This document shows positions 1-64,000 of a stretch of 64,000 bases of DNA, piece by piece. The translations under genes were made by a program, and so were the position numbers. The DNA lies in assembly GCA_963733675.1 (NCBI GenBank), contig CAVTET010000004.1, positions 224,001 through 288,000 of the forward strand. The letters are read 5' to 3'. A model generated the notes under the pieces. The model was given only the letters and a program-made list of their open reading frames with translations, was not told the DNA's origin and did no database searches. This stretch comes from an uncultured Methanosarcinaceae archaeon (lineage in GTDB: Archaea > Halobacteriota > Methanosarcinia > Methanosarcinales > Methanosarcinaceae). The number at the start of each line of letters is the position of its first letter. Within the stretch, counting starts at the first letter, position 1.

Positions 1-66
1 TAAACTCACTCACTAATTTATAATAGATGAGTGATTATTTGTTTTACCGGGTTGGATAACTACATC

Positions 67-151
67 GGATTTCAATAAACTCCTAAATTTTGTCATATAA
101 TTAGAGGTTATATACAAAATGACCCGTGAAAATAAGAGATTTATTGAAATC
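67..151. repeat. ~88-bp MITE-like dispersed repeat (copy 1)
   Basis: Terminal inverted repeat GATTTCAATAAA...TTTATTGAAATC; interior similar to copies at 14025, 22688, 30718, 54290 and 56455. Confidence 0.7.
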
Positions 152-251
152 TGATGTTTATCGAAATATTATAGAGAATCCGGCTAAAGAAGATATACAA
201 TCTTATGCTCAAAAGCATTAATTCTTCTGAATTTCGCACGAATATGATTAA

Positions 252-1123
252 GAGCCTATCCGAAAAATAATCTACTTTCAATTTAAGATCATGTGTGGTA
301 ATGACAAAACGGAAAATTGTTCAGAACTACGAACTTTCTGAAGATTATTGGACAAAAATAGAACCTTTACTACCTGTACCTCAGCCAAAAAAGAAGTCTT
401 GAAGACCTAGAAAGGGTGATAGGAAAATAATGAGTGGCATTTTCTATCTCCTTTTTACTGTTTGCCAATGGAAAGCATTGCCCCGATTTTATGGAGCTTC
501 AAGCACTGTACATGATCGATTTCAGGAATGGCAACTATCAGGCTTATTTGAGAGCATGTGGCTGGCTGGTCTTGTTGAGTATGATTTCGAAAAAGGATTA
601 GAATGGGAATGATAATCAATTGATGGTGCTATGACAAAAGCACCATTAGGTGGAGCTGGAACAGGAGCCAATCCTACTGATCGTGGCAAAAAAGGTACAA
701 AAAGGATTGTTTTAACTGATGGTAAAGGCATATCACTTTCTGTTGTCTTTGATGGAGCCAATCGTCACGATAAAAAGCTTGTAAAAAGGACTTTAGACGC
801 CATATTCTTTGAAAGACCTTCTCCAGAAGACATAATTCAGAATATATGCATGGATAAGGGTTATGATTTCACCGATATCAGAAAATTGGTTGAAGAATAT
901 GGTTATACTGCGCATATCAAAAGTTGTGGAGAAGAAAACATAAGAAGAGGCATACCTGGTTTTAGGGCAAGAAGATGGGTTGTAGAAAGGACACATTCTT
1001 AGCTGAATAGATTCAAAAGACTCCTTATAAGATGGGAAAAGAAAATTGAAAATTACCTTGCTATCCTACATTTAGCGTGCGCATTGATAACATTCAGATC
1101 AGCAGGACTTTTCAGATAGCCTC
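252..1123 (+). mobile_element. IS5-family insertion sequence, inactive
   Basis: TIRs GAGCCTATCCGAAAA / TTTTCAGATAGCCTC (13/15 match) flanked by a TAA duplication (249-251, 1124-1126); encloses transposase fragments. Confidence 0.85.
301..1119 (+). pseudogene. IS5-family transposase pseudogene
   Basis: Motifs GIFYLLFTVCQWKALP, STVHDRFQEW, NPTDRGKKGTKR, MDKGYD and RRWVVERTHS in one frame, broken by several stop codons. Confidence 0.85.
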
Positions 1124-1545
1124 TAATTAAGAAGGAGTTAGAAGATGCTTCCCAGAAAAAAGAAAACAAGGCAATCTCACGAATTTGCCATAAATTCATA
1201 GTTAAATTTTCACATACTATATGTTTTTAGGATTTTCAACATGTTATTTCCGTTCTCATAACTATTTAAGCGTTGAAATTTTACATGAAAATAAGAATAC
1301 CGACAAAAAAAGTAATCCATGTAAATGTTTAGTTTTTAATTACGTAAATTTTGAGTCCTAAGTTATTAGTATTGTGAAGACGGAAGAATCCTATATACAG
1401 AACAAAAAATGATTTATAGATAAAAGATAAAAGGGACTAAAATCGAGGGAACCGAAAAAGCAAATAAAATGAGCATAAGTGATAAAAAGATAATGAGAGT
1501 ATTGAAGAAAATATGATAAGCCATAAAAACCAATAACGAAAATAT

Positions 1546-2049
1546 ATGACAAATATTCTCATCCGGAAAGCCAAAAAATCAGATACCCAGACGATTGAGA
1601 AGCTTTTATCCACTTACTTTCTTGACATGGAAGATCTTGAGCCAGAAGATTTCTTGCTGTATGAGATAGATGGAAAAATTACAGGATGTATTTCCCTTAT
1701 AAAAACTAAACTTCGTGGGGAAAATATTATGGAGATTCATTCCATTGCAGTCCATCCGAACTTTCGGGGAAAGGGCATCGGAACAAAGTTGGTGAAACGT
1801 CTTCTGAAAAATATAGAGAATAATTCATTCGATTTTTATGCGAGGACAACTGTTCCTAGATTTTTTGAAAAACTTGATTTTGTGAAAATAGAAAATTCTG
1901 AAAAAATTTTTCTCTGGGAAGATTGCAAAAGTTGTGACCATTTTGAGAAATGCACTCAGTATGCGATGAAATATTCTCCCAATCCGGTAAAATTCTACTC
2001 ATCACGAGTTATACAAAAAAGTAATGTTGATGTCAAAAGCGATGAATAA
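1546..2049 (+). CDS. GNAT-family N-acetyltransferase (ArgA-like)
   Basis: Acetyl-CoA motif SIAVHPNFRGKGIG; C-terminal WEDCKSC..C typical of short ArgA-like GNATs. Confidence 0.8.
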   Translation: MTNILIRKAKKSDTQTIEKLLSTYFLDMEDLEPEDFLLYEIDGKITGCISLIKTKLRGENIMEIHSIAVHPNFRGKGIGTKLVKRLLKNIENNSFDFYARTTVPRFFEKLDFVKIENSEKIFLWEDCKSCDHFEKCTQYAMKYSPNPVKFYSSRVIQKSNVDVKSDE

Positions 2050-3479
2050 TTTCCCATATTTAACGGATCAAATTTACAAGCTCTAAATATTTAGGAAAAA
2101 TTCGTGGACTGTGAATAATGCTGAAAGAGAATGAAATTTTTTTGATAAAGGTTTTGAGTTCACAAAACTTGAGTATCATCGAAATCTTCAAGCAAACAGA
2201 TTTTGAAGGAAAAATGTCAGAAATACATCCAGCTGGAAAGTTTCCCAAAATCACAGAAACTCTCCGAAAGAGAAAAACAAGCTTTATCTTTTAAAATTCG
2301 TTCCCCAGATATGCATATAAGAATGCCATATATTTTCAATATGACAGTAGCTTATTTGATCTAACTTTTAATGAATAAGAGTGGCCAAATGGACAAACAA
2401 GTTATATATCTGCGTACATTAGCACACATCTTTGGATCTCTGTGCACATTTGTGGATATCTGCGAAATGTAGAATTGAAGGTATTTAAAAACTGTTCTAC
2501 AAGAAGTAGTTGTCCCTATGGAGTAATCACTGGAAAAAAAATATCTATACAGACCAGATAAAAGTTTAGATATACAAAGGCTACGGAGTCTATAAAAAAT
2601 TTTACCCTCATGGCATTATAAAAGGTAGCTCTTGTTCGTAATCAGTCCGTTTTGGAGAGTCTTAAAAGTCTTACAGCTTTAGTAATCCAGGTAAATACAT
2701 GTGTTTTTTGTCTTAAAACCTATACATTAGTTAAACCAATGAATTCTTTTTTATCGCGAAAAGAAAGGATAAAGAATCAATCAAATTTTACAGAACTTTC
2801 GATGTACTGACGAACATCTAAATTTATATGCTTCTTAAACTTTAATTAGATATGATCTGCTATTAGAAATAGCATCCCTCCTTCGAAGGATATGCTACTA
2901 TATTGTAGAACACTCCCCATCACAGCATCTCTTACAAACTCTTAGATGAAGCAAAATTTGTGATATGAGCACATCGCATTAGATTCATATTCAAACTGGC
3001 CAGCATACTTAAATGTTTAGTCGATTAATTCTGGACAACTCTGTACCTTTTGTTTTCACAACAAAAAACAGAATTCATCGTTTTTACTGATGTATATATT
3101 TTGTGTCAAAACTTATGTATTTGTGAATCACTATAGCTGCAAGACTTATAAAGCACTCTAAGGTCAACTTATAAGGAATAAAAGTTATGTTTTATGGATA
3201 AAATTAGCTATTTTCCAGTTTAAACAGTGTGTCTAATATTTCTATACAAAATTTCATGATATTAGTAACTTTACAGAAAAATCGACACATTAACGCAATA
3301 ATTTTAAGTCTTGAAGCACAAAGGACAAAAATTTATTCCTGCTCCATCAGCAATAATAATAATCCATTTTACATGCATTTATCCTCTTTCTGAAGAAAAA
3401 TTGTGTATTCACTTACCAAGATTACCTGAGTAATTACCTTTTTTCTACCCTTTTATCTCAAGTTTCATTTTTTAACGAC

Positions 3480-4484
3480 TTATTTTTGCTTTCCTATTTC
3501 GATTTGTTTGAAAATTTCCTTTACAAAATTTTCTTTAGAATACAGATAAAAAGAAGCCGGAAGCCCGGTATTTGAGATCATATAGAGTAAGTTCATAGCT
3601 GTCCTGTTAAGTATCGGGTAGCAGTTTAAAAGAGAGCTCCTTGATATCCTCACCATTGCATCCAGAGATTTTATCCCTGTAAGGTAACTTTTTATACCCA
3701 TACTTCTCTGACTTTTTTCAAAAATCAGATCTATCCATGTATTCATCTCATCGATCAGAAGTTCCCTCGTAAGGTCTTCGGTAACTATGTAACTTTTCCC
3801 ATTTTTGATATTTTTGAAGAACTCTCCAAAATTATCACCCTTTGCAAGAGTGTAAACCTGTCCGAGCTTTCCTGAATGAGTGTCTGTTGTCGCAGCAATG
3901 CCTTTGTTGAATCTTTCAGCAAGAGAAATTGTAAGTTCATTTTTCGTCTTTAGCTCATGCATGTTATACTCAAGTACAGGAAAAAACTTTGCCAGCCTTA
4001 GTACTGCAGATGGTTTAGGTTCCTGATGAAAGTCGAACCAGAAAGGATGATTATACATAAAAGGCAATCTTCGATTCTTGAGGTATCTAACAAAACTTTT
4101 CAAATCTCGTTCTACTTCGGCGATTTCTCGAAGCTCGAAGAAATCCTCCCTATCAAGCTCAAAAACGTTGACATGCAGCTCGTGTCCTGCAAATTTCGGG
4201 TCAGCAACACTCATTTCAACTCCTGAAACAAGCTTTTCCCGATCCCATCCAAGAATCTCGTATGCCCCTATGGTATCGTGGTCTGTAAATATAATGTAAT
4301 CCATTCCCATCCCAAGGGCCTTCTCATAAAGACTCTCTGGATGCAGATTCTTTGCAGGAAGCACATCAAAGGAGCAGGTAGTATGCACGTGCAGGTCTGC
4401 TCGCCTCCAGCCCTCTTCTATAAGTTCCTCTGCACGGTCCGAAGTTATTAGCTTCTCTTCGTAATTTCTATTTCTTCTCCCCAT
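3480..4484 (-). CDS. PHP-domain metal-dependent phosphoesterase
   Basis: DLHVHT, TDHD, HP and TDTH metal-binding motifs. Confidence 0.8.
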   Translation of the reverse strand: MGRRNRNYEEKLITSDRAEELIEEGWRRADLHVHTTCSFDVLPAKNLHPESLYEKALGMGMDYIIFTDHDTIGAYEILGWDREKLVSGVEMSVADPKFAGHELHVNVFELDREDFFELREIAEVERDLKSFVRYLKNRRLPFMYNHPFWFDFHQEPKPSAVLRLAKFFPVLEYNMHELKTKNELTISLAERFNKGIAATTDTHSGKLGQVYTLAKGDNFGEFFKNIKNGKSYIVTEDLTRELLIDEMNTWIDLIFEKSQRSMGIKSYLTGIKSLDAMVRISRSSLLNCYPILNRTAMNLLYMISNTGLPASFYLYSKENFVKEIFKQIEIGKQK

Positions 4485-4867
4485 AGGTGTTAATCCATCG
4501 ATTTCAATTTTTTTGGATTATTTAAAATAGGTTTAAATTTTTTCCCAGTATAATATATCCTTTTTTAGATTAAGGTTTTTACGGAAAACTTTTAGGAGTA
4601 TTTAAAAGTTATCCAACTCCTATAGCGATTTTTTAAGCTTTTTTCTTGTTTTAGAATCATATACACGTTTTTCCTGGCCCATTATACCATATTTATAAAT
4701 ATTCAGAAATTGCATCGTTTTTTTATAAAAAAGTTATAAAATATTGATCAATTTAGAAGCTGAGGAATATCATCTACATAACTTTTGAAGACGAGTCAGA
4801 ACAAAAAAGAGACTAATGTTGAAGGTATATAATGGAGCTTTTTGATTAAAAGCAATGTTTATCCGAG

Positions 4868-5326
4868 CCTTGACAAGTGGGTAAAAATAAGTATTTTCTT
4901 ATGTGAGATTCTGTCAAATGCATACAAAAATAAAACGGAGAACATCTCCCATAATTTCTGAAAAAATATATTTTTTCCTATCATATCTATTCTTGCTGTT
5001 CAATCTTTTCATGAAGAAATTAATTTTTGTGAAACTTTAGCAAGTATAAAGAAAAGTTTTGTGTCTCAATAACTTATTGATAATTTTGTTGAACCATAAG
5101 CTCACAGGTAATTTTAGCATCGAAGAAGTTGGAAAATCTTTGAATTAATAAAAAATGATCTACACCTAAATCTTGAAATATTCAATGAAAGAGTTCTTTA
5201 CAAAATTCTTGAAATTTTAGGAAATAACAACGGGAGAATTCTCTCTGATATTCTGAGCAGTCTATTTTCTTTTTATGATATAAAAAAGCTGATCTAAACT
5301 TGTACTAGACGAGTATACTCTTTACT
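4868..5326 (+). pseudogene. Degenerate IS1634-like transposase 5' fragment
   Basis: Broken frames read MHTKIKRRTSPII..., HKLTGNFSIEEVGK, LNLEIFNERVLYKILEILG, which resemble Methanosarcina IS1634-type transposase N-termini (recognised from memory). Confidence 0.55.
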
Positions 5327-5639
5327 ATACTATATACCAATTAGAAAAATAATGATATAGTATCACACAGTATAACTAATTTTAATAAACGTCTCTAAAT
5401 TTCAGTATTAAAGAGTTTAAGTCTCTTAGCATTAATTTTAATTCATCCAAAATTTCACTAATTTTGCTCTTAAAAAACAGTAGGAACTTCTTCAATTAAT
5501 AATGGACAAATTTGATGAAATTGATCCCTTAATCGATTGAAAATATTTTCGGATCATTTTTTAATCCATTATACTTAACAAAACCGTTCTTCACTAAATT
5601 ATTTGTATTTTAAGCTACTTTTCCACTATAAAAGGGAAC

Positions 5640-6140
5640 TAATTCATGCAAAATATGGTATATGTAGAACAAGATCTCATATGTTTTTTGCATTAATTAT
5701 CGGGGGAAAATTTTCTTAGAAAATAAATCATCAATTATTTCAAATTAGTATGCCTTAAAATTGGTACAAAATACTGTGTTTGAGTTTGATGCAATAGATA
5801 TTGATGATGATCATCTACATCTGTTCGTTTGTGCTGAACCAAAAGATTCTCCTCCAAGAGTGAAGCAAATTATAAAAAATATGACAGCAAGAAAAATGTT
5901 TAATAATACTCTAAAATCAAAAAAAATATTTGGTAGTGAATTGTGGAGTAAAGGAGGGTATATTGGAACCTTAGGTGATGGTAAGACTTTCAATTTCATT
6001 AAAAACAATATTGAAATCAGGGAAATTAATAAGAAAAAAAATCATATAAGCGAATGAAAGTATTTGATTTTGAATAATCTCTTCATGTCCAGGACGGTGG
6101 CGTGAACATACCCAGTTGCTTGCAGCGGGGAGCACAATCG
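5640..6140 (+). pseudogene. IS200/IS605 tnpA (HUH/Y1 transposase) remnant with terminal hairpin
   Basis: DDDHLHLF (HUH motif), ELWSKGGYIGT; downstream GC hairpin CCCAGTTGCTTGCAGCGGGG. Confidence 0.75.
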
Positions 6141-6501
6141 CAAATACGAGTTTTTATTGTGGGATACGCAGGTAATTATTGGAAAAATAATACAGTTGAT
6201 CAAAGTTTATTCTAAGATATGCCTCAACCAGCTAATTTAGCACGACTGAAATATATGGAATGTTAAATTCAAAAAAGCTAAAATGCAGTAAAATATATCT
6301 ATTAAAAATTTAAAAAGAGCATTATATATATTTATCACAAAATTGATTTATCTTATTAGATCCTGACTTCAATATTCAAATAGATTCTCATTCAAAATGC
6401 AGAACTTATCTTACCACTTATCTCTGTCACATTTTAAGTTCCGCTTCAGAAAATATGATTTTACAGCTAAATTCCTTTCAACACCATTCAGCAGTATACA
6501 G

Positions 6502-7641
6502 ATGGAGCAAGTTCCCTTGACCGATAATGAAATCTTACTCTGGGATGAAACATTATTTAAAGACCTTTCCGTGCTTGAGCCTGACTATCTACCCGAATAT
6601 TTCCCTCATAGAGATTCACAATTGGATGCACTCAAGTTCGCTCTTAGGCCAGCTCTGCGCAGCATGCGTCCTTTGAATTGTTTGCTTGTAGGCCCTCCTG
6701 GCACAGGAAAGACCAGCGCGATTATGAAAATTTTTAAAGAAGTCGATGTCTACGCCCCCAATGTGGTTGTTGTAAAAGTTAATTGCCAGATTGATTCCAC
6801 ACGCTTTGCAGTAATCTCGAGAATTTACAGGAAAATTTATGGGATTTCACCGCCTAATTCTGGAATTGCATTTCGGAAAATCTTTGAAAATGTTGTTAAT
6901 TTCCTTATTTCTTCAGAAAAGATTTTGCTTGTTGCTCTTGATGACCTCAATTATCTTTGCTATGAAGGAGGGCACACCAATGAAGTTATGTATTCCCTAT
7001 TGAGGGCTCATGAACAGTATCCTGGGGTTAAAATAGGTGTAACCGGAATTGTGAATGATACTTCTGACCTATATTGTATAGATTCCAGGGTGAATTCAAT
7101 TTTTTTGCCAGAAGAGATATCTTTCCCGAAGTACGAGAATGCGGAAATTTATGATATTCTTAAGAACAGGATAAAGTATGGATTCTACCCAAAGGTAATT
7201 TCTGATGAATTACTGAAACTTGTTGTCTCGTATGTGGAAAAGACAGGAGACCTCAGAATTGGAATAGATCTTCTTAAGCGTTCCGGTTTTAATGCCGAAC
7301 GCAGGGGAAACCGTATGATTTCCCCTGAAGATGTAGAAAAAGCATATGAAGCATCAAAACTGCTCCATCTTTGCAGGGGCATAAGTCTCCTGTCATATCC
7401 TGAAAAACGTTTACTCGAGTTAATAGCAAGAACAGGAGAGATTCAGGCCGGTGAGCTCTACAAGTCCTTCCATGAACTGCTGCATCTAGGATATACTCGT
7501 TTTTACGGAATTGTTAACAGGCTCCAGGTGCTTAACTACGTGGATGCGGATTTTTCTGGTAAGGGTCAGAGAGGCAGAACCCGGATCATAAAAACAAAGT
7601 ATGAGACTGAGGATATAATTAACTGCCTCGAAAAGAGCTGA
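6502..7641 (+). CDS. cdc6: Orc1/Cdc6-type replication initiation protein
   Basis: Walker A GPPGTGKT, Walker B variant VALDDLNY, GDLRIGIDLL, C-terminal wHTH; start at M36 of the ORF is more plausible than 6397. Confidence 0.93.
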   Translation: MEQVPLTDNEILLWDETLFKDLSVLEPDYLPEYFPHRDSQLDALKFALRPALRSMRPLNCLLVGPPGTGKTSAIMKIFKEVDVYAPNVVVVKVNCQIDSTRFAVISRIYRKIYGISPPNSGIAFRKIFENVVNFLISSEKILLVALDDLNYLCYEGGHTNEVMYSLLRAHEQYPGVKIGVTGIVNDTSDLYCIDSRVNSIFLPEEISFPKYENAEIYDILKNRIKYGFYPKVISDELLKLVVSYVEKTGDLRIGIDLLKRSGFNAERRGNRMISPEDVEKAYEASKLLHLCRGISLLSYPEKRLLELIARTGEIQAGELYKSFHELLHLGYTRFYGIVNRLQVLNYVDADFSGKGQRGRTRIIKTKYETEDIINCLEKS

Positions 7642-7759
7642 ATATATATTTCTAATTCTCATAAATATATGAAAATCTTGAAAAAAGAGATTTACATGGA
7701 TTTTTGGTGAGAAGCTAGAAAAATTATTCTCCAGACTTTAATTTTTTGATGATAATGTT

Positions 7760-7789
7760 AAAAGGCACAGCTTGAAAGCTGTGCCTTTT
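7760..7789. terminator. Bidirectional hairpin between convergent cdc6 and ths
   Basis: AAAAGGCACAGCTT-GA-AAGCTGTGCCTTTT, a perfect 14-bp inverted repeat. Confidence 0.65.
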
Positions 7790-7829
7790 CCTAATTAGCC
7801 CGAATTAATCTTGGGATTTATTTTAGGAA

Positions 7830-9497
7830 TTACATCATTCCTGGAGGCATTCCCCCCATTCCCGGAGGCATTCCCCCCATTCCCGGAGGCATTCCCCCCA
7901 TTCCTTCTTCTGGGCCAGGTGCTGTACGAGTAGAAGCTATGACATCGTCGATCCTTAGGATCATAACTGCAGACTCGGTGGCGGCATTAATTACCTGGGT
8001 CTTGACTCTGAGAGGTTCAACTACAAAGTCTTCCCACATGTCAACAACCTTACCTTCGAAAACGTTAAGCCCTGCGGTTTTAACTCCCTTTTCATGTTGG
8101 GAACGAAGCTCCATGAGCATGTCAATGGGATCGAGTCCGGCATTTTCTGCAAGAGTTCTTGGGATAACTTCGAGAGCTTCAGCATAGGCCTTTACTGCAA
8201 GCTGTTCTCTGCCTTCAAGGGTTGCTGCATATTCCTGGAGCCTTAATGCAACTTCAACTTCAGGAGAGCCGCCGCCTGCAACGAGCTTGCCATCCTCAAT
8301 TGCAACTGCCACCACACGAAGTGCATCTTCAAGAGCACTGTTTATACTTTCAACCACATGTTCTGTGCCACCACGCAGCAGGATGCTTACAGCCTTTGGG
8401 TTGTGGCAACCTGTGACAAAGGTCATGTGGTCGCCTCCAACCTTCTTCTCCTCTACGAGTCCTGCATATCCAAGGTCTTCAGGAGCGACCTCATCTAGGT
8501 TAGTAATGAGTTTGCCACCTGTTGCTCTTGCAAGCTTTTCCATATCGCTTTTTTTAACCCTTCGAACAGCAAAAATTCCTGCCTTTGCAAGGTAGTGCTG
8601 GCCAAGATCTTCAATCCCCTTCTGACAAAAGACAACAGTTGTCTTGCTATCGATAACCTTCTGAATCATTTTTTTTAACATCTGCTCTTCCTGGTCGAGG
8701 AAAGACTGAAGCTGGTCAGGAGAGGTTATAGATATTTCCGCATCTACTTCAGTGTCCTTGAGTTCGATTGCGGTATTAAGGAGCATGATCTTTGCATCCT
8801 TAACCTTTTGAGGCATATTGGGGTGGATTCTTTCCTTATCAATGATCATGCCCTGAATAAGTTCGGAGTCTTCCACCTTGCCACCGACCTTCTTAACAAC
8901 ATTGATATTTTCTTTATCAATAATGTTCTTTCCGTTTGTGTCTGTGTCAACAATGCTTGTGACAGCATCAACTGAAATTTTAGAGAGAAGCTTTTTGGAG
9001 AACTCTGCAGCCTTTCCAGTCATTGCAGTTTCAGAGATGCTGATTAGCAGGTTTCGGTCAGAAAGTATTACTGGCATTGCCAAGGAATTAAGAACTTCCA
9101 CGGCTTTTTCGGCTGCAAGCCTGTACCCTGATGCAATAATCGTCGGATGGATTTCCTGCTCGATTAAGTCTTCAGCTTTCTTCAAGAGTTCACCTGCGAC
9201 TACAGCGGCACTGGTAGTACCGTCTCCGACTTGTTCATCCTGGGTTTTAGCTACCTCTACTACCATCTTTGCTGCGGGGTGTTCGATGTCCATTTCTTTG
9301 AGAATGGTTGCTCCATCATTTGTAATGACCACATCTCCCATTGAATCAACGAGCATTTTGTCCATACCCTTGGGGCCTAGGGTTGTTCTGACCGCTTCAG
9401 CTACTGCCTTTGCAGCCATTATGTTGTTACTTTGGGCATCCCTGCCTCTAGTTCGCTTACTTCCTTCTTTTAAAATGAATATTGGCTGTCCTGCCAC
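7830..9497 (-). CDS. ths: Thermosome (group II chaperonin) subunit
   Basis: [24 protein letters not shown] motifs; Gly/Met/Pro tail; GTG start. Confidence 0.97.
7835..7902 (-). repeat. 21-bp tandem repeat x3 encoding (GGMPPGM)n thermosome tail
   Basis: ATTCC(T/C)GGAGGCATTCCCCCC repeated three times. Confidence 0.9.
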
Positions 9498-10284
9498 TAT
9501 TTACTCCTCCATTAATGTGAGTTTGGAATAGCTCTTGAATTAGAATCGCAGTTTACATGTTTGTACTTCTATATAAATTCATCCCATTGATAACCTTGGT
9601 ATCTAGGGATTTTTGGGATTGATTTTCTAAAAGGACAGATCGATAAATCAGTTTTGCACCAATTTTTTCGCAGAATTTTGAAGTGCTGGCTATAAACAAG
9701 CCAGATTAAAAAAATTTAACTTTTACTTCATGATTTTTGTTGATATTTATGTTTTTTCTGGAAGTATTGATACTCATCAATAAACTAAAACTATTAATTA
9801 ACTGGAACTATACTTCTCCCACATAACCAGTGAATTGAAAATAAAAACCGAGAACGATTTAAATTAAATTAAGAGGTTTACTATTTACGAATTTTGTCAG
9901 TTTCGAAACAATTACTCTAAATTATAAAAGTGTCGAAAAAATATTCAAAATAATGAATTCATAGATTATGACAAGAACAATGACTCAACTTTCGGTATAG
10001 ACACAGCCAGTTTACTTTCTTATCTTCTGGATTGGGGAGTATCGTTGATATGATAACTTTACCTGATCAGTAGTCCAGATTTAATTTAGTTCCAGATTTA
10101 TTTGAGACCAGTAACTGTAGCCCAGAAAATTACCGGCACTTTTAATACCGCATAGATCCGCTTAGAATTCGTGAAAATAAATTATTTAATAGAAGGATAA
10201 TAATTTTCTAAAAACAGATTTGAGATAAACTGAAAAAAAGAACCTATTAGCAATTGTGTAAAGCAGATGTCAGCCATAAAAAAG

Positions 10285-10923
10285 TCAGCACTCCAGCACT
10301 TCATGAATCAATTTCATTGCCTTTTTCTCATTTTCACCCCCACACTTGGAAGCTAAATTTCCATAATGCTGGATCAATTCAAGGTATTTTTTGTCACCTG
10401 AGAGCTGGTAGCGGGTTGCATGAACAGTGGCCTCAAGCACTGCATTGAATCCTCTGTTTGGAACCAGAATATTTTTTTTTTTCACATCATTAAGACCTGT
10501 ATCCATGGGAATAAGATCTGCTACCAGGATCTGATCTGTGTTCATAATATTAATGCATTTGAAAATGATCCAAGCTGCAGCTTCTTTCAGGATAGGAAAA
10601 TTGAGCTTATGAGTAGTCACATAGTCAAACTCGAAAAGTTCAAGGTCGAAAAAAGTTGAACGTACAAAAAGGAGAGGATTGTAAATTACGTTTGCTGCCA
10701 TATATCCTTCTTTAAGAACGTTTGCCCAAGTATGGCTGCCTCTGAAAAGTCTGACATAATATCTCCCATCTTTCACGATTATTCCGATTGGTGCAGCATT
10801 AGGACATTTCAGACCTGTGCTTACAATTGTTTCGGAAATCCCTTCCAGGATCCCGAATGCGGAAATATCTACAGTGGAAAAGTTACTTCCATACTTTGTA
10901 TAGTCAGAGGAAAGTTTGGTCAA
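10285..10923 (-). CDS. DUF447-family protein (split-barrel fold)
   Basis: ISETIVST, PNAAPIGI, NRGFNAVLEATVHATR motifs; overlaps the citG stop. Confidence 0.8.
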   Translation of the reverse strand: MTKLSSDYTKYGSNFSTVDISAFGILEGISETIVSTGLKCPNAAPIGIIVKDGRYYVRLFRGSHTWANVLKEGYMAANVIYNPLLFVRSTFFDLELFEFDYVTTHKLNFPILKEAAAWIIFKCINIMNTDQILVADLIPMDTGLNDVKKKNILVPNRGFNAVLEATVHATRYQLSGDKKYLELIQHYGNLASKCGGENEKKAMKLIHEVLEC

Positions 10924-11948
10924 AAGCGCAGTCCTCCCAAAAGAGCAATGAAAATTCCGGCAATAACGATGTCAGCTGTTGAACCTGGATTGATTCTCTT
11001 TTTAAGAAGTTCGAGGTCAAATTCCTTTACTGCAGGAAGTATAGATGCAAAGTCTATGATCCTATTATCTGAAGGCTTTTCATAGGCCAGTAGAATTTCA
11101 CATGCCCTGGATGAGACGTAATCTGCAGTAACTTTATCAAATTTAGTCTGGATAAAAGTATCCCTGTGCTTGGAAAGCAATTTCAAAAAGGCATATACTA
11201 TAGCTTCGTTGATATCTGAGTGTGAACAATTCAAAACCGAGTATTCTACTCTTGAATTTCGGGATTGCATGAACTTTGTTATACTATTTGCTCCTTCAAG
11301 GCAGCAACCGAATCCTGACACCCATTCACCTGCAATCATATCATATCTTTCGGCCATCCCCATGAGCTCATAAAGCGTAACTTTTTGTCCCCTGAGTTTG
11401 ACAGTTGATTCGGAATCTCCAAGGCTAAATTCATCCACACTGTTTACCCTGACTCCTGCCATATTGAATGCCCTATAAAATTCGACCGCATCCTCACAGT
11501 CTGTTGCCCTGACAAAAAAATGTGCACGTGAAGCAAGATTTTCAAATTCTTCTGGTGAAAGCTTACAACGGACTTTCCCGCATGAATGTAATAATTCTCC
11601 CGCAGCCATTGAAAGGGGAATCAGTAATAGAAAAGCTCCAAAATGAGTATTGCCCCCCTGTTGCCAGGCAGAACTCTCACAAACTGCACTTCTGAAAAGT
11701 GCCCCTATTCCACTCTTGCTTCTTGCAGCCATTTCAATTGCAGGATAAACACTCACTGAAGAAGCTATAAAATGCTCAAAACAAGTATCAGGATAATTAT
11801 GTTCCCTATCTACATTACCTGGCTTGGGAGAAGCAGAGACCTCCAGTAGCATAGCAAGCTGAGCACAACGAGCAATAAAATTTATGATCTGTGGGTCCCC
11901 CGCCCCTTTAGGCATGGGACAGGAAAAATCATTATTAATGAGACTCAT
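10920..11948 (-). CDS. citG: Triphosphoribosyl-dephospho-CoA synthase (CitG family)
   Basis: LLEVSASPKPGNVDR, GGNTHFG, NPGSTAD motifs. Confidence 0.85.
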   Translation of the reverse strand: MSLINNDFSCPMPKGAGDPQIINFIARCAQLAMLLEVSASPKPGNVDREHNYPDTCFEHFIASSVSVYPAIEMAARSKSGIGALFRSAVCESSAWQQGGNTHFGAFLLLIPLSMAAGELLHSCGKVRCKLSPEEFENLASRAHFFVRATDCEDAVEFYRAFNMAGVRVNSVDEFSLGDSESTVKLRGQKVTLYELMGMAERYDMIAGEWVSGFGCCLEGANSITKFMQSRNSRVEYSVLNCSHSDINEAIVYAFLKLLSKHRDTFIQTKFDKVTADYVSSRACEILLAYEKPSDNRIIDFASILPAVKEFDLELLKKRINPGSTADIVIAGIFIALLGGLRF

Positions 11949-13074
11949 TTACAGGGATCCTGGCGTTATCGAGTAAGTATTCAGCCAGTTGCTTTTTAAG
12001 TTTCATGTACTCTACATCAGAGAGACCAATTGTGTTTAACGCACCATCCCGGAGCCAGCATGGCTTGGTGATTTTACAACACCAAACGAGGCTTCCGAAG
12101 CAGGTATCTCCTCCAAACTCCAGCATAGTTCCCTTCGCAAAGTCAAACTTCGTCTTGGTAAATTCTTCTGCTGTATAACCTAATTTTCGGAATTTTTCGT
12201 GCACAGGGCAGGGTTTAACAGGAAGGCAACAAAAAGCCAGAGCTCTGAAGTCACCGTCACTGCAAACATGCTTAGGAGCATTATACCAGCCAATGGATCG
12301 CTGATAGGAACTAACGCTTTCTACTAGCTCCCTTATAAGTTTAGGATTCTGCACGACTCCCCTAGCAACAGATACCATGTCAGCACCGCGGGAAAACATA
12401 TCCTTTGCTCCCTCAAAATCAGTGATCGAGTTATTACCTATCAGGAAGAGCCTTGTAGCATCCCTGTAATTACTGATCGCATCAAGGTCAGCCCCAAAAC
12501 CATCTAGGCTGGCATCAGAGTGTATTATGTCAGCACCTGACTTCTCTATGAGCCTTACGAGCTCGATGTCATTAACAACATTTGACCTCACTTTTACTGA
12601 AAGTACGACTCCAGTCTCCTTTATCGCCTTGATCCAAGTAGAAAGTCGTGGAAAATCATGGAGAAGAGCTTCTCCGATTCCTACATCTAGCATTTCTGGT
12701 TGCCTGCAATGGGCATTTAACTCAAGGATTGCTTCCTCTTCTTTTATGAGTTTTGCAGCTTCGATAAGGGGTTCGAGTTTAGTACTTCTGACATTTACCG
12801 CGACTGCACTTTCGGACATGGTTGCACGAATTTCCTTTTTTATAAGTGCCATGGGTTCATCGGAGATGAACTCTTTTCTACCCATAGCCACTAGATCTGA
12901 TGCAATAGTAATTGAAACTTTATCCAGATTGAAAGCTCCAAGAACTACCAGACCTGCATTACTTGCATACTTATTAGCAAAACCGCTATCTACGATCCCT
13001 GCCATTGAAGCTAGTGCGATAGGATTTTTAAAACGAACATAGTCAATATGCAAATCGAACAGACAATCACTCAT
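11935..13074 (-). CDS. Methanogenesis marker 9 domain protein (Dus-like TIM barrel fused to Cys-rich domain)
   Basis: LASMAG and ELNAHCRQPE N-terminal domain; C-terminal HVC..GD.RALAFCC.PVKPCP and TCFGSLVWCCKITKPC. Confidence 0.85.
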   Translation of the reverse strand: MSDCLFDLHIDYVRFKNPIALASMAGIVDSGFANKYASNAGLVVLGAFNLDKVSITIASDLVAMGRKEFISDEPMALIKKEIRATMSESAVAVNVRSTKLEPLIEAAKLIKEEEAILELNAHCRQPEMLDVGIGEALLHDFPRLSTWIKAIKETGVVLSVKVRSNVVNDIELVRLIEKSGADIIHSDASLDGFGADLDAISNYRDATRLFLIGNNSITDFEGAKDMFSRGADMVSVARGVVQNPKLIRELVESVSSYQRSIGWYNAPKHVCSDGDFRALAFCCLPVKPCPVHEKFRKLGYTAEEFTKTKFDFAKGTMLEFGGDTCFGSLVWCCKITKPCWLRDGALNTIGLSDVEYMKLKKQLAEYLLDNARIPVNESH

Positions 13075-13413
13075 GTTTTACCTCTTAAAAATAAACCTGA
13101 AAACTGACAAAAAATAATATTCATTATCAGATATCAAAAAGTAATGATAATTTTCTTTCGACAATCCTTGAAAAATGGAAAAATCCATCTATAACTTACG
13201 GACAATAATACATATATATTAATATTTTGATGCATTCAAATTCATAAGTTTATATCAAGTACAAGGAACTTATGTAACTTCATAAGCTGACCTGGTAATA
13301 GAATCAAAATATCACAACATTATTGTAAAAATATCCTGCTTATCAACTTTGGAAATGCATGTTCCCAAAAAGATATATATACCTATAAATATCAATGCCA
13401 ATTGATAATTAAC

Positions 13414-13781
13414 ATGCGAGAGTGGCTGGACGGCTGACGGGCCTTCTGGTCTGAGGAAAGTCTCCCCACCACTCCGAACACACGAACATCTGTAAAGGAT
13501 GTCGGGCGAGAGCCCAGGCTCTGGCACAGAAACGAGAACCATGCCCTGAAAATGCGATGATACATACGTTGAGGTCTCAGGGAAAGTGGATGAAACGGCG
13601 AATCCTCGTGGGTGCAAGTTGAAAATCGGGAATAAAGAGCAGTTCGGAATCTCCCGGTTTTATTTGGAAACGCATAGCTGAATGCCGTCACTGCAAGAGT
13701 CCTCAAGGACCTTTTCCTACACTGATGGGTGGCAGAAAATTTTTGCAGGAACAGAAGGGAGCTTATGAGCCTCACTCGCAT
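13414..13781 (+). ncRNA. rnpB: Archaeal RNase P RNA
   Basis: Conserved GAGGAAAGTCTCCCC (CR-I) and AACAGAAGGGAGCTTA (CR-V); P1 helix ATGCGAG...CTCGCAT; GC-rich; TATA-like CTATAAAT ~25 bp upstream. Confidence 0.93.
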
Positions 13782-14024
13782 AAAATTATCCTAAATTATT
13801 TATTATGTTCTAATTAACCTTAGAATTCATTGCTTTCCCATCATTTATTGGCTCTCGCTATTTCGAGTAGGCAATATATTGTGGTGTCCGCTTTAACTAT
13901 AAATTCAAAGTCAAATTTTGGTGTACTGCTTATAATTAGATTCTTCGGATTGTGAAATATATCTACTTTAGAACTTATTGAGATTTGTGATTTCAAAGAA
14001 AATTGTGTACGCTGCATAATTTAT

Positions 14025-14111
14025 GAGGGTTTCGATAAACTCATTAATTAAGTCATATGCTTATAAATTGCATGTAAATGACTAGTGAAAATCAGAGGTT
14101 GATCGAGACTC
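14025..14111. repeat. ~88-bp MITE-like repeat copy
   Basis: GAGGGTTTCGATAAA...TTGATCGAGACTC ends; interior GTCATAT...AAATGACTAGTGAAAAT. Confidence 0.65.
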
Positions 14112-14285
14112 TTAATAGTCATTTCCTTGATTGTGGGTGCAATACATATAATATTTGAAAACATTAGTTTGTGGAATACCACATTCAAGCTCGATATCAT
14201 CTATTTTGTGTAGTCATCTTCAACTGAACAATTGTTCTCAACCCACAAAAACAGAGAAAAGCCATTTCTTTTAGTTTTAGGGATT

Positions 14286-15425
14286 TTATTTTGGAGGCAT
14301 GTTCAGCCAGAAAAAATTAAGCAATAACCACTGGACATAACCTTTATAATTTCTATTGATCACTACTTCATCCAGATATTTTTCAAGAATTTCCCTGTTG
14401 CTAACGGCCAATTTGAAAGAGATTTCTGGAAAATGATGCATTACCTTCTCCAACTTAAGAGAACTGGCAAGGTAGTTCCCAAACTCCCGCCTACATCTTG
14501 ATTCGTATTTTTGGATGTAATTTAACTTCCTGCCATACATAATAATTCCTGCAATGGTCTCCGCAGCAAGTTGTCCGGATCTAATAGCATAGGCTATGCC
14601 TTCTCCTGAAAAAGCTTCTACAAACCCCGCAGCATCACCGCTAAGAAGAAGTCTTGAATTTATTGTTTTTCTTGCTATTCCACCTACCGGGATAATATGG
14701 GAACGAATAGGAAAATTGCCAGTAAAACCATTTTCCTCCATAAAATCCAGCATTACTCTTTTCGGATTTTTAAAATATTGAGCTATTCCCATGACTCCTA
14801 CAGAATAGTATCCTGCATGAGGAAAAATCCAGCCATATCCTCCCTGGACAATCCCGAAATGAATATCTAGAGTGCCTGGGCACTGACTCTGTATTGCCTC
14901 ATCCTCATCAGTTATTTCTGACACAAGACCAAGACAGTATTCTGTTCTTTTATCTTTTGATCTAACTTTGTATTTAAGAGATCCATCTGAGCCTTCTGCA
15001 ATCAGAACAAATTTCCCAAGATAGGTGTTGGCCGTGGTCCTTACCTCAACAAAATCTTTTCCTTCAATACAATCTAGAACCCTTTCTCCGGTATGAACCT
15101 CAATTCCAGTTTCTTTAGCTTTTTCTAACAGAAAATAGTCAAAAACCGTTCTGGAAATTAATAAAGCTAAGTTGCCTTCCTTCTCTGCCTCTACAAAACC
15201 GTCACTAAAATGAATCTTTACCTTTGAAATATATCTCTCAACCACATACTCAGGAAGACTGAAATCTAGGCAAGATAAACCATATGACGAAAGAGCACCC
15301 CCACAAGATTTGTACCTCGGAAAATGTTCTTTTTCAAGCAGAAGAGTGGAAAGTCCCTGTTTTCCAGCTATCCTTCCGGCAGATGCTCCTGAGGGTCCTC
15401 CTCCTACTATAATAAGATCATACAT
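14286..15425 (-). CDS. Geranylgeranyl reductase-family FAD oxidoreductase
   Basis: GGGPSG, FPRYKSCGG, GYGWIFP, GDAAGFVEAFSGEGIAYA. Confidence 0.9.
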   Translation of the reverse strand: MYDLIIVGGGPSGASAGRIAGKQGLSTLLLEKEHFPRYKSCGGALSSYGLSCLDFSLPEYVVERYISKVKIHFSDGFVEAEKEGNLALLISRTVFDYFLLEKAKETGIEVHTGERVLDCIEGKDFVEVRTTANTYLGKFVLIAEGSDGSLKYKVRSKDKRTEYCLGLVSEITDEDEAIQSQCPGTLDIHFGIVQGGYGWIFPHAGYYSVGVMGIAQYFKNPKRVMLDFMEENGFTGNFPIRSHIIPVGGIARKTINSRLLLSGDAAGFVEAFSGEGIAYAIRSGQLAAETIAGIIMYGRKLNYIQKYESRCRREFGNYLASSLKLEKVMHHFPEISFKLAVSNREILEKYLDEVVINRNYKGYVQWLLLNFFWLNMPPK

Positions 15426-15443
15426 CTTGAAACACCTACTTAA

Positions 15444-16566
15444 TTACATGAGTTTAAAGTTTAGAAGACACCACTGTAGAGAATCCTTATAATTAAGCCT
15501 GAAATCTACAACCTCGAAGTACTTATCAACCATTTTTTCATTGAAAGTAAAAATTTTGAATTTTCGGTCTGAAAAACAATGAATTATCTTGGAAAAAATC
15601 AGCGAGTACTTAAGGTGATTCCCTAACTCTATCTTGCAGAGAGACTTATATATGCCTAGATCTTTGAGATTTCCACAACACAGGCAAATTCCTGCGATCA
15701 CTTCAGACGCAAATTGCCTTGGTATAATGGCATCTGTTAATTTTTCACCTGAAAAAGTATCTACAAATCCGGCAGTTTCCCTAACGATGAGACATCTAGA
15801 GCCAGTAGCTCTTCTTTTAATTATACCTCTTAGGATCCTATGGCCATGAATTTCATACTTGCCGAAAAAATCATTTTTCCTTAGGAAGTCAAGGATGGAT
15901 TTTGTAGGATATGAGAAATACTTGGCAACCCCGCTAATTCCAACAGAATAATAGATTTTGTGTGGAAAAATCTGGCCATAGCCACCTCCAGCGATCCCAA
16001 AATAAAGTTCTAAATTATTATCCAGACGCTCTTTAATTTCGTTTTCTTTAGCAGATAATTCTGTAACTACACGCATCCCATATTCCTACTGATATATTCA
16101 GGTCTCACGCATTTTTTGACTACCCCCTAGGCTCCTTCGACAACGACCACAAATTTTGCATGGTATACTTCTTTTTAGTCTTTACTTCAATATGAGTGAC
16201 CATTTCCTCGCAGCAAAGAACTTTCTCCTTTGTATGGACTTCAATTCCAGTTTCTTTTGCCTTTTCAAAAAGAAAAGTATCAAATCCGTTCCTGGAAATA
16301 AGAACAGATAATCGATGCTTTTCTTTAGCTTTGATAAACTGTTCCTTGAAAAATAACTTTGCTCCTGTTATTTCCCGCTCAATAATTTTGGGAGGGAGGT
16401 CGAAGTCGAGATTAGAAATAGAATGTTCTGAAAGCTTTCCATCACAGGGTTTGTATCTAGGAAATTCTTCTTTCTCAAACAATAGTGTATTCAGGCCAAG
16501 TTTTCCTGCCCTCCTCTCAGCCGAGGCTCCGGAAGGAGCGTCATCTATGATAATTAAGTCATACAT
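15444..16566 (-). pseudogene. Second geranylgeranyl reductase paralog, disrupted
   Basis: Split into ORFs 16120-16566 and 15444-16076 by a frameshift and stops; FAD motif decayed (IDDAPSG) and GDAAG changed to RETAG. Confidence 0.85.
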
Positions 16567-16608
16567 TAAAATAGTTATGTTTTACCTGAGTTATTTTGTA
16601 AAGAGCCC

Positions 16609-17229
16609 TTAGTTCTTAAAAGTTTCAAAAATATTTAGAACCTTCTGATAATTCACTTCTGTCCCGAAGCAGCCGTCCCTTTCCATAGAAATACCGTAGC
16701 TTACAATTTTTCTACCTTTGAGAGCACGCATAACTTTATTGATTTCATAATCACAGGCGATTAGAAGGACACCATCAGCAGCTTCAATTTTAAGAATATT
16801 TTTGATGTAGGAAGAACCTGTAAGAATAAATAATTTATATCCATATTTCTCGGAGTCTTTCTTCAAATTGGTATAAACACATTTGCCACAGTAGTTACAC
16901 TGGATTCCTGTCTGTGTGGTGTGGGCTATGCAGTCGAGATTCCGCATACAATGGGGAGCCAGAAGAACCCTTTTTTTGGTTTTTGCAAAAGCAGATTTAT
17001 ATGCCCTATTTTTCAAAGATGCCATCCATTTGTCTAGAATGCGCGTATCTGAAAACTTAAGGAAAAGTTGCCTGAGAGGCAAATAAAAAAAATCGAGTAT
17101 ATTTGCAAAAAAACCTGCTAAATAAACGCTTCTTTTAAGACTTTGTTTGCTGACGACCAGAGCAATGCTCGAGAGAATAAAGGATATTATTATAAAAAAG
17201 AAAAGTACCTTACCAATAGTGCTATACAT
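16609..17229 (-). CDS. DUF116-domain membrane protein
   Basis: N-terminal TM segments, PHCMR..C, CxxCxxC, IAC; start MYSTIG overlaps the upstream gene's stop. Confidence 0.85.
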   Translation of the reverse strand: MYSTIGKVLFFFIIISFILSSIALVVSKQSLKRSVYLAGFFANILDFFYLPLRQLFLKFSDTRILDKWMASLKNRAYKSAFAKTKKRVLLAPHCMRNLDCIAHTTQTGIQCNYCGKCVYTNLKKDSEKYGYKLFILTGSSYIKNILKIEAADGVLLIACDYEINKVMRALKGRKIVSYGISMERDGCFGTEVNYQKVLNIFETFKN

Positions 17230-17857
17230 TGCACATCTCCATTTTTTGAATAATCTCTTCAACATTAGCTTCAGTATTGAAGCATCCATCTTTGCGAAGA
17301 AGAACACCCTGAACAGAAACAAAAGATACAGCTTGCATGTTTTCAGCAAGCTCGTTATAACAGGCAACCCCCAGACAAGCTTCAGGCATATACTCATTAA
17401 AAATTTTTTTGACGAAACTTCCTCCTGGAACCACAAAAACCCGAAAGTTACATCTATAAGCGGCATCGCAGAGTTTTGAGATATCACATAACCCACAATG
17501 TTTGCACTCATATCCAAAAACGGGATCACACCTGGCCTTGCAGCTGGGATGCCGCAAACATTGTGGAAGAAGCAAGATCCTCGTACCTTTTGTATGCAAA
17601 AAATCATCAAACATAACAGCATTTCGGATATCAATGAGTATATCATCAACAAGTGTATCCCTGATCCGAAAAACTTTACAGAGCCATTTTGCAGGAGAAT
17701 AGAAAAGATAAAGTGTGAACAGCACGAATCCCGGAAAAATGATTTTGTGGTTTTTAAACGAGTAAGCTCCTAAAAGCAGAGCAATTCCTATACCTGTAAG
17801 AGCAAAGAATATGAAGTATATGAATATTTTTCCAAGAAATTCGTAAGGAATCTCCAT
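17222..17857 (-). CDS. DUF116-domain membrane protein
   Basis: TM helices, PQCLRHPSC, CKHCGLC, PGGS, VAC motifs. Confidence 0.85.
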   Translation of the reverse strand: MEIPYEFLGKIFIYFIFFALTGIGIALLLGAYSFKNHKIIFPGFVLFTLYLFYSPAKWLCKVFRIRDTLVDDILIDIRNAVMFDDFLHTKGTRILLLPQCLRHPSCKARCDPVFGYECKHCGLCDISKLCDAAYRCNFRVFVVPGGSFVKKIFNEYMPEACLGVACYNELAENMQAVSFVSVQGVLLRKDGCFNTEANVEEIIQKMEMCNV

Positions 17858-18850
17858 ATTCAAGGGGACGAAAGTATCGCTATTTAAGCTTTACTATATA
17901 ACCTTAGTTTGATAGTATGATATTAATTTGGATGAAACACTATATTTTAGTCAAAATTTATGTGGCAACATTCAAAAATTAATTGCCTAGACTAAATTTA
18001 TTCATTTCTCCAAAATATGAAAATTTCCTTTCAACATAAAGATCAAGCTGGCAAATTAGGGATATATGTCAAATTATTTAGAGTCATGTAACTATAAAAA
18101 TTAGGAGACATTTTAGTTAATTCACTAAATTTACTGAAATTAAAAAATGTTATATTATTTTCAGACTTGATTTATTTAATTTTTATGAAGTAAACTTTTA
18201 TTTCGTCTTGCTTTACGATTTCTGAATATAGTGTGTTATTGGACAAGATGTCAAACTTCCGATGAATAGATAAAACCTTTTACGTGATTCTCTAAAAATA
18301 CATTTTTTCCAGCTTAGGATAAAGCTTAAAATGTCTGTAGAAACTCCCTCCTTTCAATTATTGAATTGCATCTGATCGAGAGTTGCTTGATGGAATTCCA
18401 CGAATAAGTTAACGTGATCTTTTTACATTTCTATAACATGAATTTTTTAACCTGCTTCATCGCAAATAGTGATACAGATCTAGATGCAATCTTTTTTAAT
18501 TTATTCATTTTAGAGAATTTCGATAAATATCTACACTACATCTATAATTCGGCACCCACACTATGTGATAGATAATCTGACCGTAGAACTGGCTAAAGCT
18601 GTTTAATTCTAATGAGTATCATATCCCGGTAAGAGGTGGATGCCACCACCTTTGATCATGGGAGCAAAAAAAACTCATTTTCAAAGAAGTTATGTTTTAA
18701 AGAGTTAAACGAGAACAAAAAAGTGAGAGTTCACATTATCTTTATCTACGGGGTAAAATAGTCTTGACCTCCTGCACCAGAAGCATGAAAATAAGCCAAA
18801 ACTATTCACTAAAAGTAAGGGCTGGAGATCCAGCCTTCGCATTCTTTCGT

Positions 18851-20083
18851 TTAATCCAGTTTCAGACCTAAAGCCTGTGCAACCAGCTCAATGACATCTT
18901 CAACATCGATGTCAGCTTTCATAGAGTCACGGCCATCCATCAAGTTTCTCTTACAAAATGGACATGCACTTGACAGGATATCTGCTTTGGTTTCGAGAGC
19001 ATCCTTAACTCTGGACTGTGCAACACCATCTGCAAGATCAGGGATACCAGCCTTTACGCCACCACCGGCTCCACAACAACGCTGAAATTCTTTGATCCGT
19101 TCCATTTCAACGAACTTAACGCCCGGAATGTGAGTAAGCACATATCTAGGCGCATCATATACGCCTACATGGCGACCCAGGTGACAGGGATCATGGTAAG
19201 TAATTGTCTTATCAATAGACTTTTCCCATTTAATTTTTCCCTGCTTTATCAGGTCTGCAAGGAACTCAGTGATATGAACAACCTCAAAAGGCAGTTCTTT
19301 GCCGAGAAGTCTTGGCCAGTCTACTTTTGCAGCACGGAAACAGCCTGAACATGCGAAGAGGACTTTTTTAGCACCCTTTTTCATGATGGCTTCTACATTG
19401 TGTTTTGCAACTTGAAGAGGCATCATATCATTGACATGTGCCTGGCCTGTCCTGATTAGAGCAGAACCACAGCACCATTCATCTTCCCCAAGCATAGCAA
19501 ACTCAATGCCTAACTTATTAAGCACACGTGAGGTAGCAAAGGCCAGAGTGAGCTGCTTGTACCCTGCAGTACAGCCAGTGAAATAGACAATGTCTGATTT
19601 GTCTTCAATTTTCACATCATCAGGAACCCAGGCAAGTCTGTCTTTCTGGTCAAGCAGGTAAGGGTTATGGTACTGACCAATAAGTTTCGGGAACATATTC
19701 TGCTTTCCGTACGGGCCAATACCTTTCTTGACAAGGTTTGCCCTCAGGGCTTCCCAAAGTTCTACTGTGTTGATGCCTGATTCACAGACAGTACCACATA
19801 TACCGCAGGTTGTACAGCTGTGAACATCATCTTTAAACTCCTCAAGTTCCGACTGGGGGATTTCTTGCGGACCAAAGAGCTTTGCTCTGATTCCATATGA
19901 TTTGTTCATATACTGCCTCCAGCGTAGGATCTTGTCTCTGGGAGCTAAGCCCGGTTTCCCATCGGTGGCAGCATAAGTTGGACACCATTTAACACATTCA
20001 CCACAGCGTGTGCAGGAGTCTAGCTCCATAAGTTGAACTGCGGTAAGATTCTTCGTATCAATTGAAGGGGTACGTTTTGCCAT
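18851..20083 (-). CDS. hdrD: Membrane-bound heterodisulfide reductase catalytic subunit D
   Basis: Two CxxCxxCxxxC motifs plus two CCG domains; start MAKRTP. Confidence 0.95.
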
Positions 20084-20087
20084 TTTT

Positions 20088-20870
20088 TTATTCGCCTCCT
20101 TTGTTTGCAAGAATTGCAAGTGGTGTAGCGATTACATGAATGTATTTACTATATGGAACGTATGCAATGCAGAAGAGCAGGGAAATCACGGAATGGAATA
20201 GAGCTGCAGGCGGAGCTGATGCTGGATTAAGTCCAAAGCCCCAGATAATGTCGTTCCTAATACCATCTGCAATAAAACCAGTGATCGTGATTATGAAAAC
20301 TCCTGCGAGAAGAAGCCAATCATACATTATGGAAACTTGCCTGACTTCTGTAACAAAAAGTCTTCTCAATATTGCAATGAGGACTCCTATAAGCAGGATG
20401 TACCCGAAAACGTAGTTTGGGAAAGATAGAATATCTCTAAATTCAGCAGGTGTGAATGGCAGCACGATTCCTAATTTTTCGGTCATTTCGACTGTAAACA
20501 TCATCCCTGACAGAGAAAAGAGGCTCATCCAGCCTGCAAAAATACAGAAATGCATGAACCAACGAAAAGGACTCCTTTTAAGAATTCTTCTCTGGAAGAG
20601 GATATCAAGAATTAGAACCTCTAAGATAGGCTTTCCATGTCCATGATGAGTCACTTCAGTGACCTGTCTCCACCATGTTTTTAAGAACCTGATAGCACTC
20701 CCCTTCTGCCCTACCTGAGGTTCAAGGGCATAACCTGTTACTCCGGACCCCCATTTCTGTAGGTTACTTATCATACCATATAAGAAAATCACAATAGCTA
20801 TTGTGCTGAATATCATTATCTGAACAAACGTCATCTTGACTGTTTCTGAGAGCCCAGAATAGTATGCCAT
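20088..20870 (-). CDS. hdrE: Heterodisulfide reductase cytochrome b subunit E
   Basis: Multi-TM protein with heme-ligand His residues (WFMH, ALFH, PYSKYIH), directly upstream of hdrD. Confidence 0.93.
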
Positions 20871-21188
20871 TTCAATGCTAATAGTCTATTCCTCCTATAT
20901 ATAGGTCAAAAACTAATAACTAATGTTACTCCTAAAATTATCATGTTATAAAATGGAAATAACAGTAAATACAGAGTGATAACCGTAGCAACTGTCTGCA
21001 TAAGGTTTGCATAGTCTGTTAGTCTTTGTATTTATTATATTTAAACGTTATCTTTAATTTACAATACATCGAAAAGCTCGCAAGAGCCACGAAAATTATT
21101 TACTTGGAACTAATCGAACAGAAAGAAAAGAAGGAAAATAAACAAGGATAATTATTAAATTATACTATTAAAAGATATAGATATAATC

Positions 21189-21415
21189 ATGGAATTTTTG
21201 TCGGAGGAACATCAGAAATTAGTTTAGAAATAATTTGGATAAACTCTGTGCATTGAAGCATTAGAGAGTTTAAATCTCTTAATATAAATTATCCTGAGAG
21301 ACACTCTACAAATTCAGTGTCATGCTTTCTGAAATGGGCAGCATCGAAGAAGCAAATCAAAAGTACGAAAAAACGCTTGAAATTTATACTGAACCCTTCA
21401 ATACCGGACCATAGG
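21189..21415 (+). pseudogene. Possible TPR-protein remnant
   Basis: Fragment reads LSEMGSIEEANQKYEKTLEIYTEP (TPR-like) with stops nearby. Confidence 0.35.
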
Positions 21416-21814
21416 CGAGAAATCAAATTTGATAATTAAACTCATCACGTTTGTCATCGGTTAACTAACTTTATGCACAAATTCGAATATTAAGTGTAGT
21501 GATTTTCCGACTCGCACTATGAATTAGTATACTTCACTATATATCACTCTTTAATTTTATTCTTCCAGCTATGATAGTATTCTACTTCATGCTTCTCATG
21601 TGATCTAGTATTATCACACAGATACGATTCCGTGAAAATCGCTGTTTCATACTCCAGTACGATAGCTGTAAAATAATGCAAAAAGGACACAGGCTTTTAA
21701 ATTAAACCTGCTAATTCTCTTGAATTCTTGGAACATTTCGAGTCATTTCTACATTGCCATCAGAATACATATGTTAAAATATAATCTGTGTATATACTTT
21801 ATTGGAGATTCCTT

Positions 21815-22423
21815 ATGGAAAAATACAAAATGTCAGGATACATAAAAGATCCAGAGGCACTACACCTGTACGTGAGGGATATTAGGATCTTGACACCGAA
21901 GGATTACGAAACCTTAAAAGCTCTAATCCCGAAAGACTCCCACAAAGCAGTACTAGACATTCTTTTAATCACAGGTATGCGGTATGCTGAGATGCTTAGG
22001 CTTTACGACCACAGAGAATGGTATAATGATAAGCGGAATATAATCCACCTACCTGAAGGAGCTCAGAGGAAACATAAAAGAAGACAGCTTGAAAGAACTA
22101 TCCATCCACTACCTAGCATGTTTAACTACATTCTCAGAGATTTTTGGGAGGGGAAAAGACCGCCTCTAGAGCCTACATGGAACAAGAATATCCAAAGATG
22201 GGCTATGAATGCAGGCATCAATCCATATGGGTTTTCAGCTAAAACTACACGGAAAACTATAGAGTCATGGATGATCGCCGCTGGAGTTATTGAATCCACT
22301 GTGTGTTTGCGCCAGGGACACGATTCACTTACTTCAATGCGCCATTATCAGGGGCTCGCTTTTTCTGACGATGAGATAAGAGGTATCAAAAAGCAGTTAA
22401 CAGCTTGGGGCTTAATGAGATGA
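21815..22423 (+). CDS. Small tyrosine recombinase/integrase (catalytic domain only)
   Basis: TGMR (Arg I), KTTR (KxxR), QGH and RHY (catalytic Tyr); GGAG before the ATG. Confidence 0.8.
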   Translation: MEKYKMSGYIKDPEALHLYVRDIRILTPKDYETLKALIPKDSHKAVLDILLITGMRYAEMLRLYDHREWYNDKRNIIHLPEGAQRKHKRRQLERTIHPLPSMFNYILRDFWEGKRPPLEPTWNKNIQRWAMNAGINPYGFSAKTTRKTIESWMIAAGVIESTVCLRQGHDSLTSMRHYQGLAFSDDEIRGIKKQLTAWGLMR

Positions 22424-22687
22424 AAACTAAAAGCGCAGAGTATGATAGAATCTGTGATCCAGCCACCAAACCTAAAATTGTGAGAAAACTAAATTAAGAT
22501 CAGGAACTGGAAAGAGGATATGAAATTGTAACAAGTATAAATCAAATTTCACGATTCCAAAGATAAAAATGAAAGAGCGATCCGCAAATAGTCGATTGTC
22601 CAAAGGGTTGATCAAATACATTAAATGCCCGAAGATTAACAGATTTGAGCCAGCCAGGGCCTATAATAAAGCCAAGAAAATATTTAA

Positions 22688-22775
22688 GAGGATATCGATA
22701 AAACTCTGATTTTCAAGAGTAAATTATACCCCATTTATAAGAATACTACGAAATACGGGATTTATCGAAATCCTC
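22688..22775. repeat. ~88-bp MITE-like repeat copy
   Basis: GAGGATATCGATAAA...TTTATCGAAATCCTC (14/15 inverted repeat). Confidence 0.75.
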
Positions 22776-22917
22776 TTTATAACCACTCAATTAGATATCG
22801 GATTTTTTAGAAATTCTCTTGAAACTTATCAGCCAGATTAAATGTCTCTGACTAGACTGAAAGGATCCAAAGGAAGAACCTATTATTTTTAACTTCTTAA
22901 TGAAGTAATTCTCCAAG

Positions 22918-24111
22918 TTATGTCTTCATTTTCTGAGCCAGCTCTCGACCTATTTTCTCAACCTTTTTTAAATCTTCATCGCTGGCTCTACCTTTCACTT
23001 GGTAGTTTCCCACAACCTCCATTTTTGAAGGGATCAGAATCTCTTCGGCCTGTTTGACCGCCCCTCCTCCCCATCCAAAGGACCCGAGTACAACACCATA
23101 CTTTGCCGGTGGATTGAGAGCTTTTATTAGGTAAGTACCGTAAAGGGCAAGCGGATGCATACCTCCTAGAACTGTAGGCGCTCCAATAATAATAGCACGG
23201 GAATCAACTAGCTCCCTTGCAACATCTCCAATATCTGAGGCTGCAAGATCATACATTTTAACATCTACCCCTTCTTTAAGAAGGGTCTCTACAATTGTCC
23301 GAACCATATCTCGAGTAGATCCCCACATACTCACATAGACGATAATGGCTTTATTCTCTGTTTCTCCTGCGGTCCATTTAACATACGGGTCCATAATACG
23401 GCTTGGATTTGTATAAATCGGTCCATGGCTCGGAGCAATAATTTTTATATCAAGATTCTTTATTTTTTCAAGAGCTTTTACCCCCATTTTCCTGAAAGGC
23501 ATAATTATTTCCCCATAATAGCGTTTTGCAAAAGGAATAAGATCTTCGATATCTTCATCATAGATTCCCTGGGCTGTGTGGGCTCCGAAAAAATCGCACG
23601 GGAAAAGAATTTTATCTTCAGCTAGGTATGTAAACATCGTCTCAGGCCAATGAAGCCAGGGCGCCTCTATGAAATGGAGAGTCTTTCCACCCAAATCAAG
23701 GTTGTCTCCTCCAGCAACTACTTTGATCCGGGCTTCAGGCAGCTCATGATAGAGCCTGGCCATATTTACTCCTTTTTCGGTTGTGATAAATAAGGCATTT
23801 GGAGCTTTTTCTAAGATAAATCTGATCGCATTGCTGTGATCAGGTTCTGCATGATTCATAATCAAGTAATCAAGCTTTTCCAGATCTGAGGTCATATTGA
23901 TTTTTGCTTCGAGTTCCTCTTCAAAACCCGGATTTACTGTATCTATTAGAGCTGTTTTCTGTTCACCTTTCACGAGGTATGAGTTGTAGCTCGTGCCATC
24001 TGGCAGAGGAATTAAAGCATCAAACATCCTGCGGGTCCAGTCTTTTGCCCCAACACTGAAAACATTATTGGAAATCTCTGGAATATTATAAGTTTTCATA
24101 GTTTCCTCCAT
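22918..24111 (-). CDS. fprA: Flavodiiron protein (FprA family)
   Basis: HAEPDH, APWLHWPET, DFFGAH, PSHG; flavodoxin domain SMWGST and GSFGWGG. Confidence 0.92.
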   Translation of the reverse strand: MEETMKTYNIPEISNNVFSVGAKDWTRRMFDALIPLPDGTSYNSYLVKGEQKTALIDTVNPGFEEELEAKINMTSDLEKLDYLIMNHAEPDHSNAIRFILEKAPNALFITTEKGVNMARLYHELPEARIKVVAGGDNLDLGGKTLHFIEAPWLHWPETMFTYLAEDKILFPCDFFGAHTAQGIYDEDIEDLIPFAKRYYGEIIMPFRKMGVKALEKIKNLDIKIIAPSHGPIYTNPSRIMDPYVKWTAGETENKAIIVYVSMWGSTRDMVRTIVETLLKEGVDVKMYDLAASDIGDVARELVDSRAIIIGAPTVLGGMHPLALYGTYLIKALNPPAKYGVVLGSFGWGGGAVKQAEEILIPSKMEVVGNYQVKGRASDEDLKKVEKIGRELAQKMKT

Positions 24112-24624
24112 TCTACATGATGAAATTTAAAAACCATAACTAAATTTCGAACTATTTCTATCAACCTGATAACTACTCATCAAAATTTCCGCTTTTTCAG
24201 GCACATAAGCTTCCGTTGATATAAAATGATACCATAAAACTTCAACAAATGAACTAAATGCTGGAATTTCAACACATAATCATCTGAAATGACAGATTTG
24301 TAGACTTAGGAATATGCGCTTGAAATACGGAGTACATAATTTGTTTGAGGTATATTTTGCATTTTTAAAATATCTAATTGTCCCATAAAATATGTAATAA
24401 CTTATATGGTTTTTACAATTATATTAATTAATGATAATTTAGCCTATATTTTACTAATAGTGCTGCTAAGGTGACCATTAGTTCTTACGACAAAAATGAG
24501 TAGAGACACTTCAAACTTCATTTCAGTAGAATATCCCACAGCGTGCTGAGAGGATGGAAAACCTCCCATAGAACCTTAATTAACTAATTGATTTATATTT
24601 CGATCTACCTTTGAATTTTATAAA

Positions 24625-25060
24625 TAGAACCATGTGATGGAAATCGTTGTGTCTATAAAAATATGAAACCACATGTTTTTTTAAGAAGTATTGTAAAAGA
24701 CTATCTTCGTCAGTGATATCATTAATTGTTTAAAAAAAATATCTACATTGGAATTAGTAAAGATACTATCTTGAGTTTGATACAACTGGTAATGGTAATC
24801 ACGTATATCTTTTCGTTTGTGCTGAACCAAAATATTATCTATCAAGATTGATGTAGGTTATACAAAATATCACAGCGATAGAATCTTTGAAGAATCCATG
24901 TAATTTAAAAAGATATCGGATGATAAGCTTTGGAGTGAGGAAAATCGTATTCGAACTATTTATGGTTGTACAACTTCAAATGGCACTAAAAGCTATATTG
25001 AGAATCAGGGAAACTAGGAAGAAAAAAAATCATATAAGTAAATGGAAATATTTGATTAAA
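24625..25060 (+). pseudogene. IS200 tnpA remnant
   Basis: Similar to the 5640-6060 remnant (shared TTCGTTTGTGCTGAACCAAAA and AAATCATATAAG); many stops. Confidence 0.65.
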
Positions 25061-25239
25061 AAGGTCTTTTTTGTAACCAGAGTAGGGGCGCGAACTTACC
25101 ACTTTATTTGGAGCGGTGTATGTACTCACCACCAAAATTTTGATATTAAGCGAATTTTTTAGATCCAGATAACACTTTGTGAACAAGTGTACATAAAGTA
25201 CAAAGGTAGTGTTTGTTAGGACCATTAAAAATTTTCAAA

Positions 25240-25311
25240 TGGACTCGACGGGATTTGAACCCGCGGCCTTTACGTTGCGAACGTAACGATCTTCCCCTGA
25301 TCTACGAGCCC
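25240..25311 (-). tRNA. tRNA-Ala(CGC)
   Basis: GGGCTCGTAGATCAGGGGAAGATCGTTACG-TTCGCAA-CGTAAAGGCCGCGGGTTCAAATCCCGTCGAGTCCA; cloverleaf, anticodon CGC, G3:U70 identity pair. Confidence 0.95.
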
Positions 25312-25371
25312 TTTAAGGAAAGGAATTATATAAAAATGACTTATCCGGGAATATTGGCCGGTTTTTTTTGT

Positions 25372-25641
25372 TTAGAAGCGATAGAGTTCCAGAACCTGGA
25401 TGTTTTCGACGCCTGGGACTTTTGCGAAAGCCTCTTCTACAGCTTCGGTTCCACCTTCTTCATCATTAACAATTAAAGTGACGATAAGAGCCTTCAACCC
25501 GAAAGCGATAGGTTCTTCAATAATATCTCCATGAAGGTCAGTACCTGCTGGGATTGCACCTTTGATTTTTTCTTTTAACTCTACAAGGTTAGTATCAACA
25601 CTTTCAGGCATTATTTTCATTTTTGCTGCAACTTCACCCAT
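25372..25641 (-). CDS. ef1b: Translation elongation factor 1-beta
   Basis: MGEVAAKMKIMP, EEPIAFGLKAL motifs. Confidence 0.93.
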   Translation of the reverse strand: MGEVAAKMKIMPESVDTNLVELKEKIKGAIPAGTDLHGDIIEEPIAFGLKALIVTLIVNDEEGGTEAVEEAFAKVPGVENIQVLELYRF

Positions 25642-25735
25642 TCTGATGCCTCTCATCTTTTAGCAAAATCTATTGATCAAGTTCATTTTTGATTTTTTTA
25701 TTCGCGTATCTACATTCTTTAGGACTTGCCTTAAA

Positions 25736-25924
<189 letters not shown>

Positions 25925-26089
25925 TTATTTCATGTAGCAACTTTGCAACGAGTTACCAGTCAATAAGTTGCTTTAGAATTGATTTATGCTCCTGAAACCT
26001 TTATCAACTTCAGCGAGTTTAATGATCATAATTTAAATGATGCTTTTTGGATACGCTTTGCTTCTCCCCTATCATATGCGATATACAAT

Positions 26090-26758
26090 TTAAATATTCC
26101 CCTTTATAGCCGTACCAAATACAGGCTTTCCGTACAAAGCCTGAATAACTCTTTCGGGATATTTTCCATTTACAATAAAGCACTCCATCCTGTTTTTCTG
26201 CAGAAATGGTGGTAAGGCAGGGTCAATGCAGCTTACGCAACTTTCCTCAAAATCAGTAGCAGAAATCTCCCTAATCAGCTTTCCTTCTTGAAATATTCCA
26301 TCTACATTCGTAGCCTTCAAGAGCATTGCGTCCACTTTCCTTGCAACCCATGCAGCAATGGTGTCAGAGGTCACATCCCAAGTATGAGGAAAGGGGTCTT
26401 CGGTTTTGAGGAGCCTGTAAGGAAAAAGAATAGACACTCCTTTGGGTATATCTGCTATTGAGTATGTAGACACAACGCTGCTTTTATCCTGCAGGTAGTA
26501 AGCATACTGCTCCATCCCAAGTATAGCCATCCAGTGAGCAGCATCTGCCCCAAAAGAAAAAATTCTGTTAGCTGACCTCACGGCATCAGCAAATATTCCA
26601 CCTCCGGGTATAATGAGAATGGAAATGGATAAGCGCCTATAAGATTGCCTTCGTTCGAAAGCAGTCGTATTTTCGGAATTAAATTCTTGTATCAATCTAT
26701 CCACAAGTTTGGGAGCTTCTTTGATGAGACTTCCCCCTATTTTTACCACTGCTCTCAT
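26090..26758 (-). CDS. mfnE: Amino-acid-kinase-family protein, probable methanofuran biosynthesis kinase MfnE
   Basis: VVKIGGSL, PGGGIFADAVR, AHWMAI, HTWDVTSDTIA, TNVDG. Confidence 0.75.
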   Translation of the reverse strand: MRAVVKIGGSLIKEAPKLVDRLIQEFNSENTTAFERRQSYRRLSISILIIPGGGIFADAVRSANRIFSFGADAAHWMAILGMEQYAYYLQDKSSVVSTYSIADIPKGVSILFPYRLLKTEDPFPHTWDVTSDTIAAWVARKVDAMLLKATNVDGIFQEGKLIREISATDFEESCVSCIDPALPPFLQKNRMECFIVNGKYPERVIQALYGKPVFGTAIKGNI

Positions 26759-28413
26759 AATTTTATTCCAGCTAAATATTGTGTAGTCAAGTCAGCAATT
26801 AATTACACTCTCATTCTTTCATCAAATATTATTAGCCAATTTTTAGCAAAGTATTTTGATTTAGCTAATTCTGTACAGTAATAACCAATTAACTCTTTAA
26901 ATCTAGTAATTGATTTAAGAAAATTTAGATAAATCTACCATCCAACAAATTGCTCAGATCGGATCTATGGACAATAGCCAAAAATTGAGGCTTATCGAAA
27001 GTATCTTAATTTATTATTTCTGAATTTCTTTTTTACACTTTTCAGAGAAATTCAATTGGATATGGATCAGGCGAATAAGGTAGCAGAAATACTAACATCA
27101 TATCCAAATTTCTGCCTTTTTTTAAACCTAATGGCTGCATGATATATTTTTGAGTTATTCAGTACAAATATGATATCATAATTATTTTCTCTTTTATTCT
27201 TTCGGGAAATCCACATACTTTTTTGCTTAGGGACTCTTTTTAAAATCTTATTCTTTATACCCATTTTTAACATCGAAAATATTAGCATTATGCATCTACA
27301 ATCTGTTTATTTATAAATAGTTTAAGTTTTGACAAAACAAGTAAAATGATGGCTTATTCCATATTTTTTGTAGCGAAGATTCACTCTGCATTTCCGAATT
27401 TCATCAGTCTCGAAACAATTTCTAAAAATTAGAAAATTATAACAAATAGATGAGAAATTATTGATAATCACAACGAAACATAACTCCACTTCTGTCATAG
27501 CTCCAGCCTGTTTACCGCCTGTGTCTCATAAATTATGTAGTATCATTGATAAATATAACTTTATTTGATGAAGCAAACTACACTATCAATAAATTATTTA
27601 TGATTCACTTAACGCTGCAATATATTCTACCAATTCTCTTAAATCTACAACCAACGATCTAAGATCAAAAGTACAAAACATAAAAATTTCTCAGGATGAG
27701 ACTATTGTTTAAATACATAAAATCAAATTCTATTGATAACATTATCTTTTAATTTAAAAGAATAAAAGATGACGTTTTTAAGATGACATCTTCTAAAAAC
27801 AAAGGCTCAAGACACTACTGTTTACTTTCAGGATGTTTCCATATTATGGTTACCAGAGATTATCCATGTATAAAGTGGATTAAAACCGAAGAATTGGGAA
27901 TATTCGTTCTGCACTTTGGATATAATTGACAGCTCTAAGCTATATTTGATGTTATTTACATAAATAGATTAAGCAAAGAATATTAGATTCTTCTGATAAT
28001 ACTTATTTAGTAGCATCGGGATAATGAAAGAAAAAGTAAGAACCATATATATATATATGAATAATGAATTTTTTTAACAGTAACGTTAAGCTGATTGGAG
28101 AATATAAAAATAAATCTTGTTCTGGATTAATTGATCAAGTATGAAAAATGAGCATATTTCAAACTTTTTGATAATTTAGAGAGAGTATTGTATTTATGAT
28201 TTTCAACAAATAATGTACACGATCAAAAAATAAGATGAAGAGATAACAAAAATGGGCATCTTGAAGATTAAAGTTTATGATCTCTTAGGATTCTTGTGAA
28301 AATAAAACTCAATTGGACTAAAACTTGCTGCATCAGGGATAATTATATTATAGTTCCATAGATGGGTACAAAAAAAATGGAATATATAACTTTCATAAAG
28401 GACGGGAGACCTA

Positions 28414-30195
28414 TTGTCTAAAATAACTAATAACATATTAAATATTGTAGCCTCGATTTCTCTGCTACTACTGGTTTACAGTACTTATACTATCAGGGGG
28501 ATCCCGTCTGAAGGGTATGTAATTAACATATATAAGCAGCTTCCTTTTCATTTTTATTTAACTTTGCTCTTTTGCTATCTTTCAGCCTGCGTTTTACTGA
28601 TAGCATACAGAAAAATCAGTGCAGTTATTATACTTTTGCTTGTTCACATTATTGTACTGATTATCCCTTACATTCTTGGCTATGTTTCGCCAAGCAGAGG
28701 CGATGAGTTTATATATATGGGCCTTGTAGGAAAAAATGAACTTTTTGGTTTTTCAAATCTTTCTCCAACTGGTCCCCTTTTTATTTCAGCCTTAGCTCTG
28801 ATCACAGGATTGGAGAAGTGGATACTTTCTTATTTTTTGCCTGTTTTTTTTTCAATTATGTTCATCACCGGAATGTTCCTTTTTTATCGAATATTCATGA
28901 ACCGGGAAAAATTGGTCTCAGTAGCATTTATTTCATCGACTATTCCTTATTTTGGGCATTTCCAGGTTTCAACATCTGCTTACTACCTGTGCTTTTGCCT
29001 TATGCCTCTTTACCTCTTTATGCTGAGGAATGCACTTTCTGGTAAAAATGGAGCCATTTATATTTGTTCTTTGTTGATGATACTTTTGATTCCATTGGCA
29101 CATCCATTTATTTTTATATATATTTCTTTTTTTGTATTATCTCTAGCCTTTTCGCTAAAAACGTTAAAGTCCAATTTTCTCTGTAAAGTCCTGAATTTTA
29201 ATTTCTTTTCCATTAAATTACCCCATTCTGGAGGAAAAAAAACCCATTTATTTATCTTCCTGTCATTAATTTTTGGAGGTTTCCTACTCTATGCAAGATA
29301 CGCTTCTCAATTTATTGATATTTTTCTTCCAACTCTTGTCTGGCGCACTGAGGCACTAATAACTGACGGCTTTCCTAATATACCGGAAACAGCTAACAAT
29401 TTTTATAAACTCATACATCTTTTCAATCTCTATTATGCCAAGTACTACATCCCACTAATCCTCATTTTTATCAATTCAATAATTGTGTGGCAGAATCGAA
29501 AAAGATTTTGTCATCATTTCGTCCACAGATATCCCCGCTTTTTGATTCTTTATATATTCACCTTTTTACTGGAACTTGCCTTCCTTTTTAACCCCTTTAT
29601 TCCTTATCCTCTGGATAAATTTGTAAACTTGAATTTCATCATTTTTGCCCAGATTCCTTTGCTGGGGTATTCTCTCTACGTTATTTTTCTCAGGAAAGGA
29701 TACACCTTTGGCCTTGGTTCAGTAGTCCTGATTCTCGGCCTTCTTTGGACGTTAGGATTCTTCAATTGCTTCAGCTCACCTTATATTGGCGGAATTTCTG
29801 AAGCAATTTCACAAAACGAGATGGAAGGATTCCACTGGTTTTCCGAGGTAAAAGAAAACTATCCATACATAATGTCATTTGGAGAAAAAGAAGAAATTAA
29901 TTCCTTGACAGGAAACTTTAATAGTAATCTGTATAGATCAGCTGAGTTTGCGGAGGCCTGGCAAAGGTTTCCAATTTATACACTCAAAAGTGACTCAAAA
30001 GTGGATTTCCCCTTAAAAGATCCAAATAGAAATGAACCTTTCTATCTTGTGGTAACCACCTTTTCGAAGTCTTTGGACCTAGATAAACGAAAATATGAAG
30101 AAATGCCAGTTTCTATCGGATTTACTCGGAGCAGTTATCCTGCATACAAGATCTACGATTCTCTCAACATAGAAATTTATGAGAATAAAACCTAA
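28414..30195 (+). CDS. Polytopic membrane protein, possibly GT-C/glycan-polymer related
   Basis: About 12-13 hydrophobic segments; early loop SRGDE; soluble C-terminal domain; TTG start. Confidence 0.6.
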   Translation: MSKITNNILNIVASISLLLLVYSTYTIRGIPSEGYVINIYKQLPFHFYLTLLFCYLSACVLLIAYRKISAVIILLLVHIIVLIIPYILGYVSPSRGDEFIYMGLVGKNELFGFSNLSPTGPLFISALALITGLEKWILSYFLPVFFSIMFITGMFLFYRIFMNREKLVSVAFISSTIPYFGHFQVSTSAYYLCFCLMPLYLFMLRNALSGKNGAIYICSLLMILLIPLAHPFIFIYISFFVLSLAFSLKTLKSNFLCKVLNFNFFSIKLPHSGGKKTHLFIFLSLIFGGFLLYARYASQFIDIFLPTLVWRTEALITDGFPNIPETANNFYKLIHLFNLYYAKYYIPLILIFINSIIVWQNRKRFCHHFVHRYPRFLILYIFTFLLELAFLFNPFIPYPLDKFVNLNFIIFAQIPLLGYSLYVIFLRKGYTFGLGSVVLILGLLWTLGFFNCFSSPYIGGISEAISQNEMEGFHWFSEVKENYPYIMSFGEKEEINSLTGNFNSNLYRSAEFAEAWQRFPIYTLKSDSKVDFPLKDPNRNEPFYLVVTTFSKSLDLDKRKYEEMPVSIGFTRSSYPAYKIYDSLNIEIYENKT

Positions 30196-30717
30196 ATAGA
30201 CTTTACAATATTTTTACCCCATATTTACCTTGACATTGCCATACTAAACTTATTTTTATATATACTACAACAATATTCACTTGAATTCAGACAACTTTGA
30301 CAATTTTTACCGGACAATTTTTTTCTTATATTTTCACCTTAATCCAATATTTTCATTAGGCTCACTACCATAATTTATGAATACCTAACTTAAGCACTTT
30401 GCTAGTTTTCATTTCCCCGTAAAGAAGCCTTCATATATCATTATCACGGTGAAAACGTTTTTATTGTGCTGTTATATAAATTTAGGCATGGTCACAAAAT
30501 GGAATTAAGTTCATTAAATGTATTGACTCTGTATTACAATTTCTAAGAGATTAATGTGAATATCAAGATCATTGATTTACTTACGAGCTAAGATATTTTT
30601 CGCGCCGTTGTAAGTATAGCAGTCAACAAAAATTTTGTTAACTAATCCTCGAAACATTACCAAGATGTTGCGTACGAAACATCCATGAGCTGCCATCTTG
30701 AAATACTAAAAATTGAA

Positions 30718-30804
30718 GATGATTTTGATAAACCACTAAATTTAGTTATATAAATGAATGGTATATAAATGACTCATGAAAATTAGGGTTTTATCAAAAT
30801 CCTC
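30718..30804. repeat. ~88-bp MITE-like repeat copy
   Basis: GATTTTGATAAA...TTTATCAAAATC perfect 12-bp inverted repeat; conserved interior. Confidence 0.75.
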
Positions 30805-31582
30805 TATAATATAAAAAATATATCAATGTAAGAATTCTCTAAAAAAATAAAATTCTTCAGATATCAGACACAAATAAATGAAAATACGTCTCATCTTACC
30901 TTTTTTGACGATTGATTCATTATTAACTCAGGTCGGAAGGTTTTACAAATTTTGTTTTCTTTCAAAAACGCTCAAAAATAATCCATGAAATGCCATTGAA
31001 AGTTCAAATGTGACTGTAATCAAGGACACCAAATTAGCCTCTTAGTCCGTTCCATTGCCCAAACAAATTGAATTGTATAAACTATCAAAAATAGCTCATA
31101 AATCTCGAGTTTTGACATGTAAAAAAGTTTTTTTGGCTATGTAGAAATTCTTAATTTAATCCAAATGATATTTACTATTTTTTTATTTACTTTCTGCTCT
31201 GTATAAATCCTCTAAGTTATGCATTCTCTCACATTTTTATAAACGTTGTGCTCTAAAAGATCTAGATATTTTCCCACAAAAAACGAAGGCACACATAATA
31301 TCGAAAATCGAATAACTACACTAAATTTGTTGATACTAGCCTCAAAACTGTCCAGTCTTCCTGAATGAACGTTTATTCCTGCAAGTTTCCAAACATGTTT
31401 ATTTTCAGCATCAATTTTTTGTTATGATTCTTGTTAAATTTTGAAAAATTAATTTAATTTTATCAAACTTTGATCAAGAACTGATTAGCATGACAAAATA
31501 AAACTAAAAAGAAAAATAAAAACTAAAACTTGAAGTAAATATAAAAAATTGAATATTTTTGTAACAAATTTCTTCTTCAAAA

Positions 31583-33298
31583 TTATTTGTGGGCAAAGTA
31601 TACCTCAACTTTTTCTTTGTCTACAGAATCGACCCTGCAGAAACCAAAGCGTTCGAATTGTACGATTTTGTCAAGTTCGGCTGCAATACCATGCTCTCCA
31701 GTCCCTTCTATATCACCATAGGGACCGCGTACTTTCACCGATATTCCATCAATTGGAACCCAATGGATGATTTTTCCCTTCGATTTTTGATGAGCTTCGA
31801 GGGAAACTGCTGAATGTCTTGCTTGAAGAGGAACAAGAGAAGTAATTTCGATATTGCAGAAATCCTTTAAGCGAAGAACATAACCCACTTTCAGCTTTTC
31901 GACATCTTCTCTGCAGACAAACACCTTATTCCTTACAGAAATTTCCCTTATACCTCTTGCATAGTCAGTGGGGTGAAGCGGAAGTTTTGCAACTGTAGGT
32001 TCTGAATCTGTAATTTCCAACTCCATGGGATCCCAAACAAAGAAATAGCGATTTGCAATTGCATCCACTATTTTACGGTTTTCGGCATATAGAGACTCCA
32101 TACTTAGACTTACATCAGTAGTTCCGACCCCCATATCTATCATGAACTTTTTAAGGGCTTCAGCCTTTATTCCTCGCCTGCGAAATGCCCGGATTGTGGG
32201 CAATCTGGGATCATCCCAACTACTGTATTCTCCGTTTTCAATAGCTTTTCGGAGGCTACTAGTACTGAATTTGCCGAACTCATAGATTTTAACCCTCCCC
32301 CAATGAGTTGTTCTTGGATATTTCCAGCCAAAGTATTTGTAGATATAGCTCTGCCTTTTTTCGCTGTCCATAAGGTCTTTTCCCCGGATGATATGGGTCA
32401 TACCTAGTTCGTGATCTTCTATAGCTCCTGCAAAATCCAGAAGTGGCCAGACACAGTATTTATTTCCGATCACAGATCTTGGGTGGGCCATCTTTCTTAT
32501 CCTGAATGCTCCCCAATCTCGCAAAGCAGGATCCTTGTGTTCGATATCAGTTTTTATTCGTAGAACAGCCTGGTGGTCTTCATACTCTCCAGCAAGCATT
32601 TTCTCCCAGTGCCTTAGATTTTCTTCAAGGCCCACTTCCCTATGCGGACAGGCTTTTTTGGCATTCTTCAATTCTTTAAAATATTCTCCTTTACAAAAAC
32701 AGACATAGGCTTTGCTCATTTCAATAAGCTTTCTCGCATAATCATAATAGAGTGGGAAATGGTCAGAAGTATAGATCACCTGATTAGGTACAACCCCGAG
32801 CCACCTGAAATCGTCAAGATACCATTCATATGCTTCAAGCATCGGCCTTTTTATGTCAGGATCAGTATCATCGAAACGTAGAATGAATTTCCCTTTATAC
32901 ATCTTCACATATTCGGAATTAACTACCATGCCTCTTGCGCTGCCCAGGGTTGCTGGTCCATTGGGATTTGGGGCAAAACGCATTACTACCTTGCCTATTT
33001 CGGCTCCTTCCAGAGGTTTTAAGCCTTTATAAGGATCTTTCTTCACACTCAGGGCTTCTATCAGTTCAGGTGCAATTTTAAAAAGTCTGGATTTCCAGGC
33101 TTCAGGATTTTCTTTTACGATTTTGGAAATGATGCCTTCAAGAGCTTCAGACATTGCACTGGGATCGGATCGGAGTTGAGGGAACTCACCCATTAACTTG
33201 CCCATCACAGATTTGAGCTGTGGAGCTTGCCCATATTTTACAGCATTTTGCAAGGCGTATTTTTCTATTGTTTCAAGGTCTTCAGGACTTAAGGTCAT
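31583..33298 (-). CDS. gltX: Glutamyl-tRNA synthetase
   Basis: RFAPNPNG, LRFDDTD, THIIRGKD, WDDPRLPT, QFERFGF. Confidence 0.96.
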   Translation of the reverse strand: MTLSPEDLETIEKYALQNAVKYGQAPQLKSVMGKLMGEFPQLRSDPSAMSEALEGIISKIVKENPEAWKSRLFKIAPELIEALSVKKDPYKGLKPLEGAEIGKVVMRFAPNPNGPATLGSARGMVVNSEYVKMYKGKFILRFDDTDPDIKRPMLEAYEWYLDDFRWLGVVPNQVIYTSDHFPLYYDYARKLIEMSKAYVCFCKGEYFKELKNAKKACPHREVGLEENLRHWEKMLAGEYEDHQAVLRIKTDIEHKDPALRDWGAFRIRKMAHPRSVIGNKYCVWPLLDFAGAIEDHELGMTHIIRGKDLMDSEKRQSYIYKYFGWKYPRTTHWGRVKIYEFGKFSTSSLRKAIENGEYSSWDDPRLPTIRAFRRRGIKAEALKKFMIDMGVGTTDVSLSMESLYAENRKIVDAIANRYFFVWDPMELEITDSEPTVAKLPLHPTDYARGIREISVRNKVFVCREDVEKLKVGYVLRLKDFCNIEITSLVPLQARHSAVSLEAHQKSKGKIIHWVPIDGISVKVRGPYGDIEGTGEHGIAAELDKIVQFERFGFCRVDSVDKEKVEVYFAHK

Positions 33299-33527
33299 AG
33301 GAGTTTCTCCAAAGTAAACGTTGATTGAATTAGATAAAAATGTAGGTCAAATTTAATTGAGTTAAACTAACGAAGAAGTAAATATTCCATGAGACAATTT
33401 CATAAGTTGAATTCAATAATTGCGGAAAAAATGTGAATAAAATTATAAAAAATCACCGAAAACTCAAATCCCACAACATATACAAGTAAAATTCCCTTTT
33501 TTTGAAGTGTGTTATGCAAGTAAGAGC

Positions 33528-33836
33528 CTATTTTTGAATGGAAGCTTCGATTTCCAGGATGCGTGAAACCTTGCTATTGATTTTATCAAGCTCACATTCA
33601 AACTCCTGTAGGAACCTCTGGACAGCATCCCCTGGTACTGCGCCCTGGGCTGAGGGCTTTATAAGATTAGCTTGTTCAAGGACCCTGAGAGAGTAGCGCA
33701 CTTTATGGTTCTGCATTCCGGTAATTTCTGCAAGTTTCAGAATTCCGATCGGAGCTTCTTCGATCACTCTTTTGAGCACCAGAAGGTGACGTTCGGTAAG
33801 GTCAAGTTCAGCTCCGATATTCTCAAGCAGCATCAT
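33528..33836 (-). CDS. Small winged-helix protein
   Basis: PIGILKLAEITGMQNHKVRYSLRVLE wHTH; overlaps the upstream gene's stop. Confidence 0.75.
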   Translation of the reverse strand: MMLLENIGAELDLTERHLLVLKRVIEEAPIGILKLAEITGMQNHKVRYSLRVLEQANLIKPSAQGAVPGDAVQRFLQEFECELDKINSKVSRILEIEASIQK

Positions 33837-34567
33837 AAAACCTCGTTTCTAAGTATTCCGATTCCCTGGATTTCCACTTCCACAGTATCCATCCGCTGCA
33901 GTTCTCCAACGCCTGAAGGCGTCCCTGTGGTAATTATATCTCCTACCTCAAAGGTCATTATTTCACTTATGAATTCAATGAGGTAAGGAATGTCAAAAAT
34001 AAGATTTGAGGTACTGGACTCCTGTTTGAGTTCTCCATTTACCCTGCAGGCAATTTTTGCATCCTTAATATCCAGTTCCTCTGGAGACGCCAAGTAAGGC
34101 CCGAATGCTGCAAAGGTATCAAAACTTTTTGCCCTTGTCCACTGTCCATCCTTCTGCTGGAGATCCCGCGCAGTAACATCGTTAAAACAGGTATACCCCG
34201 CAATTACGTCCTCAGCCTTTGAAGCTGATATATTTTTGCAACGCTTACCGATAACAACTGCAAGCTCTGCCTCATAATCTATTCTTGAACTGGATGCCGG
34301 ATAAATGATCTTGTCTTCATGCCCGATAACTGACGACGGCGGCTTTAAAAAGAGGACCGGATTTTTCGGTATTTCCATGGAAAGCTCTCTGGCATGATCC
34401 AGGTAATTAAGGCCAACACATACAATTTTCGACGGTGATGCAGGAGGTAGAACACGAAGCTCCGAAAGTTCGTAGATCCCTATGTGAATATCTCCTTTAG
34501 GGTATACGCGTCCATTGTCTATTTCTCCATAAAAGATCTCATCTCCTAATCTGAACTTTCCAATCAT
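33833..34567 (-). CDS. Fumarylacetoacetate hydrolase-family protein
   Basis: KIVCVGLNY, DYEAEL, NDVTARD, KSFDTF, TGTP. Confidence 0.92.
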   Translation of the reverse strand: MIGKFRLGDEIFYGEIDNGRVYPKGDIHIGIYELSELRVLPPASPSKIVCVGLNYLDHARELSMEIPKNPVLFLKPPSSVIGHEDKIIYPASSSRIDYEAELAVVIGKRCKNISASKAEDVIAGYTCFNDVTARDLQQKDGQWTRAKSFDTFAAFGPYLASPEELDIKDAKIACRVNGELKQESSTSNLIFDIPYLIEFISEIMTFEVGDIITTGTPSGVGELQRMDTVEVEIQGIGILRNEVL

Positions 34568-34634
34568 ATCCTTGAATTCTCCTACTTTTTAAAATTTTTT
34601 AGCCTGCTCTCCTTTTTAAGGGATATATCGAAAC

Positions 34635-35414
34635 TTAAATTTTAACCCTTCGGCCACTGGCATCCCTGTCATATCTTCCAAATTCAGAGTCCAGGAGCTG
34701 CACGCCTGAAAAAACCGGCCCTTCCTTGCAAACCCTGGACCCTGACCTGTCTATGCAGCATGATCCACAGATTCCGATGCCACATTTGAAATAACGTTGG
34801 AGGCTAAATTCCGTTTTTTCAAGAACTTTTCTATCCTTAATAAGCCTGAAGACAGAAACCATCATTAATTCCTTGCCACAAATCAAAATCTTGTCATAAA
34901 CCGACAAATCGAGCTCCTTGAAAACATCGGTCACAAATCCCTTTGTACCTTTTGAGCCGTCATCCGTCGAAATATAAACCTTTCCTACTTTTAAAAAACG
35001 TTTTTCAAAAATCAGTTCATCTGCACTTCTGGCTCCAAGGATCGTATGCACCTCAGAGCCAGCGGCATAAGCTGCTTCTGCGAAAGGAGAAAGAGGAGCA
35101 GCTCCGACACCACCTGCAATAATCAGAATTTTTTCGTTCTTAGAAGGAAGAGAAAAGCCTCTCCCGAAAGGCCCCCTAAGTCCAAAAGAATCCCCTTCCT
35201 TCAGCTCAAAAAGTTTTGAGGTTGTCTCCCCCACTTTCAGAACAGTTATAGAGTTTATCCTAGAGAGCCCCATGGGTACCTCGTCTATGCCCCTTACCCA
35301 AACCATTATGAACTGGCCTGGTTTCATAGTTTCGAAATGAAGATCAAAGAAAAATGTCCTGACAAAAGGAGATTCTTCAGTTATTTGTAGTATTGTAGCA
35401 TTAAGAGGAAGCAT
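34635..35414 (-). CDS. pyrK: Dihydroorotate dehydrogenase electron-transfer subunit
   Basis: PGQF, GPFG, AGGVG, CGIGICGSC [2Fe-2S] motif. Confidence 0.92.
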   Translation of the reverse strand: MLPLNATILQITEESPFVRTFFFDLHFETMKPGQFIMVWVRGIDEVPMGLSRINSITVLKVGETTSKLFELKEGDSFGLRGPFGRGFSLPSKNEKILIIAGGVGAAPLSPFAEAAYAAGSEVHTILGARSADELIFEKRFLKVGKVYISTDDGSKGTKGFVTDVFKELDLSVYDKILICGKELMMVSVFRLIKDRKVLEKTEFSLQRYFKCGIGICGSCCIDRSGSRVCKEGPVFSGVQLLDSEFGRYDRDASGRRVKI

Positions 35415-36319
35415 CAGACCATCTCATGAGAAAGTCCTATTAATTCTTTTACATCCGAATAATTTTTCCTTTGCAGAAAAGTTTTGATCCCTTTATTAAT
35501 TTCATAGAATATATCAATCCTTTCGTACACTGCAGATCCAACCTGTACTGCTGCTGCACCTGCCATCATCATTTCTACAGCATCCTGCCAGCAAGAAACC
35601 CCTCCTACTCCTATGATAGGAATTTTGAGAGTAGTGTACAGGTCATAGATACATTTGACAGCTATAGGCTTGACAGCCTTTCCTGAGAGCCCGCCTGAAC
35701 GATTCCCAAGAATAGGATACCCTGATTCGATATCAATAGCCATTCCTTTTAAAGTGTTTATTGCGACAACAGCATCCGCACCCCCAGATTCAGCTGCAGT
35801 CCCTACACACGTAATATCAGAAACATTGGGAGTAAGCTTAACCCAAACAGGTACGTTCACTATATCTTTCACTGCAGCTGTGATTGCTTCTACAAGGCAT
35901 GCGTTCGAGCCAACAGCAGCCCCATATCCCTCTGAATGAGGGCAGCTCACATTAAGTTCAAAGGCATCGGGTTTGCCAGGGAGCAAACCTTCTGCAACTT
36001 CCATAAATTCAACTACAGTTCCGCCGAAGATGCTTGCAATTACCGGAACCCCTGAATACTTTTTTGCAATTTTGAGTTCCTGCAGGAAGTCCGAATAGGA
36101 AGGATTTGGGAGTCCCATAGCATTCAAAAAACCACCATCAAGCTGGACAATGGTCGGATTTGAATGCCCTTTTTTAGGCATAGAACCTATTGATTTTGTC
36201 ACAACCGCATCTGCTCCTCCTTCAAGTGCAACCCTGCACAGAGATGCTCCGGTTGTGCCAAGAATGCCAGCTGCAAGAATGGTCGGATTTTTCATTTTAA
36301 GTCCAGTAAGAGTATACAT
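35414..36319 (-). CDS. pyrD: Dihydroorotate dehydrogenase (family 1B)
   Basis: NAMGLPNP, ELNVSCPH, VKLTPN, INT, GGLSG; start MYTLTG is more likely than 36373. Confidence 0.93.
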   Translation of the reverse strand: MYTLTGLKMKNPTILAAGILGTTGASLCRVALEGGADAVVTKSIGSMPKKGHSNPTIVQLDGGFLNAMGLPNPSYSDFLQELKIAKKYSGVPVIASIFGGTVVEFMEVAEGLLPGKPDAFELNVSCPHSEGYGAAVGSNACLVEAITAAVKDIVNVPVWVKLTPNVSDITCVGTAAESGGADAVVAINTLKGMAIDIESGYPILGNRSGGLSGKAVKPIAVKCIYDLYTTLKIPIIGVGGVSCWQDAVEMMMAGAAAVQVGSAVYERIDIFYEINKGIKTFLQRKNYSDVKELIGLSHEMV

Positions 36320-36353
36320 TATAATTCCTTTTCTGATCTTGCAGGTTATATCT

Positions 36354-37304
36354 TTAGTCGCATGAATCGCCAAAGTTGTACGAATCTCTTGAAATCTGCA
36401 GGAGGGCTTCTTCAGCCAGTTTCCTGCCGCCCATCTTCACAAGGCTTTGTCCAAGTTCCTTGGCTTTTTCAATACCTCCGAACATAGGGATAAAATCATC
36501 TATTCTAATAGTTTCCTGTCCGTCTAGGGAGAGAACCTCAGCTCGGACACTGATTTGTTTTCCATAAGGTGCAATTTCGGCATAGGAGCCTAAGGGAGTA
36601 GTACAGCCCCCCCCAAGTTCTGAAATCAGGATACGCTCGATTTCAGTAACAATCCTGCTTTCTGGATGATCAAGTTTAGAAACGGCAATTTCAGCTTCAG
36701 TGCCTGCCTTTGTGACTACTGCAACCGTACCCTGGTTAGGGGAGGGGCAGAAGAGTTCAGGGGAAAGAATTTCCCCTTCAACCCCCCAACCCAAGCGTTC
36801 AAGCCCGGCTTTTGCAAGCAGTATACCGTCGTATTGTCCTTCCCTGAGCTTCCTGAGCCTTGTATCAATATTGCCCCTTAAGTCCTGGATGATAAGGTCA
36901 GGCCTGTAGCGCTTTATTTGAGCAGCCCTTCTCAGAGAACTGGTCCCTATAATAGATTGCTCGGATAGTTCATCAAGTGTAGTCCCATCATAAGTGAGAA
37001 GAATATCAAATGGTGTATCACGCTTCATAACTGCAGCCGTTGAGAGTAAATCTGGGCGAACAGTAGGGATATCCTTCATGGAATGGACAGCTATGTCGAT
37101 TTTTTCTGCCAGAATAACATCATCCAGCTCCCTGACAAAAGCCCCAAATCCACTTGATACGGCGTGCAAAGGACGGTCAGTAAATAGATCTCCGCTAGTA
37201 TGTATAATCTTCAAGCTGGTTTCAAACCCCAAGTCTTTCAAAAGGTGGGCAACTTTTTCGGCCTGTGCAAGCGCAAGCTTGCTGCCCCGCGTACCTATGA
37301 TCAT
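36354..37304 (-). CDS. hemC: Hydroxymethylbilane synthase
   Basis: GTRGSKLALAQ, AVHSMKD, GTSSLRR, RGNIDTRL, GGCTTP. Confidence 0.95.
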   Translation of the reverse strand: MIIGTRGSKLALAQAEKVAHLLKDLGFETSLKIIHTSGDLFTDRPLHAVSSGFGAFVRELDDVILAEKIDIAVHSMKDIPTVRPDLLSTAAVMKRDTPFDILLTYDGTTLDELSEQSIIGTSSLRRAAQIKRYRPDLIIQDLRGNIDTRLRKLREGQYDGILLAKAGLERLGWGVEGEILSPELFCPSPNQGTVAVVTKAGTEAEIAVSKLDHPESRIVTEIERILISELGGGCTTPLGSYAEIAPYGKQISVRAEVLSLDGQETIRIDDFIPMFGGIEKAKELGQSLVKMGGRKLAEEALLQISRDSYNFGDSCD

Positions 37305-37319
37305 TTAGAATCCTCTTTT

Positions 37320-38612
37320 TCAAAGATGCGAATCTATTAAGAGATTTTCAGCGTATACTTCGAGGGTGTTTTCGATATCTTCTTCACTATGAGCTGCAGA
37401 GATGAAATTAGTCTCGAACTGAGAGGGAGGGAGGAAAATTCCACTTTCAAGCATCCTATGGAAGAAAGCAAGGTAGCCTTCCTTATCACACTTCAAAACT
37501 TCTTGGTAGTTATGAGGTTCTGCTCCGAAGAAAATCTTGAACATGGAAGAAAGCCCACATACATTATAATCAAGACCTAAATCTTCAACAATTTTTGAGA
37601 GAGAATCCCTTAGATAATTGCCTTTTGAATTTAGTTTCTCATGAATATTTTCCTGTTTAAGATAATCAAGCATGGCAATACCAGCAGCCATCGAACATGG
37701 GCTTCCACTGAAAGTTCCTGCCTGGTAGATAGCCCCGGATGGGGAAATCATTTCCATAATTTCTCGCCGGCCTCCAAAAACCCCTATAGGCAAGCCTCCA
37801 CCTATGATCTTTCCCATAGTGGTTATATCCGGAATGACGCCGAAGTATTCCTGTGCCCCTCCCATTGCGAGCCTGAACCCTGTAATAACCTCATCGAAAA
37901 TAAGAAGTACGTCATTTTCCAGGGTGAGTTTCCTGAGTTCCTCAAGGTATCCATTCATAGGTAGAACAGGACCCACATTCCCAAGAATGGGTTCAATTAT
38001 AACTGCAGCCATATCGTCCTTATTCTTTTCTACGAGGCCAGCCATTGCTTCAATATCGTTGTAAGGAGCCTGGAGGGTATATTTCGTGAAACCTGCAGGG
38101 ATGCCAAGGGAATCAGGCTCGCCCATGGTTGTAGCTCCAGAACCTGCTTTTACAAGAACCGCATCATGGGCACCGTGGAATCCACCTTCTATTTTAACAA
38201 ATTTGTTTCTGCCTGTAAAGCCGCGGGCAAGGCGAAGGGCACTCATAGTTGCTTCGGTCCCTGTAGAAACAAAACGAAGCATATCAATACTTGGATAATA
38301 CCCTATAATCTTCTCTGCCAGTGTTACTTCAAGCTCTATGGGAGTCCCATAAAGCCAGCCTTTATCGAACTGAGATTTAATGGTTTCCTTTATTAGAGGA
38401 TGATTATGCCCAAGTATCAAAGGGCCATAAGCCATACAGTAATCAATGTACTCGTTACCGTCAATGTCCCTTATTTTGGAACCATCAGCTGAAGCTGTAT
38501 AGAAAGGATAAGGCTTAATTGCGCGCACAGGACTGCTTACCCCACCAGGAATAAGGAGCTTTGCTTTCTCATACATCTTTCTGGACTTCTCAAACGTTAG
38601 CTCAGATATCAT
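37320..38612 (-). CDS. hemL: Glutamate-1-semialdehyde 2,1-aminomutase
   Basis: [42 protein letters not shown]. Confidence 0.96.
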
Positions 38613-39249
38613 GAATTCTCACCTATTTGACTGAAAACATTCAATCTTGTAATCTATAAATTAAAAGAAAAAATTTAATTCCTACTAGAATTAGGGCGTG
38701 GCATTGAATCAGTGATTAGATCTGAAAAACGAGTATTTCCCCCATTTTTTGGAGAATGTATATAGAGTCTAATGTTTATGATTTTCAACAACTCATGAAC
38801 ACGACCTGAAATTATTAAAATGAATTATTAAACTGAAATCTGGGTTTGCTGAATTTTTGAGTAAAGGTAGTTTCACTTCTTTGATGTCTTTCTATTTCTA
38901 TCTTTAGAAGAGAGTCACCTACTATTATAGTTTTCACTTAAATTGATCACATTTATAAAAAAAGTTGTATTCATGCAAAGATCTGAAAAATATCGTATTG
39001 AACAAAAAATTTCTTTCAACCACTTGATTGGTGCATAAGGGATAACAGAATACTAGATTTCAACAGAAGTAAGAGAATATTTGATAAACCCTAAATTTTG
39101 TCATATACTTATAAATGGTATATAAATAACTACAATAAATACCTGTATTGTTTATGGGTGTCATTTAATATTACTTGAAAATTAAATAATATTATTCCAG
39201 TAAAATAATAATCAGATAATTATTCTATGATTTTGCAAGACAATCACAT

Positions 39250-39886
39250 GCGTACCAAATTCGATACAAATGAATATGCGTTCTATACCGATAACAAGAA
39301 TCAGGGAAGTTTCGTCAATGATCAGGCCGGTATCAGAACTATTGTAAAGAGTAGTGCACGGAATGACAGGGAATATTCGAGCTGAGATTTGAAGACGAAC
39401 GCTACTCGTCTTTTGAGTGTACAGATGCTATTAGCTCATGGAAACTACAAATGAATCCTGTATATTCGCAGTTTGATTACAACACTATCAGCGATGTTAT
39501 TATACACATGCAGTACACGGCTAGGGATGGAGGAGAAGACCTTAGGACAGCGCAATAAAAACCGTAAAAAGAATCTCAAGGATTTTGCTTTGGTGGAAAA
39601 CCGAAGTGGATTATATCTTTTGATCAGTTCCCGACACGAATTTGGCACCAACTGGCAAAAGTTTCTCAATTCTGAGTCTGGAAAGCTTCAGAAACTTTCG
39701 ATTAATATAGCATCGGATAGATTTCCGTTTTTTACAAACGGCTTGAATATCACGATAAAGGGTATCGACTTTGCAGCTAAACTTTCTGATTCATATACCC
39801 TCATCGAAACACTGCCTGGTGAAGATGAGACTACAGGAACCATGGAAGTAAATAAAGAAATCCTAGGTTATCTGCATCACTATTGA
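39250..39886 (+). pseudogene. Frameshifted fragment of a Tc-toxin TcA-like gene (C-terminal TcB-binding region)
   Basis: 39370-39558 reads GIFELRFEDERYSSFECTDAISSWKLQMNPVYSQFDYNTISDVIIHMQYTARDGG, matching the TcA consensus FEL.F.DERYLPFEG.GAIS.W...FDY.TISDVI.H..YTAR.GG. Confidence 0.75.
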
Positions 39887-40447
39887 AAGAAAACTATATT
39901 GGTTCATCACCAACGAGAAGATATACATCACCATCAATACAATTGCATAAAACTTAAAACAGTACTTTTTACTAACTCAAAATAATGTATATTTCAAATG
40001 GTTGATTATATCATTGCATAATAGAAATTTTTCATGATATTTCATCAAAAAAAATATGATATCCTATTTTATAAACATAATGGTTTACATAATGCAGTTT
40101 CATTTTTATAGTACTAACGTAGCCTAAAACATAAATCCGTCCGTTAATAAAGGCTCTGTGGAAAGTTTCCATCCCCGCAGCAATTTGATGGGAATTCAAC
40201 TGGAATACAGTCTTCGGTCTTCTAGTCGGATGCAGACTTAATGATATTCTTTTTAAAAAGTATCCATCTGAAATGACAGAATATTAATATTACTTTATTA
40301 ATATGACTTTTCAAGTTTCAATTTCACTAACTTTCGGTAAAATTAAATTCCACCCAATTCATCCCCATATCTGATTATTACTTCCTAATATCGTTAATTT
40401 GCAAATATCATTAAACCTTGACTGCTATTAACATAAACCATTAATCT

Positions 40448-41500
40448 ATGATTACCATGACAAATGCACCAAAGCTTATTGCATGGGAACTGACTGCAGG
40501 TTGTAACCTTAACTGCATACACTGCAGGGGAGCTTCCACTTCTTCAGTTCCAGCAGGTGAGCTCACAACTGATGAAGCTAAACATTTCATTGATGAAGTT
40601 TCAGGACTTGGAAAACCAATTCTTATCCTGAGCGGAGGCGAGCCTCTCACCAGACCTGACGTTTTTGAGATCGCACTATACGGTACAGATTCTGGATTTC
40701 GCATCGTGCTTGCAACAAACGGCACTCTTCTTACTCCTGAAATTGTGAGGAAATTAAAAGAATCTGGGGTTCAGCGTCTCAGCATCAGTATCGATGGAGC
40801 AGCTGCAATATCTCATGATGAATTTCGAGGCAGGCCCGGAGCTTTTGAAAAAACGCTTGCTGGTATTGAAGTCCTTAGGAAAGCAGATTTTCCTTTCCAG
40901 ATCAACACAACGATTTCAGGTCGCAACCTTGAAGAAATTCCCAGGACCTTTGAGCTTGCAAAAAAGCTAGGTGCAGTTGCATATCATGTATTTTTCCTTG
41001 TGCCCACAGGAAGAGGCGAAGAATCCGATGAAGTCTCCCCCGAAGATTACGAAAGTATTCTGCACTGGCTCTATGATATGCAGAAAGAGTCCAAAATTCT
41101 GTTGAAAGCAACCTGTGCTCCCCATTATTTTAGGGTTATGCGTCAGCGGGCAAAAAAGGAAGGGATCGAAATATCGGTGAATACTCACGGTTACGAAGCA
41201 ATGACAAAAGGTTGCCTTGGAGGGACAAGTTTCTGTTTCGTATCCAGCGTAGGTGATATCTACCCCTGCGGCTACTTCCCAGTACTTGCTGGCAATATCA
41301 GGAAGCAACCTTTCAGAGATATCTGGAAAAATTCGGAGGTCTTCAGAAAACTAAGGGACCCAGAAGAACTGAAGGGTAAATGTGGTATATGTGAATATAA
41401 AACAGTATGTTCTGGCTGCAGAGCAAGAGCATATGCTGCTACAGGTGATTATCTCGATGAAGAGCCCTACTGTGTTTATAGTCCTGGAAAAAATAAGTGA
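40448..41500 (+). CDS. ahbD: AdoMet-dependent heme synthase (radical SAM, SPASM domain)
   Basis: CNLNCIHC motif, KATCAPHYFR, C-terminal SPASM cysteines; adjacent to ahbAB. Confidence 0.88.
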   Translation: MITMTNAPKLIAWELTAGCNLNCIHCRGASTSSVPAGELTTDEAKHFIDEVSGLGKPILILSGGEPLTRPDVFEIALYGTDSGFRIVLATNGTLLTPEIVRKLKESGVQRLSISIDGAAAISHDEFRGRPGAFEKTLAGIEVLRKADFPFQINTTISGRNLEEIPRTFELAKKLGAVAYHVFFLVPTGRGEESDEVSPEDYESILHWLYDMQKESKILLKATCAPHYFRVMRQRAKKEGIEISVNTHGYEAMTKGCLGGTSFCFVSSVGDIYPCGYFPVLAGNIRKQPFRDIWKNSEVFRKLRDPEELKGKCGICEYKTVCSGCRARAYAATGDYLDEEPYCVYSPGKNK

Positions 41501-41505
41501 TCTGA

Positions 41506-42054
41506 ATGATTGAACTTGAAGATTGTAATAGTCGGCTCCAGCAAAAAAAGATCGATTTCAACTTTAAAATGGAACCTCATGGCGAGGAAATTCCTGAATT
41601 TGAAATTGATGAGACAGATAAGAGAATTCTGAACCTGATCCAGCAGGAGGTTCCCTTAGAAGTCGAGCCTTTTGAAGAGTTAGGTAAAATGCTAAATCTT
41701 TCTGAAACCGAGATTCTTGAAAGGCTGCGCAAACTCAATATGAAAGGAGCTGTAAGACGTATAGGACCTATCCTCAGCACTAGAAATATGGGAGGAGTAG
41801 GCACTCTTGTGGCTCTGCAGGTATCCGAAACTCGGATTGAAGAAGTTGCGAATTTCATTAATGAGTACCCTGAAGTTTCCCATAATTACCTCCGAAGTGC
41901 TGCAAAGTATAATCTCTGGTTTACACTTTCTGCTCCTGATAAAGATAGACTTGAAGATATCATTTCCGATATTCGAGAAAAAACAGGCTGCCCACTATTA
42001 AACCTCCCTACAAAGCGTCTTTTCAAAATAAATGTAAAATTTGATATCAGGTGA
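41506..42054 (+). CDS. ahbA: Siroheme decarboxylase alpha subunit
   Basis: Lrp/AsnC-like fold; VRRIGP, VSHNYLR, YNLWFT. Confidence 0.9.
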
Positions 42055-42060
42055 AAAAAG

Positions 42061-42519
42061 ATGGATAAAACGGATGTAGAAATGCTCAAACTTGTGCAGG
42101 ATGGGATTCCACTAATTCATTCTCCATTCAGGCATCTTGCTGCTGAACTTGGAACAAATGAGCAGGAAGTTGTAGATAGGCTTAAAAATCTTCAGAAAGC
42201 TGGGAAAATTCGACGTTTTGCAGCTTCGATAGGCCATCGAGCAATAGGAATCACATCCAATGCTATGTGTGTCTGGAACGTTCCCAACGAGCAAATAGAA
42301 AAGGTAGGGGCAATAATGGCTGAATTTCCTGAAGTTACTCACTGCTATGAGCGCCCGCGCTATCCTGATTGGCCGTATAATCTGTTCACTATGGTTCATT
42401 CGTACACTCATGAAGATTGTGAAAAATTAGCTTCTAGGATTTCAGAAGCTACCGGAATTAAGGAATATACTCTATTGTTCAGTGAGCGGGAGTTTAAGAA
42501 AACAGGTGTCAAGCTGTGA
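42061..42519 (+). CDS. ahbB: Siroheme decarboxylase beta subunit
   Basis: IRRF, VTHCYERP, WPYNLFTMVH, EFKKT. Confidence 0.9.
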   Translation: MDKTDVEMLKLVQDGIPLIHSPFRHLAAELGTNEQEVVDRLKNLQKAGKIRRFAASIGHRAIGITSNAMCVWNVPNEQIEKVGAIMAEFPEVTHCYERPRYPDWPYNLFTMVHSYTHEDCEKLASRISEATGIKEYTLLFSEREFKKTGVKL

Positions 42520-42552
42520 AGTAATATCTTTAAATATTTTCTCAGGAGGTTT

Positions 42553-43233
42553 TTGAAATTGGCTAAAAAGAACAATTTTCTTCCTCTCATGATTGATCTT
42601 TCTGGCAGAAAGATTGTCATCTTTGGAGGAGGCTCCGTTGGGGAACGTAAAGCTGAACTTTTCTGTGGATGTGCAGACACTCTTATTGTAAGTATTGAAT
42701 TCTCCCAGCGATTGCAGGAACTTGAAGCTTCGGGACAAGTTAGACTGGTCAGACTTGACATTTTAACAGCTTCAGATTTTGAACTCCGAAAAATCATTTC
42801 TGGGGCCTTAATCGCCATTCCTGCAACTAACAATTTGAAACTTAACCAAAAAATCACTGATATAGCACTTGAAAGCGATATTTTGATAAATCAGGTAAAT
42901 GCTTTAGGTAGTGTCGTAATCCCTTCAGTCATAAAAAGAGGAGACCTTATAATAGGGATTTCTACTCTTGGACACAGCCCTGCAGTCTCCAAATATACCC
43001 GCAAACAGATAGAAAGCCTGATAACTCCTGCATATTTCGATATGATCCAGCTTCAGAACGAACTCAGGAGCTATCTCAAAAAGCATATAACAGAGCAAAA
43101 AAAAAGGAAAGAAATCCTCTGGAATATTTTGGAAAGCGAGAATGTTTGGAAAGGATTTAATGAATCTTATGAAAAAGCAGCTGAAGCGGCATACGATATG
43201 ATTTCTCATTGTCTAGAAGATTCCGACAAGTAG
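42553..43233 (+). CDS. sirC: Precorrin-2 dehydrogenase (SirC/CysG N-terminal type)
   Basis: LPLMIDL, GGGSVGERK, GISTLGHSPA. Confidence 0.88.
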   Translation: MKLAKKNNFLPLMIDLSGRKIVIFGGGSVGERKAELFCGCADTLIVSIEFSQRLQELEASGQVRLVRLDILTASDFELRKIISGALIAIPATNNLKLNQKITDIALESDILINQVNALGSVVIPSVIKRGDLIIGISTLGHSPAVSKYTRKQIESLITPAYFDMIQLQNELRSYLKKHITEQKKRKEILWNILESENVWKGFNESYEKAAEAAYDMISHCLEDSDK

Positions 43234-43261
43234 ATATTGGTAGTAAATGCAGGACTTTTTA

Positions 43262-43412
43262 TAGAAAATCATTACTCTACAAATAGAAATGTGCATAAAT
43301 TAATTATATTCTGCAAATAGAATGTGCATAAATTATTTTACACAATAGAATATTCATAAATAAATTATTCTGCAGATAAAATGTTCATGAATATAATCAT
43401 TTTACAAATAAA
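43262..43412. repeat. Degenerate ~30-bp tandem repeat upstream of hemA
   Basis: Units resembling CAAATAGAATGTGCATAAATTATT(C/T)T(G/A), repeated 4-5 times. Confidence 0.6.
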
Positions 43413-43517
43413 AATTTCTTTGATGAAAAAGGCTAAAGATTCCTGGATAAAGTTTAATTTACCACTTCTTATGTAAATATTTTATTTCCTGTATTTTATC
43501 CTATCTGGAGGCTCTCT

Positions 43518-44831
43518 GTGACCGAAATCTCAAGTATGATTATATCCCATAAAAAAGCAAAAGTTGAGGAAATGGAGTCAGCCTGGCACGGTGATTTGGA
43601 CAGTATGCTCCATAATCTGTACAGGCATGAGTTTGTTCATGAGTGTGTTGTCTTGAAAACCTGTAACCGTGTTGAAATCTACGTTGTTTCCCCCAAAAGC
43701 AGCAGTGTACTTTTTTCTTTTGCAAAGAAAATGGGAGCTTCCACCCATATCATCGATTTCTACGGGCACGAGGAATCCCTGGAACACCTTTTAAGACTCG
43801 CCGGAGGCCTTGAATCAATGATCGTAGGGGAGGACCAAATCCTTGGCCAGATGAAGGACCTCTATGCCTATTCCAAAAAAGCGGGGACTACTGGGAAAAT
43901 AATGGATACTGCTTTTGAAAAGGCTATTCAGGTTGGAAAACGAATTCGGAATGAAACCAAAATCAACAAAGGTTCGGTTTCCATAGGTTCTGCTGCTGTG
44001 GATCTGGCAGAGGAGATTCTCGAAGGGCTTACAGGAAAATCCGTGCTCGTAATAGGTGCAGGGGAAATCGGAATTCTTGTTGCAAAGGCCCTGGCAGAAA
44101 AAGATATTGAAGCAATATACATTGCTAACCGCACATTCAAGAAAGCTGAAGAAATTGCGTATGAACTTGGAGGGCATGCAGTAAGACTTGATGATGTCAA
44201 AACTTACCTTATAGATGCTGATGTTGTAATCAGTGGTACTAGCGCTCCACATTACATCCTTACTAGGGAAATTGTTGAAAAAGCTATAGAGAACAGAAGC
44301 CGCAAACTCCTCCTTATCGACATAGCAAATCCTAGGGATATAGAGGAGTCTGTTGTTGAACTTGAGAACGTCGAACTGTGCAATATAGACAATCTCAGGG
44401 TCATCAGCGAGAAGACTCTTAAAATGCGAAAAAAGGAAGCTAAAAAAGCCGAGGCTATAATTCAGGAAGAGATCAAACTTCTAAATCTCCAGTATAAACG
44501 CCAGAGAGCCGACCGTCTTCTTGCTGATCTTTATAGGCAGGTTTATGATGTTAGAATAAGGGAAAGGCAAAAAGCAGTAAACAAACTTTGCGCCTATCAT
44601 ACTATCGGAGAGATTGAAACCGAGGTTCTTGATGATCTTACTCATTCAATTGTGAACAAAATTTTGGCCGAGCCTACCAAAGTCCTGCGCCAGGCCGCAG
44701 AACTCGGAAACGAAGAGTTTCTTGATGTGGTTTCAAGGGTTTTCTGCCTCGAAAAGCATAATGTAAGAATTGAAAAAGTAAAACATAGTTGTGGAAATGA
44801 GTTAAATCGGGTCTCAGAAAAAGGTAATTAA
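43518..44831 (+). CDS. hemA: Glutamyl-tRNA reductase
   Basis: TCNRVE, GLESMIVGEDQILGQ, GAGEIG, DIANPRDI; GGAGG before the GTG start. Confidence 0.95.
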   Translation: MTEISSMIISHKKAKVEEMESAWHGDLDSMLHNLYRHEFVHECVVLKTCNRVEIYVVSPKSSSVLFSFAKKMGASTHIIDFYGHEESLEHLLRLAGGLESMIVGEDQILGQMKDLYAYSKKAGTTGKIMDTAFEKAIQVGKRIRNETKINKGSVSIGSAAVDLAEEILEGLTGKSVLVIGAGEIGILVAKALAEKDIEAIYIANRTFKKAEEIAYELGGHAVRLDDVKTYLIDADVVISGTSAPHYILTREIVEKAIENRSRKLLLIDIANPRDIEESVVELENVELCNIDNLRVISEKTLKMRKKEAKKAEAIIQEEIKLLNLQYKRQRADRLLADLYRQVYDVRIRERQKAVNKLCAYHTIGEIETEVLDDLTHSIVNKILAEPTKVLRQAAELGNEEFLDVVSRVFCLEKHNVRIEKVKHSCGNELNRVSEKGN

Positions 44832-45130
44832 AGAAAAAGTAAGGGACTTTTTAATGTATTCTGAATCGCAAAAATACGCCACAAATTACATTTTTAACTG
44901 ATTGCAATCAATCAAAAAGCCTAAAAAATAATTAAATGTAGTACTATTAAGGTTGATGTTTTTCATGATCAAATTCCCAGTGTAGCGAATGTTTGAATTT
45001 TCATGCACTAAAGTTGATAGCTCTAGCTAACCTCAATTAAATGTGGAACAGAATTAAGCTGGGATACAATATTATGGATATTTTCAAAAATAGCATCAAC
45101 CAAATGACAGAATAATACCAAAATATCCAT

Positions 45131-45439
45131 TCAACATACAGAGTCGTGCATTGCAATTCCAGTATCTGTAAGGCGATACATTCCGTCTTCGAATTTAAGG
45201 AATCCTTCTTTGAGCAGGAAATCCATATGAAACTTAAAGAAGAAATCGTTTAATCCTGAATCTTCCTTCAACTTCTTTTCATCCTTCCCAAAGATCCCAA
45301 TTATTCTAAGAAGCTTTCTTCGTGCAGGATTTATAGAAACTTTTTCCATCATTACATGTTCTAGTTTGATAGCTTCGCCTTCAGTAGGTTCTACTTTTTT
45401 GCAAAAATAATCCTCAAGTTCGTCGATATTCTCGTCCAT
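45131..45439 (-). CDS. Small winged-helix hypothetical protein
   Basis: NPARRKLLRII...FHMDFLLKEGFL...YRLTDTG, an ArsR-like wHTH pattern. Confidence 0.65.
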   Translation of the reverse strand: MDENIDELEDYFCKKVEPTEGEAIKLEHVMMEKVSINPARRKLLRIIGIFGKDEKKLKEDSGLNDFFFKFHMDFLLKEGFLKFEDGMYRLTDTGIAMHDSVC

Positions 45440-46169
45440 ATCAAAACTCCATTTCTTTTTTGATATCGAAACCGGATTTTTCAAACAGTTTCAAAGAAGA
45501 CTGAGTGTAATTGATCTTCTCTATATTAAATAGCATATTTTATTATGTGAAGTTATCAGTTAATAAATCTTATTCCAGTGATGATAGAATAATCATTGCG
45601 TAAAGAAGCTATAACTTGCCTTTTTACTTTGGAAGAGAGATCTGAGACGTCTGATTTAGTTCTATTAACCGATAACTGCACATAACTTGCTATCTAATGT
45701 TTTATAAATTGATTATTAGGACAGCCAATTCCTTCTACTGGGAAAAGTATCGATTTTAATCAAAGAAACTAAAATATGAAGCAACTTCTGCAACATAATT
45801 GATAGTCTTCGTGCAAGAAAATTTCTTAACCGTTGATTATTGGATTTGTATTATAAGCAGATATTATATACAAATTTTGATAAATACACTCTCATGGTAT
45901 TTTTTTTAATTACAACTCAAAAACTTAATTCGATATGACAGCAACATTTTCTGGTAAAATAGCGCCATTTTTCAGATTTTAAAGTTAATTTTATAGACTT
46001 TCTACTCTTCAAGTAATAAAATCGCAGTGTTTTAAATAGAAATGTTTTGGCTTTTTGCTGCTGCGCTGATTTTAATGATATCTATCTATTTTCAAAAACT
46101 TTAAGTAAAAACTTCCTTTTATTTCGATTGAAATTGATAAAATGCATATATTATGCAGTAAAAAACCTC

Positions 46170-46570
46170 TACATCAGTGAAGACAAGGTAAAAACTTTTT
46201 CAGCATAACTATTGACCCTTCATCCCGGTATATCTTACAGAATTTGTGATATGCATTCAGAATCTGAGATATTAACAAGTTTACTCAAAAGGCAAAATCT
46301 AACATTCAGGCAAGACTACAATAAAGTTTCAAGGAAGCTAATAGGATTCTCGAAGAAGATAAATTGTTTAGTAAGTCGAATGATTCTCTATTGCACACAT
46401 TTCAATTTCTGTAGAGAACATATAGTATTAACATACCATGATGAAAAAGGCTTTAAATGTAAAAATACATTTACAAGAGAAATCGGAACTACGGAATTAG
46501 AGTGGATTTTAGAGGAATTGCTGACATTCAGGTGTTTCAAAACATCAGCCTTATAACGACAGACGATCAA
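46170..46570 (+). pseudogene. IS1-family transposase 3' remnant
   Basis: RQNLTFRQD..KVSRKLIGFSKK and YCTHFNFCR match archaeal IS1 C-termini. Confidence 0.7.
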
Positions 46571-46681
46571 AAACTTTATTTAACATGTGATTTTTCCTCC
46601 GAAGAAGGAAATATTGTAATCTTTACAATCAGACCTGAATCGTTTCCTCCATTATTTTTTTATTCCTAAAGAAATTGTTGG

Positions 46682-47167
46682 TCAGAGATCAAAGTTAACC
46701 CTTAATACCTCACACTGTGGCATATTTCTAATTTGGACACCTTCTAGTGTTCCTGTTACCTCAAGACTATCAAATTCATTTGAACCGCATAGTATGTCTT
46801 GATTCGGGTGCGTGCCAGGTGTGATATTGCAGCTTAGAACAGTCTTTTTACCAGCAGACACTACGATTGGAAGCCTTGCTGATGCAGGATGGTTCTTCGG
46901 AAGGACTATTAATGGTGACCTGATTTCCCGAATCATGAAGAGAACGCACTTAAGCCCTTTCTCAGTATTCTCATCCACTGAAAGCGCAGAAGCAACAATT
47001 AGATCATGGGGTTCCAGTCCAAGTACAATTTCTTCGTTATCAGTTTCCAGAAAGAACTGTTCACAGGAACCTACTTTTACAATAGCCACAGTTCCTGCAG
47101 TGCCACGCAGAAGAAGCATTTCACTTTCCTTCAGTGAAATGTCTTTAGAAGAGGTCGATTTCGTCAT
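46682..47167 (-). CDS. Hypothetical protein
   Basis: Intact 161-aa ORF with coding-like composition; motifs LPKNHPAS and CNITPGTHPNQDILCG; no function recognised. Confidence 0.7.
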   Translation of the reverse strand: MTKSTSSKDISLKESEMLLLRGTAGTVAIVKVGSCEQFFLETDNEEIVLGLEPHDLIVASALSVDENTEKGLKCVLFMIREIRSPLIVLPKNHPASARLPIVVSAGKKTVLSCNITPGTHPNQDILCGSNEFDSLEVTGTLEGVQIRNMPQCEVLRVNFDL

Positions 47168-47200
47168 GTTAAAAATAAGTATCTAAAAAAATACAGTTGA

Positions 47201-47359
47201 TTAATTGGATTCTGTTACATTTTTGGACTGGCAGGAAGGACACTTCACATTCTTGCCAATACCTTTGAATTTATTCCCACAGTCCTTGCATACATAATCT
47301 TTAACCGGCAATTTTTCTTCCATATCGATATCAAACGCATCTCCAACACTACACATCAT
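47201..47359 (-). CDS. Small zinc-ribbon protein, 52 aa, not in ORF track
   Basis: Manual translation MMCSVGDAFDIDMEEKLPVKDYVCKDCGNKFKGIGKNVKCPSCQSKNVTESN; two CxxC motifs; GAGGT upstream. Confidence 0.78.
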   Translation of the reverse strand: MMCSVGDAFDIDMEEKLPVKDYVCKDCGNKFKGIGKNVKCPSCQSKNVTESN

Positions 47360-48489
47360 TATTACCTCATGATTTTATAAAGGAGTTTACTTAAATTATT
47401 TAACCCTCATATAATTACTCATAATTCTCCAATTAATACTTTTCCATATCTAACCTAGGCAATTTCTGGCCTCGTTTCTCAAATAAGGGAAACCATTCCT
47501 CCAAAAGCATTGTGAAGATGGATACTTTCTTCGTTAATCATTTTGATCATTATAACTTTGTCATCCGAAAGATGAGTAAATTTGTTGACAGTTTTTTGGC
47601 CACGATATGCACATAGTTCTTCATAAACTTTGGAATTTTGTGAGCATCTTCGACAACATATGATTATCATATTATTTTATTAGTTCTAATTAATACTCTT
47701 ATCAATCATATTATGTAATTATACATAGAATACTAGTAGAACACCAGTAGAATTACTCGCCAATTTTTATCCGGTTAATATTCTCTAAGACACTCTTAAT
47801 GACTTCTCTACGACTTTTTGTTTAAAATTTTAATATACTGGAGCGATCTGCTTTAACATATAAAAACTCAACCATTTACCACTAAACACATAAACGTCCG
47901 ACGAATATAGAACGGATTTGAGATATAATTAACTCTCTATCCTTGTATTTTACTAAAAAAATAGGATGTAGAGTCAACAATTATACTAACAATAATTCTT
48001 TCTTAATTTATTAGATTTTTCAATGCATTCTGGGCTCGCTAAATTTTACCATTAATTCTACTGGCATTGACCGCAATCGATCAAAAAAACCTCTTACGTA
48101 TATCTTACATTTTCATCTGAAAATCATGTTCACGATCATATTGCTTTTGTGGATAATTTCTTGACAACTTTCTTATTTTCAAGCTCTTTTCCCTGATAAA
48201 AAAGTCAATTACGCTATTACAAAAGGAACGAAATTGCATATTGGATTGGTTTCAAATTATCCATATCAATATTCTCAACAATATAATATAATGTAGAGAT
48301 ATATTCTTCAAGGTAATTACTATATCATCTACCGAGTGGATAAATTTGTAAAGGATAACTAATGCCTCAGTGGAACTTTTCCAGAAGATTATCAAGCTTA
48401 AAACTTGCAGTATGCATTCTTGACAACTAATGAACTGAAACAACTAGTTATATCAATACAAATGAACATGGAAAAATGTGGAGAAAAGC

Positions 48490-48934
48490 ATGACAAAAGT
48501 CACCCTTAATCAATTTGCATTGACAACTGTTATAATTCTTATTCTTACACTAGAAAGTGCTACTGCTACATCAGACAACCCGCAGAATTCAGTAAGTTGG
48601 TTCAATAAAGGACTTGCTCTATCTAAATTAAATACATCTGATGAAGCAATAAAAGTATATGACAGAGCGATTGAAATTAACCCAAAGGATTCATTCGCGT
48701 GGATTTCTAAAAGACTTGCTCTACATAAATTAAAAAAAAGGAGATGCTCTATATAGCTTAAACAAATTTGATGAAGCATTAAAAGCTTATGAGAAAGCGA
48801 TTGAAATTAACCCGCAGAATGAAAATGCTTGGAGCAATAAATGACTGGCTTTAAATCTATCAGGAAAGCCCGATGAAGCAAAAAACGCGTTTGACAAAGC
48901 ACTTGAAATTAACTCGCAGGATTTAAAAGCTTAG
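48490..48934 (+). pseudogene. Secreted TPR-protein pseudogene
   Basis: Signal-like N-terminus; TPR repeats (WFNKGLAL..DEAIKVYDRAIEINP) continue past a frameshift and stops. Confidence 0.75.
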
Positions 48935-49642
48935 TACAATCAAATAGTTTATCTAAACAAAATAAATCTGAAAATCGATTACTCGTTCAAAAAAAAAATA
49001 TCTAAATAAATAAATAAATTCAGTATTTATAGTTGCAAATATAAACATAGGATCGACTATGACGAGATTCAAGGTAAGGTTCTAATTCTTTGGCAATGAT
49101 AAATTAGTAAATTAGTTTCCACAAAATGGACCTGGTGGCGCTAAAGTTTTTAGGTGGACTATGTGGGCCATGGGGTTTTTGATCGCATATTTGGAAAAAG
49201 TTTAGTGATAATAACATATTTTTTAATAAAAACTATGTATTTCTACACAATTAGATAAAAATATCTAATGATATTGGCTGAAAAACGAGTATAATACACA
49301 GATTTTCACACAAAAAAAACCGTGTATAATAAAGCTGTCCATATTTAAAACTAAATCCAAGAAACAGCATTATTAATGATTCAGTCTGATCGGGAAAAAG
49401 TTGATTTTAACATACGACAAATAGTATGATGAGTTAATAAATATTTTTAAAAATAATTAAATATAAGGAACTCTTAGTCTGTATTTCTATTTCTCGATAT
49501 TTGATATTCATTGAATAATAATATATTGACGATACAATTCAAAATCACTTCCTTTTGTCATACACTACTCTGTTCCAAAATCTAGTGATTTTTACGTTTC
49601 ATCACTGAGATTTGGCGTTGAGTAGACATGTGCTATGAAATA

Positions 49643-49733
49643 GAGAAAGTTTTGATAAACTTCCGATTTTTCACTAGTTGTATGTAAACCAGTTATACAC
49701 ATGTGATAAAATTCGGTAGGTTATTGAAATTTT
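49643..49733. repeat. ~88-bp MITE-like repeat copy (degenerate)
   Basis: TTTTGATAAA...TTATTGAAAT ends; interior GATTTTTCACTAGT. Confidence 0.55.
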
Positions 49734-49833
49734 AGAACTTACGCATTTAACAGCTATTTTTTTGCTGTTCAACTACGTAAGTCCTAAGCCGATTTACATT
49801 GTATCAAATTAAATTAAATGGGAGTGTAAACAA

Positions 49834-50154
49834 ATGTTGGAACTTGTAATTAAAAAAGTACTTGCAGTTTTGCTGTCAGTCCTTTTTGTAGTATCGTTGA
49901 CTACAGTGGCAGCGAGTGCAGATCGTGGGGACCATCATAGAGGACATGGTGACCGTGGCCACGGCTTTGGCTTTGGTGACGGCTTTGGCTTTGGTGGCTA
50001 TGGAGGATTTGGTGGCTGTGGTATGGGCTATGGCGGCTGCGGAGGCTGGGGCTATGGCGGCTGGGGCAGTTTGGGTGGCTATGGCGCCTGCAATGGCTAT
50101 AGTTTCTATGGCTGCGGTGGTTGTCCCGTGGGCATAGCTTATCCTTACTGCTAG
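49834..50154 (+). CDS. Secreted Gly/aromatic/Cys/His-rich small protein
   Basis: Signal peptide (KKVLAVLLSVLFVVSLTTVAASA) followed by a low-complexity GC-rich core; GGGAG upstream. Confidence 0.75.
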   Translation: MLELVIKKVLAVLLSVLFVVSLTTVAASADRGDHHRGHGDRGHGFGFGDGFGFGGYGGFGGCGMGYGGCGGWGYGGWGSLGGYGACNGYSFYGCGGCPVGIAYPYC

Positions 50155-51541
50155 CTAGTTAATATTATATTATAAAAGATATATTGAATAGAGTGAATTC
50201 CGATTTATATTTGGTTAAAACAAGCTACTATATAAACTTTATAAACAACTAGAATAAAATTATAATTTATCGGAATTTTCTATAATTTTTTTGTTGTTTT
50301 ATAAATAATTTTTTGCTCTATGAATTATTTTTTATTGTTAGTGATAATCTCTTTGCGTTGTCTATGTGATTATTATTTTCTTATTTTTCTATTTACGATG
50401 GTTGTTTAGGTTGATTAGTTCCAAGTGTTCCATGAGTTCCATATTCTCTATGAGTTCCAGAAGTTCCATGAGTCAGAGACCAACAATGTTTTCTTATTAC
50501 TGATGGCATTTAGAAAATTCGTAGATTTAATCCCAAAACCTGTGCATTTAAGGGCAAAAATGGGTAGAATTTCAATAAAACTTCTAGCTCAATAAATGAT
50601 TTATATAGGCACTATAAACAACCGGCTAAACCAATGGAGTTTATTGATTAATACTCTAAAGCTACGAGAAAGCTATCAATTACTTTGCAGCTACTTTTCA
50701 AGGCGCTAACGATATTCTGGACTCCACCAATTAATACCGTTGTGGTACCCATCATGCTCATGCCGCTGTGGCCCCCATGACCCCCTGCAGTTTACAAGAT
50801 CAACTTTTTTGACATTTTATATTAACACCGGTCACCTAAGCTAATTTAATAAAATAGAAGAGAATCGGTTGTGGACGATTTAAGGCCGTTTTTTGAGTAG
50901 GTTAGGATTTATCCTTCATTGAATAAATTATATACCTTTTGTAGGGGGCTGAGATGAAGTTTTTTTGACTGGCATGGATAAATTCCCCTATGCTATAATT
51001 CATGAGATAAGGCCCACGTAATGTTAATACTAATTAGCTTAAGTTAGAACTATATATATACAAAAGTATATAATCAATTAAATTTGATTATATTTAATAA
51101 ATTTCCCCGTATATTCAATTAGATATTCGATCGAGCTGTAGGCATCCCCTTCGCCCACAGCTCAAAAGATCACCGTTTTTGCATCTAAGATCAGCCGGCT
51201 CACCAAAGCTAATGAAATGAAGTGAAAAATCTCATTTTGAAAGCCTGCAAAAATCTATCACCGATGCTGACACAAGAGCATAAGTCAGTTTGAGAGTCAC
51301 ACAATCAATGATTCATTTTCGTACGGTAGGTCAGCTCATGATATTGTTACAATAAAGGATATTTATTTAAAATGATATAATATATGTAATATGATATGTT
51401 ATTTAATTTTTTAGACGTAGGGCCACACAGAAAAGAAAAAGATCTCTAACTTTTCATGACTTTCGAAAAGATGGTTTATAAGTTTATTTTCTGGTGTACA
51501 AAGGTTTCCCGAGGTTATAATCCATGAGATAGACTATATAA

Positions 51542-52396
51542 GGTTCCGTTGCAAAAACTTCAACAAAATATGTAAATCTATAAGTGATTAATAAAAATCA
51601 AAACATTCAAGGAAAATGTACTAACATTATAAAACTATACCAAATAATTGATTAATGTATTTGACTTCATTAAGAACAGAGTAATTTAAATCGATTACTT
51701 GTCCTTTTTTGATCATATTTATAGCTTCAATTCCTTTTAAAGTCTTATTAGCAGATCGAAAAGACTGAAATCCTAACATTGGATTAACGATTCTCTTTAT
51801 AGATCTGTGATCTTGTTCTATAATGTTATTCAAATACTTGATTTGTCGAATGCCTACGTTTTTAGGTAGTATTTTATCAATTTTTAGTTTATCTATAGCA
51901 GGTGGATAAGCTGGATTCTTATCAACGGTTATTAATCTTGGAATTTGATTATGATTAGAACTTAAAGCTTTCTTAAAGAATCTCTTTGCTGCTTTTCTAT
52001 CTCGTTTTGAACTTAACATGAAATCAATTGTATCTCCATTTGAGTCAACTGCTCGGTAAAAATATTTCCATTTACCTTTTACTTTGATATAGGTTTCGTC
52101 AACTCTCCATGAATAGTTTGTTAGTCTTAAATGTCTTCTTATCTTCTTTTCGATTTCAGGAGAATATTGATGTACCCATCTCATTATAGTACTGTGATCA
52201 ACTTGAATTCCCCTTTCTATCATCATTTCCTTTAAATTTCTATAACTTAATGCATATTTTAAGTACCATCTTACATTCAATAAGATAATTTCCCCTTCAT
52301 AATGCTTCCATTTAAAGGAATTAGATAGCATGTTACTATCTTTGGTTTTCTTTTTATTCTATTGTATCATTAGAAAGGATTTTTTGCAACGGAACC
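51542..52396 (-). mobile_element. IS6-family insertion sequence, apparently intact
   Basis: Perfect 16-bp TIRs GGTTCCGTTGCAAAAA; 855 bp; no flanking target duplication. Confidence 0.93.
51627..52331 (-). CDS. IS6-family DDE transposase
   Basis: FKWKHY, WRVDETYIKVKGKW, RAVD, NNIIEQDHR. Confidence 0.95.
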   Translation of the reverse strand: MLSNSFKWKHYEGEIILLNVRWYLKYALSYRNLKEMMIERGIQVDHSTIMRWVHQYSPEIEKKIRRHLRLTNYSWRVDETYIKVKGKWKYFYRAVDSNGDTIDFMLSSKRDRKAAKRFFKKALSSNHNQIPRLITVDKNPAYPPAIDKLKIDKILPKNVGIRQIKYLNNIIEQDHRSIKRIVNPMLGFQSFRSANKTLKGIEAINMIKKGQVIDLNYSVLNEVKYINQLFGIVL

Positions 52397-52613
52397 CAAT
52401 ATCTTCTTTATAAATTCGTGTACCGTTCATCATCAAAACTAAATTGCTGTGCAGTTCTCCTTCCCTGGAAAAAAGTTGATCTTCGGAATCACCGACTTTT
52501 TGGCGAAATGATTTGAGGAGCTTTCTCATTGAGGTACCATCTGGATATTCAAGAAAACTGTCCGCTCCAAGAATGTCCTTAATCTGAGCAAAGGTTTTTA
52601 TTCGAATCTTCAT
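52397..52613 (-). pseudogene. MoaD/ThiS/SAMP ubiquitin-like sulfur carrier, 3'-truncated by IS6
   Basis: MKIRIKTFAQIKDILG...LVLMMNG beta-grasp pattern; frame runs into the IS6 IR at 52396; C-terminal GG absent. Confidence 0.8.
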
Positions 52614-52720
52614 AGCATCACTATCAACATTACATTTGCTTTACTACATCATACTCTTGGATGACCCTAAGCCTTTGTTTGGGGACAAAATGTATTTTAC
52701 CAATAATGTCTTTTCAGTAT

Positions 52721-52736
52721 ATTCACAATTGTGAAT
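52721..52736. promoter_or_regulatory. Palindromic operator ATTCACAATTGTGAAT (moaD/larE divergent region)
   Basis: Perfect 16-bp palindrome; recurs at 56654, 60396 and 60579. Confidence 0.75.
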
Positions 52737-52808
52737 GATGTTATGAAATATAAAGTTTTTGGAACTTGCAGAAGAGAACTGTGAAAATCAAAAGGTCGGT
52801 ATTCATTC

Positions 52809-53606
52809 ATGGACAAAGGAAGTATACACGATGCATTGCTCAAAGAGCTTTCAGGATTTGATTGCTTACTCATTTCATATTCTGGGGGTATAGACAGCAC
52901 TTTACTTGCAATATTTGCGCAAAAGGCACTCCACGAGAGAGCCAAGTGTATACTTTTTGATGCGCCTATAGTCCCAAGAAGAGCAGTTAATGATGCAATT
53001 GAAATCGCATGTAAATTCGGTTTATCCTACAGCATATTGCCTTTTTCCATAATGGAAAATGAAGAATTCAGGAAAAATAGCCCCAATCGTTGCTACATTT
53101 GCAAAAAACAATCTGCAAGGATTTTACGGGAACAAACTGAAAAGCTGGGAATTTCAAATATAGCAGATGGAATCAATGCTTCAGATCTTGATGAATACCG
53201 TCCAGGGCTTCAAGCAAGTAATGAAGAAAAGATCATTCATCCCTTTCTTTCTCTAGAAATTCAAAAAACTGAAATAAGGCAAATAGCTAAGGAATGTGGT
53301 TTTGATTTTTGGAACAAACCTTCATCTTCATGCCTTGCATCGCGAATTCCATACGGTGACGAAATCACGCTCGAGAAGCTGGAAATGGTGGAAAACGCGG
53401 AGAATATAATGCACGATCTGGGTTTTTCCAATTTGCGTGTACGTCTGCATGGTAAAATTGCACGAATCGAGTTGATACCTGAAGAATTCGAGAAAGCAAT
53501 AAACATTCGACATAGAATCGGGGAGTTATTGCAAGAATGCGGTTTTTCTTATGTCACTCTCGATCTTAAAGGATATAGAAGCGGCAGTATGGATGAAGTG
53601 CTATGA
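52809..53606 (+). CDS. larE: LarE-family ATP-dependent sulfur transferase
   Basis: PP-loop SYSGGIDS, RCYICK, DG.NASD...YRPG, KPSSSCLASRIPYG, GYRSGS. Confidence 0.88.
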   Translation: MDKGSIHDALLKELSGFDCLLISYSGGIDSTLLAIFAQKALHERAKCILFDAPIVPRRAVNDAIEIACKFGLSYSILPFSIMENEEFRKNSPNRCYICKKQSARILREQTEKLGISNIADGINASDLDEYRPGLQASNEEKIIHPFLSLEIQKTEIRQIAKECGFDFWNKPSSSCLASRIPYGDEITLEKLEMVENAENIMHDLGFSNLRVRLHGKIARIELIPEEFEKAINIRHRIGELLQECGFSYVTLDLKGYRSGSMDEVL

Positions 53607-54289
53607 AAATTGAAAATTATGTCGTTGATTTCCAGACACCTCAATATCTCCATCATGTGGATAATGCCGCAACAAGTCTGATTCATGATCAGTCATGACT
53701 TTGATTAACGAATACAATCGACAATATCACGCTAATGTGCAGTTTCAACCTTTTACACTAGAACAGGGAATACACATATATATAGGATTTTTTGGATAGG
53801 ATATTAAGGTCCGTATAAATAATGGCTGTCTGTAGACTCAATGCTCTTATAAGGTAATAAGTTCTGGATTAATACATTAAGTGGGCTTTTCCCAGACAAC
53901 TGTTACTTGTTGAAGAAGATTTTCCTCTGAAATGGTAAGAAAATTTCTGATAGCCAATATTTCTATTGTTGCCTCCAAAGTACCACCACTAATCCCGCCA
54001 TAAGTATGGGAAACGATCAGATTTTGTTATTGTTGAACGTTGTCCAAAGTCAAAACAGAAACATCTACACCAACATGAACAGGGGTAAGAATCATGAATG
54101 TGTTTGATCATACCATCCTGAACACTCTGCTTGATAGAACTTGGACTCTTTTAGAGAGGTCTCATCATTTTCGTTGGTATAAATTAGTGATTTAGAATAA
54201 ATTTATTAAGCATCATATAACTCTTTCTGCCCTGGATCTGTCTGATTTCCATAGCAAAATCAGAACAGAACCTCCCACCGATTATATTA

Positions 54290-54378
54290 AAAATTTCGAT
54301 AACTCACCGATTTTCACAAGTCATTTATATGCTATTTATAAGCATGTAATGAAATTAAGAAGTTTATCGAAATCTTCT
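54290..54378. repeat. ~88-bp MITE-like repeat copy
   Basis: ATTTCGATAA...TTATCGAAAT; interior GATTTTCACAAGTCATTTATAT. Confidence 0.7.
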
Positions 54379-54420
54379 ATATATTCCAGTATGGAACGTA
54401 ATACTCCTAGACTGATATTT

Positions 54421-55377
54421 TCAGGTGGACTGTTGATCTTGTACTTGTTCTTTGAATCGATTCCAGTTCCAAGGTTCATCAAGGATATTGACACTAACTT
54501 TTTCTATTCCGCCCACGTTCAGAACTTTTCGCTTTACTTGGTCCTTGAGGTATTCTGCCATAGGGCAAATATTTGTTGTCAATACAAGGTTTACGTCTAC
54601 ATTTGCTCCATCCACAATTACTTCTTTGACCATCCCCATCTTGACAATATCTATACCAACCTCTGGATCGATTACTTGTTTCAGCTGGGAATAAATTTGT
54701 TCATCTTTTTTAGGAACGGTTTTTTGTAAAAATGTCCTGTGCAAAGGTGCATATTTTTGTGCATGAGCCTGTTCTTCTAGCCTGCTCAACCTGTCAAGCA
54801 TTTGGCTTACTAAAGACAGCATGGGGTCAGGTAACTTATTGTGATCCAGTTGCCCTGCAGATACCGCTGGCTGTGGCTCTGCAATTCTGGCAGGGACCCC
54901 CACAACAGTAGCTTCGGGTGGGACTGATCGAATTACAACCGAGCCTGCACCTACTTTAGCACCTCTTCCAATAGTAATTGGTCCAAGTACAATCGAACCT
55001 GAACCAAGAACAACGTCTTTCTCAACAGTAGGATGGCGTTTTATCCTCTCAAGGGCTGTTCCTCCAAGTACAACTCCCATGTATATGAGGACGTCATCAC
55101 CTACTTCAGCAGTTTCACCAATTACTACGCCAGACCCATGATCAATAAATACCCGCTTTCCGAGTTTTGCTCCAGGGTGAATCTCAATTCCTGTAAGTGT
55201 CCTGGAGATATGGGATAGCAAACGAGCAAAAAAAAAGAAATGTTTTTCCCAGAGAAAGTGAGATAATCGATGAAACCAGACAGCATGCAGTCCTGGATAA
55301 CAGCAAAGTACTTCCAGAGTAGACCTTGCTGCAGGATCTTTTTCAAAAACTGTCCTTACATCTTCCCTGATTCCCAT
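54421..55377 (-). CDS. cysE: Serine O-acetyltransferase fused to a C-terminal DUF59/SufT (MIP18-like) domain
   Basis: [32 protein letters not shown]; then [14 protein letters not shown]...LTTNICP. Confidence 0.9.
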
Positions 55378-55407
55378 TTAGAACCTCCAATGTCAATTTC
55401 AAATAGA

Positions 55408-56334
55408 TCAATCAAACAGATCGGTACTCAGATAACGCTCTCCAGTATCCGGTAAGATTACAACAATCATTTTCCCGATCATTTCCACCCTGTAAGCAAC
55501 TTGCAATGCCGCATATGTAGCTGCACCTGAAGATATGCCTGCAAGGATACCTTCTTCTCTTGCTAATCTTTTGGCAGTAACAGCGGCATCGTCTCCATCT
55601 ACCTTAATTATCTCATCAACCAGGTCAAGCCGGAGTACATCAGGAATGAACCCTGCACCGATGCCTTGTATTCTATGGGGTCCGGGTTTTCCTCCGCTGA
55701 GAACTGGAGACTCTGCGGGTTCGACTGCAACTACCTTGAAAGTAGGTTTCCGTTTTTTGATGATGCTGGCAACACCTGTAATGGTTCCCCCTGTTCCCAC
55801 GCCTGCTACAATAGCATCCACCTTGCCATCAGTATCTTTCCATATTTCCTCGGCAGTCGTCCGGCTGTGGATTTCCGGGTTTTCAAGGTTCTGAAATTGC
55901 TGAGGTATAAAATAAAGCATAGGATCTTCTGCAGCCATTTGTTCTGCTCTACGGACTGCTCCTTTCATTCCTTCGCTTCCGGGTGTCAGGACGAGTTCTG
56001 CTCCCAGCGCCTTCAGTAGCTTTCTCCTTTCGATAGTCATTTTCTCAGGCATGACCAGTATCAATTTATAGCCACGGGCAGCACATACGCTTGCAAGTGC
56101 TATACCCGTATTACCGCTAGTTGGCTCAATTATGATAGTACCATTTTTGATCTTTCCTTCGCGTTCAGCTCCTTCGATCATTGCCAATCCAATTCTATCC
56201 TTTACACTTCCCAGTGGGTTAAAAGACTCCAGTTTGACTACCACATCAGCATACAGATCTTCTGTCATATGATTTAACCTAACAAGCGGTGTGTTACCTA
56301 TTGTCCATGTTATGTCGGAGTATATTTTTCCCAT
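55408..56334 (-). CDS. cysK: Cysteine synthase A (O-acetylserine sulfhydrylase)
   Basis: [15 protein letters not shown] (PLP Lys), [28 protein letters not shown]; start MGKIY. Confidence 0.96.
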
Positions 56335-56454
56335 GCAATTACCTTCTCCTGCTGTCTTCTCTAAATTCATGTAATTTAATTCATTCAAAAATATATCAAA
56401 AATTGCCAGTAATACATATTTTTTCACTTGAAACCTTTATCGAGCATAATTACA

Positions 56455-56565
56455 GAGGATTTCAATAAAGCTCTAATTTACACGAGTCACCTGTATATAA
56501 TTTGTACACTATTTCTATACAATTTGTAAGGGTATGACAAAATTTAGAGGTTTGATCGAAATCTC
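56455..56565. repeat. MITE-like repeat copy with ~20-bp internal insertion, in the cysK leader
   Basis: GAGGATTTCAATAAA...TTTGATCGAAATCTC; reverse-complement homolog of 67-151. Confidence 0.7.
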
Positions 56566-56653
56566 TACATCTTATCTTAAGCATTACAAAGCGCCTGAAA
56601 TTTTGCAATTCTGAGCTAGCATTTATATCGCAATATAAAGCGATTTACAAAAT

Positions 56654-56669
56654 ATTCACAATTGTGAAT
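56654..56669. promoter_or_regulatory. Palindromic operator upstream of cysK-cysE
   Basis: Perfect ATTCACAATTGTGAAT, 14 nt downstream of a minus-strand TATA-like CTATATAT. Confidence 0.75.
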
Positions 56670-56872
56670 TTAGCTTATGTTAGATATATAGTTATCAAGG
56701 AGCTTTTGTACCTAAGAGTATAAAATTGGCGAAAACTCTGAATTCTTTTATTTTTTTACCTATGTACTTGTAAACTCGATTATTTCAGCGCATATAGGAA
56801 TCCGCTTGTTCTCAACTGCAGCCGCTCTATCAATTGCAAAAAAGAAAATAAGATTCGCATAGTGTATTGGAA

Positions 56873-57020
56873 GGTTCCGTTGCAAAATAATATTTTTGCA
56901 TTTTGACACTATAATTTCCGCCTTTATGTGTCATTTTTTTCTAATGAAAATGATTAACTTTCCGAATTGTAAAGATATTTTCTGATTTTGCAAGAAAGCC
57001 ATATTTTTTGCACCAGAGCC
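56873..57020. mobile_element. IS6-derived non-autonomous mini-element
   Basis: Ends GGTTCCGTTGCAAAA and TTTTGCACCAGAGCC (12/15 inverted repeat); 148 bp; non-coding. Confidence 0.6.
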
Positions 57021-57122
57021 CTGAAACCTATATCAAAGTAAAAGGTAAATTGAAATATTTTTACCGAGCAGTTGACTCAAATGGAGATACAATTGATTTC
57101 ATGTTAAGTGCAAAACGAAACC
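57021..57122 (+). pseudogene. IS6 transposase internal fragment
   Basis: ETYIKVKGKLKYFYRAVDSNGDTIDFMLSAKR, nearly identical to the other IS6 copies. Confidence 0.85.
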
Positions 57123-57814
57123 GGATGAATAGCTAATGATTGTTTGATAAAATTTATGTTTTCTTGTCTTCATTGATGCATAGGTTTTATAGCAAAAAAT
57201 ATGCATAAACTAGAAAATAAAAGTTTTTTCGCGTTTTTTTAGATCTTAAATTGATTGTAGTTAATTGCGAGTTAAATTAACGATAAATTTTGGCAATCAC
57301 AGAAAATAGTAAAAGATTTCCGAAAACAATAAAAATATTTTTAGTATTAGATAGTTGTTTATTTTAAAATAATCTTTGGGAAAGTAATTTTTAATTAGAA
57401 ACTATTAAAAATAATTATTCAGTTGAAAAGTGATTACTTCAAGAAATTAACATCGAATCGAAATTTGATTTCCCCACAATATATTTTTGGTAAGATTATA
57501 CGTATTGCACATCAATTTAGAAATTGAAAGTATAAATTTTCCACTTAAAATAGCAAAGAGCGTATAATCTTAATTTATTTTGCTTCTTTAGGAAAAGCAT
57601 AATGTTAGGTTCTAACAAGTTTGGAAATAATAAAAAATAATTATTAATATTTAATTGCTCTTTGAATGTGAAATATTTAATGCAGCATTATTTTTCGTTT
57701 AGAAACTTTTTTTCGTATCATTAATTTAAAATAATGACGGTGACAAAAATAACACACCAATAAGCATGTACATCATCAGCACATAAAAATTGAGCAAAAA
57801 TAGGTATATAATTA

Positions 57815-58864
57815 ATGGGAAAACACGCATTTGAGAAGACAAAAAAGATACTGAATATTTTAACGATAATTTTTTGTTTTTTGATTTTGGCAACTATCCC
57901 AATCGCTGTGTGTTATGCAAAAGCACCAACCGAAGTTACAATGCCAGTTCCCACACTGGCTCCTATACCAATCAATGCAACAACAAACTACCAAGATTCT
58001 CAATGGTTGGCAATGTATCTATCAAATTCACTTGTTGTAACTAATGATATGAAATACCTAGGTACTGCATTAATAAACAACAATTTTACATCAGCTAACA
58101 ACGAGTTCACGTCAGTCTCTACATGTGCAAATACTTTAGACATAAATAGCCAGAAAGCTATAAATGATAGTGATTTATACAGTGTATCACCTGATTTACA
58201 AAGCGCAAAAGATGAATATCGACTACAAATGGTACAGGCCAAAAGTGCAGCAGTTTATATTTATCATGGAATCGAAGCTTATAATAAAGGAGATATTGAA
58301 GCCGGAAACTCGTATATGGAACAAGCTGTTCATAGTCTTTATTTAGTCACAAAACATGCTAATAAAACGGAAAAACTATTAAAAGCTTATATTCCTGCCT
58401 TGATCCAAGTACCAATCAATGCAACAACAAACTACCAAGATTCTCAATGGTTAGCAACGTATCTATCAAATTCACTTGTTGTAGCTAATGACATGAAATT
58501 CCTAGGTACTGCGTTAATGAACAACAATTTTACATCAGCTAACAACGATTTCACGTCAGTCTCTACATATGCAAATACTTTATATAAAGATAGCCAGAAA
58601 GCTATAAATGATAGTGATTTATACAGTGTATCGCCTGATTTACAAAGTGCAAAAGATGAATATCGACTACAAATGATACAAGCCAAAAATGCAGCCGTTT
58701 ATAATTATCATGGAATCGAATCTTATAAAAAAGGAGATATTGAAGCCGGAGACTCTGAGATGAAACAAGCTATTCAAAGTATTAATTCCATCACAGAACA
58801 TGCTAATAAAACGGCAAAGCTACTGAAAGCGGTTCCGTTGCAAAAAATTCAAAAAAATATGTGA
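57815..58864 (+). CDS. Secreted protein with a tandemly duplicated 148-aa helical domain; C-terminus replaced by IS6 sequence
   Basis: Signal peptide; repeats start at 57968 and 58412 (444-bp period); IS6 IR begins at 58831. Confidence 0.8.
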   Translation: MGKHAFEKTKKILNILTIIFCFLILATIPIAVCYAKAPTEVTMPVPTLAPIPINATTNYQDSQWLAMYLSNSLVVTNDMKYLGTALINNNFTSANNEFTSVSTCANTLDINSQKAINDSDLYSVSPDLQSAKDEYRLQMVQAKSAAVYIYHGIEAYNKGDIEAGNSYMEQAVHSLYLVTKHANKTEKLLKAYIPALIQVPINATTNYQDSQWLATYLSNSLVVANDMKFLGTALMNNNFTSANNDFTSVSTYANTLYKDSQKAINDSDLYSVSPDLQSAKDEYRLQMIQAKNAAVYNYHGIESYKKGDIEAGDSEMKQAIQSINSITEHANKTAKLLKAVPLQKIQKNM

Positions 58865-59029
58865 ATTTATAAGTAATGAATAAAAGTCAAAATATTCAAG
58901 GAAAATGTACCAACATTATAAAACTATACCAAACAATTGATTAATATATTTAACTTCATTAAGAACAGAGTAATTTAGATTATTGACTTGTCCTTTTTTG
59001 ACCACATTCATAGCTTCAATTCCTTTTAA
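58831..59029 (-). mobile_element. IS6 right-end fragment (inverted copy of the end of the adjacent IS6)
   Basis: Exact reverse complement of 59688-59886 as read by eye. Confidence 0.85.
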
Positions 59030-59886
59030 GGTTCCGTCGCAAAAAAAATTCTTTCTAATGATACAATAGAATAAAAAGAAAACCAAAGATAGTAATATGC
59101 TATCTGATTCCTTTAAATGGAAGCATTATGAAGGAGAAATTATCCTATTGAATGTAAGATGGTACTTAAAATACCCACTGAGCTATAGAAATTTAAAGGG
59201 AATGATGATAGAAAGAGGAATTCAAGTTGATCACAGTACTATAATGAGACGGGTCCATCAATATTCTCCTGAAATAGAAAAGAAGATAAGAAGACATTTA
59301 AGACCAACAAATGATTCGGGGAGAGTTGATGAAACCTATATCAAAATAAAAGGTAAATGGAAATATCTTTATCGAGCAGTTGACTCAAATGGAGATACAA
59401 TTGATTTCATGTTAAGTTAAAAACGAAATAGAAAAGCAGCGAATAGATTCTTTAAGAAAGCTTTAAGTTCAAATCATAATCAAATTCCAAGAGTAATAAC
59501 CGTTGATAAGAATCCAGCTTATCCACCTGCTATAGATAAACTGAAAAATGATAAAATACTACCTAAAAACGTAGGCATTCGACAAATCAAGTATTTGAAT
59601 AACATTATAGAACAAGATCATCGATATATAAAGCGGATAATTGCTCCAATGTTAGGATTTCAGTCTTTTCAATCTGCTAATAAAACCTTAAAAGGAATTG
59701 AAGCTATGAATGTGGTCAAAAAAGGACAAGTCAATAATCTAAATTACTCTGTTCTTAATGAAGTTAAATATATTAATCAATTGTTTGGTATAGTTTTATA
59801 ATGTTGGTACATTTTCCTTGAATATTTTGACTTTTATTCATTACTTATAAATTCACATATTTTTTTGAATTTTTTGCAACGGAACC
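59030..59886 (+). mobile_element. IS6-family insertion sequence with nonsense-mutated transposase
   Basis: IRs GGTTCCGTCGCAAAAA / TTTTTGCAACGGAACC. Confidence 0.9.
59097..59801 (+). pseudogene. IS6 transposase pseudogene
   Basis: TAA at 59418-59420 where the intact copy has TCA; same frame continues to 59801. Confidence 0.88.
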
Positions 59887-60018
59887 ATTCATAGTGTATG
59901 ACATACACAAAAAGATTGTAGAAATAATTTGCATCAAATTAAGGATTTCTACATAGCCCAATCTAAATATGTTTCCATCCCAGTAGCAAGCTGCGGTGTA
60001 TTCAACTTAAATAAGCTT

Positions 60019-60387
60019 TTATTTTTCAAGTTTTATTTCTTTCTTACCTAAATCTTCGAGACCAAAACTGCTTTTACAGTTACTTTCAATTCCTCTTGCA
60101 TTTACGCAGATCTGACATATCCTTGCCACAAAGTCGTCGACTTTGTTGTCAATCAAGTCCTGTGCAAGCTTTTCGATCAATTCCTTCGTTTCGCCCTCAA
60201 ATTCGATCCTGTACCCTCTTTTTCCCAAGATATACTGGGAAACTGCTGACGGCGCAATCCCCAGCAACTTTGCAGAAGTTGCCTGTGACTGTCCTTTATT
60301 TACAAGTTCTATTGCAAGACTGGCTCTTATTGCAGGGACAAGATCCCATACAGCCTTCTGACATGGAGTTTCCATAATCACCATCAT
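60019..60387 (-). CDS. HTH transcriptional regulator with Cys motifs (COG2522-like)
   Basis: TPC, PAIRASLA, SQATSAKLLGIAPSAVSQY (XRE-like HTH), GKRG, ICQIC; divergent from iscS. Confidence 0.82.
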   Translation of the reverse strand: MMVIMETPCQKAVWDLVPAIRASLAIELVNKGQSQATSAKLLGIAPSAVSQYILGKRGYRIEFEGETKELIEKLAQDLIDNKVDDFVARICQICVNARGIESNCKSSFGLEDLGKKEIKLEK

Positions 60388-60395
60388 ACTTACTG

Positions 60396-60411
60396 AATCA
60401 CAATTGTGAAT
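60396..60411. promoter_or_regulatory. Operator copy directly upstream of the HTH regulator
   Basis: AATCACAATTGTGAAT (15/16 match), 8 nt from the regulator start codon. Confidence 0.72.
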
Positions 60412-60578
60412 TAGTATATTGTATATCCCTATATATTACTTTCATTGTAAAAAATAATTGTACTGGGATTGAGCTACAAATTGATGATTTCTATACAAAC
60501 AGCTAGTTTTTAAAAATTTGTCTAATTTATCCTAATGTATCACACGATAAAAATTAAATAGTGATAATCTTTATGATT

Positions 60579-60594
60579 ATTAACAATTGTGAAG
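60579..60594. promoter_or_regulatory. Operator copy directly upstream of iscS
   Basis: ATTAACAATTGTGAAG (14/16 match), 8 nt before the GTG at 60603. Confidence 0.62.
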
Positions 60595-60602
60595 GTGTAG
60601 GT

Positions 60603-61787
60603 GTGACAGTTGAGAACGTGAAAATTTACATGGACAACTCTGCTACAACTCCTGTAAGAAAAGAAGTTGTCGAAAGTATGATACTTTACATGACAGAAAA
60701 TTTCGGAAACCCTTCTTCAATTCATGATCTGGGGAAAACCTCTAAACATGCAATCGAAAACGCAAGAAAAAAGGTTGCAAAAGCTATAGGTGCTGAAGAA
60801 TATGAAGTTTATTTTACATCAGGAGGGACCGAATCCAATAACTGGGCAATAAAGGGGATAGCCTTTGCAAACAGGAATAAAGGAAAACATATCATCACCT
60901 CCTCGATAGAACATCATTCAGTCCTGCACGCATGTGAATGGCTAGAAGGACAGGAATTTGAGGTAACATATCTCCCTGTGGATAAATATGGAGTAGTATC
61001 TCCTGAGGAACTTAAGAACGCAATTAGGGACGATACGATACTCATTTCCATAATGTTTGCGAATAACGAAATTGGGACAATTCAACCTGTAGAAGAAATC
61101 GGAAAAATTGCAAGAGAAAACAGAATATATTTCCATACCGATGCGGTTCAGGCAGTAGGCCATATCCCTATAGATGTCAATAAAATGAATATTGACCTTC
61201 TATCCCTTTCAGGACATAAATTCCAAGGACCTAAGGGATGCGGAGTACTCTACATAAAAACAGGAACAAAAACAGAAACGCTTATTCATGGTGGGAATCA
61301 GGAAAGAAAACGAAGGGCTGGAACCGAAAATGTCTCAGCTATTGTAGGTATTGGGAAGGTTATAGAGCTTGCAACAGGTGAGATTGAAGAATCAAACAAA
61401 ATCTTGCTTGAAATGAGAGAGAGCCTGATTAAAGGTCTTATTAAGATTCCGAAAACCCATCTTAATGGGCATCCCACACAAAGGCTTGCAAACAACATAA
61501 ATGTAACTTTTGCATACATAGAAGGGGAATCTCTTCTGCTTATGTTAAATGCGAAAGGAATTTTTGCATCTGCAGGAAGCGCTTGTAACTCTTCTTCTAT
61601 CGAAACCTCGCATGTGCTTACAGCTTGTGGAGTCACGCATGAGATAATTCGCGGTTCTTTGAGATTGAGTCTTGGAATGATGAATACCCCAGAAGATGTG
61701 GATAGGGTACTTGAGATTCTTCCTGAAATAGTGCAGAAGCTAAGAAATATGTCACCATTGACGCCTCAGGAATATAGGACTCTTTAA
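60603..61787 (+). CDS. iscS: Cysteine desulfurase (IscS/NifS type)
   Basis: YMDNSATT, GNPSS, SGGTESNN, HTDAVQ, SGHK (PLP Lys), SAGSAC catalytic Cys. Confidence 0.95.
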   Translation: MTVENVKIYMDNSATTPVRKEVVESMILYMTENFGNPSSIHDLGKTSKHAIENARKKVAKAIGAEEYEVYFTSGGTESNNWAIKGIAFANRNKGKHIITSSIEHHSVLHACEWLEGQEFEVTYLPVDKYGVVSPEELKNAIRDDTILISIMFANNEIGTIQPVEEIGKIARENRIYFHTDAVQAVGHIPIDVNKMNIDLLSLSGHKFQGPKGCGVLYIKTGTKTETLIHGGNQERKRRAGTENVSAIVGIGKVIELATGEIEESNKILLEMRESLIKGLIKIPKTHLNGHPTQRLANNINVTFAYIEGESLLLMLNAKGIFASAGSACNSSSIETSHVLTACGVTHEIIRGSLRLSLGMMNTPEDVDRVLEILPEIVQKLRNMSPLTPQEYRTL

Positions 61788-61897
61788 GAAAACGAATGAG
61801 GGAAACAAAATAAGATGGAGAATTGCTAAGAAATTTTGAGTTAGAAGAAGTTTTTTGAATAATTTGAAGATTGGAAAATATTGATAGAGGATGGCTC

Positions 61898-62278
61898 ATG
61901 GATTACAGCGCTAAAGTGATGGACCATTTTTTAAATCCCAGAAATATGGGAAGTATTGAGAACAGTGATGGAATAGGTGAGGTTGGAAACGCAAAATGCG
62001 GAGATTTAATGAAGATATTCCTCAAAATAGACGGAGATCGGATTGCAGACGTGAAGTTCCAGACGTTTGGATGCGTGGCTGCAATCGCATCAAGCAGTAT
62101 GGCAACCAAACTAATCAAAGGAAGAACTCTGGAAGAAGCTTGGAATCTTTCAAATAAAGCAGTTGCAGAAGCGCTTGATGGGCTCCCACCGACAAAAATG
62201 CACTGTTCAATGCTTGCAGAAGAAGCAGTCCATGAAGCTATTAACGACTATCTCAGAAAAAAAGGACTTGAGTCCTGA
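61898..62278 (+). CDS. iscU: Fe-S cluster scaffold IscU/NifU
   Basis: HFLNPRNMG, CGD, FGC, LPPTKMHC. Confidence 0.95.
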   Translation: MDYSAKVMDHFLNPRNMGSIENSDGIGEVGNAKCGDLMKIFLKIDGDRIADVKFQTFGCVAAIASSSMATKLIKGRTLEEAWNLSNKAVAEALDGLPPTKMHCSMLAEEAVHEAINDYLRKKGLES

Positions 62279-62529
62279 ATAGAATGATTTGTTATAACTA
62301 TTCAGCCTACTAAAAATCAACTTATTGATATTGATTTTTATGTAGCAGACAAATGCTATTACTAGCCATGCTAAAAAGCGTGATTAAAAGCCAACAATTG
62401 ATGCAAATTATTTCAGAAAAGTATCCCAATTAAATCTTAAAAAAGGTGGCTATTGATGTTTATTTATCCGCTTAGAATAGTTACTATTTACTTTAAAAAT
62501 ATCAAGGATCCAAATTTTGGAGAAGAAGA

Positions 62530-63261
62530 ATGGATAAAAATATAACTGGAAAATATATCCGGCAAATAATGCTTTTTGGAGTAGAAGGCCAGGAAAAATT
62601 AAGCAAGGCAAGAGTATTTGTTGCTGGAACAGGGGGGTTAGGGTCTCCGATCTCAACTTACCTCGCGGTTGCAGGTATCGGGGAAATAATAATTGCAGAT
62701 TTTGATATAGTAGATTCCAGCAATCTGAATAGACAGTTTCTCCACCATGAAAGAGACATTGGAAGAGATAAGGTAGAATCTGCGAAAGAAAAACTTATTT
62801 CTCTAAATCCTGAAATAAAAGTGGATACGATCAAGGAAAAAATAACTGATGAAAATGTAAGCTCAATAGTCCCTCTTTGTGACCTGATCATAGATGCGCT
62901 TGACAATTTTGAGACTAGACATTCTTTGAATAAGCTTTCAGTTGAACGAAAAATACCCCTTATTCACGGCGCAGTATCAGGGTACAGGGGCCAAGTGACA
63001 ACAGTAATCCCAGGAAAAACACCATGTCTTTGCTGTTTATTCCCTAGCTCATTCAAAAAAGAAGTATTTCCGGTACTTGGAACAACCCCAGGAGTAATTG
63101 GTGCGATTCAGGCAAATGAAGCGATTAAATATATAACAGGCCAGGGAAAGCTTCTGGAAAATCGTCTCTTGTTATGGGACGGTTTTTCATGCTCTTTTAG
63201 CGAACTAAATGTTAACAAAACAGATAATTGTCCGGTATGCGGAATTAATGGGAAAGGATGA
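62530..63261 (+). CDS. ThiF/MoeB/UbaA-family E1-like adenylyltransferase
   Basis: GTGGLG, SNLNRQ, DALDN, PCLCC and CPVC zinc motifs. Confidence 0.9.
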   Translation: MDKNITGKYIRQIMLFGVEGQEKLSKARVFVAGTGGLGSPISTYLAVAGIGEIIIADFDIVDSSNLNRQFLHHERDIGRDKVESAKEKLISLNPEIKVDTIKEKITDENVSSIVPLCDLIIDALDNFETRHSLNKLSVERKIPLIHGAVSGYRGQVTTVIPGKTPCLCCLFPSSFKKEVFPVLGTTPGVIGAIQANEAIKYITGQGKLLENRLLLWDGFSCSFSELNVNKTDNCPVCGINGKG

Positions 63262-64000
63262 TAATTAAAAACTGATTTCTTTATTTTTACTCCTGCTGTT
63301 TGATGAACAAGATTATTATGGAAAACTGGAAAATTGCAGAAGAAATAAAAAACTTAGCAAATAAACGAATACAATAATCTTTGTACATTTTTACACACAT
63401 AATAAAGTTCAGAGCATTGAGGATTTTGTTGCAGATTTTCTTTCCCCTATAAAGTAGCAGTGATCTCAAAAGTTGGGTTTATAGTTTTTGCAGGCGTTCA
63501 TTTAATGGCAGACTCGACACCAATTATTTTTATTAAAATAATAATTATTTTATCTATTCAGAATTTAGGCTACCAGTGAAAGAATCATAACTGCAAAGTA
63601 TTTTAAAATTTGAGAAGGAAAACATCTAAAAGTAATTGTCATATGCTATGTTAATAACTCAGTCATAGTAAAAGCGGAATCTTGTATCTACACAAGTCTG
63701 CACCCAATAAATGTAGTAGATTTTATTGAAAACTGGTAGAGTATTTTCATTCCAGATAAAAATCTAGAAAAATTTGTATCCCTTCACACCAACAAAAAGC
63801 ATCACAGCATAAAATTTTTTGTACGTATTGAGTGCAAGTCTGAAATTATTAAACTTGCAGACCGCGTTCTTAGCATCTGAAATTATAACAAATATAAAAA
63901 GATCATGTTCTAAGGGATTTATAATCGAAACAGAAAAAGAAATAGTTAAAAATTTGAAAAGAAAATTCTATAATAAAAAAGATGTCCTGCTTCAGAGAAG

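Follow-up and report, generated by a model that had tools for sequence, protein, structure and literature searches.

A candidate sulfur regulon of Methanosarcinaceae with a recurrent palindromic operator and a putative cognate cysteine-bearing helix-turn-helix regulator

Introduction

In Escherichia coli and other bacteria, the Rrf2-family protein IscR ([2Fe-2S], about 150 aa) is a small autoregulated repressor encoded beside iscSU; its Cys ligands probably sense whether Fe-S clusters suffice, with feedback on the cluster-assembly genes. These ligands, three Cys close together and a His/Glu/Asp, are located towards the C-terminus. Under the master regulators of cysteine metabolism CymR (Rrf2 family, Bacillus/Staphylococcus) and CysB (LysR family, Enterobacteria), cysK/cysE-type genes and sulfur assimilation form a single regulon; CymR requires CysK as co-repressor, and CysB senses N-acetylserine via a large effector domain. 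Among methanogens, Methanococcus maripaludis and Methanosarcina mazei possess the nitrogen repressor NrpR, which senses 2-oxoglutarate and controls several operons through a palindromic operator (GGAA-N6-TTCC) just past TATA and overlapping the transcription start. Operator positions between TATA and the start, or across the start, are used by the archaeal repressors NrpR, MDR1 and LrpA. SurR of Pyrococcus/Thermococcus (about 230 residues, two winged-helix domains) controls hydrogenase and S0-reduction genes and responds to sulfur availability via a CxxC redox switch in its N-terminal DNA-binding domain.

Here we analysed a stretch of 64,000 nucleotides (the window) from the genome of an uncultured Methanosarcinaceae archaeon. 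A preliminary description of the window had proposed a sulfur/Fe-S regulon governed by an HTH protein with Cys residues encoded in the same region and knew of no described operator for this protein family; in agreement, our literature searches found no description of such an operator or regulon in print.

Results and discussion

Gene content of the locus

The locus comprises the following genes and candidate operator sites:

52359 to 52613, minus strand: MoaD/SAMP-like small protein (weak match, below curated cut-off)
52721 to 52736, no strand: operator copy 1, perfect palindrome ATTCACAATTGTGAAT, in the divergent moaD-like/larE promoter region
52809 to 53606, plus strand: LarE-type PP-loop ATP-dependent sulfur transferase (TIGR00268, 286.6 bits)
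54421 to 55377, minus strand: serine O-acetyltransferase CysE with a fused C-terminal FeS_assembly_P (SufT-like) domain (profile search)
55408 to 56427, minus strand: cysteine synthase CysK (TIGR01139, 467.8 bits)
56654 to 56669, no strand: operator copy 2, perfect palindrome, upstream of the minus-strand cysK-cysE genes
60019 to 60387, minus strand: 122-aa HTH regulator with four invariant Cys (C9, C91, C94, C104)
60396 to 60411, no strand: operator copy 3 (15/16), 8 nt 5' of the regulator's first ATG, presumed autoregulatory site
60561 to 61787, plus strand: cysteine desulfurase, NifS/IscS type (TIGR03402, 588.8 bits)
60579 to 60594, no strand: operator copy 4 (14/16), 8 nt 5' of the iscS GTG at 60603
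61871 to 62278, plus strand: Fe-S scaffold IscU/NifU (TIGR03419, 221.5 bits)
62530 to 63261, plus strand: ThiF/MoeB-type adenylyltransferase (E1-like), downstream of iscSU

These assignments agree with the earlier gene calls (divergent MoaD-like, here a weak match, and LarE; CysK-CysE; the HTH protein; NifS/IscS-type and IscU-type proteins), and the distance of 8 nt previously given between operator and gene is correct for the ATG at 60387 and the GTG at 60603. The start codon of iscS is likely the GTG at 60603 or 60618, and the true start of the regulator may be the ATG at 60375 (METPCQ...). The thiF-type gene probably shares a transcription unit with iscSU; in a related genome (G010) the order iscS-iscU-thiF-larE is found behind one operator region, and another (G063) shows the same operator arrangement at cysK-cysE as here. 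The MoaD-like protein is encoded without a C-terminal GG, and its 3' end reaches an IS6 boundary, with loose ends at 52396-52400. The gene cluster as a whole is full of IS6 copies.

The candidate operator palindrome and its genomic distribution

The operator consensus reads A-T-T-C-A-C-A-A followed by T-T-G-T-G-A-A-T, with the half-site TTCACAA. Scanning the window for ATTCACAATTGTGAAT reproduced the four copies claimed previously, with 0, 0, 1 and 2 mismatches at 52721, 56654, 60396 and 60579, respectively, and their restriction to this region, as the sole further match (9943, 3 mismatches) is at chance level. At up to 3 mismatches, the window contains 5 matches compared with 1.25 expected, a number reached in 1 of 100 shuffles.

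In the whole genome (3,920,191 bases; expectation from a first-order Markov model), the perfect 16-mer occurs 3 times compared with 0.006 expected. Up to 1 mismatch, 4 sites were observed (0.28 expected), up to 2 mismatches 13 (5.7 expected) and up to 3 mismatches 69 (70.8 expected), and matches with 3 mismatches are therefore noise; the core TCACAATTGTGA is present 8 times compared with 0.49 expected. The recurrence of the palindrome is thus far above chance. Seven of the 13 sites with up to 2 mismatches are associated with the regulator, iscS, cysK, larE/moaD-like, metX, tRNA-Cys-sepCysS and a decayed tRNA-Cys copy, and the remaining six are in line with the chance expectation. The palindrome is rare and placed upstream of sulfur genes, so that the genome scan proposed earlier had a positive outcome, as did the proposed footprinting at regulator orthologs (below). 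Furthermore, the extra copies of the core upstream of tRNA-Cys-sepCysS-O-acetylhomoserine sulfhydrylase and of metX lie beyond the window; the membership proposed earlier (cysteine synthesis, Fe-S assembly and sulfur transfer) was retained, and its scope proved too narrow, as tRNA-Cys with sepCysS, homocysteine synthase and metX also belong to the set. A function of the palindrome as RNA hairpin was rejected: it would form only weak stems (about -5 kcal/mol), no fold is obtained for the iscS copy, and numerous variants alter one half only.

Conservation, co-occurrence and co-variation

Of 30 loci encoding a regulator ortholog, drawn from several genera, 29 have the palindrome next to it, the exception being one locus (L024) with no site within 1.5 kb, and the 29 same-family loci contain 60 sites in 94,916 bases compared with about 1.7 at the background rate of this genome. 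Most genera retain the site upstream of the ortholog, and it is weak or missing at up to 3 mismatches in the same-genus loci L010, L011, L013, L014, L016 and L017. An equivalent of the iscS operator is present in eight same-genus loci at -198 to -293 relative to the regulator.

Among 41 genomes of the family, the 17 encoding an ortholog (E <= 2.3e-26, a threshold chosen after the bimodal E-values had been seen) contain 83 sites and 12 control hits, compared with 15 sites and 9 control hits in the 24 genomes without one, counts which overstate independence because the compared genomes are related. A scan of four other genera, run blind to gene function, identified 18 sites with up to 1 mismatch, 15 of which precede the regulator, tRNA-Cys-sepCysS-OAHS(-metX), iscSU, TusA, DsrE-iscSU, Thi4 or ThiM.

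In a sister family (f3), in which the regulator is 39-45% identical, the operator has co-varied to TTAACAATTGTTAA; in all seven loci, a TATA box is followed after 13-14 nt by the variant palindrome TTAACAATTGTTA(A/T), and the regulator gene begins 24-25 nt further on. In another family, the regulator gene takes third place in an iscS-iscU-regulator operon (5/5 loci), and in family f4 no palindrome was found upstream of iscS. Rarity, conservation including the footprint at the regulator orthologs, phyletic co-occurrence and sister-family co-variation together give good support to the sulfur/Fe-S regulon and cognate regulator of the preliminary description.

The proposed regulator and its putative signal

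As previously described, the regulator carries an N-terminal PC (residues 8-9), a C-terminal CxxC (residues 91-94) and a further Cys (Cys104). It matches no family in Pfam or NCBIfam (0 NCBIfam families); hmmscan against Pfam-A at E <= 10 returned only HTH_3, Cro, HTH_23 and similar rows below threshold, with HTH_3 (PF01381) at E 0.03 and 14.8 bits (cut-off 23) over residues 34-57. HTH_3 is annotated in 38-59% of the members of the nearest ESM Atlas clusters. The AF2 model (pLDDT 83.4) contains five helices and one HTH. The HTH helices score above pLDDT 90, the CxxC is in the last helix and C104 falls in a low-confidence segment (pLDDT below 50). No PDB chain matched by sequence, and fold matches are weak, comprising XRE (E 0.6, TM 0.34-0.45), ClgR and DeoR/SorC HTH domains, with a best Foldseek E of 0.46 and a best VIA Z of 5.0 over 48 residues. 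The protein possesses the marks of its own, uncharacterised archaeal family, namely the N-terminal P-C, an (A/S)-A-V-S-Q-Y...K-R-G recognition region and I-C-x-I-C in the C-terminal helix. In the 73-sequence family alignment, P8, P18, A48, S50, Y52, R57, G58, A75, C91 and C94, and thus the CxxC, are kept in at least 90% of the rows. The wider family comprises 767 cluster representatives at E <= 0.001, and its named members are annotated only as 'transcriptional regulator', 'XRE family' or 'hypothetical'.

The protein is predicted to have an XRE-like helix-turn-helix (about residues 12-62) and two further helices carrying C91xxC94, which together with C9 and C104 provide four cysteines invariant in all 30 orthologs; it most likely binds the 16-bp palindrome, and does so as a dimer. 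Our leading guess, tentative and at somewhat less than even probability, places an Fe-S cluster on the four Cys as the sensor; cluster occupancy would read out sulfide/cysteine/Fe-S sufficiency. Alternatively, the same regulator and operator could operate with Cys that bind a structural Zn, the signal being a small molecule such as O-acetylserine, cysteine, homocysteine or SAM, or with Cys that form a thiol/persulfide switch sensing sulfane sulfur or redox state, like CstR/SqrR-type or SurR-type sensors. The four Cys are as compatible with a structural Zn site as with an Fe-S cluster, and sequence does not discriminate between the two; many members of the wider family carry an extra CxxC at the C-terminus, and zinc ribbons typically contain CxxC...CxxC. 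In addition, the regulon centres on sulfur carriers (TusA, DsrE, ThiF/MoaD, LarE) and cysteine, beyond Fe-S assembly, which would suit a persulfide/sulfide sensor. We nevertheless regard this alternative as less likely: C9 is invariant together with the C-terminal Cys in all 30 orthologs, which fits one four-ligand cluster or metal site joining both ends of the protein, no ligand-binding or effector domain was detected in the 122 residues by hmmscan or in the AF2 model, and the tight linkage to iscSU in three families parallels the logic of IscR.

Promoter architecture and the sign of regulation

TATA-like boxes were read 10-24 nt upstream of the operator sites in this genome; a box upstream of each copy had been described before, and the spacing of 11-18 nt given with it is replaced by this broader range. 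Copy 1 is preceded by a minus-strand TTTATATT box (52747-52754) ending 10 nt before the site, copies 2 and 3 by minus-strand TATA-like boxes at 56683-56691 (13 nt upstream) and 60429-60437 (17 nt upstream), and copy 4 by an A/T-rich box at 60550-60560 (18 nt upstream) and a TTTATGA ending 3 nt before the site. RNA contigs from two runs of one study end at 56640/56641 near copy 2, a weak hint of transcription start. In one run, an RNA contig starts at least 35 nt upstream of 60570, which may reflect DNA carry-over or a related strain in which transcription starts 5' of the iscS operator.

The position of the operators downstream of TATA-like boxes suggests an autoregulated repressor. The regulator, bound 10-24 nt past the box and across the expected transcription start, would stop recruitment of RNA polymerase or initiation and is therefore probably a repressor. 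Activation, or action in both directions depending on the promoter, appears improbable. Some sites are located far upstream (~390 nt before tRNA-Cys here and 250-800 nt before TusA, DsrE-iscSU and NadA in other genomes), and if the sole TATA-like box is read nearer the gene, the site could lie upstream of the box, e.g., TTTATGA at iscS. For the perfect site before tRNA-Cys-sepCysS in this genome and for the cysK operator, which is at least 227 nt from the cysK start codon, long leaders or other promoters must be assumed. Against activation, the best-defined promoters (those of the regulator in families f1 and f3, cysK, the moaD-like gene and the tRNA-Cys copies, in which the site is 8-9 nt from the mature 5' end) show the order TATA, 10-17 nt, site, short leader and gene.

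A probable sulfur regulon of Methanosarcinaceae

The four palindromes are very probably operators of a real, conserved Methanosarcinaceae sulfur regulon, with the adjacent 122-aa protein as its regulator. That the palindrome is read by another factor, or is a repeat spread with tRNA-Cys/IS copies and the HTH protein a passenger, is highly improbable: two genomic copies are attached to decayed tRNA-Cys duplicates, so that some have spread by duplication, the cluster is rich in IS6 copies, and the same-genus genome G067 has 4 sites and no ortholog found in its 150-contig assembly, but co-occurrence with the ortholog, conservation of the adjacent site across genera, symmetrical operator changes in the family with the diverged regulator, and sites before non-homologous, functionally related genes at unlinked places all argue against it.

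In this genome, the predicted regulon comprises the regulator's own gene, iscS-iscU(-thiF), cysK-cysE, larE and the moaD-like gene within the window and, beyond it, metX and a dedicated tRNA-Cys gene with sepCysS and O-acetylhomoserine sulfhydrylase; tusA, dsrE-iscSU, thi4 and thiM are added in other genera. The holo-protein would repress, and under sulfur or cluster shortage the apo-protein would leave the DNA, so that output of cysteine, Cys-tRNA and homocysteine would rise together with that of sulfur carriers and the cluster-assembly machinery. A sulfur regulon under an autoregulated cognate repressor with an Fe-S cluster signal is the best explanation overall, and we rate this complete reading as slightly better than even.

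More speculatively, and with considerable doubt, the protein could be the first archaeal master regulator of sulfur assimilation and represent a new family of Fe-S-sensing factors unrelated to Rrf2/IscR, coupling cluster status to cysteine supply at three levels. If true, these would be free cysteine synthesis (cysKE), sulfur relay/cluster assembly, and the tRNA-dependent route to cysteine, where the operator would also control transcription of a dedicated tRNA-Cys isodecoder with sepCysS. It would be unusual for a transcription factor to control a tRNA gene inside an amino-acid regulon. The wider family may include many more metal- or sulfur-sensing regulators across Archaea.

Comparison with known systems

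The regulator resembles the XRE/Cro-C1 HTH_3 superfamily (PF01381) in its helix-turn-helix at residues 34-57 and its sub-threshold HTH_3/Cro matches, but differs in the long N-terminal helix from the PC motif and the Cys-bearing C-terminal helices, which have no counterpart in solved structures. It shares a CxxC with the archaeal regulator SurR; contrastingly, it has one HTH, five helices and the CxxC in the last helix, and its motif differs. No SurR-like row is among the PDB and fold matches listed, and distant kinship is compatible with these data. Like NrpR, it would govern a multi-operon methanogen regulon with a palindrome just past a TATA-like box (promoters predicted from sequence), whereas regulator and operator are unrelated to those of NrpR and sulfur takes the place of nitrogen. 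The regulon shares cysK/cysE-type genes with those of CymR and CysB, but its regulator belongs to another family, has 122 residues without an effector domain and acts in an archaeal promoter context.

Membership in the Rrf2 family (IscR, CymR, NsrR, RsrR) was rejected, as the PF02082 domain is absent (hmmscan against Pfam-A, E <= 10; NCBIfam 0 families), and so was an Rrf2-type ligand spacing, as the Cys are arranged as C9...C91-x2-C94-x9-C104 with one Cys at the extreme N-terminus. Unlike IscR, the non-homologous regulator combines an XRE-like HTH with four Cys instead of three Cys plus His and has another operator sequence, and its regulon also spans cysteine and homocysteine synthesis, a tRNA-Cys gene and sulfur carriers. 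Like IscR, it is linked to the cluster-assembly genes, and the iscS-iscU-regulator operon of one archaeal family mirrors iscRSUA.

Palindrome copies in the window and across the genome

The preliminary description had placed four copies of the 16-bp palindrome ATTCACAATTGTGAAT, the proposed operator of the adjoining regulator, in the window, and our search of the window recovered all four at those positions with 0, 0, 1 and 2 mismatches; the sole additional match, at 9943, carries three mismatches, in agreement with the absence there of any further copy noticed in the window. The operator copies and their surroundings are:

51627-52331 (-), IS6 transposase gene or fragment
52359-52613 (-), MoaD/SAMP-like ORF (weak match)
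52721-52736, operator copy 1, perfect ATTCACAATTGTGAAT
52809-53606 (+), LarE-type sulfur transferase
54421-55377 (-), CysE fused to an FeS_assembly_P domain
55408-56427 (-), CysK
56654-56669, operator copy 2, perfect ATTCACAATTGTGAAT
59097-59420, truncated IS6 transposase
60019-60387 (-), regulator, 122-aa HTH protein
60396-60411, operator copy 3, one mismatch to ATTCACAATTGTGAAT
60561-61787 (+), NifS/IscS-type cysteine desulfurase
60579-60594, operator copy 4, two mismatches to ATTCACAATTGTGAAT
61871-62278 (+), IscU
62530-63261 (+), ThiF/MoeB

Across the whole assembly (3.92 Mb, 36% G+C, 15 contigs), the perfect 16-mer was observed three times versus 0.006 expected under a first-order Markov model. 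With up to one, two and three mismatches, 4, 13 and 69 copies were observed versus 0.28, 5.7 and 70.8 expected, respectively, and therefore the signal resides in copies with 0-2 mismatches, while those with three are noise. Under the same model, TCACAATTGTGA was observed 8 times (0.49 expected) and CACAATTGTG 11 times (4.1 expected). Searching this genome with the half-sites alone (TTCAC-N4-GTGAA) gave no enrichment (6 matches versus 13 for the reversed control), which argues that the central AATT is part of the motif here.

Seven of the 13 sites with up to two mismatches are associated with a sulfur gene, with the regulator or with a copy of tRNA-Cys. On contig C4, which carries the window, C4:288174 (TGTCACAATTGTGAAT) lies 174 nt beyond the window end and 287 nt upstream of a MetX-CBS gene, and on contig C1 the genes for sepCysS and O-acetylhomoserine sulfhydrylase (OAHS) are preceded by C1:179298 (perfect) and C1:179109 (GGTCACAATTGTGACT). 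The other six sites match the chance expectation of 5.7 and are probably fortuitous:

C1:945188
C3:401529, coding
C4:193328, coding
C4:573073, between convergent genes
C6:177064, 130 nt before a small cupin gene
C12:126765, 148 nt before an ABC-ATPase/CobW-like/FeS gene set

CysE (serine O-acetyltransferase) carries a C-terminal FeS_assembly_P/SufT-like domain (residues 226-297), so that cysteine synthesis and Fe-S assembly functions are physically joined in one protein, and MetX (homoserine O-acetyltransferase; L003:2461-3981 of an extracted locus, C4:288461-289981) is fused to two C-terminal CBS domains, which may provide a second, allosteric control layer on the same pathway. The MoaD/SAMP-like gene looks truncated through IS6 insertion: the ORF ends in ...FLMIQ without the C-terminal Gly-Gly typical of such carriers, its last ~13 codons lie past the IS6 boundary, and loose contig ends fall at 52396-52400. 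The gap between cysK and the regulator spans 3.3 kb in this genome, compared with ~0.4 kb and one operator in G063, a genome of the same genus. It includes a 1.1-kb ORF-poor, A/T-rich stretch (56700-57800), a 349-aa ORF (57815-58864) to which no family was assigned and the truncated IS6 transposase listed above, and the very high contig depth of 56700-59900 in RNA libraries suggests repeated or mobile DNA.

The proposed regulator and its family

The regulator contains a P8-C9 motif, an HTH at approximately residues 34-57, C91-x2-C94 and C104. No Pfam or NCBIfam family was assigned, the HTH yielding sub-threshold HTH_3/Cro matches only. A word-indexed search retrieved 284 relatives at E <= 0.001; the 120 of these that were listed share 75-98% identity with the regulator, and the named ones among them belong to Methanosarcina species and are labelled only 'transcriptional regulator', 'XRE family' or 'hypothetical'. 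The Methanosarcina acetivorans ortholog (P0097) is 78% identical. An exhaustive HMMER search returned 767 cluster representatives at E <= 0.001, including 83 at E <= 1e-10. The regulator belongs to a large, uncharacterised family of archaeal proteins that combine an XRE-like HTH with a Cys-rich tail. All four Cys are kept in 30 of 30 orthologs, which were drawn from several genera. A 73-sequence alignment of the wider family retains the CxxC and the residues of the recognition helix in at least 90% of its rows, and many of its members have an extra C-terminal CxxC.

AlphaFold2 produced a confident five-helix model (pLDDT 83.4), in which residues 102-115, including C104, fall below 50. No solved structure resembles this model beyond a generic HTH: the PDB sequence search gave nothing significant (best E 0.052, a designed repeat protein), Foldseek against the PDB gave no match at E <= 0.001, and the best VIA-align hit in a wide search was a DeoR HTH with Z 5.0 over 48 residues, so that only the generic HTH is recognised. 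The ESM Atlas likewise returned generic 'transcriptional regulator / HTH_3' clusters only, and a homodimer prediction scored 0.29 against a mark of 0.42, a value that weighs neither for nor against a dimer. The genome also contains a second copy (C4:119156-119476, +), 64% identical over residues 7-114 with one internal TAA, which is probably a pseudogene.

Conservation of the proposed regulator-operator pair

Searches of 121 genomes of the order with the regulator protein gave a match at E <= 1e-5 in 67; all 33 genomes sampled from the window's own family are among these. The operator proved conserved at orthologous regulators, in a check that the preliminary description had proposed: phylogenetic footprinting of 30 regulator loci (1.5 kb on each side, up to three mismatches) found at least one copy in 29. 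The 29 loci from the window's own family hold 60 copies in 94,916 bases, versus ~1.7 predicted from the background rate of the window's genome. Positions 3, 5, 6 and 8 of the palindrome are nearly invariant and 1, 2, 4 and 7 variable, in symmetrised counts that carry a bias from the search pattern. Within the window's genus, strong copies flank the regulator gene on its cysK side as well as on its iscS side, and the copy adjoining the regulator itself is weaker than these; outside the genus, most loci have a copy 46-113 nt before the aligned regulator start.

The co-occurrence of sites and ortholog was compared across 41 genomes of the family, using a 14-mer with up to one mismatch and its non-complemented reverse as control. 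E-values are bimodal, at most 2.3e-26 for the ortholog or at least 7.3e-15 for a ~36%-identical paralog, and the threshold was set after this split had been seen. The 17 genomes with the ortholog contain 83 sites versus 12 control hits, and the 24 without it 15 sites versus 9, a supportive pattern in the sequences that, given genomes which are related and unequal in size and completeness, is not a formal test. The paralog is present in most genomes of the family.

In one sister family (f3), where the regulator is 39-45% identical to that of the window, TTAACAATTGTTA(A/T) precedes the regulator gene by 24-25 nt in all seven loci, with an eighth (L038) alike, and a TTTATATA-type box lies 13-14 nt upstream of this palindrome. 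The two half-sites have changed in concert, one from C to A and the other from G to T, as would be expected from a change in the recognising dimer. In a second sister family (f4, loci L102-L106), all five loci have an iscS-iscU-regulator operon, with the regulator in third place; no palindrome was found upstream of iscS in these five, and four of them have in common a conserved sequence in the promoter region that is not palindromic (...GTTAAGTTTATTCTAATGATGC...).

Predicted regulon content and a dedicated tRNA-Cys

G010 encodes larE-thiF-iscU-iscS(-), two sites, regulator(+), two sites and tRNA-Cys-sepCysS-OAHS-metX, and G063 encodes cysE-cysK(-), a site, regulator(-), then one site, another at the iscS start and iscS-iscU, with two further sites before tRNA-Cys-sepCysS-OAHS farther along. 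A function-blind listing of every 14-mer copy with up to one mismatch in four genomes of other genera comprised 18 sites. Fifteen lie ahead of one of these: the regulator; tRNA-Cys-sepCysS-OAHS; iscS or a DsrE-like-iscS-iscU set; TusA, in two genera; Thi4-iscSU; ThiM, likewise in two genera; or an iscS fragment/NadA pair. The other three lie in a methyltransferase ORF, before an IS66 transposase and between unknown genes. In the window's genome the motif is rare and placed at sulfur genes, in line with the sulfur regulon proposed in the preliminary description. The predicted core regulon is the regulator, iscSU and tRNA-Cys-sepCysS-OAHS(-metX), and the putative additions are lineage-specific, comprising cysKE and larE/moaD-like in the window's genome. 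The orthologs there of accessory targets from other genera lack strong sites: the ThiM, DsrE-like, NadA and radical-SAM genes have no site within 500 nt, Thi4 has a three-mismatch match only, and TusA gave no tblastn match at the thresholds used.

A tRNA-Cys(GCA) gene (C1:179704-179775, L001:3205-3276; Rfam and ARAGORN) directly precedes sepCysS, and the 88 additional aa at the N-terminus of the sepCysS ORF are hence spurious. This sepCysS consists of two overlapping ORFs in different frames (L001:3203-4264 and L001:4246-4677; 353 and 143 aa). The split reflects a genuine frameshift or else a fault in the assembly, which is 92% complete; the gene is in a single frame in G010, G063 and G112. 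Decayed tRNA-Cys duplicates (C1:179148-179196 and C3:561107-561154) lie ~25 nt beyond the operators C1:179109 and C3:561069, respectively. Among 30 loci at tRNA-Cys BLAST matches in the family, the 14-mer (up to two mismatches) occurs in seven and is absent from 23; in one of the seven the site is downstream of the tRNA, a probable chance match. Operator-linked tRNA-Cys genes are closest to the sepCysS-linked copy (89-95% identity, versus ~80% for ordinary tRNA-Cys). The operator lies 8 nt (G112), 17 nt (G010) or 20 nt (G063) from the tRNA, and in G015, another genome of the window's genus, three intact copies stand in tandem, with 8-9 nt between the end of each site and the mature 5' end. A dedicated tRNA-Cys isodecoder thus appears to belong to the regulon, alongside the enzyme making Cys on tRNA.

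Promoter geometry and proposed mode of action

A TATA-like box, identified by reading the sequence, precedes each site, as described previously; the spacing is 10-24 nt, a little wider than the 11-18 nt given then.

Distance from the end of the TATA-like box to the site
moaD-like, 10 nt
cysK, 13 nt
regulator, 17 nt
iscS, 18 nt
larE, 21 nt
tRNA-Cys-sepCysS, 22 nt
metX, 24 nt

Archaeal transcription starts ~25 nt downstream of the TATA centre, and the predicted starts therefore lie within the operator or at its border. Metatranscriptome contigs, which derive from related strains, cover 5-17% of sampled words and give no start, strand or level, include the cysK-to-operator stretch; a lack of cover elsewhere carries no meaning. 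Two contigs from one study end at 56640/56641, 13 nt short of the cysK operator, a weak hint at a start site. One iscS contig reaches upstream of 60570, a misfit with a start inside the iscS operator that could reflect DNA or another strain's arrangement.

Taken together, the comparative sequence data strongly support a regulon with its cognate regulator. We infer that the regulator acts as a dimeric, autoregulated repressor that would bind the palindrome and occlude the transcription start, its Cys4 site sensing Fe-S or sulfur status. The four invariant Cys come from the two ends of the 122-residue chain and would fit one tetrahedral site. An Fe-S cluster is our tentative choice of occupant, favoured because of the tight, ancient linkage with iscSU and because a sulfide-dependent organism could gauge its supply of sulfur and iron from cluster occupancy; the site may instead bind Zn or act as a thiol/persulfide switch, as the sequence fits all three alike. 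NrpR and other archaeal repressors have their operator at the promoter position predicted here, which is why repression by occlusion is proposed; the regulator may instead, though less probably, activate. Spread of the palindrome as a repeat explains part of its distribution, accounting for the two copies attached to decayed tRNA-Cys but not for sites before unrelated sulfur genes. Binding by another factor is unlikely in view of the co-occurrence and co-variation of regulator and site. An RNA hairpin is also unlikely, as stems are weak (-4.9 to -5.4 kcal/mol, with no fold for the iscS copy), many natural variants alter one half only, and the distance of the element is fixed to the TATA box and not to the start codon.

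Comparison with known systems

Methanogens have a very high Fe-S and sulfur demand, and to our knowledge their control of sulfur assimilation, two-route cysteine synthesis and Fe-S biogenesis is essentially unknown; we know of no earlier sulfur regulon predicted in methanogens. Searches of open-access PMC and bioRxiv found neither the motif nor the protein described, and no sulfur regulon for Methanosarcinales or any other archaea, consistent with the earlier view that the operator is undescribed. The one paper found to touch the locus (PMC7585200) characterises IscS2/IscU2, and its main text does not mention the neighbouring regulator; MA2719, the candidate locus tag of the ortholog, is indexed for this study and absent from its main text. 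Proteome and transcriptome papers on M. barkeri and M. acetivorans (PMC10846266, PMC12068725) yielded no usable co-regulation data from their main texts. The AmzR preprint (10.1101/2025.05.05.652248) deals with another protein, MA2561.

The analysis provides a specific, conserved pairing of regulator and operator together with a predicted regulon, both directly testable in the genetically tractable Methanosarcina acetivorans, a first predicted function for a large uncharacterised archaeal HTH family, and a putative sulfur-responsive promoter/operator module for methanogen engineering. It also suggests that a specific tRNA-Cys gene is co-regulated with sepCysS. In its predicted function the regulator is closest to the bacterial IscR and CymR/CysB, and at the promoter level it resembles NrpR. 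It belongs to none of these families: unlike IscR and CymR (Rrf2) and CysB (LysR), it lacks an Rrf2 or LysR domain, and it has another Cys pattern and another operator. New here are the proposed regulator family, its candidate operator and a tRNA gene as predicted regulon target, whereas the repressor-operator scheme itself is known.
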